NCBI GenBank assembly: GCA_051047955.1
Contig: JBPGPT010000037.1
Location: 62,001 to 126,000, forward strand
Source of the DNA: Cystobasidiomycetes sp. EMM_F5
Lineage: Eukaryota
Reading direction: 5' to 3'
DNA length: 64,000 bases
Part shown: piece by piece, positions 1-64,000 of the stretch
Layout: each line of letters opens with the position of its first letter
Position numbering within the stretch: position 1 is the stretch's first letter
Translations under genes and position numbers: made by a program
Notes under the pieces: generated by a model
The model's database searches: none
Seen by the model: only the letters and a program-made list of their open reading frames with translations
Told to the model about the DNA's origin: nothing

Positions 1-699
1 GGTAAAATCGAGCTCGAGAAGCACCACATGTAAGTGTGGGCATTTGCACATCTATATGGGGCTGAGCTCAGATTTGTACACAGTCCTCCAAACGCAATGA
101 TCTTCGGTCAATCTGGAGCCGGCGGCTTCTATCAGTGTGGCGATGCCTCCAAAGGCGAAAAAGTGACAATGTGGAGTGTTATGATGCGCATACCTGAGCG
201 GGACCGAGCTGGGTGGAAGGAATTTGTTGATTCTGGCGAAGCTCTGGAAACGGCGAAGGAAAGAATCAAGGGCTGGGGTTCACCGATGGAGACTCTACTT
301 CAGACAACCGATAACGCAAGCTGTACGCTTTGGCCGTTCTACTGGGTACCTAAGCTTCCGCACTGGCATAGCGGGCGATGCGTTCTTATGGGTGATGCAG
401 CTCATGCGATGCCGCCGTTTGCAGGACAAGGGACAGCGCAAGCACTTGAAGACGCGATGGTTCTCAGCCGTATTTTCACAGAGGGCGGGACTTTCGAAGC
501 GTACGAGCGGGAACGGTGCAAGCGGACAGAAGGGATCAGGACAATGACTTCTGTCGCTGGCGCATGGTTTCAACCGACGGACAGCTGGCTGGCGTATAAC
601 TTCAAGATGTATTCCCTCATGCTGACCATTCCATATAGTACGTGGAGGGGAAATGACGGGATATACAATTATGACGGCGCAATTGTGCCTGTCCAATAG
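1..699 (+). CDS. FAD-dependent monooxygenase (salicylate hydroxylase/zeaxanthin epoxidase-like), 5' truncated by the window edge
   Basis: GDAAHAMPPFAGQGTAQALEDA flavin-monooxygenase motif. Intron about 30-83 (gtaagt...cag). TAG at 697-699. Confidence 0.85.
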
Positions 700-901
700 C
701 TTCGGAGAGATCACGTCGCCTGCGCATAATCTGTTGTTGCAACATTACGTACATGTCTTTCCTCAGACGTCTGCTCATATTTTTCGCGGAGTTCGGGCTG
801 CACTCCGGAAGACCGGTCATGACCGGCTGCCATAAAATCAGTACAACCTTAACATTTCGCCAATCAAGTCGCGCGACTGAGCTGAGCTCCTTCCTGCATC
901 C

Positions 902-2303
902 ATGAATCGTCTTGTAAACGGCCTGCAGCCTGGGCTACGGGCCAACAAAGGCTTCCAGGCGCTCGCTCAGCAAGGTAGCCGGTATGCATCAACATCTGCG
1001 CACGGCGTCGAATCTTGCGGAGTCATCGGGGCTGGTCAAATGGGCCTGGGTATTGCATATGTTGCTGCAAGAGTAAGTCGTGTGCACATTGACGCTGTTT
1101 GTCAGATGATTGACTTGCCTACCGCAGTACGCGAAAGTGGACGTGCATCTGGTTGAAGCATCTCAGCCGGCTCTCGCCAAAGCGCTACAGAAGCTAGGTA
1201 TATAGTGCTACTTGAAAGCTCCCCACACAGTGTGTCTCACGCTCGTCTCCGTACAGACGCTTTATTATCGAAAGACGTCAGCAAGAAGAACATCACATCC
1301 GATGAAGCCGAGGCAATCAGACAACGCATCAAGCCCGTCAACAGCATACAGGCTTATGCAGAACGAGAAGTCCAACTCGTTATGGAAGCGGTCTCGGAAT
1401 CCTTGCCGGTCAAACAGAGAGTCTTCAGTGAACTCGCAACGCATTGCTCGCCGAGCACAATTCTGGCTACAAATACCTCTAGCATCTCCATTGCTAGAAT
1501 AGCTGCGAGCGCGTGCAGCTCTTCCGCTACCTCTGAAGAAAAGCAGACAAGTGCGAGCAGGGTCATTGGGCTGCACTGGATGCAACCTGTCCCGGTAATG
1601 AAGCTCGTCGGTAGGTAATTGTCACCAGCGTCGCCATCCCTGACACTAATGTGTGCGTATCAGAATTGATACCGTGCGTACAGACCAATGAGGAAGTCTT
1701 GCGGCGTAGCAAAGCATTCGCGGAGACGTGCGGCAAGCAGGTGACGACGAGCGCTGATACGCCAGGTTTGCCCCATACGTTCCTCAAAAGGTATAGGCAA
1801 CCTCTCATATCGATACATTCACAGGTTTCCTTGCGAACCGTATTCTTCTACCATACATCAACGAGGCCATCATTTGCCTGGAAACAGTACGTCCAACATG
1901 CAAACATCCGTCGTGTGAGCACTGATGTGATTTGGCATCTTTACTCTGCAGGGTGTGGGTAATCGCGAAGATCTGGATACTACCGCCAAATTGGGTTTTG
2001 GACATCCCATGGGTACGTGCCTTGAACATGCATTGGCCCTCCGTATCAGGCCACACTGACAGTCTTGAACAGGGCCGCTCACTTTGGCTGATTTTATTGG
2101 CTTGGATACGTGTTTAGCTATCATGCAGACCCTCTACTCCGAGTTTGTGGCTACTACAGCGAATCATTGACACGCAGCTGATTCTATGGTATGGTAGGAC
2201 TGGTGACTCGAAGTATCGACCGTCAATTCTGCTCGGTCGCATGGTAGATGCTGGCCTTCTCGGCAGGAAAAGCGGCAAAGGCTTCTTCGAATATTCTAAA
2301 TGA
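902..2303 (+). CDS. 3-hydroxybutyryl/3-hydroxyacyl-CoA dehydrogenase, probably mitochondrial; multi-exon
   Basis: [13 protein letters not shown]ossmann motif, [44 protein letters not shown], and [13 protein letters not shown] ending at TGA 2303. Arg/Ser-rich N-terminus resembles a presequence. Confidence 0.92.
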
Positions 2304-2547
2304 GATGGTTGAAGAATGACAGCATGATACCTCAAACGACAAGAAGGTCGTGTCAATGAGGCCTATCAGGCTGTGTGAGAGTGTTGAGTATCAGCTAGAT
2401 AGTCCTTGTGTCCGCTGTGCGATAGGGCCAGTTCGTGCTTGTACTATAACCAACTGCATGGTCCTGCCAGCACCAGACTCGCAACGTTGAGCCGCGCAGC
2501 AGGCAAGCAATTCCACCAAGCACGACATCAGAGTACGCTGTATCAGG

Positions 2548-3291
2548 ATGGAGCACGTCAGCGTATTTCAGGACTGCACCAAGCTGGAGGGAGAGGGAAA
2601 TTACCTCGACTGGGCATTCGAGGTCCAGACACTTCTGATGGGCTATGGTCTGTGGAAACACGTCGAAGTACAAGCTGCACCACTACCCCCCGAACCCTCG
2701 TCTGCCCTCACTTACACCGACAAGGATAGGGAAACCCTCGTTTACATCAGGCTGTGCTGTTCCCCATCGCAGTACCCCTATTCGCACGGCTAAGTCAGGG
2801 CGGGAATCGAAGCGTGGGCGGCGTTAGACAAACAACATGTCTCTCCAGCTTTGCGACTGAGGAGGAGGGTTGCCTACTTTTCGATGCGCCAGCGGAGTGA
2901 CGAAGCCATCACGGACTTTGTAGCCAGGATCCGAGACGAAGCAACAACTTTGGAGCGGATGGGAAGCACCGTGGATGACGAAGGGAAAGTCATAGTCCTC
3001 CTTAACGGTATGGCCGAGAGCTACAGACCTGCAAAGGGCATCACCTACGCTCATGCAAACCGCAATAATCGTGGCCCCACTTTCGACGAATGTGTCTGCA
3101 TCATTGACACCCTTCAGTTCCTCAGATTGGGCAATAGTAATGACACTCCCACTTCCGTCTTTGTGGCACAATCTCGACGAGGAAGAAGACGACGAAGAGG
3201 TGCGATACAAATACACGCCTCCTCCCATAGCAACACTTATAACAACCAAGGCCGTCATACATCATCGCAACTCTCTATATACAACTCGTAG
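2548..3291 (+). mobile_element. Degenerate Ty1/copia-type gag (DUF4219/UBN2-like) relic, no pol
   Basis: KLEGEGNYLDWAFEVQTLLMGYGLWKHVE, EAWAALDKQH and ITDFVARIRDEATTLERMGSTVDDEGKVIVLLNGMAESY resemble copia gag. In-frame TAA at 2791-2793. No conventional introns. Confidence 0.72.
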
Positions 3292-6143
3292 GATGCAGAA
3301 TGGCCTGCAATCGCAGATGGGAAAGGTATTCGCTTATGCAGCGTATAGGGACGACTCGTATCAAGCGGTTTGATGGCGACCGGGCTGTTCAGGCTCTCCG
3401 TCTTTAGCTGGACAATGTATGCGTACAATTTACCGAGATGAGCTCCCGGGCCACCTTGAGCACTCTCGCGATAACGAAGTTGCGTGACCGCTTGAGCTCC
3501 GAGCTGCCGGGCTGCATACTGCAGTAACTGCACTGCACACAGCAGCTGGGCATGTAATCGCTCTGTATACCTCGACTCAGTAAGAGCAGCTGGTTCCGTC
3601 AAGGGAATGAGCCCAAAACTTGACCGTTCAAACTTTGTGTTCGACTCACGAGTCGGAAAAATGGATACTACCAACTGTCGACTCGAATTTACTCTTTGAC
3701 GTGTCTCCGGTGATGGCGTAAGCGAAACATCGACGAGCTTGGCACGGTTGACATCCTGCAGTTCAAGAGTCCGCTGCACAGCTATGTGTCGGCTGGCTTC
3801 GCACTCTTCGACAATGTGACGAAGCATGCTAACCACGTCATTCCCAGCATGTAGAGCTTGCCCATCATTCTGTGGCGACGGTATCGAAACTTGCGGAGCA
3901 AGGCGTTATTCGCTGATTATAACACACGATGGTCCTGGCGTACCTAAAGGCGGAGAAAACAAATCCGCCGTCATTGGCGTCTTGGCTTTGTTCCTTTCAG
4001 CTGCTAGCGCTCGTGCCTCCGTTTCCGCAGCCATCTGAGCTTGTAGTTGTTCGGCATGGCGGATACCATCCAGTGTTTGCGCAAGTGATGATTCGGGATG
4101 CTCCTGCTGATATTTATGTAAGAGATGATCGTACCCTGCCATTCTTGGTCCGCCCCGACTGAGGTGCTGCAGATACAAGTGCACTTGCTGGCCTGTAAGA
4201 GATTTGAGCTTCGACGTGGTCTCCCAACTACCGTTTCACGCACGCTCTTCATTCCTCATCGACTGTGAAGGCATCGGCGATGCCTGATGAAGAGGAGACC
4301 CGCTTGGCGTTGCTTTAGTTGTTTTTGCGGTCGCGATAGGGCTAGAATGCGCAACGGCTGATGAGCCATGTGGTGCCTGGAGAGGTGTCGCATGAATGGG
4401 AGACGCTGACGCAAGAACAGGCGTTGCTTGACTTGGCGCAGGGCTTCTTGTAGCCTGGACCTGCGCAAGTGCTTCTTTGACTTTAGCTTCTGCTCAAAGC
4501 AGGCCACGTCAGCTATGTATTGGGCCCTTCGAGTTTAATCATACCGTGCGAAGCTCTCATTTCGGCAGCTTGCCGTTGCACTTGCTGCCCAAAATCTAAT
4601 GCCCGTGAATTGAGCCTCAGTATTTCACTGCAGAACAGACGCAATAGCATACCTCGCTGCCTCTCCGCAACTGACTGTGTATGCTGCTCGGCCATCTTTT
4701 CATATTCCAGCTTCTCAAGCAACAAGCGTTGGTCGCGCTCGACCTGCTTTCGCTCTTCTTCAACTTTCCATACTTGCATCGCGATTGCCCGTGCATTAGC
4801 GCTTTCAGCCTTATTCATGCGACGTTTTTCGTCCTTGCTCTTGATGGCATTCTTGATGGCATCCCGTTCGGCTTTGGCTTCTGCAAGCGACTGAGAAGCC
4901 GATCGCAACTTGGCCGATGAGGTAGTCGAGATATCGCTGACTGCCGGCGAAGTAAGTAGAGACACACTTCCCGGAGTCTGAGTTTGGCCAATTGATGGAC
5001 CGCGTTTCAGTAAGGTCGAGCTGTTGGAAAGAAAGTCAAGACAGTAAAACATTAACGCCGACGCACGCACTACGGCTGTGCCGCAAACAGTGGCTCGTCG
5101 TTGAAATGTAAATTTGTCGAACTTCATCACAATCAGCTTGCGCGCTTCGATTCCGGAATGCCTGACATACTTCGCTTCGGCGTAAGCTGACAATGGAGTC
5201 TGCCTACTATTCGGATCAGCCTGTGTGCCATGGGAGGGCTTGGTGATGGTATACTGACATGGAAGACCGTGACATGGTTGACGGGGTAGCGACGTTACGA
5301 TACTGCACTTCACGTTTGATGTCCGCGATGGCATCAGCTAGCTTCTGCCGTACATCTCCCACATCTAAGGGCGAGCTCCTGTCGTTAAGATGTCTCATCA
5401 GCTCTTCTAGACGCTTCATTTGTTGGTCAAGCTTGTCGTGCGGCACGCTTTCATCCAGAGATAGCGAAGAAAGGGATGCAAACGATGAGGTACGACTGCG
5501 CGGAACAAGAGGCGTGAGAGCTGGAGCATTCGCACTGGACAGAGTCGAGATGACACTGTCGGACCGCGAACGACTTGGTTGGAAGGCAGATCGTACACTA
5601 CTGCCACTCGGTCTGCAATGCGGTCGATGGTCAGGAATTATCACCTCAAACGTATGGGGCTTATCTTACGAAGCTTGCGATACCTTCTGTGAGGTACCGA
5701 AAAGAGCTTGCATGCCGTCTTCTGGAGCAACGGAAGATTCTGAAAGTCGACGTGGCGTACGTGCAGGCGAAGCCGGTGCCATTTCAGTGCTTGTAGATGT
5801 CGAGGAGAGCTTGGGGCTGTTCCCGAAAAGAGCTATGCTGGCATAGGGACTATCCTTTTGTGACAGGTTAACGGCATTCAGGCCTGCACGAAACGGAGAC
5901 GATGGGCTGCCAAATGATTCTGTGGAACGTAGTCTACATCAGCAGGACTGTAACATACTGCAGAGCGGTCTCAGTCTTGCCCTTGAAAAACGGCGAGTTT
6001 TCAAAACTAGTGTCGGGAATCGTTGGAGTCCTGCCGGTAGCATGCGCCGATGGTCTGCGCGAATGGCCTCGGCGTACGCTCGCAGTGCCTACGAGACCTC
6101 TGGGACTGGTCGGGACAGCCGTCTGCTGTTCTTGCTCGGGCAT
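3255..6143 (-). CDS. Hypothetical multi-exon S/P-rich and coiled-coil protein; C-terminal segment resembles the YbjQ/UPF0145 fold; 5' end uncertain
   Basis: Minus-strand ORF pieces (5934-6143, 5216-5644, 4513-5040, 3906-4184, 3255-3836) appear joinable by GT-AG introns; not every junction was resolved. Heptad-rich segment LAEAKAERDAIK...EEERKQVERDQRLLLEKLE. Confidence 0.55.
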
Positions 6144-6680
6144 AGTGTGGTTGCGAAGGTACGGTACAGAAGTCAGAGGGATAGGGCTTTCTAGGGCACC
6201 GCGACGGAGCCTGACAGCAACCTCAGCGGTAGGGTCAGCGGGTCATTGACAGTGACCTGCCCGTCCTGTGAGAGGTCAGCTCAACTCAACAAGCAGAGGG
6301 TAATTCAGTCTGGCGTCAACGAGTTGAGGCGTCAGTCTATCCGTCAGCCGAGCGGCCGCTTGCAGTCTTTGGCCCAGCGTCTTTGGTCATTCTCAGGTCG
6401 TTGAACGCATAGAATATAATGCAAAGCAGGTCTGCGACTTCCTTCCTCAGGTTGTATGGTCATGTTTGCTGCCGTCCAAGTTGCGGCAGTCTCACGAGCA
6501 AAAGCTTGAGACCAATTTTCAGGTTTTCTCCACTACTATTGTCGCAGACAACAAGGCTTCCATGACGGTGTATAAAAGGTGTCATAATCGCTGCGTTACC
6601 CTAATGCGCGTAGTATCGATATATATATGATACATTTCCACTTCCCTTCCTTTGCAGCCACCTTTTCTTATCAGATCTGA

Positions 6681-9600
6681 CTAGCAAGCTGTCGGAAGCA
6701 CTGAGCCTCCAGCACCTCCCCATGCATCAGGATACTTGCAACCTCTGATGGGCGTGAAGTACGCTGATGTAAGAACGGGAGTGTGCAGAGCGGGTTTAGT
6801 GATGCTGGGAGAAGCTGTCACAACAAGCGAGGGTGCTGTCGCAGTGTAAGTCGGCAAGTCATCCACGTTTAGGGCTGGAGGGATGGTCGAAACGCCCATA
6901 TTCTGTATAGTGGCTGGTGGCCATTGCCCGTACGTGCTTGTCTGCGCTGCATCGATCTGCCCGTTCCCGCCGCCTGTCGCTGATGCTGCTAAGGCTCCAG
7001 CATACGGAATCTGTGGAGGCGGAATGTTTTGATACTTGGCTGCTAAGTTGTAGCATGCACCGCGATGGGCTCGAGGATCTTTCGGAATGTAGCCAAGGTC
7101 AAGACCCAGGGAGTAACTCCATGATGGATTGGGCACAGTGCCTGTCCTATCAGACGTGCCAATCTTCCAAGTCCAAAAGAACCAATTCTGCAGCTTACGC
7201 GTTAAAAATCGTCCTCCGCAGCAGTTTCGTGCTCAGCCTACCGTAAACGAGTCCATGTACGCAAGCGCCAAATCTTGAAGCTGCGCCTTCTGTGCTGTGT
7301 TCCATCGAGATGCATCGACAAACCCGGCGCAATTACCCGTGACGTTCGGTGTTCCAGTAAAAGTGCCGTCGTACCGAACGCCTTGCCCGACTCCGTTAAG
7401 ATATTGACCACAGTCATTTTGAGCCAGAGACCATTCTCCAGCATATGTAAGGCCGAAGTTGTTCAGACTGCGATTGAACATGCCCGCCCAAAAATTACAC
7501 ACCGTTCCCACGTTCTGAATTGTAGTACGCGTGTTGGAGGCATTAAATGCTTGATAAGGATGCGAGTCGAGCACAACTCTGTCGGAACCTGCTAGATAGC
7601 CCTCCCAAACAGCCAGATTAGGATCGAAGCCATCGTGTATAGATATCAGGGGGCCTTTGCCGAGTCCGGTACCAGTGATAGAACGAATGATGTTGTACGC
7701 TTCCAGATAGAAAGCGCGAACCGTTGCAACACCAATGACCGCTGTCAGAGGCTCGTTTATAATACCGAACATCGGCACGACAGGCAGAATTTCTGGCTGA
7801 TTGATAAATTCCGTCAATACGCGGATGTAGTTGAGAGTTCGTTGCGCATTCGCAATTCCCATCACGCCATTCAAAAAGTTGACGGTGCCGAAACGGCCAG
7901 AGTGACTGTTCCCATCGTCAGCGAGATGTCTCCAATCTGCTGTTCTTGTCCACTTACTTCCATCCATTTTGCGATCCGGGAATGGTGTGCAAATCCAGAT
8001 TGATGCGAAGGCCGTACTTGCGAGCCCACACGATGGCCCTATTATACTGCATCAGCCCGAAGCGGCTGTAGCAACATTTTGTCGGCGCTCACTTCTGAAA
8101 ATAATTCCATGACACGCCTTCTAGGAAAGGCTCGCCAGACCATGTCTCGATGGCCCAATACGGCAACGAAATGCGCACCCAGCTCAAACCAGCTGCAGCG
8201 ATTCGCGCAAAGTCATATTCGGTCTTGATGCACAAAAAGTTAGCCAAGATGACTTGCGTCATTGCGGAGTACTAACTATAAACGTTTCATAGTGTTCTAC
8301 AAGAGTACTTTGCAGCTTGTCGCCTAGAGCTTGCGACAGCATCCATTCGTCAACTACAGGCGGAGAGGCCTGGCGGACGCAACATATCAGATGCCAGTCC
8401 GACAAGCTCAAATTCTTGCTACTACGTACCTTTTCGTACGGTTCAAACATTGCCGGAACGATAAAGGGCTCGAGGGTCAGCCACCCGCCCAAGTTTACAC
8501 CGTATATCGGATCGTTCGAGTAATCCCATTGCTGACTGAGTGGTTTCGTCCAAGATTGTGCTCTCGCTGAATTATTGAAGGGGTCTGAAACCCAGAACCC
8601 GCCAAAGCTATTTCTATAAGTAAACGTCGTTCCATTTGCAAGCGTCACAGACGATCCATCACCACCCCAGGTTGGCGTGGCAGTAGGGGTTGCTCCCGTC
8701 GCCGTCGCCGTTGGCGCAGGCAGATGTGAACTTTCGGAGGTGTGGCCAGCGTCGTCGTTGAGAGCTGTACCAGAGCTGCCAGTCGAAGACGTTTTGTTTT
8801 TCTGGAGGGCGACATATGCTGCTATTCCGCCAACGACTGCTGCAACGACTACGAGACCTGCGATAACCATCCACTTGCGTTTCCGCTTCGCATCTTGCTT
8901 GGAAGGCATCCAGCCATTTACTGCATATTGCCGTTCCTTTTCTCGCTTGATGGTTGCCGTATCCGGTGCGCTGTCCTGAAAACCTTGTTGAGTCGCCAGC
9001 GAGCGATATGAGCCCTTTTCGTCCATACCGCCTTGGAGACTGTCTGACGAGCTCAAAAACGGATTAGGACTGCGCGGTCCTTCCATCATTGCATAGGGAA
9101 GGCTTGGGCTGGGTACATTGTGCAGGCCGCCGTTTCGCGGAGGAGACGCAAGCGGTGATGAAGTGTCAAAGTAGCCGACACTACTGCTTCCTGAACGTTG
9201 CATTGCCTGCGAGCGACTGGAAGGACCATATGCAGGCGATGCAACCATGAGCCGCCGTGTCGAGCTGGCATCTGATGTACTAGCGCCATCTGCAAATGGC
9301 CCACTGCTGTGCGAGTACTCGCTGTATCGTCCATCTCCTGGACCTGTCAGAGGGGATGCCTCTGACCGAAAAGAATATGGTGAAGGGACTATTGGGGAAG
9401 CGTAAGCATCGTGCTGCGGATATCGGTTGTCGGGCGTGTTTAGGAAGGGCTGGATAGGGGTAAGCCGTTGTTGAGCAAGAAAAGCGGGAGGGGCGAATGC
9501 AGGATAACTATTCTGAGGAGTCGTAAAAGCAGCAATGTCCCGCTGCTGAGGCGTAGTGTACGATGGACCAAGATTTGGTGCTAAAGGCGGCAAAAAGAGC

Positions 9601-10580
9601 GCAGACGAGGATTCCGTTGAAGCACTTCGCTCTCGAGGGTCCATCCCGAATGAAGAGGTCGATGGCGAGGCTACTGGCGACTTTCGAAGTGCCAGAGGCT
9701 GGCCGTCAAAGGGCAATGCGACCGCTGCATCATGTCGCTCCTGCACGTGATTCTGCTCCGAGTTGCGTGAATCCAGGTACAAGAGATCTGAGGTCTCATT
9801 GTCGTCGCTGAAGACGCGTTGATGCTGAATGCTTGCGGGAGCGACATTCACTCCTTCGAAGGTTTGCCCTTGTGCCGCGACACCGAGCTCAGGGGACGTT
9901 GTTGGCGAAGCGAGTGGCAGTGGGTCATAGTGCTGATGTAGCGGGCGCATGTCTGGCTTGAGCTGCGCTGTAGAAGAGGATGCTATTGGAGTCGGCTGAT
10001 CAGACAGTGAGATAGTTGCGGGTCCAGACGTAAATTGTGAAGAGTTGTCGACAGAATGCCCGCTCGGCTCCTCGGCTTCGCTGGCGGTCGTGGCAACGCT
10101 GAGTACTGAGTCCACCAAAGACGCTGTAGACGGCTGCGTAGTCTGAATGGACGAGTTGCGTTGCGGCAGGATACCCAGTTTTGGAGAGCCGGACACGGAA
10201 GAACTCGGTCTGTTGCTCGCAAATGCTGGATTTGGAGGTGACAGGGGGACGCTCAAGGCGACGTCGAGGTCTGGCAATTGGAAGCAAGACATTCAGAAGG
10301 TAGACAATAACGATGATGCGGATTGCATACCCATATCAATCCATTCGAATTGGCTCGCAAGCTCCTGCGCTCGCTGTCTCGTTGAAGCCACGCTGTCGCG
10401 ATTCTTTATGTTGGTCATTCTTGACCTGGAAGCAGGCGATTGAGACGGAGTCTGAGGCGTCGCAGGATTCTCAGAGCCATTCACAGCTTCCGCGGAGGTC
10501 GCTGCTGCTCTTGAGCCAGTCTCGGCTTGATGACGGCGCTCCGGAAGTGCTCCATCATTGCCCAGCTCTGGCGCCGCCAT
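6681..10580 (-). CDS. GH5 glucan 1,3-beta-glucosidase (ExgD-like, type II membrane-anchored)
   Basis: GVNLGGWLTLEPFIVP, RINLDLHTIPGSQNGWNHSGR (spliced), acid/base INEP, nucleophile GEWS, and NWFFWTWK. TM helix WMVIAGLVVVAAVVGGIAAYVAL. Long low-complexity N-terminus. Start codon uncertain. Confidence 0.9.
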
Positions 10581-11101
10581 TAAGACTACGGTCGCCTTAT
10601 GAAGTATGTTGCCCTCCGAGCAGAGCACGAAGCCTGCGAGCTTGGATAATGTGTCACTCTTGCTGTCTTCCGCCGAGCTATTGCTGCTTCCGTGGTCGCA
10701 CCTCCGGCTCTTGCTCTTTCCTTGGTCGATGCTGTAAAGCTTCTAAGTGGTTCGCGCCAGTGACATGTATTGTACGTATTGCAGTTATTGTCCTTGCTCC
10801 CGAGCTGCGGCCCTCACAATCCCCTACTGCAGCTCGTTTGCAGGATCCAAGCCTTTACATATGATCAAGCGGTCTGTGCGGCATTCCAAAGCAGATCCCT
10901 GTAACAGTAGCTTGCTCTGCCTCAAATAGCCCAAACAGTGCACACAATTCATTGATCTTACGGCTGCGATGAGCTGATTGCAAACGAGTTACTGCTGATA
11001 AGAGACTTCTGCTCCAATAGACGCGTTCTCGCGCGCGTAAACAGCGGCTCCAGTCCCACGTGACTTTGGCTGGGTTGCAGCTCGACGCGTTCAAAGGTGT
11101 A

Positions 11102-12650
11102 TCAACTGGCCGGCAATACTGTCCCTCTACACTCTCCGAAGCCAACGCGCACTCCATCTCTGCTGCACTGTGCCCGCATTGTAACGGTATCGCCATCCTG
11201 GAGAAAAGTACGGTCCTTGCCGTTCAATTGCCAAGGCTTTCGTCCGCCCTCACACAGCTCTACGAGCGAGCCCAGCGAGTCCTAGACATCATGCAATCAG
11301 TCCTGTGCCTGTGATGCACGTCGCGTGTGGCAGGGTTGCCTTACTGCGGTCTTTCCTGAACACGTTCCCGTTGCAATCAGGTCACCTGTCTGTACAGGAC
11401 AGCCTGATGAAGCTTGATGTACCACCAGCTGCGGCATGCTCCAGTAAAAATCCTGCGCATTGATATTTCCTGCGACAATACCGCGATCGTCTCCGTTCTC
11501 GATTTCAACAGACAGGTTGATGTCCAAGGCTCTATTCGATGCAGCATACAGATAAGCCGGCTCATCTGCCAGTCTTGTTGGGAGCGGCGCTTCAAAAGGT
11601 TTGAGAGCATCGAGTGTGACTATCCAAGGTGAGACGGTCGTGCAAAAGTTCTTGCCCTGGAAAGGCCCGAGCGGCATCATCTCGTACGATTGGATATCTC
11701 TGGCAGACCAGTCATTCATGATGACTACTCCAAATATCGCATCCTCAGCCTCCTCTATCGGTATGCGGTCGCCCAGCTTTGTCGTCCTCGAGACGTAGCA
11801 TGCCATCTCGACTTCGTAGTCCAATCGTTGTGATGGTATAAAAGCAGGTTGCTGAGAGGAAGTGGACGTAAACAATGTCATCACAATGGCAGCAACAGTG
11901 CGACATACCTTTTCATCGGGTGTTGCCTTGAACTGCCCGTACGGGCGCCGAAACGGTGTTCCAGATATGACAATGCTGCTTGACCGACCGTGATAGCCTA
12001 TTGGCATCCATGGCATCTGCGGAGGTATTCGAGCATCACCCGAAACGTTTCGGCCTGCCTGTTCTCGTGAGTCTGTCAGAACGTCTCTGGCACTCGCTAC
12101 CTGCCCTTACATTCTTCATATGCTCGATGCTGCAAAGGTGCGTGGTCAGCTTCAAAGTCACGTCGAAGGGGAGGTATCTGATGCTTACGATATGCAGAAG
12201 TCTGTGTAGTCTGGAATAGGCATCGGAAGATGCGTGATGGCTTCCCCGCAAGGTATCAGCGCGTCGGTCGGAAAACTTGCCGGTTGCGCTTTCTGTGCAA
12301 AAAGACTCTGGATTGCATTGCGAACATGCCTTCTTTGCTGTACAGGCAGTGACGCAAGTGGGGCCAGTGTAGTCTATCGATTGGATTCCCTTCAGCATGC
12401 AGATAGCAGCTGTATTCGCGATAGAAATGCTTACCGCTGTCAACGTCGCGAGAGCTTCTGCATCTATCACATCATGTAAAAGCAGACCAGACTTGGCTAC
12501 AATCTTGAGATCCACTACAATATTGCCGAGTCTTGTTGCAGGGCGCGTTGTGGGATCCCTTTTCGTCGAGATCAGCCCAAACGGAACGTTGTGTATTGTA
12601 AAGTCCAGGTCCTCGTTAGCAGACTCTATCCAGGAACGCATGTTGGCCAT
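11102..12650 (-). CDS. Fumarylacetoacetase (FAH family)
   Basis: DFTIHNVPFG, DYTDF, IGYHGRSSSIVISGTP, LDYEVEMA, MNDWSARDIQSYEMMPLGPFQGKNF. Last exon RTFLQDGDTVTMR...VGFGECRGTVLPAS* ends at 11102. Confidence 0.92.
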
Positions 12651-12741
12651 GCGCCCATATCGTGAGCTGTAGTGAAGGCTTCATCATGTTTTCAAAGTAG
12701 CTGGCCGCTCGGCAAGGTGCGATCGATATATCCGGAGCCCC

Positions 12742-12756
12742 TTTCTCCGGGAGAAA
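12742..12756. promoter_or_regulatory. Perfect inverted repeat TTTCTCC-G-GGAGAAA in the divergent FAH/cupin promoter
   Basis: 7-bp arms with a 1-nt spacer and CCGG core; a second TCCGGA lies at 12731-12736. Confidence 0.4.
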
Positions 12757-12885
12757 CATCCGCCCGTCCGCTTGTAATCACAGCAACGTTGCAGCAGCTT
12801 TCGTATCCCTCTTGGGCTGTATCTGTCCTACACTTCCTTCCCTGCGCACCTGTGAAATCTGACTACTTTGCACATCCATCTTGAT

Positions 12886-13696
12886 ATGCCCACATCCCTT
12901 CCACCCACAATCAGACGCATTCTAACAACTCATACTAACGATGGGAAGGCCGTAGTGTAAGCTTCAATACGACGGTAACGTGCAGAACTGACGGACAACC
13001 GTCGCATCACAGCTGGAAGGACGAAGAAGTCGCTCCGCATCCTATCAGGACGAAACTTGGTGGATCACTCAGCAAAGATAGCAATGGCAAGAGCGATGCC
13101 AGTGGAGGCAGCGCTAGGTTTGCTCACATATTCACGACGGACAAGTTTCCATACGATAATGCAGACACTCGGGATTTGGCGACGACAGAAGATAGTTCGA
13201 AATTGAGGTGTGCACCAAATGTACGAGGCAGCGTGCAGAATCTGGCTGATGATGGCGTTGTACCTTCAGCAACGAGACTGGCACTGTGCTTAGAGTCGTC
13301 GACCTTCCTCGTGAGGAGCCATGTCTATGAAACAGCCGTGACGCGCTGAATAGCGTACTGTACTACAACAGCAATGTCCGATTCACCCTTTCACCGTACT
13401 CAATCTTTGGATTACGGGTAGGTGTATTTCAAACAATGAAATAAATGGCAGGCCGCTAAGTCGTTTGAATGAAATTCTTCAGCATTGTCATGGATGGCGA
13501 AGCATGGCTTGTGTTGGATGATGACAAGGAAATCCACATGAAGAGGGGCGACGTTGCAGTGCAGAGAGGCACGATACACGGTTGGAGGAATCATACAGAA
13601 CAATGGAGCCGGATATACTTCATCTTGACGGCTGCCGAGAAACTGGTCATCAATGGACAGGAACTAGGCGATGCGGGATACCACAAGAGGGACTAG
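12886..13696 (+). CDS. Cupin-2 barrel domain protein
   Basis: Spliced IRRILTTHTNDGKAV...SPFHRTQSLDYGIVMDGE...GDVAVQRGTIHGWRN, the pattern of fungal small cupins. Confidence 0.88.
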
Positions 13697-14133
13697 GGAG
13701 GACGAGTAGCCAACATATATGTTGTCTGGTAGATTGGCAATCTCACAAGTGTGGTACTTGCTGCTCCTCTTCTTCTCGCCAATGTCTGCGCACGCCCCCT
13801 TGCCCACTCCTTGCTTTCCGCCGACCCGTCTCAGAGCCGGTGCAACGGTCTCACGAAGATGTCACGCAACGATGATGCAAATTTTCATGCAAGCAGAGTT
13901 GGGGATGGGAAATGCGAAAGTGCTTGAAGCTGCTGTTGCTGGCCTTGAAGCTGAGGCTGCTGACTGCTGACTGCTGACTGCCGCCTCGAGGTGGTCAACG
14001 GTCGGCTCACTGACGCTCGACCCAGACTGGAATGCATGTCTGACGCCCAGCAACGGCAGCGATAGAGGCGCTGGGTCAATTTGACTTGACGGGTCTCCGT
14101 GTAAACAGATCCTGGCGCATCTACATCGTCAGG

Positions 14134-17100
14134 ATGGCTTCGCTGGCAGCCCCAGACGCTTCGACGTACCTCCCGTTCGCTTCGCTGTCCAGTCGAACCT
14201 CGGCCGCTCTCATCGTGCTCGCGGTATGGCATCTGATGCTGGGATCATATCTCGCAATCGCTGGGCGAAGGTACTGGAGGGTGACTTGCGCCATCTGCGC
14301 TGGGTTGGCCGCCGAATGGGTTGCTTGCGCAATTCTGCTCAATATCGTGTACGTCTGATAGACTTTCCACACAAGCAACGTCTGACGGCTGACTTTTTGT
14401 GTTGTTGCAGCGGGCCACAAGGTCTGAATCCCTCCCTATCCTACTCGGCAAACGACCTCTGCTTGATGGCAACCATTCTGTCGGCTTTCCTGGTCTTCGC
14501 CATATTCTCGCTGCTCTTGCCCGTTCGCTGGTATATTGGATGGTGGCCGGGATACTTTGCACTGGGTTTGCTCGGTGGTGCGAGCATCGGAGTGACTGTT
14601 CTGATCTTGCACGGCAACCACCTCCTTATCGAGAGTGAGGCTCGATGGGCCTTGATTGGGGCTCTCGCGATACTCGGCGCTCTAATGGTGATTGTGACAC
14701 GCTTCTGGGGAGCCGTCAGTCTACCCTCCCTGTATGGACTTGCTGAGGCCACTGACTGTACATGCTTCGCCAGCTCGCTTGCTGCTCACTGATCGCAGCT
14801 TGGCTTCTTGCGCTTGGCATTGATTTATTTGTGAACACAGGAAGCGGCGCAGCCTATGGGCTTCGTATCCTGCTGGACAGGCAGTCCTCTCATCGCGCAA
14901 GTCTGGATGTACCGGGCTATCAACCACCTCTCAGTACGCAGCTCATCTTTGGACTCAGCGTATGTGTAGTTCTTTCACAGTCTGAGACCAACAACACTAA
15001 TTTCCAGTCAAATATCATCTGACTTGCAGTGGGCGTTGGCCTTGATCCTGATAGGCGCGCAATGGCTTGTCTGGCGAGACCGTCCCTTCCTGCGTCCGCC
15101 TACTACCGGCAAAGCACTAGAGATCAAACGCAAATCACACGAAGGGGTCGGTGGGCGGTTAAGGGATGGCATACTCTCCGTGCTATTGTGCAGTCGTCAA
15201 CGGCAACGAAACAGCGACAGCTCGTGGCCAGACAGCACCGACCGAGAGATGTTGCAGACTCAGCACTCTATGACCGCAGGCAACTTGAATGACGCCTCGG
15301 ATTTGTCCTCGCCTCGCGCACCCTTCCTAAGTACCGAATTCGCAAATCACGTCCGAGACCGTTCCGGTGCCACTGGCCGATTGTCTGTGCCATCTACAGC
15401 CCGCTCTCCATCATTATCTGGATCAACGAGCACGGAGGCTCCGACAGAGAGGGATTTGAGAAGGCTTACTGCCGATTATTCGAGAGCGCTAGCAGCGCTC
15501 GAAGCCGGTCAGCTCGCTAGAGGCGATAGTATGCTATCTACACGTCAAGACACGAACAATTCATCTCGGCAGCCATCATACAGTCACCTACCTCAGCATG
15601 ACCTGTCGAATGTCCGTCAAGATGGCATACATAGTCGTACATCAGACGGCGCAATCGTACCCTTCTACTATAAAGCCAACGAGACCCCTGTCCATCCCGC
15701 CCTTGCTCAGCGTAACCAGGATTCATCACCAAGACGACCTTTGCCGATTCTTCCGCCAGCTGTTCTTGCGGAGCGGCGAGATTCGGACGCCAGGATCGGC
15801 GGATTCGTGGACCCAACCGCCAAGAAGAACGTCAGTCATGCAGCATTGGCCGATAGCCAGCCAAGAGTCTTCACAATTGAGCCAGAAGAGTACTTGCAGG
15901 ACGACGATCACAATGCTCGCTCGCAACCGAACGATAGCTATTTGAGTATGCGCAGCCCAGCCGAAAGACGTCTCAGCGGGCAACATCAACAGCCAGGACG
16001 GTTGCTGGCTCCTCGACTCCCGCAGCGACATGACTCTGACCGCGGCACAACATACAGTGTACCGCTCACAAACATCACTCACTCCGAGTATGCAGAACGA
16101 GAGCAATTTCGACCTCCGAGCTGGACTGGTGATCTTCCGTGCGTTTTCATCATCTCACGTAGCAAGGCTCGAAGAGCACTAATGATCATATGCCTTTGTA
16201 GCTGGAATCCATCAATGCTGCGAGGTCCGCTAGATCCACGCACCCTGCCTTCACATCCGGAAGACACACCTCCTGCAGACATCCGGCGACCTCTGCAGCT
16301 GCCGCATGATGCTAATCCACCAGCTCAAGGCAAGTAGGACTGGGTCGCTAAATTGCCCAAACTGCTGATTGACATGTCGTTTGACAGAGGTAGTGCACGT
16401 CAGGCACTATTCCGTGCCGCAAGCAGACGCTGTGCCCGTGCCTATGCAAGCGCTACAGCCTGCCGGACTACTCGTGAGCGATACGTACGACTCTCGACCC
16501 TGTGAAGATCCAAAAGCGGACGAACCCTATCTGACACCGCCGGAAAGAAGTCGAAAACTTACGAAGCTTGCTACCCCTACTAGTTCTTTTGGTTCGCTAC
16601 CCTCTCCTCGGTCTCTCGGTGGTGGCCGCAGCAAGATCCCGCGTACCAGCCGCACAACAGCACGAGATGCTAGTCTCTTTCCGGACGATGACGACTTACC
16701 GGATGAGGCTGAGCAGTCAAGCGCTGAGAGCCACTCGCAGTCTTATCACGGGCCCGTTCCCTCTGGCTTCGATCACCGAGGCGGTTCTTTCGACGAGCAT
16801 GCTCGTTCCCAAAGTTGGTCCAACTCATCTCACACGGCACATCCTGCAGCTTTTGCTGTGGTTCCACCAGAGATGCGGAGCGATGACAGCCTTCGTCCCG
16901 ATAGACGCTACAACGTCCATCCTTTGCATCCCGAGAACAAGGCCTCCTTCGAAGCGCAATTGCCCATACGCGATCTCCCAATTCCTCAAAGACCTGGAGT
17001 AGTTCACCGCCATTCGCTGCCTGTGTCGAATAAAGCCAGTATAGTCGGCACACCTGACGAAAGTCCCGGCGAGGGAAGCAATCCGCTGGACAGGATTAAG

Positions 17101-17445
17101 AAAGTTGCGGAAGGCGGCTCAACCCCGGGAGACGGTCCTGATTCCATACACGAACAAGCGAACATGGACGTGGCAGCAGCTGTTGCTGCTGGCCTGGTCC
17201 CACCTGCTCCAAAGTCGCCTAATGCAGTCGCTCAAGCTCTCACTCGAACTGCCTCTCAGCCAGCAGGCGAAGTTGTGCCCCAGCCAACGCCGACGAGTAG
17301 ACCTGAGAGAAGTAAAGTACGCTTCTTTGACGCTGTTACCGGCAGATCGAATAGCAATACTGCAAACGCAGTCTCGGCGCCTCGGACGAAGAGTTTCCGG
17401 GACCGTATGCGCCGGAGTGCGAGCACCAGCAACACGAATACATAG
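14134..17445 (+). CDS. DUF4203 (TM7S3/TMEM198-like) multi-pass membrane protein with a long disordered C-terminal tail
   Basis: About 6-7 hydrophobic helices (GSYLAIAGRRYWR, ALGLLGGASIG, LALGIDLFVNTG) followed by roughly 750 aa of S/P-rich sequence. Includes a GC-AG intron at 16330-16387. Confidence 0.65.
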
Positions 17446-17635
17446 ATCGTGTAGGATCGCTTACCCAGGCTGAAGAGCTCCTCCACACCCGCCATTACAT
17501 GATAGATACTTCATTAATATATAAACACGCACTTTCGTTATTCCGGATTGACGATGGTAATTGTAACGACAGGTGACGAAGCGCTATGCTACATATTTAG
17601 ATCACTATGGACTATAGATTACTGCAGGCTACTGA

Positions 17636-20298
17636 TTACACAAGCTGATCGCTATGCTCGGGTATGCTGCTATCGTCCCATGCAAACGCATCATACGCAT
17701 CCTGCCGCTTCGTCTTGCCGGTATCGAGATCAATGTTGAAACAGACGAATGTAGCATCGACTCCGTCAGCCAAAACATCGCCGGCGAATCTGCTAGTCCA
17801 GTAAGGCACGACTGCGCAAATCACTGCGACCAAGATCGGACTCATGGCCTGAATTTTGCCAATCTCGCCAGGCGTTTCTGATGTATCGTCGTAGTGTTGG
17901 CCAAATGCGACGCTTAGATAGCCGACGAGACCGCAAATGACAGCCATCGAGACTGAGAAACCGTAGAGTATGCTCCGAACGACCATCTCTTTAGACGTTG
18001 ATGTAAGCTTACTATCTGCTGTTTGGTGAAGATCAGGTACTCACGGTCGACAATTGCATCTGTTCCATTGCGGACATGCACGAGCTGATGAAACTCGGCT
18101 ACGCTCTGTTGAAAGTTATCGCCAGTGACTCCTGAATACGTGATGCCGTAATCAGTCGTACTCTGGATCATGGATGCAAGGAGAGTCATGAGTGGCAGGA
18201 TGAGCAAGTTCAAGATTAAGCGGGCGACCGATATGGCGAATCGTCCAGGCCTTCCAGAGTTACTGAATCGCCTCACGCGTATCAAGATCGCATTCAGCAC
18301 CCAGAGTAGCGCAGTAACGGTGTTTGTGATGGCGAGCAGCAGTGATCCGGCACAGATGGAGCCCAAGGATGGCCCACACGCGCGTCTGACGGCGGCTTGT
18401 ACGCGCTCGGCTGCAATAAAATGCGGGACGTCATACTCTTTCTCATTATCTTGATCATCGTGGCTATCTCTGGCAAGAGACTCGGGTTTCTCGCTGAACC
18501 ATGCATCAGCGAAAGTGCCTGCAATGATATGACGAAGCGCTCCTCGCAACGCAGCCACAGTCCAGAAATATGTGAAGATGGCGTGCACTATGAGCAGTAC
18601 CGCACCTGACGACGGAACGAGCGCGTCTAGGGCTAGCTTAGGAGTCTGCGATTGTTGTAGTTTGACTAGATGACCATGCAGCAGTAGACGGACCATTGTC
18701 AAGACCGACGCGGCCCCGACAATGGCTGACGTAAAAAGCATGATAGCGCTGACCAGAAACAAGAGCGGATGTCCTGCTGTTATCTTGATTGCGACGCTCA
18801 GAATGCGCGCTGAGCGCTCAATCCTCGAAGAAGCGAAAGATTGCCAAAATGCGCGGAGAGACAGCATCGAGACGCCGAAGAAAATGAGCGAAAGCAAGCG
18901 AAGGAGGGTGGCGGAAACGGTGGATGTACTACTGATGTCGTCCAATGATGAATCAGCCGAGAAAGAAGAGGCGAAAGCCCACCCGCTCGCAACGAAAAGC
19001 AGGAATGGCGGAACCGCTGCCATAAGCTGCATCATTCGTCGAAGAGCCGAGGTTGTGATGAGACTGGATGCTAGAATGTATGCAACAAAACTGCCGGGAA
19101 ACAAACAGCTAACGAGAACGAGTCCGGTGATTAGGGGTATAGAGCGGGCAAGAGCCAGCGACGGCGAAAGTATAGTTACACCTGCAGGAATTGACAAGTG
19201 TGACGTGGAAGAGTAAAAGAACGCCCATATTGCCACAAGTATCGCAAAAAGCAGATTGCTAAGGAAGGCAGCTAACCAGAGAGGATCACGCGGGCTCGGA
19301 TCTTCAAGCTGATCTGCTATGTCGGCCGTCGAAGGAAGTGACCCCGGCATAATGTTCTCCCTCGCTAGAGCTAGCCTTCGATAGTGTAGGGTTGGCATAG
19401 GATACCGATTGGAACCACCAGCGTGATTTATGCGAAAACGGGTGGGGTGTTCGGTGTCTGTGTAAATCTGGCTTGACGACTCGGTCGATGAGCCAACATG
19501 CACAACCCGAGCCAGCTTTTCCGGCAGCCAAATTCCTGGAGCTCTGCCTGTAATGTGGTCGTCGACACCGTCGGCTTTGTCTGCCGTTAGGAAGTCCGGC
19601 GGCTCATGCTCATCCCCCAGCCTGATCGTGTCTTGAAGGGGTAGCGTAGGCTGACCTTCTGGGGTCGGTGTGCCCATCGCTCTTTGCTTGCCTTTCAGTA
19701 ACGCCCGTGCTTGTACTCCTGCATGCAGAAAAACACTCGAGTATATGCTCTCTGCCTGTTCGTAGAAGTCATTGATGACGGATTGCTGTATCGGCGGCAG
19801 AGTCGAAGTCGCATGCATTCTCCAGCCCTTCTTTGTGGTTTGGGCACGCGTAGATGTCCCGCGACTGCTGCTTGCGACGCTGCGGGATGACGCAGGCTGT
19901 GGCCTAAACGGGTCATTCGAAGTGGATGTCGACGCAACTTCCTCGTCTTCGGACTGAGGGGCGCTGGACTGCCGTCCTAGACCGTAGTGGTCATCCTCAA
20001 TTGCGCTTGCAGGCTCCTCGTCGTTTTCGTCGTCCAGTCCGATACTTCTGCCGTGGTGTTCAGGCCCATAGCCAAAGCCGGACACGCGGTCTCGCACAGA
20101 GAGGGCCGACTGCGGGAGTACAGCGGCGCTGTCCTCGTCGAGCACTGCTTCCCCGTCTATGGTGCTGAAGAACAGCGGTGCTGCCTGGTCTCTGGTGTGG
20201 CCTGCAGAGGCGCCAAACGGCGCAAACGAGTCTTGGAGGAACCGCGAAGCATACGATGAAGCCGCAGCGAAGGGTCTGTTTGTATTCTGCCCGGCCAT
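17636..20298 (-). CDS. Plasma-membrane choline transporter-like (CTL/PNS1 family) protein
   Basis: Disordered N-terminus then about 10 TM helices. GPSLGSICAGSLLL, YSGVTGDNF, and DGVDATFVCFNID fit the CTL family. One intron near 17990-18045. Confidence 0.78.
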
Positions 20299-20544
20299 TG
20301 TTGCAGAAATATCGTCAACTTGGTGTGAACATGTACATGTTTGATGGATAGGGCAAGCGGCGAGCGTCACGATAAGGCTGAAATGATGCTGTGGCGCGAA
20401 ACTCGGGTCGCGACGCTCGTCTTTGTTACAAATACGAGTACAACACTGGTCTGCGGGACGACTGACAAACATCGTTTACACTAAGTCACTGCTTGCGCCT
20501 AAAGATTGAAAATGATGTTTACACGATAGATCATGATGAGGAGA

Positions 20545-22076
20545 TCAAGCCAGATTGACCCGCAGGTAGTAGAGAAGCATCTGGGCGTAAAGAACCAGAC
20601 CAACGCCTTGCGGATGAACGAAATCCGTGACTGCAAAAGAAAGGTTCCTTTAGTATGCTTCGGCAAGAGAACGTCGCAAGGAGATTGCCTACAATCGCCG
20701 GTATACGCTTGTGTGACTTTGGCCAGGTCGAAGACGGTAAAGGCGGGAACTGCAGGTAGAGATGCGTTATAGGTTGCTTTTCCTGCCTCCTGTGCCAGCG
20801 ATTGCGTTAGGGCATTGATTTGCCAGATCTTGCTCGTAGCCATTGGCACGCGTAGCGTTTTCGCATACGGTTTCCCAGACGGAGGTAGCGGCAAGTGTTC
20901 CAAGAACCAATCTCCCGCAGTCTGCGCTAATACATTATGTATTGTTCGGTACATGATCTTGCTCGCCGGCCATGTCGCCTTGATGGATGTAAGAAGATCT
21001 ATGGTCCTTGAACGTAGTGTCGAAATCGTATCGAGAGTCAGTACTTCTGCGTTTGGCGCATTGGCACGGACATCTCGTATATTGGAGGTCGCAAGGTCCC
21101 AAAGTCTGGTGGTATCGATTGCCTTAGTCAGGTTTCGCTTAGATATTTCACATGAATAGCCTACCCAGAGTGCGTGATAACGAGGTCTGGCTCCGGCTCC
21201 CCTCTTCTAGCCAACAGTTGGCTGAACAGCCGCAACTTGTCCTCGACGCGTCTGGGTGACCTCGTCTGATCCTGTAGACATGTACGCTAAGCCGCCATTC
21301 ATACTCTTCATAACTTGACTGGACCTTACCTTGAAGCTCCATTCCTCGTCATCTTTGGTCAGAACCCCGTAAAACATGACCGACCATATCTTGAGACCGC
21401 CCAAGTGTTCCGGCAGTGTGCACAGATGTGGTTCTGAGAACTCATCATAGTAGCTGTCGGGACTCGTAATCGGCGATAAGTCTGCAGGTGCCACGTGAAG
21501 CGCGTTGTAGGTGAGTTCGGAAGAGGGCAAGAAGTCCTGGCAGAGGTGATCCACGAAGAAGCGGTCCACGCTATCTCCCAGAAGAACAACAGTCTTGTTG
21601 GTGAGATGATCGAATTTGACTGCCCTCTGTAAAGCTTGCAGGTCGTCCCAGCCGTCCCCTAACTGAAGGGTTGATTCGAGACCGGTTTGTTTGCGACTCT
21701 GTACATCGACCGCATTGTCCATTGAAAGGAAGCGGGCAGATTCATACTTTCGGACAGAGTCCTTCTTGACGACAATCGTCCCTGGTTGGGCATAGTAATC
21801 CGGTCGTTGCACAGTGCCGATGACGGCAGGCTCAGAGGAGCGAAGAGGCAGGTGCCAGCTTTCCCGTGCAAAAGAGCCGATCGTCATTACTAGGGCTGTG
21901 ATGACGATGAAGCTTGTACTCCGCAGAGCCCGGCTCGCGCCCACAACTGGCGTATTGACGGCATTGCCAGGAGAGAGGTTTGATGGTTTCGGCGATACAG
22001 GTGAGTAGCCAGCGTTTGAAGAGCGAGCAGCCGGCCAGGGCAGTGCTAAACGACGACTCTCGCGTCCGTGACTCAT
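20545..22076 (-). CDS. SGNH/PC-esterase-like type II membrane protein (CAP64/CAS3-like), paralog A
   Basis: NKTVVLLGDSVDRFFVDHLC, PDLVITHSGLWDL, spliced YTGDFTDFVHP (DxxH). N-terminal TM anchor. 3 introns. Confidence 0.75.
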
Positions 22077-22264
22077 AGCTGTATTACCCTGATGATCAGT
22101 GAAGCGGGATTTGTTGTGTTTTGTAGCAGACTCCAGGTGCAAGTTCAGCAGGATGTTTTGCGGGAGAAGGCGAGTAGAAATACAGCAGCTCGCCGCGTAG
22201 CTTGAGCTTCCACCCGGCTCACTTTGCACAACAATCTTGGTCGAGGAATGTGTGCAAAACATGT

Positions 22265-22561
22265 ACGCGTCAGTAATTAGTCTGCAAGCCTTCACAGATT
22301 GTTTGCAGCGTCGTCGCGCAAACAACGCGTCCGCGCGCTTCGAGCAAAGGGGGTGGCAAATATCTCTATCCTCCTCAAAGTGACAGAAATTGGAGAAAGC
22401 TTAGCTGAACGCGTGTGGACGAGGTTATATTGTCAAAAACTTCCATGTAGCTTGTCGGTATGGAGTGAACCCACCGACCGACCGAAGAGCCAAGAGAATG
22501 CGAGCTGCCGAAATATTTCGCAAAGCGGATCAAGGCGACGCAACATCATAGCAAGACGCGT
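22265..22561. promoter_or_regulatory. Cluster of four ACGCGT (MCB-like) elements upstream of paralog A
   Basis: ACGCGT at 22265, 22325, 22409 and 22556. Confidence 0.5.
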
Positions 22562-22716
22562 CACGAAGTCGTTTACGTGTCTGGTAAATACGTTCCGCTG
22601 CTAAACCAGTATCGCAAGCTGGTTCCGCTGTCTGGAAACACCGGATGCGCACAAGATTTCGACCGGCGACAGCAGACGCCTCCTGCGGGGATTGGCAATT
22701 GTCTGTCAAAATGTAG

Positions 22717-24228
22717 TTACTGGAAGTTGACCTTCAGGTAGTACAGCAGCATTTGGGCATAAAGAGCTAAGCCAGTGTCTCTCAGATGGACGTAGTCGAT
22801 GACTGGATGGATGGAATTAGCGGCAATGTTCCCAATTACAAAACTGCAGCCCACATACAGTCACCTGTATAGCCCTGAGTCACCTTGGCTACGTCAAAGA
22901 GCCCGAATCGAGGTATCGCAGGTTGTGAAGCATTTCTGGGTCGCGTTTCCTGTTCCTGAAACAGCGACTGTATGACTGCATTGATTTGCCAGACTTTACT
23001 CGTAGCCATGGGTACGCGAGGCGTGTTGGCATATGGTTTTCCAGACGGAGGCAAGGGAATACCACGCATAAACCAATCTCCTACGGTCGCTTTCACTGCG
23101 TGCGTTGTGCGGTACATGAGCCTGCAGCGAGGCCATGTCAAATGAACAGCCGCAAGAAGGTCTATCGTTCTTGAGCGGATCGTGAGGACGGTTTCCAAAG
23201 TCAAAATCTCCGCAGCTGGGGCATTGGCTCTTACGTCGCGAATGTTCGTTGTGGCAAGATCCCATAAACTGCATGTCATGACAGTATCAGCAAATTGAAG
23301 CAGCACATAATATCTACCACTCGCCCTGAATGCGTTATGACTAGATCCGGCGGTCGCATACCGCCTTTGGCCAGCGCTTCACTGAATAATTTCAATTTGT
23401 CCTCTACTCGCCTAGGTGACTTTGTTTGATCCTGAGAGCAGCGAGAGGAGCATCAGTATACATCCGCTGTGTATTGTCTACTTGTGATTATGCTACACGA
23501 CCGACCTTGAAAGCCCATTCGTTGTCGTCTTCGGTCATGACGCCATAAAACATCAATGACCAGATCTTGGCTGCACCCAGCTGGTCCGGAAGAATGCAGA
23601 GGTGCGGCTCGGAGAACTCGTCGAAATGGCTGTTAGGATTCTTGATTTGCGACAAATCAGCGGGGGGGATGTGAAGCGCGTGATAGCTGAGTCGAGAGCC
23701 AGGCAGCAATTGCTGACAGAGATGATCCACAAAGTACCTGTCCACGCTATCTCCAAGTAGGAGGACAGTTTTGTTGACGAGATGACCGAGCTTCTGTCCG
23801 TTCCGCATCGCTTGTAGATCAATCCAGCCGTCTCCCAAATCGAGTGACGGGTTCAGCGCGGACTGGCCGCGATCCAAGATATCGGCTGCTCTAGCCATCG
23901 AGACGTATCGTGCAGCTTCATGCTTCTTCACATTTGAACCTCTTTGTATGACTAAAGTTCCTGGTTCTCCGTAATAGTCGGCTTTTGGTGCTAAATTCAA
24001 GTCGGTTCCAGAGTATGGACGACCGTGCAAGGCTTGCCGAGCTAGTGCACTGACAGAGATGAGCAGCGCTGTAATGAGCACGAATCTGATGCCTCGACTT
24101 CCACGAGCAGCAGCGTTGAGTACGCCAGGAGAGGATGGGCTTTTTTGGGATACTGCTGCATATCCTTCATCTGAGTTTCGAGACGCCTGCCATGGCAGAG
24201 CCCATTGATGGCGTTTGCCGTAGTCCAT
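22717..24228 (-). CDS. SGNH/PC-esterase-like type II membrane protein (CAP64/CAS3-like), paralog B
   Basis: NKTVLLLGDSVDRYFVDHLC, SLWDLA, spliced YTGDFIDYVHL...LYAQMLLYYLKVNFQ*. Same three intron positions as paralog A. Confidence 0.75.
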
Positions 24229-25065
24229 ATCAGCTGACGAGTTGGGCGATACGACGGCACCTGCGATTGCATCAACACGAACGGCGACCACGTTCAAAGA
24301 ATCACACCTCAACGGACTGCACGAACACCCTTGGCGACGCTGCCAAATATCTCAACGTCAATGGAGCCAACCTTTCGTAAGCTCCGTCTCGGCGTTCCTG
24401 GTTGTGGGAGAAGCTCGTCACGTCCAACGGGACACGCCGACCCACAGCACGACGAAGACGCATCTTTTGGTTTCAGCTCGCAAAAGTCCCATTGCTTCTC
24501 CAGTCAGCTTGAAAGGGTCAGCTCAATAATGGAGATCTGCCGACATGTGTGGAGACGGCGAGGGTTTGCGAGGCAGCTTCGGCATAATCAAGTCTGAAGT
24601 TGACATACACAGCGGCACGCTCACAGGTTTCTCATGATGTCTTTGCACGCACTGTCAGAATTGGACATCCATCGCTCTCGCTTGAGATATTGGGTTGGTT
24701 GCTTGGCAACGCCACTGCCCAAACAAACAGCCAAAACAGCCATGTAAAACAGTGGATTGGAAAAATACCGTTTCTGTCTCATACGATTGTCAAGGCGTGC
24801 TTTGACGTAGGTAATTTTGAATCTGCTAGTAGAATGCAGGGCATCAAGCGGAGTTTGTCTTCCGACTTCGAGAGTACTTTGGGCTGACTTTCTTGTCGCA
24901 ACCGATTGTCACAGCTCGCATGATTCGCCAAATTTCAGATGTTTCAGCTCGAGTTATCAATACACGCGAATCGGATCTCCTCTCTCAGCATTGCGAACCC
25001 TCGACAGAGCACACTGGACTGCATTGATTCTTCGTAACTTCTAGTGTAGTTTGGTTCCTTCACGC

Positions 25066-27205
25066 TTAGCGAGGTGTAGCTGCACCGGACGGAACATTGC
25101 TGTCCGCTTGTAAGCGGCGCGATTCTCGGAACTTTTGTTCCTCCTCGAATGAGCCTGGCAACGGGTACTCCTCAATCTAGAATGAACGCTGATCAAGGTC
25201 TGGTCATGGCTATCGTATAGAGCACGTACGGAAAATGCCAAGATGGTATTGATGATGCTTAGCGCTCCGACAAGCAGAAATACGTAACGCAAGCCCATCG
25301 CGTAACTTTGTACAGCCTTCAGTCGTAGATCCTTCGGCAAGTAAATTATACTGGTAGCTTCAGTGCGAATCTTGCGAATGAGTTCTTCTGAGCCAGGCCC
25401 AGTGATTCGTTGTCTGAGCTGTGAAGTCAAGACACCTTGTAATATGGCACCAGCGACGCCGACTCCGACCACCTTTGAGCGTAAAGCTCCGTCAGTATAA
25501 CATCCATCCTGGCTAACAGCGACGCACCTGTCCGCAATACCGGAATAGATAGCTGATTCCAGTTGCAACAGCCACATCCTCGCGGTCCACGTTGGCCAGC
25601 AGGGCGATGAGGAGCGCGGTCACCTGTAGCAGTGATCAGCGAGGATGTCCAAGCGCGAGCCACACTCATAAAACACACCATTCCTCCAGTACCGAAAGCA
25701 GTGGGAACCACCGCAACCCAATCAACCCAGGAAACGGTATCGGACATTCGCAGGAACATGGCGACAGATATGAGTGTAGAGAGACCAAAACTTATGATGA
25801 GATAATAGTACTTCCCAGTACTACGCATCTATATATCACGCATGTCAGACTGCTTTTGTACGGAAACGATGCCAGCTCACTATGATGCCTGCAAAGAGCG
25901 ATCCAGCAGACAGAGCTATTGAACATGGGACAAGATGAAGTCCTGCTTCTTTCGGCGACTGCAGCTGGACAGTTTCGAAAAACAAGGGCAGATAGTATAG
26001 CACTGCAGCAGGAGTATGAGCTCGGTTCAGATCCCTAGTATATGGCCTCACCTATGAACGAAATCATCGATAGAAGAAAGTTACCAAACGCAATACAAAT
26101 GGGCGACCGGTGGCTGAGTATGCGAAGGGGCATCACAGGGAAAGGGCTGATTTTGGCCTCGACATAGATGAAGATTGCCAGGAATACCACAAACGCCGTC
26201 AACGTAGCCCACACTCTTGCATCTGACCAAGGCAGATTTTCGTTATTCTTGAAAGAGAGGGAGAGTAGGAGGCCAGAAATGCAGCAGATCAAGGTCGCAC
26301 TCCCAAGCCAGTCGACGCGCTTGAAAGCCTCTTTGGTCATGGGAAGCTGACTTGGCAGCTGGTACCGCACAAATACAAAGATGAGAATCCATGTCAAGCA
26401 CAATGGCGGTACTTGTACGAGAAATGCCCATCTCCAGTCGTATTTTGATGCTATGTACCCGCCAAGAGGAGCACCTAGCCCTGATCCAGCACCGTACAGT
26501 ATGTTGACGAGCCCTTGCACGAGTCCGCGCTTCTTCAATGGAATGAGATCACTCGCAACGATGCTAGAAATGGTCATAATGCCTCCCCCACCCATTCCGG
26601 CCAGAGCACGCGAGGCGATCAGCATGTTCATGCTGTTACTGAGACCGCACATGAGTGTACCAACAGTGAAGAAGGTCAATGCGATGAGGGAAGCAACGCG
26701 GCGGCCTGTTATATCGGATAATCGGCCGTACAGGGGTGTCGTAGTAGCGATAGCCAGCAGATAAGAAGTTCCGAGCCATGAGACTTGATTGGAGGAATGG
26801 AAGGAAGACGATATTGGAGATACGACTGGTGTATCCAGACTTTGGTCAGCGTTTGCGCTTCAACGCCATCAACAGCTCTGCCTGCTTACGGGTGGCGACG
26901 ATAGTCGCTGTGATAAATTGCATCAGACGGCACATGTTAGCTTCTAAGGATTGCTGCACGCAGACGCCCATCATGGCTCACTGTCGAGAGCTCCAAGGAA
27001 TACAGAAATCTGACAGCACACATGGCGTTAGCAATTGCGAGCTGACCGCTGATTCTCCTGATATGCAGACCCATGTTGCGCCCAGAATAGTCACAAGCTT
27101 CGCCCGGCTGATATTGGTTGGAGCGGCTGATGATTGCGACTTCTTGGCGGCATCCTCCGCATCTCGTATAGCCTCAAGCAGCGGTGTCCTCTCGTGGGTC
27201 GTCAT
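25066..27205 (-). CDS. MFS DHA2 transporter, Vba/Fnx-like vacuolar amino acid transporter
   Basis: N-terminal ERTPLL dileucine signal. Spliced FLGALDTTIVATL...SWLGTSYLL...PLYGRLSDITGRR, RALAGMGGGG, SDLIPLKKRG, WRWAFLVQVP. Confidence 0.88.
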
Positions 27206-27592
27206 GCAGCTGAGGAGTATTTTTCGCTTAGGGTGTCAACGGGCCACAGACGAGCGAAAGCGAATGAGTTAGCGAACTTGCAAGTACAACAATGCGGCAG
27301 ACATTACGAAAGGCTACTATAGGCGGCCTTGTCATTGAGTGCGGGATAACCGTGGAAGTAATGGCTTAAAAGGCGACAACGAATCGAGCGAAGTCTGCTG
27401 GAAGAACCAAAGCGAATCGCACTGACATTCACTCATGAAGGATTCTGCGATACCCCGAGCACTTCGATCTTACGGTAGAGTTCGCTCAGCGTTGCAATAC
27501 TTCTCGCTTGCCCTGACTAAGATTACATAGCGTGATAATTGAAGTATTTACGTGCCCTTGATGTTATCGACAGTCTGACGTGGTAGCAGAGA

Positions 27593-29711
27593 TCAAACTT
27601 GAGGCAGGAATTAGCAGAGTGTATCGCCCTGGGAAGACTATACTCACTGAGATATACAAAGAACAAGTTTTCTTGGTCAGTCGCGTCTTGTAAAGCCTTT
27701 CCTCCGTGAACTTCAGCTTCATCAGTATCCTGGAATTGTGATTCCATCGAATAGTCCTTGATCTTGGCGGGGAAGCCAGCTGCAACTCGTTGACGTTCCT
27801 TCATTTTCTGTAGTCGGAAAATGTTGAAGATTTGTGTCAAGGCCACGCCGGCGCAGATAGCGAAGACAATAAAGACGCCTGTAAGGGCTGGGTGGTAGGT
27901 CGGCTTATCCTTGGCTTGGAACTGGAAAGATGGAGGGGGAGGGGACAAAAAAAGCGGGGAAATCGTCAGGAATCACGGAAAGCCGTACAGGAACGATATC
28001 TTTACGAGGTAGGGGGCAACAATATTGCCTATCGCTGAGGAAGCATTGTAGCCTGTTTATTTCATCATTTAGCGACTTTTAGAACGTTATTTACAATTTT
28101 TTCCAACGAACCTGCATAATAAGTGGCTTTCTTGGTCTGCCCAGCAATATTTGCTGCCATCCAGCTGATGATGAGTGGATTGCCAGCGTAGAGGAAGGCA
28201 AAGAGATAGTAACCCAGAAGCAGGGGTCCCTGGTTGGCTTTTGTTTGTGGCAGAGCGTAAAGCATGGCGGTTCCGGCGATGACGGGCAAGACAAAGATGA
28301 AGAGAATGATGCCCTTAGTCTTGAAACGGACAGATAGCCACGATCCGAGCAGAATCATGATGGTTTGCAAGAAGCCGTACGGCATATTCAAGAGTCTGCG
28401 AAAATAAATCAGTCTGCTAGCCAAAACTTAAGCCAATATGCACAAAGCCACTCACACAGACTGATCAGGTGTGAAACCTAATAGTAGTGTACAGAACGAG
28501 TCAGATTTACAGCTGTAAATGGCGGAAATAGTTTCACTAACCAATAATAGTCTGGAATTTTGTAAAGATTCGGACAAAATGAGAGGGGGGGGGGGGGGTC
28601 GACTGGTTAGCTAGGTTTATGCTAAATATGCGTAACATCGACTCGCGTTTAGAATGGTTGGACCAAATACGGAAGATGTTGAAGCCCCGATGTTAATGCA
28701 AATCGCTAAGGCCAGGAATCAGCCAAAATTTCGACGAAAGCAAGTGAAATGTCGCTTACTGAGCATCATAAACAAGTAGAACTTGATTTCAAGCAGAGAC
28801 TCGATGACTTGATGGAAATTGAAGCCAAAGTGACGGATTCCTTGCTGATTTGCCTTGAGACGCTCGACAGCCTTGACTCTATCCTCTGGGGAAAGGAAGC
28901 GAGCTTTGTCTGGCGAGTCAGAGAGCCACCAGTAGCCAGCGATACCGACAAGCACGGTCAAAACGCCGAAGAAGATATATGTAATTTGGTAGACGTAGAT
29001 GGTGGGATTTGGAATTCTTGCCAAACCATAAATGATGGGAGAGCAGAAGACGTTGGCAAGCCCGTTCGTTCCGTACCATAGAGCTACTCTGAGAGGCTGC
29101 TCTGTCCGTCGATACCAAGCGATGGTGATGATCGAGAAGAGCGGGAGAACTGACGCCTCAAACCATCCCAGTAAAAATCGGGTGGCCATCAACGTCGTGT
29201 AGTTGTGGCTGGCAGCCATTCCCAGCAGAGATGTGCCCCAGCATATAACAATGATAGGGAAGAAGAGGCGATATCGCAGCTTGACCAGCAGGAATGCGGC
29301 CAACGGCTGAGCCACCAGCTGAGCGTAGTAACCAATTGAACCAATATTGGAGTAGTCATTGCCTTGCAAATTCGCATCTGTCTTCAATCCGTAAACAGCA
29401 GTGATACCGATAATGGTCTTGTCGGCAGTTCTGTAGATTTGATCAGCTGACCTTGTCAATGCGGGGCAACTGCATTTCGACGCCATCGGACGGCGAGCTC
29501 ACTGAAAGAAGTAGACAATCATCAAGGCAGAGAGGATGACCAGATCTGTCTTGCGCTTGATGCGCTTGTTGTCCTCATCGCTGACGTGCACATTCGTCGT
29601 CGCCAATTCCGACAGGACGATATCTCCCGTCTTTGAGTGCTGGCGGCCAGCTTCTACGTAGTCTGTCTGGTTCTTGTCGTCAGCACCATTACTGGACGGA
29701 CTGTGGGACAT
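27593..29711 (-). CDS. MFS anion:cation symporter, allantoate permease (DAL5-like)
   Basis: RIKRKTDLVIL, RFLLGWFEASVLP, WYRRTEQPLR, SPDKARFLS, AANIAGQTKK, and DATDQENLFFVYLI*. Reading frame maintained through micro-exons. Confidence 0.88.
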
Positions 29712-29854
29712 GGTGGCAGTATGTCTTGCAGATGCGGTGCCAGAAGAAGGAAGGCGAAAATGCAAAGACGCGGACAGCCTGCAAAGCTTCGTCTCGCACG
29801 GCAAACAGCGGCAACTTGGTGATTAGCCGTCAGTCGATTGAGCGCATTCGCAAA

Positions 29855-29967
29855 CGGGGCCTGGGATTCTCCGGGGCCTCGACACCCATAGCCTTTTTCA
29901 TTTCTGACAGCGGGAGCTTCCGGCAACCCACGGTCCCGATCGCCGGGGAAGCCCGAAATCCGGGGAA
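29855..29967. promoter_or_regulatory. Two pairs of CGGGG direct repeats, each 17 nt apart (candidate Zn2Cys6 sites)
   Basis: CGGGGCCT at 29855 and 29872; CGGGGAA at 29944 and 29961. Confidence 0.4.
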
Positions 29968-30776
29968 TCGGGCAAGCCCAAAACCATCAAGACTCCGCTG
30001 CTATCCGTCCAGAGCCGGCGACAGGGGCGACAGGCTACTGATGCATATCAGCGCTGAAAGCTTTAGAGATGCGACCACCGATGTATGACACGTCTGTGTA
30101 CATATTCTGCACGACATGCAAGACCCCACTACTAAACGCTTGTTGACCTGCTGCACGCACCCATCGGCCCGCTGCCATCCATTTCCATTCAAACAATCAA
30201 AGCCCCTCCCATCGTCATGACTTTGCCAAATTCATCAGACCAGCCCAATGTTTACACGCGAATCTGTCGCTTCTCATGCTTCGCTTTGGCTGCAGTGCTG
30301 ACTGACTTGCTGGTACGACGAGACGTATCCACGACGCAGTCGACCCAAAGCTCGGGCATCGACCTGTGCGATCTGATTACAATAGCTGCAGGAGCGGGCA
30401 AGCTTAGATGGCAATCTCTTCAACGCCTTATGCGCCAAGACCTTCTCGCACGCGCGAGGGAACTGCTACTTCGCAATGGTATTCACATTTTCAGCTACAG
30501 ATCATGGGCGGTCGCGCCGGTATCCGAGTAGGAATGTGCCGCAAGTTCGCAGAGCGGAGGACGATGCTGTATCTCAGGACTCTCTATGGTATGTCATGCA
30601 AGCGTGTCTCAGCGTTTACTAATACAGTTCTTGCAGCACATCAAATTGCCTCAGCTCCCGAACCTGTAGAACAAAGGATGTGAGCAGCAGTAGTCTGTTG
30701 AAATCTCAGAGCCCGGCTGATCTGCAGGTGCTCACAGAATAGCTGTCTGTGCTCGGTCGACGACAATCAGCGGATT

Positions 30777-32603
30777 TTGTTCTGCCTACAGACTAGCTGT
30801 TTGGCCAATGCTGCAAGTCAATTTCAAGCATCGATAGATCGTGTGAGTCCTGTTGGCTCATTTGCGCACGCGTCACGACTGACTGAGCATGTTGCGCAGA
30901 CTTGTTCATCGCAAGCAGCACCGACTTCGTCCAAAACAGCCGCGCCGTCGACTTCCAGCAAATCTGCGAGAACAACGCGCAGGCGCAGTAGCTCCCTCAC
31001 CGCATCAGCTATTGCGGGCAACTCTTCCTCCGTCGCGTCAAGCACAACTTCACAACTAGACGATTCTCTTGCGCCGAAACCAACAAGGTCTCTGAACAGT
31101 ACTTCGAGCCGAACCACGGCGTCGCTGCCATTGTCGACAACAAGCTTGACTAGTTCAACAAGCTCTTCATCTTCGCGAGTCGTGTTCACCTCATCGAAAT
31201 TATCCTCCAATAGCTCTACATTCTCCTCGACGGAGTCGACGCAGTCAACATCAACTTCTAACGCTTCAGATGTTATTCCGCACAACTTCCTGCCGGATCA
31301 GTCCAAACACGATCCTCTACCTATAGCTACGACATTGGGTATCGTAGCGGGAGTGGTAGGCTTTTTGGTCATCGCGACCGCTGCGATATGGATCATCTAC
31401 AGACGCCGACAGAGTAAGAATGAGGGACGGCTTGTTTATGGTCAAACAATGTCGCAAACCTCTTCGGAAGCTGAATTTACGGAAAAGAAGCTAGCAGGAA
31501 ATGCACAGACCCACGACAGCCAGTCATGGATTGACTTTGCTCTAGGCGAGCCGCTACCGGCTCAAGAGAAGGGCGAAGGAGCTAGGATGACGAACTCAAA
31601 GGGCGAAAAGCTCGAGGATACGCCTCAAGTAGCTGCATATACGGAAACCTTTGAGCCTTCGCAGGAGAAACCAGCTGCTCCAGGCGTCACCATTATGCGA
31701 AGTTCGCAACGGTCTTTCCTCAACTTCTTTGACTCTGGTCGTACCGACTCGATGGTGGAGTCTGTACGATCAAAGTCTGTCATTTCAACAGTCAGTGCTC
31801 ATCTGAGCAAGCTTATGCCAAAATGGATAGATGTCAATCAGGTCTCGCACCCCCCTTCCTCCACTCAGCATCATCATCAACGTAAAGCAAGCGATACACC
31901 TAGCAGTATATTCACGCCGGGCAACTTCCTCAACAGTCACCAACAAGCGGGTGCTGTGCATCGTAGCATAATTGACCGTCCTCCCTATCAAAGAACTAGG
32001 TCTGGGATGACAAGCTACTTCTCGCGCTTATTGGGAGAGGAAGGTGAAGGCCAACGCGTGAAGCGAAAGCCTGTGCCTAAGCGAACCACGGCGGAAATCA
32101 AGCAGGAGCAGCAAGATTTGCATTCGGAAATTGTCAGGTTGACATCTGCGCCGTTGCAAGCTGGCTTGAACGCGCATATGCTACGACAAGACTCTAGTGC
32201 CGACGACAAGAATACGCGCCAGAGTAGTTCTGTGGACACAAAGACGCACTCAGGCGTAAGCTACCCTCGAGATGTTAGTATGGCAGCAAGTGAAGATGGC
32301 GAATGGCATGCTGCCCCGACTCGGGCTTCCAGTATCGATTTGCAATGGGTCACACAGCCTCCGCTACCTACCAAGCATCGACAGTCTCGACAAGATTCGC
32401 AGTTTCTGGTCCCGGGCAAACGGTACGTGACGCCGAGCAGGTCTTCGAGCCATAAGTCAGGGGTCTCGAATCAAATGCCATTCATCAATGATGACGAAGT
32501 CGCTGAGCCTTCTCCCGCTCTACCTTCGAACGGCTCAAGCAGACGACACAGCTCACGTGGTGGACATACTGCCGGCTCAACGCACGTCGGAAGAGCTCTT
32601 TGA
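30777..32603 (+). CDS. S/T-rich single-pass membrane protein (Mid2/mucin-like); probable further exons upstream from about 30217
   Basis: S/T-rich ectodomain, TM LGIVAGVVGFLVIATAAIWIIY followed by RRRQSK, and a long cytosolic tail. Confidence 0.7.
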   Translation: MFCLQTSCLANAASQFQASIDRVSPVGSFAHASRLTEHVAQTCSSQAAPTSSKTAAPSTSSKSARTTRRRSSSLTASAIAGNSSSVASSTTSQLDDSLAPKPTRSLNSTSSRTTASLPLSTTSLTSSTSSSSSRVVFTSSKLSSNSSTFSSTESTQSTSTSNASDVIPHNFLPDQSKHDPLPIATTLGIVAGVVGFLVIATAAIWIIYRRRQSKNEGRLVYGQTMSQTSSEAEFTEKKLAGNAQTHDSQSWIDFALGEPLPAQEKGEGARMTNSKGEKLEDTPQVAAYTETFEPSQEKPAAPGVTIMRSSQRSFLNFFDSGRTDSMVESVRSKSVISTVSAHLSKLMPKWIDVNQVSHPPSSTQHHHQRKASDTPSSIFTPGNFLNSHQQAGAVHRSIIDRPPYQRTRSGMTSYFSRLLGEEGEGQRVKRKPVPKRTTAEIKQEQQDLHSEIVRLTSAPLQAGLNAHMLRQDSSADDKNTRQSSSVDTKTHSGVSYPRDVSMAASEDGEWHAAPTRASSIDLQWVTQPPLPTKHRQSRQDSQFLVPGKRYVTPSRSSSHKSGVSNQMPFINDDEVAEPSPALPSNGSSRRHSSRGGHTAGSTHVGRAL

Positions 32604-32727
32604 GACTTGTAGCTTGTTCATAGCGTCACATTCGAATATACTGTAGCATAATCGTAGAGGCATGAAGGGGCAGGCTGCGACAAGGCTTACGAGCACACTT
32701 TGATGAACAGGTGTACCATTTGAACGT

Positions 32728-34397
32728 CTAATAATACACGCTCGGCATGCTTTCTACACCGCTAGCGAAACGTACTACTCGAGCAGACTGAGGTTGAGGT
32801 GCGGCGTAAAATGCAGCGGAATTGGGGTCGACCCAATTACTGGCAGATACCGGCGTGGTAGGAAATGATGGTGTGCTGGAAGCAATCCGCGAATCGAATC
32901 TTCTATCTGCAACTTGCGCCAAGTGACCGGTGGCGAGAGCGCGATGGGGAGAATGGGTATATGCAAGTATAGACCCTGTCCGGTCATCCTCGCTGTTACC
33001 AGGCGACATTGGTAATGGAGAATGTATCCTCTCCTCTCGTGTAGCGCTGTCGTTGACCCAATATTGGGACAACACACCATTGTCGTCACTCTGGCCTTGC
33101 GAGCTGGTGCTGAAGTGACTGGAGATAATATTACTGTCCGTTGCGAAGCCGTGAAGGTGTTCTGGAGAGGTGACGGCTGTGCCATACTGTGATTCAGCGC
33201 CGTAGTAGTACTGATCGGGCGGCGTATACCCTGTTGGCTTCTCTACATCCTGCTGTTGTTCGGCAGCGACCGCCATGGCCGCTGACTGTTGTATGTCCTT
33301 TACTTCGCCACCGAAAGTGCTGTGACTGTCGGTGCTGCTGAGACTTAGTCTCCCCTTCCTGCAGGCCCTGCGCTTCTTGTATCGCCAAAACAGAGGACCG
33401 CCTGCTAGTAGCACGAGGAGCAGGATGACACCAACGGTTATACCGGCCGTGGTGGATTTTGAAGGTCCCAAAGATACTGACGATGTATTCTGATCCATAG
33501 GAGTGTACCCCGTCTGTTCAGGAACAATGCCTTCGCTTGTACCCAGGCTGCTCTCCGTACCAAGCTGACTATGGCTTGAGAAGGCTTTGCCCACCGAGAC
33601 GTGACCAGACGTCGGAAAGATGGTAGAAGATTGCGATAGCGTCGGAACGGACGGTTGCAAGGTGGGTATTGTCATAGAGTCCGTCGCATCTCCCTTTTGA
33701 AGAATTGCGGAGGCAGCACTACTTGACGTAGTTGATGTGCTTGACGTCACAGATTCCGCAGGACTAGTCGACCTAGACTTTGAGGTTGAGGTGGGCACGA
33801 GGCTGCTAGAACTGCTGCTAAGCTTTGACGTTGATGCGAGCGTCGATGCGATCACACTGTGCGAGAGCTGTGATGATGATGAGACGTTACTGACAGATGA
33901 AGGAACGCTCGCTGAATATATTGCCTTTGTAGGAGCCGAGGTAGCGGCAGCTGCATTGCGTACTGGAATAGTCGTTGATACTGCAGGCGGCGGAACATCG
34001 CTAAGCTTAGCGGAGGCAATGCCTGTGCTAATTGAACCTGATAAAGAAGAGATCGGTGTCGACGGAGCGGCAGGTATTTTTTCTGCACTCGGGGACGGCG
34101 TGATGGACGGCAAAGTAGACTGTACCGCGGCGGCACTATTGACAGTCTTGGCAGCTGCCAATTCCCTCGCGACTTGCGTAGTATCATTCACACTGTAAGG
34201 CAGTCTCTTAGAGCCATACGTTTTATACCAGTGGGCGGGACTCACGTAGTCTGTGCAGGTGCAGCACTGCTTGCCGGGGCCGACGGAGCGACTGGCTGTA
34301 TACGTCCACCTCGGCCGCCCCACCCTCCACCAGCGCCCCCGCCAGCACCTCCGCCGTAGCCCCACCGTCTAGACATCCTGCGGTCCCCAACACCCAT
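32728..34397 (-). CDS. S/T-rich single-pass membrane protein (Mid2/mucin-like) with a Gly-rich N-terminal patch; 5' end uncertain
   Basis: S/T/A-rich stalk, TM AGITVGVILLLVLLAGGPLFW followed by RYKKRR. Intron about 34194-34245. Confidence 0.7.
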
Positions 34398-35126
34398 GTC
34401 CGGGCTAAGTGCTTGAATCGCCTGCTTTTCTAGCCAGTCGTGCTCTGCACTTAGCGTGACGGAGCCAGGTCTCACGATACAGGCATTGCCTTACGAGTAG
34501 GCGCGCACAAGGACTGACTCGTACAAGACAGTATCGTCGCTGCCGCTTAGATGCCCCATATGGCCAGTAATAGTGTGCGGGTCGGTCAAAGGCCGCAGTT
34601 ATGGGAAGAGGCCGCAACAAAGGCAAGGCCTTTCCCACCAGTACGAAGCGCGTTTGAACCGGCCATTTTGTGTAAGGAATATGGACTTTGTGAACAGATT
34701 GCTTGGTTTCCGCAAATTTGCACTATGGCGTCTGTGACGCTGGCACGGCTGGTCTGCCGGGAGGGGAATCTACATTCGTGATGAGAGAGTATGCGGAAAT
34801 GGGATCAGTAGCTTCCAAGTCAGCTGTTAGTAGCCATTTGAACCAATGTTCAAGCTTGTAACATTATTGCTTCTCGGTTGCCAATTGCATAGTTGTTGCG
34901 CTTGACCCAGGCTGACCTCGACTTGAGTACACCTGAGCATGGCTTCGCTGTACACTGGCAACGAGAGCATAGCCAAGACTACAGACTGGCCAGAAAGTGA
35001 GTCCTGAAAGCGGTCCATCTGGACTATCCGCGTGTCTGTGGAAGTGTCGCTCGCAGCTGATGTGACTTGAAATTGTTGCTAACCCATCCGGCGTTCTTTT
35101 AATTGATCCTGAATCCCTTTGCTGAC

Positions 35127-36220
35127 ATGCTGAATACTGCTCCGCGTGCTGGATGTGTGCGGCACCACCCGTATCGTGCTTGAACCAACGGTATCGATGA
35201 CGATCCGGCAGTCCAAACTGGCGGATCGCTTTTGTTGGCCTTTCAGCTCAAGAACAGGCGGGTCTTGCTGGTCGGTGGGGGCAATGTCGCTGCAGACAGA
35301 CTGCGAAGTGTACTTCCCGCGGATGCTAGAGTCACTCTGATATGCCCAGTGGAAGGCATGGGCACCGAAGTCGCGTATAGAGTGTCCAGAAAAGCGGAGT
35401 ACGGTATTGAAGTGCGAGAGCGCGAGTTTCGCGATGAAGATGTGACGGAAGAGGTACGCTAGATTCGTGCAAGAAGTTGCATTTCAAATTCTAAGACACT
35501 CAGAAACAGGCGTGGGACATGGTCTTAACCGCCCTAGACGATCCCGAGCTCTCAAAGCACATCTACAGCTTATGTAAAGCACGGCATTATACTATAAATG
35601 TCGCCGATGTTCCTCCACTATGCGATTTCTACTTTGGCAGCGTCATCAGGCGAGGCCCACTACAAATAATGGTCTCTACTAACGGTAAAGGCCCAAGACT
35701 GGCCAATCGCATCCGTCGACAGATTGAGCAAGGGCTGCCGAAAGGCGTAGGCGAAGCCATCGAGCGAATAGGAACGCTGCGAGCTCAGCTTCGCAAGCGG
35801 GCACCCGGAAGCGATGCAGAAAAGGTCAAGCGCAGAATGGAATTCATGGTTCGTGTCACCGATTCCTGGTCAATGGATGAACTCGCGAGTATGACGGCGG
35901 AACAGCAGTCCACTGTTCTGGAGAGCTTCGAGGAGGACTATGCACGATCCTATACTTCAGCCACCGGCTCGTACTGGAGGCGGGCGCTATGTCCATATTG
36001 GATGTTAAACGCGGTAAATCCGCTGTTCTGGCTCCGCAGAGGCATCTTGCCGGCAGAAACTATCGAAACCAGACGACAATCGTGTCCAGTATGGCGAGCA
36101 AAATCTACGCCATCAAGCGCACTACTACTCGCTTGCGTGTTTGGAAGTGCCAGCGGAATTAGTGCCGCCTTCACATATCAAATATTGAAGCTTATCCTAG
36201 CACGAAGGAAGATAACGTAG
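35127..36220 (+). CDS. MET8: Precorrin-2 dehydrogenase/sirohydrochlorin ferrochelatase (siroheme biosynthesis)
   Basis: GGSLLLAFQLKNRRVLLVGGGNVA, INVADVPPLCDFYFGS, LQIMVSTNGKGPRLA. Start codon tentative. Confidence 0.9.
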
Positions 36221-36632
36221 CATGCGTCAATGCTGATACGTTTTCGAATTCGCAAAGTCAAACGCAAAACCATCCGCAGCATGCGTTATAGCGTGTCTGG
36301 CGGTGCGAGCTTGTCTGAAGGACTACGGCTGTCACAGGGACGATTTCAGCAAGCGTGGCAAGAGATTCAGGGTTAAAAGTACCAGCGAAAAGAGCAGTAT
36401 GCTTCAATGCCTTCAATTAGCCAGATGGAAAACGCAAGGTCGCAGTATGTGGAGTCCTCGTTGCAGTCAGCTCTGCAGACTTGTACGAATGTCGAGCAGG
36501 GCAAAAGAGGTATCAAAGTCAATTCTGTAGCCAGAGCAAAGCATCAACACATAAAGCATCAGCCACATCCTTGATACATGTTGTGAAAACAGCTACCAGC
36601 GCAACAATACTCAAATGACCGACAATGTCCCT

Positions 36633-38727
36633 TCAATCCGCCATGACAATATCGTCTCGCTCTACAGTTCTCCTGCCCGCTTCGGGGCGGCTTGATCTCC
36701 TTCGCGGACTGACTGGTGTATGTCCTCTAGCTCCGCTGCCTGGTGGTGGAAGTTCCTCATTCTTGTACCCAGTATTGTGTGGGGACGCCATACTGTGACG
36801 ACCTGCTTCACCTCTGGACAGTTCTGCAGACGAGCGCGTAGGAGTTGCTGAGGAACTAGCTGAGATGCCATAGTTCCTTTCTGCACGGCGAGTCAGAATC
36901 TCCACGACTGGTCCAAGAAGACGAGTAAACGCCTTTTCCCCTAGCGTAGCGACACGAAGCCGTCCAGAACCTGGAAGTGGACGCACTGTGGCTGCGCGTG
37001 GAGCAGAGTTGAGCAGTGCGAGTTCACCAAAGTAGTCGCCTTTGGACAGCGTTCCAACTCTCTCGAGCCGACCATCAGACTTCTTCTTGAGGACTTCTGC
37101 CCGACCTGATTCGATAATGTAAAAGTTCTTGCCAAGTTCGCCTTCTCGTACGACGTCTTCGCCTTCCTCATACACCCGTTCCTCGAGAGCATCCGCAATC
37201 TTTGATCGTTCGTGACCTTCAAGTGAGACGAGAATGGGTACCTCGGCCAAGAATTGCTCGTACATTCTACGTTTCTTGTGCGTATGCTCCATGAGGATTG
37301 TGCGGAATGTTACTCTGTCAAGGGCCCACACCAGTGCATTCGGAGAGTTGCATACTACTGTGGCTGCACGTGGGGCGTTATACATGAGAGCCAGCTCTCC
37401 AAAAGACCCTCCAGGTCCAATAGTAGCGACGAGTTTACTACCATCCGAGCGAACGGAACCGTCCGATTCGCCATGCACGGTAGTAGTGTCATCGCGCTGA
37501 GACTCTGGGTCGCCGGCTACTCCAGGACTCATTGATCGCGAACGAAGTCCGCCAGGTGCAGTAGCTGAAGCAGGCGAGACAATTGTACCAGACTGGGCAG
37601 ATGCAGCTCGTACCCAAACCTGGAATTCGCCCGATTCGACGACATAGAAAAAGTCTCCTACAGCGCCTTGAACAATGACTTCTGTACCTTTGGCGACCTT
37701 GACCTCCTTCATTGCATTGAGCACGTCTGCATGCTGCTCTTCATCTAGGTTGCGGAACAGCAGGTTCTTTTCAATGGACGTTTCGATACGTGACCTCTGC
37801 GACGAGGTTTTTGGAATAATAGTCTTGGGAAGTGGGACGCTCGAAGCGCTGGGATCGATAGACTCTGCTGAAACTGATGTACGACGGCCCAGGTTGTAAC
37901 CAGCGGGTATACCGTTGTCTGTGCGTGCGCCGCCAGTAGGAAGTGTAGACATCCTGTCGCGGGATCCTGATCCGTTGACACCGCTAGAAGGGCGGTCTGC
38001 ACTCGAAGGACGAGTCTCTTCGTCGGAATCGTGCATGTCGTTGCCAATGTATCCACCTGCCGAATTGGGCGGCAGAGTCGCGCTACTGGGTGCAGGAGGT
38101 AAGCCACCTCCCGAGGCGCCAAAGGAACGATTCCACGATATTCCACTTGTTGGAGTACTGGAAGAGGGGTTCCCATTCGTTGCGCCGCTACCGCTTGCCG
38201 GACGAGCTGCAGATGTGGACGAGAGTCTAAGAACTGGGGGAATTTCCGAGTATGGAGAAGGACCAGCGGAGGATACGTTGAGGCCCAAGTTGTACTGATG
38301 CTGCATATTCGCTTCCGGAAGCATATCTCGTGGGACTGCAGGAACAGGGGGAATAGCGCCACCTCCTACTGGCGACGTCGGCGACGACGCCCCAAACGAG
38401 TAACCGCCAGAGGCGAGCGAGGGCAGTGAGCCCTTCTTCCGGAGAGCATTTCCAGGAATGCCAGCTCCAAAAGGCGACGATAGCGACTTTGATCTTCCTG
38501 CTGCAGCTTCGGCCTGAGCGATTGAAGCACGACCGGCTATCCGCTGCTCCTCCAGCTTTGCATTGAACTGGTCGATGGCAGGATACTGTCAGCAGGTGTG
38601 CAGGTATGACTGAGTGACCCCAACCCACCCAATTTGCGCAGAATTGCAAAACATCCTCTGGCTGCGACACTGCCACTGCCTTGTTCAAGTCTTGGAGAAT
38701 AGCGGCGTAGACTGGCGAGAGAGCCAT
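36633..38727 (-). CDS. BCY1: cAMP-dependent protein kinase regulatory subunit
   Basis: RIIa-type docking domain (QPEDVLQFCANWFN), inhibitor site RRTSVSAES, two cNMP domains (FGELALMYNAPRAATV; YFGELALLNSAPRAATV). Confidence 0.96.
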
Positions 38728-40303
38728 GGTGGTACTTGTATGATTTGAGAGTTGCTGCTGGGATATCGGTACTGGTTCGGTGATTGCGCTTCACTATCAA
38801 TGTCGTCGCTGTTGCTGCCCCTGGATATGATATGATATGATGTGCAATCCAAGAGCTGGCGAGTGTTTGCAGCTGCAGTCCGTAGCAGCGATACCCAGAC
38901 TGAAGGAGCAGCTGGGTCAGTCGCAGTCTCAATTTGGACTGCCTTGATTTAATGGCCAGACCCAAAACCGGCACGACTGGGCGGGCGCGACGTTGCCTGA
39001 TCAGGCCTTGATGGGGCAACTCTGGATATGGAGGCTGGAGGACTGACAATTGTATTGATATTGCGGCTAATGGCAACGCTATTCCATTCTACGGTACACT
39101 ACTGCTGCAGGGCATTGAGCCTAGGCGTACTGACCCGGTGTAGGGCCATCACAATCCGAACGGTGCGGGAGTAGCCACGAAGTTGGCAAATGATACTTTG
39201 CGCATGTGCAGCAGTCGTGTGCTGATGCTGGATGCCTGCGTTGAATCCATTCTTGCCGTTCCTTGAATCGTCTCGGCTGTTGATGGCGGCCCTTAGATTA
39301 TCGAGGTTATCGCGTATAGTATCGATGCCGCATCAGGCAGGAGCCACCCTCACGCAATTAGCATGCACTTCAGTTGTGGAACGATACGTCGAAGCGGACA
39401 AAGCGGTAGATGGACATTGTGCAGTGCTCTGTGCTTGCACAATTACGAGCGTGTTGTCTCGTTCCAAGCGAGGGTCCTAAGATGACCCAAGTGAGCATGT
39501 CAGCAAGTAAAGTGCTGAGAATCAGCATCGGAATATCTGTACTGTGCTATCTGCTGTCTGCAAGTGTCAGCACTGACTCGCCGCGCACAAGTTTCTGTTT
39601 ACAAGTTTTTCGTAATCTCAGCTTTGACGCTCAGCTCCGCTTCATTCGAGTGACATGAGGTTGCGTTAGAGGGATTTGCCAGAGCTGTGGTGCACTGACG
39701 CGGACGCATTTGACGACGGCACTGTCCGCACAGTCGCTTGGGAGCATTCGCTAGATTACTTCGTATCGCAGCTCAGGCCTCCATCAGCACGACTGGAGTC
39801 CCGAATGACGAGAATACGTTCAGCAGAATAGCCTCCAGGTGCTGCAAAGATCAGCTCGGACAGTTCAGCAGCCTCACAGATTGTCTTCCTTCTTTCCAGT
39901 TGGCGAGACGGAAACGAGTACCCGTTATACGCTGACGAGGGTAATATCTAGTGCTCGGTACTGATCGATGGCAACGCAGCAGACTGACATCAACACATTG
40001 ATCGCATTCCCCACTCTCACAATAGTAATCCCTTCGTCCGCCTTTTCCGCGTTGTCTCATCGTGTCAATCCGAGTTCTGATAACAACTGCGCGAGACTTG
40101 AAAGCAAGTGAGTACAATCGCATCCCCCGCGGTCATAATACGTGAGCAAGTCCCTTGCGATGTTTGCATTCCTTGCACATGGGTTTGCTGTTCGAGCACC
40201 TCCGTCACAAAACCGCACCGACCCTCTCAATACTTTACACTACAGCTATTCAGCATGCTGATGCCATCAATATTGTTATTCATAGACTATCCCTTCCACA
40301 ACC

Positions 40304-43300
40304 ATGCCTTCGAGGCTGGACGTCCTGTCCACCAGCAGAAATGCCAGATTCTACCCTACACAATCCTCCACAACCCCGACTGCCTCTTCCCATGACCGCT
40401 CTGAATCCGTCTTCACTACCGATAGCGGTGTCGGCGGTTCTCGCTCCACATCCCGTCCAGCCCGTGCCGGCAGTACATTCGGAGCACGATCTAGATTTGC
40501 AAAGAATCGCTTCTGTCGTGCCCCTAGTACTTTTTCATCCGCAGGTGGCGGATCTTCTCTGCGCACGTCGACAGTCCGTAATGCGGTCAGCAGGAATGCA
40601 ACTGCACAGATCATTATGGAGGCTTATGAAGATACGCATGGTAACGCTAAGCGCCATCCAGGACCGTATATTTACGGTCAGGGTCCTGGCGGCGCCCGAA
40701 GCCGGCAGCAACAGACAGTCTCCGTGACTCAAGGTCGTGCAGCTGATGACGCTAGCGGTATTGACGACCACGAGCGTGCCGCTAACGCTATCAGCGAGAC
40801 GGATGATGAATGGATCGTCGTCGTGTCTGAAGGCAAAGGCCAAGGCAGAACCGTCGGCGTTGCAGCATACCAGCCAAGCACAGCAATGTGTATTCTCACG
40901 CAGCTGAATGACAGCCAGACGTATAGTATGTTTGTCGTCTGCGAATCGCTACGTGCAAATAGCTGAATCTTTTCCCCAAACCGCAGTCAAAACGGTTCAT
41001 ACTCTTTCCGTTCGTTGGCCATCTGTTATTATCGTGATTGGTAGCTCGGGTCTGTCAGCATCCAAAATCTCAGCAGCTGTCGGATCAGCAGCAGCAGCCG
41101 CTATCGGTGGGAACAACGCTGCTTCAGGTAGAGGAGGATTGTTCAAGGTCGACGACACTCTGCTCGTCAAGACACTTCAAGCTGCATTTAGCAATAGCGC
41201 TCCCCCTACTGTTGACGAGCACGGCACTCCTTTGACAGCTACAGCGCGCGCCACCTGGGGTATGGACAATCCTGGTGTACCAGTCATCGCAATGCAAAGA
41301 CGCTACTTTGATGCCGAAGCTGGCGAAGACTTTGTCAAACAGCTCATCGTTCAGGATGACGAAACCGAGATGCATTTGTGAGCGTTCAATCACATACCCA
41401 GTATACATAGTCTGACTCGCGTCTCCAACAGATCCAATGTTCATGGCAAGTACTATGCACTTTGTGCTGTAGCCGCTCTCTTCAAGTACCTCGAAGTGCA
41501 CAAAAATTGGGTCTTTGGTAACAAATCCCTCCGCATCAAGTACCTTCCACTAGAGGGTACCATGATCATTGACAATCAGTCGGTGAAGAATTTGGAACTC
41601 ACGGAAAACGTAAGAGGTCTTGCGCAAACATGTCTACGGCTTTTATTGACGTAGATCTCGCCCAGCTAATGGATAGAAACTCCAAGCAGTCATTGCATGG
41701 CTTGCTGTGCCATTGCTACACTCCCATGGCTACGCGTCTGGTAAGACTTTCCGTAGACGCGATCCTGATTGAGGTCCTTACGAAATTGGGCAGCTGCGAA
41801 CAAACATCCTATCTCCATTGACCCAAGTCGATGTCATTGACATGCGATTGGACGTGGTTGTCGAATTAGTGCAGAACGAGGAGCTGTTTGGAGCTGTCCG
41901 CCAGGCTCTCAGAGGTTTGATGAACATTGATGCAGACAAGATTGCCGGTGATATTCTAGCGAACACAAGTTTCAAACCTGAAGAAAGTACTGCCTCGAAA
42001 CGTAGAACGTCACCTTCAGAACCCGCTAAGGAGAGCGAGCGTAAAATCCAGCTAGTCATCCATTTACGGGCATTCATCAAGGCATTACCTCGCGTAGCCA
42101 CGGCCTTGTCTGAGGCAGGAGGTGCGCAATCCTCACTACTTAAGATGATTGTCAAGATACTTGGCGATGCTCGCCTGCAAGCTATCGACACCGCCATCTG
42201 CGACACCCTCAATGAGTCGGCCTTGAATGTGAGGTTGTTTGTCATGCTTAGATTCAACACAGTCAGCTGACCCTTTCCTCGGTGGGCACAGTCAGATGCA
42301 AAGTCTGCGCTGGCGTCTCGAACGTCCCGAGTATATGCCATCAAGGCAGAGCGGAAACGCTTGCTTGATGTGGCGCGGGAAATCTATAAAGAAAATATCT
42401 CTGACGTGGACGACCTTCTCAAGGATCTCCAGTCCAAGCATGCTGATGGCTGTTTGGCAGAGATTGAGCTCCACTATGCCACTACAAGCGGCTTCAGCTT
42501 TCTGATAGGGGAAGACATCGTTGCTGAAACGATGAATGGTCATCTTCCCAAAATTTTCAACAAGATAGTAAGTTGGTGGTGGAGCCTTCATCGCGCACAA
42601 TCTCATCGAAACGCGATAGGGCAAAAAAGGAAAGAAGGTACAATTCTCCTGTGTGGAGCTGGTACGTTCAAGAGCTGGCCGTATCGATATTCGTTATGCT
42701 TATGAAATTATCGCTCAGCTGAAACGTAATGAACGCATCAAGCAGTCTCTAGATGAGGTCTTTCTGTTATCTTCCGAGTATGTTGGCAAACCTCAGCGAT
42801 GAGCTCTTCTGATTCACGACGCTTCTCAGTGTCCTCGATGAACTGCTCATCGCGGTCAGAGAGCATATCGCGGTACTGTATCGTTGTAGCGAAGTCGTCG
42901 GCATGCTGGATATGCTGGCCGGTTTTGCTCACGTAGCTACTGTCACGTCGGAATATGTAAGACCCGAGTTCACCGACACCTTGGCCATCAAGGATGGAAG
43001 ACACCCCGTAATTGGTATGTGCAAGAAGCATCGATGAAGCTGTCGCGAACGAAGCAGAGGATAACCTTTCGTGGCAGATCGCTATAGAATGGAGGAATCA
43101 TTCGTTCCAAACGATACCTACGCTACCGAGGGGAAGACTTTTCAGCTCATTACGGGAGTGAATGATGCCGTCGCCTACTTAGCGTATGTCTGGCACATCT
43201 GACAGGCTATCATTAATGCAGCCAAACATGTCTGGCAAGACAACCTTTCTAAAGCAAGTTGCTCTACTTATCGTAATGAGTCAGGTAGGCAACGAGATGT

Positions 43301-45365
43301 GTCAAAGGAGGTGTCTTGACGTATTACTCTCACAGATTGGCTCTTTCGTCCCGGCATCCTATGCCAGCTTTCGGATACATGGCGCCCTTCTAACGCGTCT
43401 GTCAAACGATGACTCCATCGAGGGCAACTTGTCGACCTTTGCACTCGAAATGCAAAGCATGGCGTAGGTTGAATCTTTCTGGCGACTCTTCATGTCTCGA
43501 CTCAAGAGGTCTTCTCAGTATGATTCTGTCCGGTTTAGCGACTGTTGAGAATGCAGTCGTCATCATCGACGAACTAGGTCGTGGGACAAGCCCGGAAGAG
43601 GGTAAGCTCATGCACGTTCACCACGATAATGAGCTTACACAAGCCGCCAGGTGTGGGCTTAGCTCATGCTTTGGCTGAAGAAATTATCAGGTCCAAGGCA
43701 AGTCTCCTTTGTTTCAGGTTGCTGGAAAGTGCTCCCTGACTTCGTCATGTCAAGGCCTTCTGCTTCTTTGCGACACAGTACGCGGCGTGACGAGCCCGAA
43801 TATGCGTTCTAGCTGATGCAATCATTCAGCTTCCTTGACCTGGCTACTACACTCTCCGTTCATCCCAACGTAGTGGTTTTGCACCTGGAAACCGACACTG
43901 CGCCAAATTTCAACTCTGACGGCTTCCAGATGAATTTCACACACAGAGTACGAGACGGAACAACCAGTGCCCAGAACTATGGCCTTGAGATTGCCAAAAT
44001 CGTGGGCCTACCCGACGCTATGCTCGACTGGGCAAAACAGGCAACTGGCAAACTTTCCGAACTAGAGGAAGTGAGGAGAAAGAGCGCTGCAGGCACCAAG
44101 GTATAGTGATATGACTTGATCGCCCCACTCTGAATTGCTGATTCCTAGTCATTGTCAAAGCTAATCAACAAGAGAAAAGTGATTCTCAATGCTGTCAGCG
44201 ATCTGCGACAAGCTTTTCGCAAGTGCGTCGAGGTCGAGCGCAAACAACAGCAGTCTGATTGTCATTTACGTTTGTTATCTGAAGTTCACTGATGTCAGAA
44301 GACGATCTACGGGAGCGCATACAATACATTGCGGATGAAGTTGTAACTGGATTGACCGCAGGAATGAGCGACGAGACGATCACCAATAGTACTAGAGATC
44401 CTAATGTCGACTCGTCGCCACCAACATCGGCATACGTGGACCTCAACGACAGCTTTTACAGCCGCAATAGCACAGCAGTCTCCACTCACGATGGACTTTC
44501 GTCGCAAGAACGTACAAAGGTTGCGACTGGTGATACACCTCCCCTGCGACCTTCCGCCTTTGCTGGACATTCGTCTACTCCAACTGCATTTGACCGTGCG
44601 AGTGATTTCGATGTAGGTACCCATAGCGATAGCGACACTCGACCGGAAGTGTCATTATCCGAGAATGGTGCTGGCGGTACCCCTCGACACGGGTCTACGC
44701 CTTTCGAAACAACGCCAAGTCGACGTCGAGAGTTCAGTCAGGTATCGCGTTTTGAGGAAGATCCAGCATTCACCGATCCAGCATATCAACAACCTCGGCA
44801 TGATTCGTTGCCTAAATTTCAGGGGTCCGCTGAACAAGATATGGATGTGGAGAGCCCTCGGCATGAGTCCTTTTTGCCTTCCGCAACGTCTCCGACTCGT
44901 CGAAGAGAGCTCAGTCAGGTTTCGCGGTTTGAGGAAGATCCAGCATTCACCGATCCAGCCTATCAACCACTTCGGCATGATTCGTTGCCTGAATTCGACG
45001 GGCTAGCTGAACAGCGTAATTTGGAATCCAGCGCCCTCTCCATCGCCCGCGAGTCAACAGTCGATACAGTTCAAAGCTCCCCACGAGTACGAATCAAAAT
45101 TGAGAAGATAGACCATGCAGATGCGGGCACCGTCGGTACCGAACCCGATACGACTGCTCCGCAGATACAGGAGCCAGATTTAAACGATACAGTGGTAAAG
45201 ATGGCTAAGCGCCATAGTCCGATCAAGACAGGCAATGATTTTTACACTCCGGGCGCAGTAGATGAGAATGACGATATACAAGACGACTCAGATTCCGACG
45301 AACAGGCCAAACGCAGAGATAGACGAGATAGCGTTTACTCGGACGACACGCTGATCACCGAATGA
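40304..45365 (+). CDS. MSH4: MutS homolog 4, meiotic crossover factor; many introns
   Basis: [22 protein letters not shown]...NLEL, Walker [44 protein letters not shown]. No mismatch-binding domain I seen. Confidence 0.9.
44721..45013 (+). repeat. Internal tandem duplication (177-nt period) in the MSH4 C-terminal tail
   Basis: [31 protein letters not shown] versus [32 protein letters not shown] 32-nt identical core starts at 44751 and 44928. Confidence 0.93.
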
Positions 45366-45562
45366 CATCCTCGCGTAAATGCGCAAGAACTGCTGAACGA
45401 TTGCGCATATAAATCAGAAAGACTAGCATAACAAGTTTACTGAGCATGTCTTCGTAGTGCAAAGTTTCAAATGCTCGGAATGATGTAGGACAGCGACATT
45501 GCAGTTCATGTATATCATTTACCTAAACAGCGAGTTTGAGAGCATGTGCGAGCCTATCGGTG

Positions 45563-46697
45563 TCAATTACGAACTTCCCTCGACCTTGCTAGAGATCTAA
45601 AACCGGTACCAACGCTATCAGTCTCGCCGTGATCAAGACGCCCCTCTTCGGATCTTTGGCGAGATTCTAGGCGCTTTTGCGCACGGAGCCTGCGTCGCTC
45701 GATCTCCTCCTCAGTAACACCAGACTCAGCTTGTGATAGAACGGAAGCATGGATGCCCATATCTTGAGCGGTCTCTGGGTCATAAGTCGAGGAGACATGC
45801 AGGCCAGACGGACGATACGGAGAGTGCGTGAGATTGCCTTTGGCAGGAGCACTATACGGACCAAAGTTACCGGAAACAGGACTGAAAGGTGCAAAAGGAC
45901 TGAATGGCGTGGCGGGTGGCTCTTCAAACTGCTCAGCTGACGACTCGCGCTCGCGGTTGTGGCGCGAGACAGAGGCAATTCGTCCAAGCAGTCGCGAAGC
46001 CAGACCAGATTTGTCATCGCCAGCAACCTGACTCTCAGTATCAATAGATAACCCCTGAGACAAAGCCTGAGCATCAGCCAGGGCCGCACTCTGAGCTGCC
46101 GACAGCGGTCGGGCGCGAGTGGCTGCCTGCGGAGTGAGGTCCAAGGCCTTCGCATCCAGATCACCGACATCTCCATTGAGACTATAGGGTGGCAGAGAAG
46201 TATCGCTGGAGTTGAAGGTTGTCAAGACTAGTCGAGCCGGTTTTCCTTTTTTACCATTTTCTGCTTGCACGGCTTCAGTGAATGAATAAATGCATAGACA
46301 TAGCCGCTTACCGACACCTCCGTCTTGGCTTGCCTGCTTGTTCTGACTATGTTTCCGCCAGACGAATACGCCGAGGCCCAAGGCCGTAGTAATGAAGGCA
46401 GCTATGCAGATAAAAAAGATGGTATCTACGGCCGATATCTTAGGTCAGCTAATTTCTTAGATGTATTGACATGCACTCACTGCCGGCATTGTCACTTCCC
46501 GAGTCGTCAGTCGGTGGTTCCGTGTCTTCAGTTTCGCCGTCAGCTGCCGCCGAGGCCTTCGCGTTTACAGCGGATTTTACGGCATGGGTTGCGGCAGTAG
46601 CGGTGGCAGCTGCTGCACGTCGGAACAGGGTGACCGTTACGGTGGTGACGCTTCCGCCTCCTGAAGTGCTGACGCCATGTGGATCGAGTACGGACAT
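45563..46697 (-). CDS. Hypothetical single-pass membrane protein
   Basis: A/T-rich N-terminal exon splices to TM IFFICIAAFITTALGLGVFVW-RKH. The cytosolic tail contains LPPY. Confidence 0.65.
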
Positions 46698-46959
46698 TGC
46701 GGGAGCCAGTGTGGAAGAAATTCAGTCACGACAAGTGACCCGAGCGTTGGAGCAGGACAAGGCCAGGAGGAGACGGAAGAGCTGAGTTTCACTCTGGAGG
46801 AACCCGCAATTGCTCAACATCACTGACACAGGAGCTCCGCCTTTACGTGTTTTCCATGACAATGTTGACGGTACTTCGCGTGCTGGTAAAGGCGGTGAAA
46901 AATCTCGGTGGCGAATGAATGTTTTGGGTTACCGTAGACTCGTGCGTGCTTTTGCATGC

Positions 46960-49900
46960 CTAGTACAGGTCCGTCACGATACCTATGGCCGAAGCTCTTA
47001 GGCGTGGTGGATGTGTCTACAGGGTCGGCACTCACCTGCAGCGACGGTCTCGCCACCGCGTCTCATTAGAATACGACCCATGCCCTTGTTGTTGGCGAAT
47101 GTTTCGATTGCAATGTTGCTACGGTTTGATCCTACCGCAGGTCTTATTTTGATCTGAACACGAGCCGAAGAGCTTTTCGAGACCATTCTGCCAGAACGCG
47201 ACTCAGTGGAGCCTCGCAGGCAGACCATGTGCGCTTATTTCCTCACCGAGGGTTTGTCTTGATGACTGCTCCAGTGGTCTTGTCCAAAGTAGCATCGATG
47301 CGTGTGATGACTGCAGACACGTCTTTGCTATGGTGGAACAGCTCGACCTGAAAGAGCAAAGACTCAGGCTTACTTCTCGCGTATTTCAAGCGGCAAGACA
47401 TACAGCACTTCCAGCTGTCAAGGGGAAACTGAGGTCAAAAGTCACGATTTGAGCCGCGAAATGGCTAGTCAGAGGGACGAGGTGTGAGGGCGAGCACAAA
47501 ATACAGCCGACGTTGACATAGACAGGGTCAATGGCAGCCAGGTATATAGTCGTATTGCTGCCCGCCACAGCGTATGATACGTTTTCTCCATCCACGTCTA
47601 TACCTACAAAACAATGGATCCGTTAGCAATCCTTCATTTTGCGGGAGACTTTAATCCGTACTTTTGACAATGCCACTTTCGTCGCCTGGCAGCACAGCTA
47701 ACCGTTCGCCAACTTGTACGATACCCGATTCGATACGACCTGATACTCCCAGGCCAGATGTCCCGGCACTCTGACTGCGGAAGACGTTGGCGATTGGTAA
47801 ACGGAGAGGTGCCTCTAATGCCCTTTCTGGCACCGCAAGCGAGTCTGTATTTAATATTTAGTTTGCCGAGTGCGGTTGAGTGTAGCGAATTCCTTACCAA
47901 GCTGATGTATCAAGGTGGGTCCACTGTACCACTTCTTGAGACTAGTGCTTGGAGGATACACGAGGTTCTCGCCGATCACCGCACCGCACGGCACAAAGGT
48001 CAATTTCGTTGCATTGTAGCCTGCCTGTTCTAGAAAAGGTTTGAGAGCGTCTACAATATAATCGTATCGTTGCTGCGACCAATCGACCTATGCCAAAACT
48101 TAGCTTTGGTGTCTGATGGCTGCATGATCTCGCTCACTGCATCAAGCTTGTTCACAGCTACGACGAGTTGCTGCACGCCAAAGCTTCTGACGAGCAGAGC
48201 GTGTTCGCGCGTTTGCCCACCGTTAATGAAGCCGCTCTCGAACCCGCCCGTACTTGCGTCTACAACTAGGAGAGCAGTGTCTGCTTGAGCTGCACCTGAA
48301 ATCATATTAGGGACAAAATCTCGATGACCTGGCGCATCTAGCAGCGTAAATTGCCGGTGGGGCGTTGAAAAGTGATCAATGCCAATATCAATCGTAACTC
48401 CCCTGTATCAATCCATTGTGAGCCAACAGGTTCTCCGCTGATATTGCGAGACTGCTTACCGTGCGCGTTCTTCCGGCAAAGCATCAAAAGCCCAGGCATA
48501 ACCGAAGCTACCTTTTCCAGCACGGTCACTCTGGCGCTGATTGTCTCTGACCGCCTTGTCCGACATCTCGCCCAGGTCCGCCAGTAGTCGGCCCATCAGA
48601 GTACTCTTGCCCGCATCAACGTGGCCGATGACTACCATTGAAATGACCGGTTTGTATCCCTCTTCAGATTCTTTAGCATGAATGTGTTCCAAAAGCTTTT
48701 CTCTGGCCATTGACACCGTCGGAAGGGTGGTCACATCTTCCTTGAGATGATCATCCGTAGCCTCGTCAGCTAAACCCAGACCATTGAGATCTTGCTGCAG
48801 CTGAGTGACGGTTTCACTCGTGCCACTTTGTGCCATTTTTACGCCCGGCTTGCTAGCAGTCGAAGCTGAAGGGCTGGCCTTGGTACTAGACAAAGCCTGA
48901 GCCTGAGCTTTAGTTGAATGCTTGTCCGCTGCTTGTACCGGCTTCGTAGGCGTCGGTAATTGCTTTCCTTGGGTTTTCGCTCCTTTAGCGGCTAATAACA
49001 AACGGCGTAACATGGTCAATAAGCGCGTCATGCAAGGACTGTGATAGACCACTGAGGGAAATGCGATGCGGAAACGGAGTAGCAGAGTCTGGTGCGTGCA
49101 GAGATTCGTGTAGCCACTCATGACCTCGCTTTTGTGGCCTTCACTGGCCTTGAGGTATATTCCGGGGGCACATCGAAGGCGGTAGTAGGCCTCCCTGACA
49201 AAACTCGAGCGAGAAGCACGTCATGTTCGACGCGAACACTTGGTGTCATAGTAGCCGCAAAAGCTGATGGCCTCGCCAGCATCGAATTCGCCGATTGAGG
49301 CGTACTGACAGCAGTCGCTTCGGGAAACAGAGACGACTGAGGCAGTTTGTCGACTTCTGCCTCTGTTGCGACAGACTGCTCCGCTGCCGCTCTATTGACT
49401 GTAGCCTTAGATACAGTCGTTTTGGATGGTCCTGCTCTGATCTTGGCTTGCAGCTTGGACAGTTTCTGCGGTTGCGGTGTACCACTTTGTACGACCTTCG
49501 CATTTAGCGCTTTCGTCGCAAATTTGCTCTGGTCGGGTCGTTCCAGAGCATTCGCTTCTGTTGACTTGCCGTTGGCCGCCTGCACGCCTTTAATTGACAG
49601 TGCGGTTTCCAATTGACTTGCTAGAGTCATATCATTTTCGACTGTAGCGCCAGATAGTGTCTCTGCGCTCGCGATAGGCGCTTCTTCTGCTTTCGAAGTA
49701 CAAGTGAAGAGAGTCGGCTATTGTCGCAACATATGTAATGAACCCGTTTGACGCGAGACGGAAGGATGTGTAAAGGGATGTATGGACATGGGTGGGGGAG
49801 GTTTAACATTTCGAAAGCTTACCTGCAGTTTTATTCGCCTTTAGCATGCTCTTTTGTTGCTGCTCTACATGCAGAGACGTTGTGTGAGCCATCCGGTTGT

Positions 49901-50356
49901 CTACCGTCCTTAGCGCAGCGCAGCCCACCCAGTAAGTATGCAATGGATTGCTCCTGGTCAAAATAGTAATTCCACAGAGCCGATTTGATGTCGTGGTCTG
50001 TAAAACCCGGCCCAAGAATATCGCGTATACTGGCGAGACCTGCTGCCAGTTGTTCTGAGTGGCGTACGTTGTCAGCTTTCACATCTGAATCACATCCGTC
50101 CAGAATTGGCCAGGCTGACGGTTCTGCTGTGCGGTCGCTCCGGCTGTTTCAGCAAGTCAGCCCCATTCCTTCCGGAGCGAAGCGCCTCAGCACACACCAT
50201 ATTCGTGCTCGTCGTCGTAGTCATCCATGGCCAGCTCGTCTGTTTGCGACCATATTCGAAAAGCGACGTCAGACTTGAATATCTGTACTTGTACATTTGA
50301 GACGGCCGCAGCGCACCATCGATGTCCATGTTACGCAGCGCTCTGTGTCGCGACAT
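46960..50356 (-). CDS. HBS1: HBS1-like translational GTPase (eRF3/EF1A family) with an alternative Ski7-like exon
   Basis: [11 protein letters not shown] start, HBS1 N-domain ([11 protein letters not shown]), [42 protein letters not shown]. Ends GETVAAGIVTDLY*. Confidence 0.93.
49118..49686 (-). CDS. Putative alternative terminal exon of HBS1 encoding a Ski7/HBS1LV3-like region
   Basis: Open frame from the CAG acceptor at 49687-49689, in phase with the donor at 49822. Encodes [19 protein letters not shown] and AFDVP. Ends at TGA 49118. Confidence 0.68.
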
Positions 50357-50571
50357 GGTGGCAGGCGTCTGCTTTAGCCGGTTGGTTGCGAACAGCGCCT
50401 TCAAAGCCGGATCCACGGTACAGTATCCGACAATTGATTGCAGGTCAATATCAAGCCACGGTCTATCAGATGTTCTTCGCATGGCCTCAGTGCCTTCATC
50501 ACTTCCTCTGCTTGGTTCGAGCATTGTTCTACGGAAAGAAACCGACAACGTATACTGCCGACTATCGTCTT

Positions 50572-53500
50572 TCAACCGTACACCCGTATTGATCCATCGG
50601 CTCCAGCGCTGGCGACATATGGATGTGTAGGATGGTAACGTAGATCCAATACACCTTCGCCGGCCTTGATGCGGTGTGCGTTGGGAATCTCTTGGATACA
50701 CTTGCGTGATTGCAGCAGATCCCAAAAGCGGATAATCCCATCGTGAGAAGCGCTTGCGAGGGTGAGCCCCGCTGGATCGACGTCTAAGGCTGTCACCGCG
50801 TCGCTGTGTGCTTGCATGGAGTGCGTACATGTACCGGTGGCAAGGTCAAATATGCGAATGAAACCGTCTTCGTGGGCGGTGATCAGTAGAGCTAGCGTTG
50901 GATGCGAGACGATCCGATTTATTTGTGTTGCAGGAGTGCCGTCTACTCGACAGATGTTAGCTTCGACCGGGAAAATAGGTACTTTGCGTTTCAAAACTCA
51001 CCATGAGTCTCGTTGGCCTTGAGTGTCTGTACCAGCTTGCCCGTTTCGACATCGAATATTCGGACAAGAGAGTCTTGATAGGCAACAGCCAAGCGGGTCA
51101 TGTCATTCTGACACAGCGCAAGGCTAGTTGGCACAGGCCTCGCACCCTCCTCGCTGCCGTCTGTACCGCCAGCGTACCAAGATAGCTTGAGCGACCCACT
51201 AGGTTGACCATCACCGCTTCCTGCGGTATGAGAGCTCTGACCGGTCTGCTGTTGACTTCGTGAGACATTCCAAACCTTGACGGTTCCATCAGCACTGGCT
51301 GAAGCGATAATCTCAATCTGCTGGCCTGAAGCAGCATCTGCCGCATTGGCAAGCAAGCAAACATCCCACACGGCGTCAGTATGACCTTCTAATCGCCTGA
51401 GATTGAGGTGAGGCTCGAAAGGCGCATATGGGTCGTCCCGCTCCTGCGAAGGAATTTGCCAGACTCCAATCGTAGCGTCCAAAGAAGAGCTAAAGATCCG
51501 ACCACTGCCACTCGAGATACAGACCGCAGTGACAGGCGCCCGATGTCCCCTGTAAGTATGCGCTGGCTTGCTATCCGGTACTGGCAGATTGCGCGCAGAC
51601 GCGGATAGCGATGCTCGATCCATACGCCATATCTTCAGGGTACAGTCATCACCGGCGGTGATTAGCATAACATCCCATGGCCACTTCGTCTGGTCGAAAG
51701 CCAGACATCGAGCACAGTCCAGATGACTAGCAGTGAAAATTCAGCATGCAAGATCCGAATTGAGCAGAGGTGGCTATCTTACCTTCTTATGGTACGTCTA
51801 GGCTTCCACACCTGATGTTGACTCTCGTTTACCGCCGTTGCACTACTGGCGGTACTGAATGAGGAATCGCTCCGCAGCCTCCTTGCTGCAACATCAGCTT
51901 GACTTTCCGAGATGAGCGCGCTCAACTCGCTGTCGCCAGTTTTAGGACTGCTAACACTCTGACCTGCCTTCTTCAAAGCTTTGCGCCATTCGTCGGTATT
52001 GTCAGGTCGAAATATGGCAGTTCCGCGGTTATTGATTTCAGGACTATTAGAGTCACCTTCGGGAGGTAAAGATGAGAGAGTCGTCGAGTTGCGAACTATG
52101 GGAGACGAATTGCTAGCGACTGACGCTTGGCTGGAGGTGTCGGGCGCTGTTGTCGAGAGGGGAGGATTGGGCACAGACGATGCGAGCTTACTTCCGACGA
52201 CGTTTGTGCTAGTTGCTGATGTTGCAGCAATATTGGTAACGCCGGAAGCTCTATCTAAAAAAGGCTGCCCGTTTGTATCGCCACGTGCTTCTCGAGCTGC
52301 CTCTACTTGAGGCGCATCTGCGGTACCGTTCGATACGTCACGCTGATTCGGTTCTGATTTCTGCACGCTGTCCGCAGGCTCTCTATCTGTCGGTCCGAGC
52401 GGCTCTTGTGCACTGCCATCGACGTTATGCCGTTGCGCTTGTCGCAAGTCAAATGCTTGACCGCCTGGCACCACCGGCATGTCGAGCATAGTCTTCCGCG
52501 GCCGATGTAAGCCCGCAACGCCCCTCTCGGGCAAGGGATTGAGCGCGGAAGCCGAAGTAAGATATGATATTTCTTGCAGACATTGCTTCAGGTATTCCCG
52601 TGATTTCGCTCGTCCACGAGGGTCACGAGTGTGAGCAGAATGCCAGGCTAACCCGGTAACCCCAATTGTATTGTTGCCTACATTTGCACCGATTGACCCG
52701 GCGCCATTCTGAGCCGCGGCGAGCAGAGCTGGGAGAGCCACAGTTGAGGAGGGTCTGGTGAGAGACACAGAACTTGCAGCCGCAGTGGCAGCAGAAACTA
52801 TGACTTCCGGTACAGCTGTCGAAGGGTGGCAGTCAACATCTCGTGGAACCTTTCATCACATGCTTCGAAAGAGCACACCTGGTTTATCGTCTTCGTCGCC
52901 TTGTGAACCCGCCTTGGCAGATGCAGTACCCTCCTTTGTTGAAGGGGCCTGAAGCTGGACCTTCTTCTTGTCTGCCATAGCCTTTCGGAGATTGTCATCC
53001 TTCTTGCTGTCTTTGTCAGGCTTGTCAGATCCGGCCTTTTCGCTGTCCTTGTCGTCCTCTACAGATCCCGACTCGCTCTGCGTGTCCTTTGAGTCTTTCC
53101 GCTCCTTGTCCTTTGTCGCCTGTGCCTGCTGAGCTGCTGCCTGGGCTTGAGCATGCTGTTGGGTGAGATACTTTTGGCGTTCTTGCCGGAGAGCATACTC
53201 GAGCATCTTTACACGCCGCATGAGGTCTGTCTTGAGGTTCTCGTTTCCACGTCGTTCACCTTCAAGCAGAGCTATCCGGGCCTGCGTCATGGGATCCCAA
53301 TAAAACGTACATCAGTTTCTCAAGCGAATCCACCTGCAATACGAACACTCACGCGCATCTCTCCGCGCTCAATCTCCCACTCGTTGCGTTCTCGCTCGTA
53401 CCGCCGCCATTCCGTCTGCAGATAATGCAATACCTGGCCCAGGTTGATTTGATTTGGAAGCGTCGGCGCCCCAGTTGCTGGCGCTTCGAGGGGTCCAACT

Positions 53501-53634
53501 CCGTGCTGCTGACCAGACTGCGGCTGCTGACCATACTGCGGCTGCTGCGGCTGCTGGTGCTGCTGGCTCTGGGGCGCGTGCTGCATGGGCGACGAGCTGG
53601 GATTACTGCCAGCCAGGCCTTGCTGATGGTGGTG

Positions 53635-53665
<31 letters not shown>

Positions 53666-53700
53666 AACGACAGCGACGCAGGCGGCGTCCACGGTAGCAT
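50572..53700 (-). CDS. Striatin (STRIPAK scaffold; Far8/PRO11/HAM-3 homolog)
   Basis: [38 protein letters not shown]...RRVKMLEYALRQER, SREYLKQCLQEISYL, C-terminal WD40 repeats. Confidence 0.95.
53633..53665 (-). repeat. CAG/polyglutamine tract in the striatin N-terminus
   Basis: (CTG)n on the + strand, encoding QQQQQQQQQQQ on the minus strand. Confidence 0.9.
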
Positions 53701-54002
53701 GTGGGAATCAGATGTATGGCCCCGGATGGCCGCTGCCAGTCGGGATGAGGGATGACCTGCCAGAATCAAAGTCCGACTCGAGTGCGGAGAGAGGGTCGCG
53801 AGAAGGCTCAGGCTTGCATAACGGCGTCCACAACTGAATCAACGGGAACGGGTACACTACTCATACAATGCGCCGGCGGGGGCAGCAGACGGTTATCCGC
53901 AACAGCTCACTTGCGTTGTGATGGTGCAACAGCGGCGTTATCCCGGTAAAAGCAAACAGATGCCAATAGCACGGTTCCACTGCTTCCAGCCCTTACGCAG
54001 AG

Positions 54003-54765
54003 CTAGCTGCGCGGCTGGACTCGAGGTTCCCAGGCGTGCAGCTTGGGTGCTGAACGGAAAACGACAAAAGCTCAGCCTGCTACTAGAGCAGCCAAAGGGT
54101 AGCATCTAATAAACGGACCTGTAGTAGAATACGTTTTGAAGGCGGCACGACCGCCTGTGCTGTTTTCGATGTGGTTAGTACCCCACGCTGGCTTCGCTTC
54201 CCGAATGCGGGCATCCATATGGGGAGGCAAAGCTCTCATGTGGTTTAGCCAGCCGTGCCATTCAGGTGGAACTTGCGAAGCATTAAAGTCCCACTGCAAG
54301 AGCAAGCGGCAGCGGCTCATGTCGTTAGTAAATCGACGCATCCGTCTCGACTGCTTCAATCTCTCATCTCACCTGGGCGTAGTCTACCCAGCGATTTCTA
54401 CCACTGTGCTCATCGTTGTTTTCATAGTACTGTTATGCAAAGTGTGATTGAGCTCTACAATACGAGCTCTCTTGACCTCGTTTCCTGACCTTGTTCCCTT
54501 GCCTGTGAAAGGCAGGGTAGCCAGCGTCAGCTTACGTGACTAACACTCGACCCAGCACCTAAAAGACCTACATATCGGTCCCGACGTATGTCCCGACCTT
54601 GGTATCATTCATCCTCAGCAGTTGCCGGTGCCATCCACTCAAGCCTGTTTCCGCAAAGCCATGTCAGCTGAGCTTTCATTCTGCCCTTTCCAGCTGAGAA
54701 ATGGGCACACCCAGAGTACGGAATGCGCGGACCATGCGCACCCATGGTGACAGAGATTGCGACAT
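54003..54765 (-). CDS. NDUFA12: NADH:ubiquinone oxidoreductase subunit B17.2/NDUFA12
   Basis: Spliced DTKVGTYVGTDMQGNKYYEN...GRNRWVDYAQWDFNASQVPPEWHGWL...FKTYSTTAPKLHAWEP. Includes a 13-nt micro-exon. Confidence 0.92.
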
Positions 54766-54914
54766 TATTGCAGAGTGCGAGGTGATGCTACGTCGAGGGA
54801 ACACTGCGCTGGCTGCAACCCCATGATCGAGTTGCAGCTATATGCAAATGGGCTAAAGCTTGCTTTTCTAGACAAGTAGGACTCATGAAGCTCATCGTAC
54901 ACTGCTCTCTACTC

Positions 54915-56906
54915 TTACTCAAGCCCGATGCTTCCTACAGTCCATATTCTGATAGTCTCGACGACAGCTCCACCTACAGCGGAGAGGGATATTCCAGTAT
55001 ACTCTGACGGGGTGTACACCCGGGTGCTGATTGCGCATCTCTCGTTTGCAAATACTTCCACTACGTCTCGGTCAATGAAGACTCGAAGATGCAGCACTTC
55101 GACCGAGGATTCCGATCCCTTCGACGTAGAGTAGCGGAATAAAGTATGTGATGCCACTTCATCACAGGTGTTAACGTTGGGGTTCGTGGTCGAGAGACCA
55201 CGTCGAACGATGAGCGTTTCCTCCACGGGGCTGAATATTATGCTCGTATACACCGTCATTGGCTGATTGTGCCGAATGAACAGTGTGACTGCTTCGCATT
55301 CCGTGCCCAAAGACAGCCTGGCATCGATTTCGCAGCTCGCTGACGCTTTGTTTAAACAGCGATGCACGGTCCCATCGAATTCGAGCTTGACATCTTTGAG
55401 GGTGAATACACAGCTTCTCCTCAAAGCGTCCATCTCGCAGATAGGCCGTATACCGAGCGTGAACAAGTTGGAGAGACCCGTCCCTTTGTTTTCGCTCATG
55501 GATACGCTATCAATGTCATGTATCGGCGTAGTCCAACCAGAGTCGACATTATCGTGTCTCTGCAGGTAGATCTCCCTAGGAACCCCAAGACAGCCAGTCC
55601 AGCCTTTCTGCTCCAGTAGGGACGCCGGTAAGTCCTCTTCGATTAGCCAGCCCCAGGCAACATTCCTTCCATCAGCTGCCTTGCAGGTACTGCAGGCATA
55701 ATAAAGCCCCCAATCGAGTAGGCCAGCGGACGCTGCATATAACGTAACACTCAATTTGGCAGCGGAAGGAGGATCACCATTCGACGAGCTGGACGGACTG
55801 TCCTTACGAAAGTCGACAAACATCCAATGCATGTATCTTACGACGCGCTGACTGGCAAGCGGCTTCGCAGCGTGGTATGCTACTGTGTGCTGTCGCGGCA
55901 TGCCTCCCTCGGAGCCAACTAGAATCACCTCCCTTGTTTGCGTAGTATCGCTAGGACTGTGCAGCGTGAGAAAGTTGGCGCATTCGAAATTTGCGCCGAC
56001 ATCGCCTCCCCACTTGATAGACCTGATGTGATTGCGAGGAATACTCAGTATGGGTCCGCAGTAAGTCCAACTTGTCAAGTCGTCAGGACGTATAGTATAC
56101 AGCCAGATGCAGGGTCCAACATTGTGCACACCACCTGAAACGAGGGCGTACAAGCATACAGCATCGTCTCGTCGTGCAATTCGAAGTGAAGGCCAGGCAG
56201 CCACAAACGGATCCCGGAAGCCGGTCACATGTACGTCAGGCGGTTCTTCAGGGAGGATCGGATTATTTGCGTGTTTTGTCCCTGCTCATTTGCTAGTTCG
56301 TCAATTGTGCTTGAGGTGGCCGTAGTAGACACCCACAATGCAAGCCACCGTCAGTGGAAACTGCTAAGGATATCCCTTCACTACCTCGGCTGTACGGGAT
56401 CTTCCAATCAACTGGGAGATTGCAGACATTTGTGTAAAATATGGACAAGTCGTCCGGTCCGCCGTGAGGACCAGTCGGTACCATACATCCCGTAAACACG
56501 CCTTTGTTGTCATAAGGTTGATCTGGCGACAGGATAGGCTGTTCCAACACTCAGACTGTGTAGTGAGCCTCAGAAGTAAGTAGCGCATACTTCGAGGGAT
56601 GTGTGCGCCCAATGCACCAAATCTGGGCTGCTTGCGGAGCCCCACGATATGTCACCCCAGAAAGGCGAGTTCGGGTTCCATTGATACGACAAGTGATAGA
56701 CTTGCCTGCGTGCATCGTAAACAGGAGCACAAGGATCATTCATCCCTATAAGGGGAGAGAGCCAATGTCAGATGATCTTACAGTGGCATCTCCTAACCAT
56801 GCATATGCCTGGACTGACATCCGCAAGGCGCAACAAAGTGGAAGATGGGTCGTCCATTAATTCCCGAGTCCTCGAAATCTTCCGCAGCATCAGCCGACTC
56901 AGACAT
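54915..56906 (-). CDS. GH32 beta-fructofuranosidase/invertase, no signal peptide evident
   Basis: Spliced RPIFHFVAPCGWMNDPCAP, GVFTGC, GFRDP, NFECANF catalytic motifs. C-terminal LRVFIDRDVVEVFAN beta-sandwich. Confidence 0.93.
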
Positions 56907-57393
56907 GAGAGTCTTGGTGGTTCGTATGGATGATGAGATGCTGACAACGGGACGCAATGACTGCCATAAAGCAGATATGTATAGGATCGTAAGTGTTAGG
57001 ACACCCCAGGATTCATGGGAGGAAAGCCAATGAAGCGCAAAAAAGGAGCGGGGAACAAAGTCAACGATACGGTCGTAGAAAGCTATCTTCGATGTGTCGG
57101 TTTCACAAGTCCTCGCATAAAAAATCGCACGTTGTAATTAAGATTGCACTGTCTTATTGAGGCACTAAATCTATTTGCATTCATCTAGATTGTAACAACC
57201 GCAGTGAATCGTGGTATTGAGATGGAGCAACAGAGTTGCCCAACGGCTCTTGCAGGAGCCTCTGTGATGCAATTGTCCAGAAGTATGACCGAGGAGATGG
57301 ATTTGTAAACTAGAACTGCAGATTACCGCCCCTTATCCGGATAGGTGATTGTCGCATAGCGACGAATGAAGATTTGCAGTTTGCTATTCAGCA

Positions 57394-59307
57394 CTAAGCG
57401 GAGACGGTGATCTTCTTGAAACCCCTGCGAATACCAACAGACGTGAGAAACATTCACACAGCGTCTGTGAGATGGACGCACTCAGCGATATGATCGACTT
57501 TGGCAGTTTTTGCAGCCTTTTCGGATGCTTCCTTGATAGCCCTGCCCACGCACGTCAGAATTACTCCATTTCGTATAAACTTGATCAAGCCCACCAGGTC
57601 AAAGCGTATGTACCACACGCGTCTCTGAAACTGCTTAGAATACCATCGTGGGTCTGCGTATACGAGATGAGTTGATCGTCCGTGTCGGGAACCTCTTCGT
57701 CGTCGTCAGCAAGAGCGCTTTCGTCGTGAACTTCCGAAGCGCTGCCTTTCTCGGCTGCATCGATGAAGGCCGAGCATTCCGAGTAGTATGGATCACTGCC
57801 GCGTGTTTACACTCAGACCGGCTGGCTAGTATACGATCATCACTTGACTCACTCGTCGTTAAATACGAAACGCTGCTCGGCATCGCTCTCTGGCGATCGG
57901 ACATACAGCGTTGGCTCGTTGTAGAGATCGGTGACTTTTAGCTGCCAACCATCGACTTTACCAAATTTTCGTCAGCGGGAGTACGTATCTGTCACCAGCG
58001 CAGACTTACGATAGACCTCCAGCTCGGTAGAGTACTTTGTGCCCTGCAAAGTCAGAGCATGGACAAACGAAGCGATACCACCATTCTCGTATTTCCTGAA
58101 CAGCGAACAATTCAGACCGAAACTTTCGTACTTTCAATCACTACTCGCAAACGCACCAGATTGCAGAAGTAGTACGGGGGTTTCGCAGGTCGGCTGGAAT
58201 CTTGTCCTCATCGATGGGGATCTTTTCCAGGAAGCCTGCCTCCTCAAAGTGCTATGAATGACAGCGACTCAGACAAGACTTATGGTGTACATAGGGAATT
58301 CGACTCTGCTCACCTCGGTACTGGTGGCTTGCACGGTGTCCAAGAGCACAGCGCCGCCAAAGTATCTGCAGAGATCGACGAGATGGGTACCCTGTTCCAC
58401 GATAGGACCGCACGACTTGGACTTGTTCCACCAAACCTCCGACTTGATCTTGGCGTACGAGCAGACGTAACGCGCAACAGTCATCATGACTGGTTTGCCA
58501 GTCGATTCAATGATATTCTTCATGTGCTGAATGACCTTGAGGTATCGCAGCATGTAACCTACGGAGGCGACTACGTGGTTTTCTTCGAGATAGTGTGCCA
58601 GCGCGATTGCGTTGGGAACAGGAGCAGTCGCAATGGGTTTCTCGATGAATTGAGCGGCCTTGGGAAAGGCTTTGTGCAGCTGAATTTCCATATCTGCACC
58701 AGGCCTAGGTGGAGGGCGGTATCAGTCCAAGGACGAGGTGGAAGAAGGATGGCAAGCGTGCTCACAGATCACTACCGTGGAAAGCAGGCGGACTACCGAT
58801 AATGATGGCATGAGGGGTGTCCTTTGGATCTAGCCCCTGCAAAAATTCCTGGAGATTCTTGCATAGCTTGCAATTAGCGTATGCCATTGCTACAAATGAA
58901 TTTGCTTTGTGGTCCAGTACTGCCTGACCGCGGGCGATGGCTGGGTCGATGATGCATACGACATTGAGACGCGTTTGCAGTCTATGCTCGAGGCGAGCGG
59001 ACTGTCCAACGAGAGCGAAGTATCAGATGAGGGCTCCATGCACAAGGTCATTATAGCGCACGTGGTTCCAAGGACTGTGCAGTCGAAAATGAGCAAACGG
59101 CCAATTCTAAACAGGGAAGGGGCTTACCCTTCGTCAGATCCAAAGTTGACTATCATTGTGAAGAGATGTCAGCATACGGATCTTGCGTGTTGTGTATTGC
59201 ATCCCCCGCACTGTTTCCGGCACCTGCACGACGGAGGTCAGTGCGAAACAACAAACATCAAGTATTCCTCGCCTACCAATGAAGAGAACATTGAACTTTC
59301 CCTTCAT
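57394..59307 (-). CDS. Gfo/Idh/MocA-family NAD(P)-dependent oxidoreductase
   Basis: FNVLFIG Rossmann start, FIEKP, VGYMLRY, GPIVEQGTHLVDLCRYFGG, ILSSFRDACGTYALTWAIK. Confidence 0.85.
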
Positions 59308-60560
59308 GCGCTCTTTCTGTGGACACAAGCGTGAGTAGCGGTTGCACGACAAGCGGGCGCCGACATAGTGAGGGTATCCCATACCTTGGTCTGCCTATCA
59401 ACGGACTTTTCAAAAGTGTCAGCGCAAATCCTTCTGTACGTCAACGCAGTGATATACGTACAGTCATCGAGGACATGCTGCCGAGCCTGTCCACGTTGAC
59501 TGCGACATACTTCAATCAGCTGAGCCGTCGGTAACGCGAACACGCTAAACGAGACGCACTAGACGGTCTTCGTCGCTGGCTCTTCATGCTACTTGAGCGG
59601 CGGCTTCTGTTGCTGCCCATACTGGTCGCCGACATTGGCGTAACATCGTCGCCCTCCTTGCTGCTCGTCATACGCAGCCCTCCGAACGACCTGAGGATAC
59701 GACTGGACTTAGCCTCATTCAGACAGCGCATACCAAGTAACGCCTACATGGTTGCCAACTGATTGCTTGTGGTATGTGGTATGGTATGATCCAAGGAAAT
59801 GATGCTGCGACCTTGTTGATGCGAAACCAAATTCGAGTCGGTGCGCAAAACAGTCGAGTGGAGGTTTCGTTCAACAAAAAGTCTTCAACAAGCTGCAGAA
59901 GCGACAGCAATTTTCTATCTGGAGCAATGTATGCGACCACTGTCGGTGTTCCTTCTCTTTTACGGTGGTATCTTGTCGCTACCTCGGCTTCGAGCTCACC
60001 CTGCGTCATTCTGTGCCTGATAATAAGACCGCTCAGATTTGGCCTGGATCCGTAATTTATGCCAGAGCCGACGTGTCATTGACACCATTGTTGAGCTCTG
60101 GGATAATCTGTGCACTTCCAGAGAACAAGGTATTGATAAGCTGGCCATGCCGGTCGTCAATTCTTCACGGTGCCCATGACGAAGTCTTGCGCAGACAAAA
60201 AGCACTACGAAGCAAGCATAACAGAATGCACAAGATTTGATTCAAGCTAATTAAGTTACCATGCTGAAACAAATGTTCCGCTCAGTTACAGTACGAGGTC
60301 GCGGTATGAGCATTCCATGCCGTACTGAGGTCCCCACTTGGCAGCTTTCAATCCCACGCTGGGATGAGCTTGAGAGACCTACAAATGCCCGTGTGTAGTA
60401 CAGTAGTTTGTGAATACGATTGCGTTACGTTCGCCGCCAGAACAAGCGACCAACCTTATGATGCTCGCCACGTCTGTGCGCCCTTGCCCTTGAACAATTG
60501 CGACTCGCACACCGCACACGAATATACAACCACTGCCACTGCACCATCCGGACAGCAGCC

Positions 60561-61722
60561 ATGGCACTCAATCCTGAATGTGAGCAAGTCATGCTGGACG
60601 CCCAGCTGAGAATGCCCCTTGAATGGTCGCGGCGTCAGCTGCGCGAGCAGCCCGTGATTGACGTCCGTATTGACGGCGGTGCTGGCAACCTTCTTTGATA
60701 TAGATGACTACCTCTTCAAGCTGCTCCTCATTGGCGATTCCGGTACCGGCAAGTCATGCCTGCTGCTCAGGTGAGGGCTGGTTCATCAGGAATTGGCCGT
60801 CGACGCAAGGCATCCAGATCGCGTGGTTGGGCTGGCGTACTTGCAGTCCCGCATCTCAAAGTGCCGCTCTAGCGTACTCAGCTGCACTTGGACGGGCAGT
60901 CTGCACCGCTCTGCTCGGTTGCCTGCAGTCTAGCTCATCAGCGAACAATTGCCTTGGCGAGGACAAACGATGCACAGGAGAATGACCGCTGACCCATAAC
61001 TTGTCCACTGCTTCTCAGGTTTGCCGATGATACATACACGGATTGTGAGCACTTCGTCGCGATACGGGTCATACCTGTACTGACACTTGCGATGCACATT
61101 ACAGCCTACGTCTCGACCATCGGTGTTGATTGTGAGAGGACAAAGGCAGAGTCATTGAGTAATTCAGCCTGAACGACCAACCCATTCACAGTCAAGATCC
61201 GAACACTAGAGCTGGAGGGCAAGACCGTAAAGTTACAGATCTGGGACACGGCAGGCCAAGAGCGTTTCCGCACGATTACTTCGTCATACTATCGCGGTGC
61301 ACACGGTATCATTGTAGTGTACGATGTCACGGATCAGGACACGTTTGCAAACGTAAAGACGTGGCTTGGCGAGATTGAACGATACGCCGTTGAGGGAGTC
61401 AACAGGCTGCTCGTTGGCAACAAGTCGGATCTGACTACCAAGAAGGTCGTCGACTACAGCGCCGCGAAGGAGTTTGCCGACTCTGTGGGAATTGTAGGCT
61501 GTCTTGTTCATCGGGTTGCAATTCAATTGCTGATTTGCGCTTCTCCAGCCTTTCCTCGAGACATCTGCGAAAGCGGCAACCAACGTTGAACAAGCATTCA
61601 TTACCATGGCCACTCAAATCAAGGAGAGAATGGCAGCGGCGCCCGTTGCAGCGGGAACGAGCAAGACGACAGTCAAGGTCGGCCAGTCGCTCGAGCAGCA
61701 AAGCTCTGGTGGTTGCTGCTAA
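60561..61722 (+). CDS. YPT1: Rab1/Ypt1 GTPase
   Basis: [73 protein letters not shown]-terminal GGCC*. Confidence 0.97.
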
Positions 61723-62003
61723 GTACAACAAGGGCGTTACCTTTTTGGCGGCGACGTGCAGTATAAACGAGAAGTTCTAGGCATGAAACGATACGCTGAA
61801 TGCGCTTTGCTGTGTCGCTTGTTTCCTACACGCCGTCTCAGGGTTGTTAGTCATTCTGGTCTAGCGATGTCTAATGCAGGTTTCATTGTATTGCGTATGA
61901 TGACTCGTAGAATGCCTGTATTCGCATGCCTGCCCGTACTTTGCTGCCATTTGACCTGAAAAGCTACACATGGTCGCCACTCACTCGCTTGCGCCCGCAC
62001 TCA

Positions 62004-64000
62004 ATGCCATACTGGCCATTCAATGCGACGTCAAAGGCTGACGATGCTGCAGGCCAGCCGCAGTCGTGGCTGTCGTATCTGGCTCTCCCGTCGCTGTCCA
62101 GCCTGCCCCAGATAGCACTACCGAATGCTCGCAACTTGCAACGCTCCGTTATCCGCTACCTCATCAACCGGACGCTGGGCGCATATTTCAACATTGGACA
62201 CGATGGCCCGGACAGCCAGGATATTGATGCGGATTTTGCTAACGGACAGGCTAATCTAAACAAGGTGTCCTTGCGAGTTGACGTGGGTGAACGCTGTTGT
62301 CGCAACGTGTATATCAAACAAGCTGATGCGTAGTGTCTAGCGCGTCAATGAGCTACTAAAGTCCCATTTGGAATCAGACGGCCAGGGTATCAGCGTCCAA
62401 GTTCTCTGCGGCACTATAGACCGTATACAAGTGTCTTTCGGCAACAATGACTCTACTCAAGATGCTGCAGATGCCCCTGCCCCCGCCGGCAGGTCAGCCT
62501 TGGAACGCATATTCTCTGCACCTATCAGCATATCTGCGCGTGAGATCGAGCTGGATGTCATTATACACCCGCCAAAGCCTTTGAAGGACAAACGCAAAGG
62601 ATCTGTGCAGTCCAATATTCCGGACGAAGCTCGAGAGGAATCGGCTGGACTCGCGGGATCGACCCTCAATCTTGCGGCCGCCTATGTTCGCGATTCGGAA
62701 GAGCTTGCTGCCGTATCCACCGACGAATCGGTTCTCGCTCAGTCAGAAGCCTTTGGGTTGCCTGGCTCATTCGACGCACCTGGTGCGAGCAAGTCAGACG
62801 AAGACGAGGCACAGATCGGACTCGCAGCCAATATTATAGAGCGGCTTCTTGCTCGTTTGCAGGTGAACATTACGTCCGTACGGATACGAATCCACTTTGC
62901 GCCGCCAAACTATGGCGCTATTGGCTTCGAGCGCATCTCTTTGGACAAGCTCCTGGCGATAGAAGTACGCTTGGATCGGGCTGCGTCGTCCTGCGTGATT
63001 GACGAGCAGGCGCAAAGCGTGTCCACAATCCGTACTTTACAAGTGGTCGGACTGCAGGCGCACCTCCGCTTGCCATCAGTACAGCTCGGCAGAGGTGCAG
63101 CATCAGCAGCTGCCGGAACGGCCTTACAGCCTCACGTATTTGAGGAGAAATTATCGACACCAAGTCCGACCAGTCAGGGTGTGAGCACCGATTCTGAAGA
63201 TGACCTGGCTATGAGTGTGGCCGTACTGGACCTACGTGCGTCTACCGAACAACTCCCAACAAGTAGAGTACTGGAGAGAGACCTTGATACCATTCCCGAC
63301 ATCGACGAAGACGAGCCAGGGAATGAGATGTTCTTCTCCATGGCGCCATCACGGTCAGTCACTCTACCTACGGCTGTAGGAGTGATGGCAGAGTCGCATT
63401 CAGTACCTATTGCCGGACCAACAGAGGTGTATTCTCCGCGCAGCGCCACAGATGATGGCGAAAAGTATAAGGCGGAGTCATCTGAGCACTTTGAAGGTGT
63501 AGGCGGCGATAAGGATAACACAGATTCGTTCGTACCAAGTCGCGACATATCGCCCGTCTCATCAGACTATGCATTCAGGCAAGTCTTTGGTGTTTTTACG
63601 CAGGGCCGTAACGAAATGCGCGAGCCAGGTACAATCAACGTGAGTTTCGCCAGCTCTAGGCCCAGCACAGGCAACGATGCTTTATCAGCGGAGGTGCGGA
63701 CATCAAGCCGAATTGAGCTAGATGTGCCGGAGCTGGCTGTTGTTCTACAACCAGATCATATTACACGCGTTCTCAGTACATTGCAGAGCTTATCAGCACC
63801 CGGAGATCCAACCACACACTACCCCTCCGATATAGGAAAAAATTCCCAAAAACGGCCTCCCAAGATTGCTGCTACTCTACATGCGAAAATCGCGGCTCTG
63901 AAAATGTTCCTACCGCTACAAACTTGCGAAGCCACTATCCAGGCCTTTCTACGGTCTGAAGTTACGCTTCCTACTTCATACTTATCTCTGTCCCTCGACG
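62004..64000 (+). CDS. ATG2: Probable autophagy protein Atg2 (chorein-N domain), 3' truncated by the window edge
   Basis: LQRSVIRYLINRTLGAYF...IDADFANGQANLNKVSLRVDRVNELL...GTIDRIQVSF resembles the chorein-N of Atg2. Long open exon after the intron near 62284-62340. Confidence 0.7.

Follow-up and report, generated by a model that had tools for sequence, protein, structure and literature searches.

Alternative 3′ splice sites probably let one basidiomycete HBS1/SKI7 gene encode Hbs1 and a GTPase-less Ski7-like protein

The HBS1/SKI7 gene of Cystobasidiomycetes sp. EMM_F5, which has the style of a single-copy gene, probably makes two proteins by using alternative 3′ splice sites: Hbs1 and a GTPase-less Ski7-like protein. 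The gene lies on the minus strand of the window, the 64,000-nucleotide stretch that we analysed (positions 62,001 to 126,000 of contig JBPGPT010000037.1), and all coordinates are those of the window. If the donor at 49822 were joined to a distal acceptor at 48992, 831 nt would be removed to give Hbs1 (HBS1_N, linker and GTPase), the partner of Dom34/Pelota. If the same donor were joined to a proximal CAG at 49687, or to a neighbouring in-frame AG, a 569-nt exon would be included. In the resulting 280-aa protein, HBS1_N would be followed by a disordered stretch containing short helical motifs, and a TGA (49120-49118) would close the frame before any GTPase. From its homology with Ski7 and HBS1L3, this protein would be expected to link the SKI2-3-8 helicase complex to the cytoplasmic exosome.

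The Hbs1 form is defined by an intron running from 49822 to 48992, read from the sequence and then recomputed. The shared 5′ splice site (49817..49822) reads ACTGCAG/gtaagc, where the slash marks the exon boundary, and is in phase 1. In L001, a metagenome contig from a near relative, the homologous donor is AAAG/gtgagt; in L002, a second such contig, the junction is spliced. The distal acceptor reads ttattag/CCGCTAAA, with the ag ending at 48992 and the exon beginning at 48991. An earlier reading of this DNA, made from the sequence only, had described an 831-nt intron whose in-frame distal splice gives full Hbs1; both sites were recovered, with a coding sequence of 1920 nt and 639 aa. The same reading's description of the intron as far longer than usual also holds. 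The remaining 11 HBS1 introns are 50-77 nt long (77, 54, 65, 64, 57, 50, 53, 58, 56 and 59 nt, the last being 53 nt). This last intron and the last exon (46982-46960) were read off the gene-model output.

The shared 5′ exons, which encode HBS1_N, are at 50356-50317 (with the ATG), 50239-50198, 50143-50120, 50054-49929 and 49864-49823. The 24-nt exon at 50143-50120 was added to the earlier model and restores colinearity with the N-terminus of L002. The Hbs1-specific exons, for the linker and translational GTPase, are at 48991-48460, 48402-48138, 48087-47898, 47844-47662, 47603-47404, 47347-47247, 47187-47036 and 46982-46960. Pfam identified HBS1_N over 49831-50148 (E=4.5e-10) and GTP_EFTU on the Hbs1-specific exons (46960..48991; E=9.7e-26 and 3.2e-10), so that the two domains sit on either side of the 831-nt intron. 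The 639-aa model carries HBS1_N and then GTP_EFTU in one frame, as expected of an Hbs1, in which a G domain, domain 2 and domain 3 follow HBS1_N; the GTP_EFTU_D2 match is weak and below the cutoff (E=0.01, 16.7 bits against 30.3 bits). Identity to basidiomycete Hbs1 is 55-73% over 541 aa, and that of the Hbs1-specific part to L001 and P0002 is 69-73%. The nearest named Hbs1 relatives are in Pucciniomycotina.

We next consider the proximal acceptor, which reads gaaagcag/AAGAAG. Its ag runs to 49687 and the exon begins at 49686; as the sequence-only reading had it, the same donor reaches this CAG, and on recomputation the two join in phase. The site belongs to a tandem cluster of four AGs (49690, 49687, 49684 and 49681), all of them in frame. 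Between the donor and this cluster there is a single other AG, at 49718, and its use yields a stop after 28 codons. We infer that the cluster is used. The proposed proximal intron (49687..49822) is 136 nt long and pyrimidine-rich, and ends in the tandem run aAG/cAG/aAG/aAG. By our own reading, its branch site, ttcac, departs from the gene's common ctgac, ctcac or ctaac, as does the distal ttgac. The upstream frame meets a stop 6 codons into the proximal intron, where translation of a fully retained intron would end.

The alternative exon (49118..49686) maps between the HBS1_N exons and those for the GTPase, and continues the reading frame of the exon upstream of it. It encodes 189 residues, followed by the TGA, and with the shared exons it gives the 280-aa product. 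About 190 additional codons, with a stop at 49118 ahead of the GTPase, had been anticipated. The spacer from this stop to the distal acceptor (48992..49117) is 126 nt long and has 3 stops in the Ski7 frame. The Ski7-type mRNA may end soon after 49118 or, as L001 suggests for a relative, continue through the Hbs1 exons. Pfam assigned no family to the alternative exon, or to the two longest antisense ORFs within the 831-nt intron. Rfam gave no match over 48800-50000 at E up to 1 and hence no sign of an intron-hosted RNA.

The coding properties of the exon bear on whether it is in use. It might be a relic that descended from a Ski7-like exon and is now unused or decaying; the 831-nt intron would then always be removed, and Ski7 would be lost or supplied by another gene. 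We consider this unlikely. The 189-codon frame is unbroken and has the terminal stop only, whereas the other two frames have 5 stops each. Its codons are exon-like: the log-odds are +0.21 bits/codon in frame but -0.36 and -0.19 out of frame, and the Hbs1 exons score similarly at +0.25 and +0.24. Furthermore, KLSKLQ and PSxFAAT are both well preserved, and the cluster of in-frame acceptors falls exactly where the frame opens.

Homology of the exon to other loci emerged only with profiles. Single-sequence searches, by word index and by phmmer against 1.84 billion representatives, recovered nothing beyond P0001, the window's own ORF. A profile was made from 18 relatives, leaving the window out, and compared with 1381 six-frame ORFs of at least 30 aa. 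The alternative-exon ORF matched at E=2.1e-7 (28 bits) and the runner-up at E=2 (5.2 bits). BLASTP of the exon against the L001 frame gave E=5e-5, spanning KLSKLQ..FAAT, and the exon motifs are colinear with those of 13 aligned relatives. Alignment to basidiomycete HBS1 loci, which had been suggested as a check, thus turned out in favour of the exon. These data support the ORF as a homologue of the Ski7-like regions at other basidiomycete HBS1 loci. Judged by its sequence, the frame is a real Ski7-like exon and not a chance ORF.

The relatives also indicate how the exon is arranged. L001 has no introns in its GTPase part, yet at the homologous site it retains a GT..AG intron of 888 nt. Its 295-codon frame runs from HBS1_N through the Ski7-like motifs to a stop. 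Comparison of L002 with L001, by blastn and junction strings, places a spliced Hbs1-type junction at the homologous position in L002. Both contigs are probably transcripts; apart from the intron kept in L001 they lack introns, and they end within ~50 nt of the coding sequence, but they carry no poly(A) tail. L001 is the one transcript-like contig with the exon, and as it keeps the whole intron, 5′ part included, it does not demonstrate use of a proximal acceptor. A genomic contig with introns, L003, reads ..PSSFAATLSP..AFASPSPDD..KRK and then has a stop. The Ski7 stop is 100 nt before the Hbs1 exon in L001 and, by our own reading, ~107 nt before it in L003. In the relatives, the Ski7-like region ends at a conserved stop ahead of the GTPase part. 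Annotated proteins have a similar layout. The 25 non-self profile matches include HBS1_N proteins of 320-364 aa from Rhizoctonia, Ceratobasidium and Sporobolomyces, and a 305-aa protein from Serendipita. In two genomes, such GTPase-less short proteins adjoin a GTPase-only model by locus tag (JCM15063_006492/006493 and OPQ81_009776/009777). Other basidiomycete database models, of 786-1291 aa, combine the Ski7-like region and the GTPase in one protein.

The short proteins are informative about where translation starts. A transcript beginning inside the intron could be translated from Met19 (MTLASQ.., as in P0001; ATG at 49630-49628) and would lack HBS1_N. Candida albicans Ski7 uses an alternative transcription start, according to the available portion of PMC3597508, and in the window a transcript that kept the full intron could not be translated from the frame upstream. 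Such an internal start is nevertheless very unlikely, since HBS1_N is joined to the Ski7-like part both in the L001 frame and in the short proteins of relatives. In addition, conserved residues (APIAS.., LASQLE) begin upstream of, or at, Met19.

The alternative exon has no phase-1 donor past its motifs. Hence, no splice can carry the complete ORF into the GTPase exons. A donor within the exon, for example CTGTCA/gtacgc at 49306 (phase 1), could be spliced to 48991, making a cassette exon and a long GTPase-containing isoform. Its score of 0.68 falls among those of the real donors in this gene (0.64-0.76), and many database models are fusions of this type. However, the 49306 splice would remove RPSAFAATM and everything downstream. 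Text S1 of PMC3597508, in its available portion, judged the matching annotated introns of Cryptococcus neoformans and Ustilago maydis to be without EST or RNA-seq support, and both the stop and the C-terminus are conserved in relatives. We therefore regard a cassette exon as highly improbable. A chance open frame in a long intron, unrelated to Ski7, fits the lack of a Pfam family and of a single-sequence homolog, but its probability is negligible given the profile match with its clean control, the colinear motifs in 13 relatives and the codon usage. Taken together, the absence of a phase-1 donor past the motifs, and the stop before the GTPase in relatives, make a GTPase-less Ski7-like product the best reading. 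The sequence-only reading had interpreted the exon as a GTPase-less Ski7 isoform; homology, layout and motifs agree with this, and the proximal acceptor is presumably what produces it.

We then turned to the motifs that the GTPase-less product would carry. AlphaFold2 was run on the exon with a 14-row alignment; the mean pLDDT was 55.6 and the pTM 0.18, which offers a weak hint of secondary structure only. The first helix motif, recomputed at 49436..49465, contains KLSKLQ, which is identical in L001, Rhodosporidiobolus and P0137. A helix is predicted at exon residues 77-83, in a block with a pLDDT of ~74. By analogy with residues 451-464 of human SKI7 (PMC11540850, available portion), this helix is a candidate SKI3 contact. 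The second motif, RPSAFAATM, is at 49247..49273, precisely where it had been reported. Its S and F are invariant in 14/14 aligned sequences, and R, F and M fall at i, i+4 and i+8. Definitions of SKI7 motifs were taken from the available portions of PMC6143672 and PMC5389692. As defined there, a SKI7-like motif (RxxxFxxxL; metazoan consensus A+PShFAahL in PMC6143672) spans 49276-49247, with one residue before RPSAFAATM and with M in place of L. RPSAFAATM fits the metazoan consensus and has a predicted helix at exon residues 141-145; by homology, it is the expected helix for binding RRP43/MTR3. Between the two exosome motifs, a further helix (49193..49222) is predicted at exon residues 152-162 and aligns with SLAQVYSGIVSG of the Rhizoctonia group.

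The C-terminal module of the exon is degenerate. Relatives have FxFxxPSPDD followed by a helix, and the human SKI7 counterpart binds CSL4 and touches SKI2. The window has a Patch 4-like remnant, AFDVPPEY (49180-49157), and a 12-residue tail, together occupying 49121..49180. All 13 relatives (13/13) keep SPDD, as (F)xxxSPDD, with a basic tail of 19-25 residues, whereas the window has PPEY and 12 residues. The window thus lacks a Patch 4-like or S3 motif in the sense of PFxFxxPSPDD with a following helix, and AlphaFold2 predicted no helix over AFDVPPEY and the tail. A tail profile from the 13 relatives found no match among 2357 window ORFs of at least 15 aa, the best being unrelated (E=0.79). 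The proposal that the expected F..PSPDD had decayed to AFDVPPEY is borne out by these comparisons. A frameshift was also considered. Upstream of the distal acceptor, 76 codons of the Hbs1 frame are open and include ..KASEGHK.., beside a C5 run; this string faintly resembles the AREGTR of relatives. The idea was rejected: when the two frames were joined by an X at 25 different break points, the hybrids scored at most 0.4 bits against the tail profile, compared with 1.1 bits for the plain frame.

The excerpt of PMC6143672 describes the SPDD, or Patch 4-like, motif as universal in SKI7 orthologs, a point against the Ski7-like reading of the exon. It is possible, though doubtful, that this lineage makes a minimal Ski7, in which the SKI3-type and RRP43/MTR3-binding helices are kept and the CSL4-binding Patch 4 and C-terminal helix are lost. 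SKI-exosome coupling would then proceed without a contact that all other examined SKI7 proteins, from basidiomycetes, plants and animals, conserve, or there would be a compensating change in CSL4 or SKI2. In human SKI7, the C-terminal helix reaches the RecA1 domain of SKI2 (PMC11540850, available portion). A natural variant without SPDD could test the weight of that contact for exosome-SKI coupling.

Two products should be annotated at this locus: Hbs1 (639 aa) and the 280-aa Ski7-like protein. Automatic pipelines tend to fuse or split such loci, as seen in the split models of two genomes and the 786-1291-aa fusions of others. The locus adds one more lineage, sparse among named genomes, towards GTPase-less Ski7 as the basidiomycete norm.

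The exon had been presented as hidden, but the arrangement is neither hidden nor new as a kind: Marshall et al. (2013; PMC3597508 and Text S1), in the portions available, described basidiomycete Hbs1 production by exon skipping and proposed the same truncated Ski7-like product in C. neoformans and U. maydis. There, likewise, a single gene makes Hbs1 when the Ski7-like exon or exons are skipped. The proposed product stops before the GTPase exons and has motif S3 near its C-terminus, whereas S3 (Patch 4) is degenerate in the window. The SKI7/HBS1 genes of Lachancea kluyveri, Aspergillus and Saitoella have the same intron position and one donor, with the proximal site giving Ski7 and the distal site Hbs1. 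Both ascomycete isoforms keep the GTPase, and S3 is downstream of the distal site; the proximal form in the window stops before the GTPase.

Human HBS1L isoform 3 (SKI7), as described in the available portions of PMC5389692 and PMC11540850, shares its N-terminal domain with HBS1L and, like the window's product, has no GTPase. Its exosome-binding RxxxFxxxL helix starts with RP, as in the window, where M replaces L. The order of elements, with the SKI3-binding helix ahead of the exosome patches, is also the same. Conversely, human SKI7 is made with a terminal alternative exon 5 and has 632 residues with a long insert, unlike the window's product. Human SKI7 also retains PFDFxxxSPDDIVKxNQ, a CSL4-binding motif that extends to SKI2 and has no recognisable version in the window. 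Further parallels are the short proteins of Rhizoctonia, Ceratobasidium, Sporobolomyces koalae and Serendipita (P0129, P0127, P0144, P0145 and others; 305-364 aa). These have HBS1_N, SKLxxLA repeats, LSKLxxK and PSxF(A/G)xxL before the protein ends. All finish with ..SPDDxVxxAR.GT.L..(K/R)(R)K, and the ending in the window differs. The arrangement is known as a kind, published for basidiomycetes in 2013, and what is unusual here is the degeneracy of the C-terminal motif.

The Ski7-like exon lies within HBS1, a minus-strand gene at about 46960-50356 of the window, and its presence in an HBS1 intron was confirmed. In our exon model, five shared 5′ exons (50356-50317, 50239-50198, 50143-50120, 50054-49929 and 49864-49823) precede the Hbs1-specific exons at 48991-48460, 48402-48138, 48087-47898, 47844-47662, 47603-47404, 47347-47247 and 47187-47036. 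The last Hbs1 exon, of 23 nt, was read off the exon-model output (46982-46960). The Hbs1 coding sequence is 1920 nt, specifying 639 aa. Pfam located HBS1_N at 49831-50148 (E=4.5e-10) and, farther downstream, two GTP_EFTU matches (E=9.7e-26 and 3.2e-10), all on minus-strand exons. GTP_EFTU_D2 was matched weakly on a further downstream minus-strand exon, with E=0.01 and a score of 16.7 bits, below the 30.3-bit cutoff. The introns are 77, 54, 65, 64, 831, 57, 50, 53, 58, 56, 59 and 53 nt long. Hence, the 831-nt intron (49822-48992) is more than 10 times the usual size. The splice arithmetic of the sequence-only reading was sound, but it overlooked the 24-nt micro-exon (50143-50120, minus strand; CCGGAG..GAACC). 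This exon sits between the 54- and 65-nt introns and has an unusual donor, gtcagc. With it, the HBS1 N-terminus is colinear with that of L002, a relative's metagenome contig (L002 side: EYPGITPDQQEQMVNG). Upstream of HBS1, on the same strand, is a WD40/striatin-family gene (50575-52852; Pfam WD40 E=8e-23 and 1e-20; Striatin E=1.4e-4, weak and below cutoff). About 215 nt separate the end of its last coding ORF from the HBS1 ATG.

Read directly, the splice sites of the long intron are as claimed. The donor (ACTGCAG/gtaagc) is phase 1 and the distal acceptor (ttattag/CC GCT AAA) keeps the Hbs1 frame. The proximal acceptor (gaaagcag/AA GAA GCG, AG ending at 49687) is also in frame and leads through 189 residues to a TGA at 49120-49118. 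Four AGs with 3-base spacing (49690, 49687, 49684 and 49681) are all in frame; between the donor and this cluster there is just one more AG, at 49718, from which the frame runs into a stop after 28 codons. The tandem acceptors, aAG cAG aAG aAG (49681-49691, minus strand), are NAGNAG-like and could vary the Ski7-like isoform junction by one to three residues. If the window intron were retained, the upstream frame would stop after six codons (..KTAGKLSKC). Hence, only a splice into the AG cluster would let ribosomes starting at the HBS1 ATG read the ORF. We infer that proximal-acceptor splicing occurs in Cystobasidiomycetes sp. EMM_F5. No phase-1 donor was found 3′ of the Ski7-like motifs in the window exon; splicing at the strongest internal one, gtacgc (49306), would remove RPSAFAATM and all beyond. 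Upstream of the distal acceptor, the Hbs1 frame has 76 codons without a stop (48992-49220, minus strand), a stretch that overlaps the Ski7-like ORF end. Chance is the probable cause, at a likelihood of roughly 0.03 for an open run of this length.

The alternative exon (49118-49686, minus strand) has only its terminal stop in frame and five stops in each other frame. Using codon-usage log-odds trained on 20 long window ORFs (25,425 nt), it scored +0.21 bits per codon in frame, and -0.36 and -0.19 in the other frames. Two Hbs1 exons scored +0.25 and +0.24 in frame. Single-sequence searches with the exon gave no match beyond the window's own ORF, and Pfam assigned it no family. A search for longer proteins with the neighbouring Hbs1 exon returned 955 basidiomycete-rich matches at E≤1e-5; among the 120 of these listed, 19 Hbs1 models were picked by length. 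Between HBS1_N and the GTPase, 16 of the 19 carry an insert with the ordered motifs SKLxxLA / LSKLxxK, PSxF(A/G)xxL and FxFxxPSPDD. The other three are without the full motifs: database protein P0003 is a plain Hbs1 form, and P0020 and P0053 are without the SPDD part. The 16 inserts, with the frames of relatives' contigs L001 and L003, were built into a profile that excluded the window and was run against 1381 six-frame window ORFs of at least 30 aa. The intronic ORF was matched with E=2.1e-7 (28 bits), the runner-up with E=2 (5.2 bits). The alignment spans KLSKLQ (part of the 10-residue motif at 49436-49465) to PSAFAATM and ends ahead of the C-terminal motif. Taken together, the profile match and colinear relatives support the proposed Ski7-like identity.

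The relatives' loci (L001, L002 and L003) were found by scanning metagenome contigs with database protein P0002. Over 541 aa, window Hbs1 shares 69-73% identity with L001/P0002, 67% with L002 and 55-57% with its closest named relatives, Sporobolomyces koalae and Rhodosporidiobolus. In L001 (2664 nt) the GTPase part is intron-free, where the window has seven introns. L001 retains an 888-nt GT..AG segment (102-989) at the site homologous to the long intron of the window. From HBS1_N, its frame runs 295 codons through this segment (..QKLSKLQQRVLA..ASPFAATLAPS..AAFAEPSPDDLVRQAKKPSLGQTKLGGTR) to a stop at 887-889, 100 nt upstream of the acceptor. L002 (2006 nt), from a related species, is complete, intron-free and Hbs1 message-sized, and runs ..GAGAAAG straight into post-acceptor sequence. 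By blastn, L002 237-337 matches L001 1-101 and the alignment ends exactly at the L001 donor. Both contigs appear to be transcripts, being intron-free with ends within ~50 nt of the CDS; neither has a poly(A) tail. If so, L001 shows the Ski7-like exon in a relative's processed RNA. As L001 also retains the 5′ part of the intron, it is evidence of exon presence and not of proximal-acceptor use. In L001, the nearest relative, that part (102-209) is open in the upstream frame for 36 codons. Plain retention of the L001 type would encode a Ski7-like protein, whereas the window counterpart stops after 6 codons. L003 is genomic and has introns, one sharing the window's EERxR/GVT position. It begins within the exon (..PSSFAATLSP..AFASPSPDDVVLFARKGTALAGVTPKRK), with a stop at 231-233 and then ~107 nt to the Hbs1 exon. 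All three loci therefore present a Ski7-like frame, a stop, 100-126 nt, a phase-1 acceptor and the Hbs1 exon. One end of L003, about 2665-2705 (AGATCGGAAGAGC..), is adapter-like and presumably Illumina sequence; untrimmed adapter in this public assembly is likely.

A truncated Ski7-like product is the norm. Among proteins of 41-394 aa, a profile search with alignment A2 gave 26 matches, 25 besides the window. Those bearing HBS1_N include short proteins of Rhizoctonia solani, Ceratobasidium spp. and Sporobolomyces koalae (320-364 aa), and one of Serendipita (305 aa). The locus tag of the short protein adjoins that of a GTPase-only model in two genomes (JCM15063_006492/006493 and OPQ81_009776/009777), and the contigs of the two models are equally long. 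The HBS1/SKI7 locus is apparently annotated as two adjacent genes in Sporobolomyces koalae (P0144/P0007) and one Rhizoctonia solani (P0129/P0119), with HBS1_N and the Ski7-like part first and the GTPase part second. A stop between the Ski7-like and GTPase parts leads gene callers to such adjacent split models. In other genomes the parts are fused into 786-1291-aa proteins.

The sole surprising element of the locus is its degenerate C-terminal module (Patch 4, or S3; PFxFxxPSPDD and the following helix). For comparison we used 11 of the 25 short matches with L001 and L003, a set that is motif-biased because it was found with an SPDD-containing query; here, SPDD and a 19-25-residue tail (..V..AR.GT.L..) ending basic occur in 13/13. 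At the (F)xxxSPDD position the window has AFDVPPEY (49157-49180), then just 12 residues. Alignment with relatives thus agrees with the decay of the motif described in the sequence-only reading. A profile of the module from the 13 relatives found no match in 2357 window ORFs of at least 15 aa (best E=0.79, unrelated). When the sequence was read through a supposed frameshift at the C5 run, an X marking the break, the motif was not regained. AlphaFold2, given a 14-row alignment, returned a low-confidence model (mean pLDDT 55.6) with short helices predicted at residues 77-83, 141-145 and 152-162 and none after residue 162.

For human SKI7, sections of PMC11540850 describe a 451-464 helix (Leu454, Ile458) contacting SKI3, a 555-572 helix in the RRP43-MTR3 cleft, residues 582-593 between RRP43 and the RRP45 C-terminal domain, residues 602-616 contacting CSL4, and a 617-632 helix contacting the SKI2 RecA1 domain. 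The 555-572 helix is the RxxxFxxxL motif in the relevant part of PMC5389692. From order and sequence we infer a candidate SKI3-type helix at KLSKLQ, a candidate RRP43/MTR3 helix at RPSAFAATM (49247-49273), a candidate middle element in the 10-residue stretch 49193-49222, and a degenerate CSL4/SKI2 module. Extended by one residue (49247-49276), RPSAFAATM fits A+PShFAahL, a consensus from a section of PMC6143672; its R, F and M occupy positions i, i+4 and i+8. The short isoform would link SKI and the exosome chiefly via the first contacts. Such bridging is plausible since, in a passage of PMC5389692, the PFDF..SPDD motif is minor in exosome binding in human cells.

The kind of arrangement seen here is already published. 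According to parts of PMC3597508 and PMC6143672, SKI7/HBS1 alternative splicing is established in ascomycetes, where the 3′ site may be proximal or distal and neither form loses the GTPase, and also in animals and plants. For basidiomycetes, the portions of Marshall et al. (2013; PMC3597508) consulted describe Hbs1 made by exon skipping and, in Text S1, propose a Ski7-like protein that is truncated, lacks the GTPase and has motif S3 close to its end; the mechanism is called not entirely clear. Our literature search, which was not aimed specifically at a Patch 4-less Ski7 or the particular lineage and had the 2018 PNAS study outside it, found nothing on either. The window shares the arrangement of the basidiomycetes of Marshall et al. 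and is another case of it. It departs from the strict Ski7 motif definition in one feature, Patch 4. With Patch 4 degenerate and the exon orthologous by position and profile, the locus is therefore a variant of the published arrangement.
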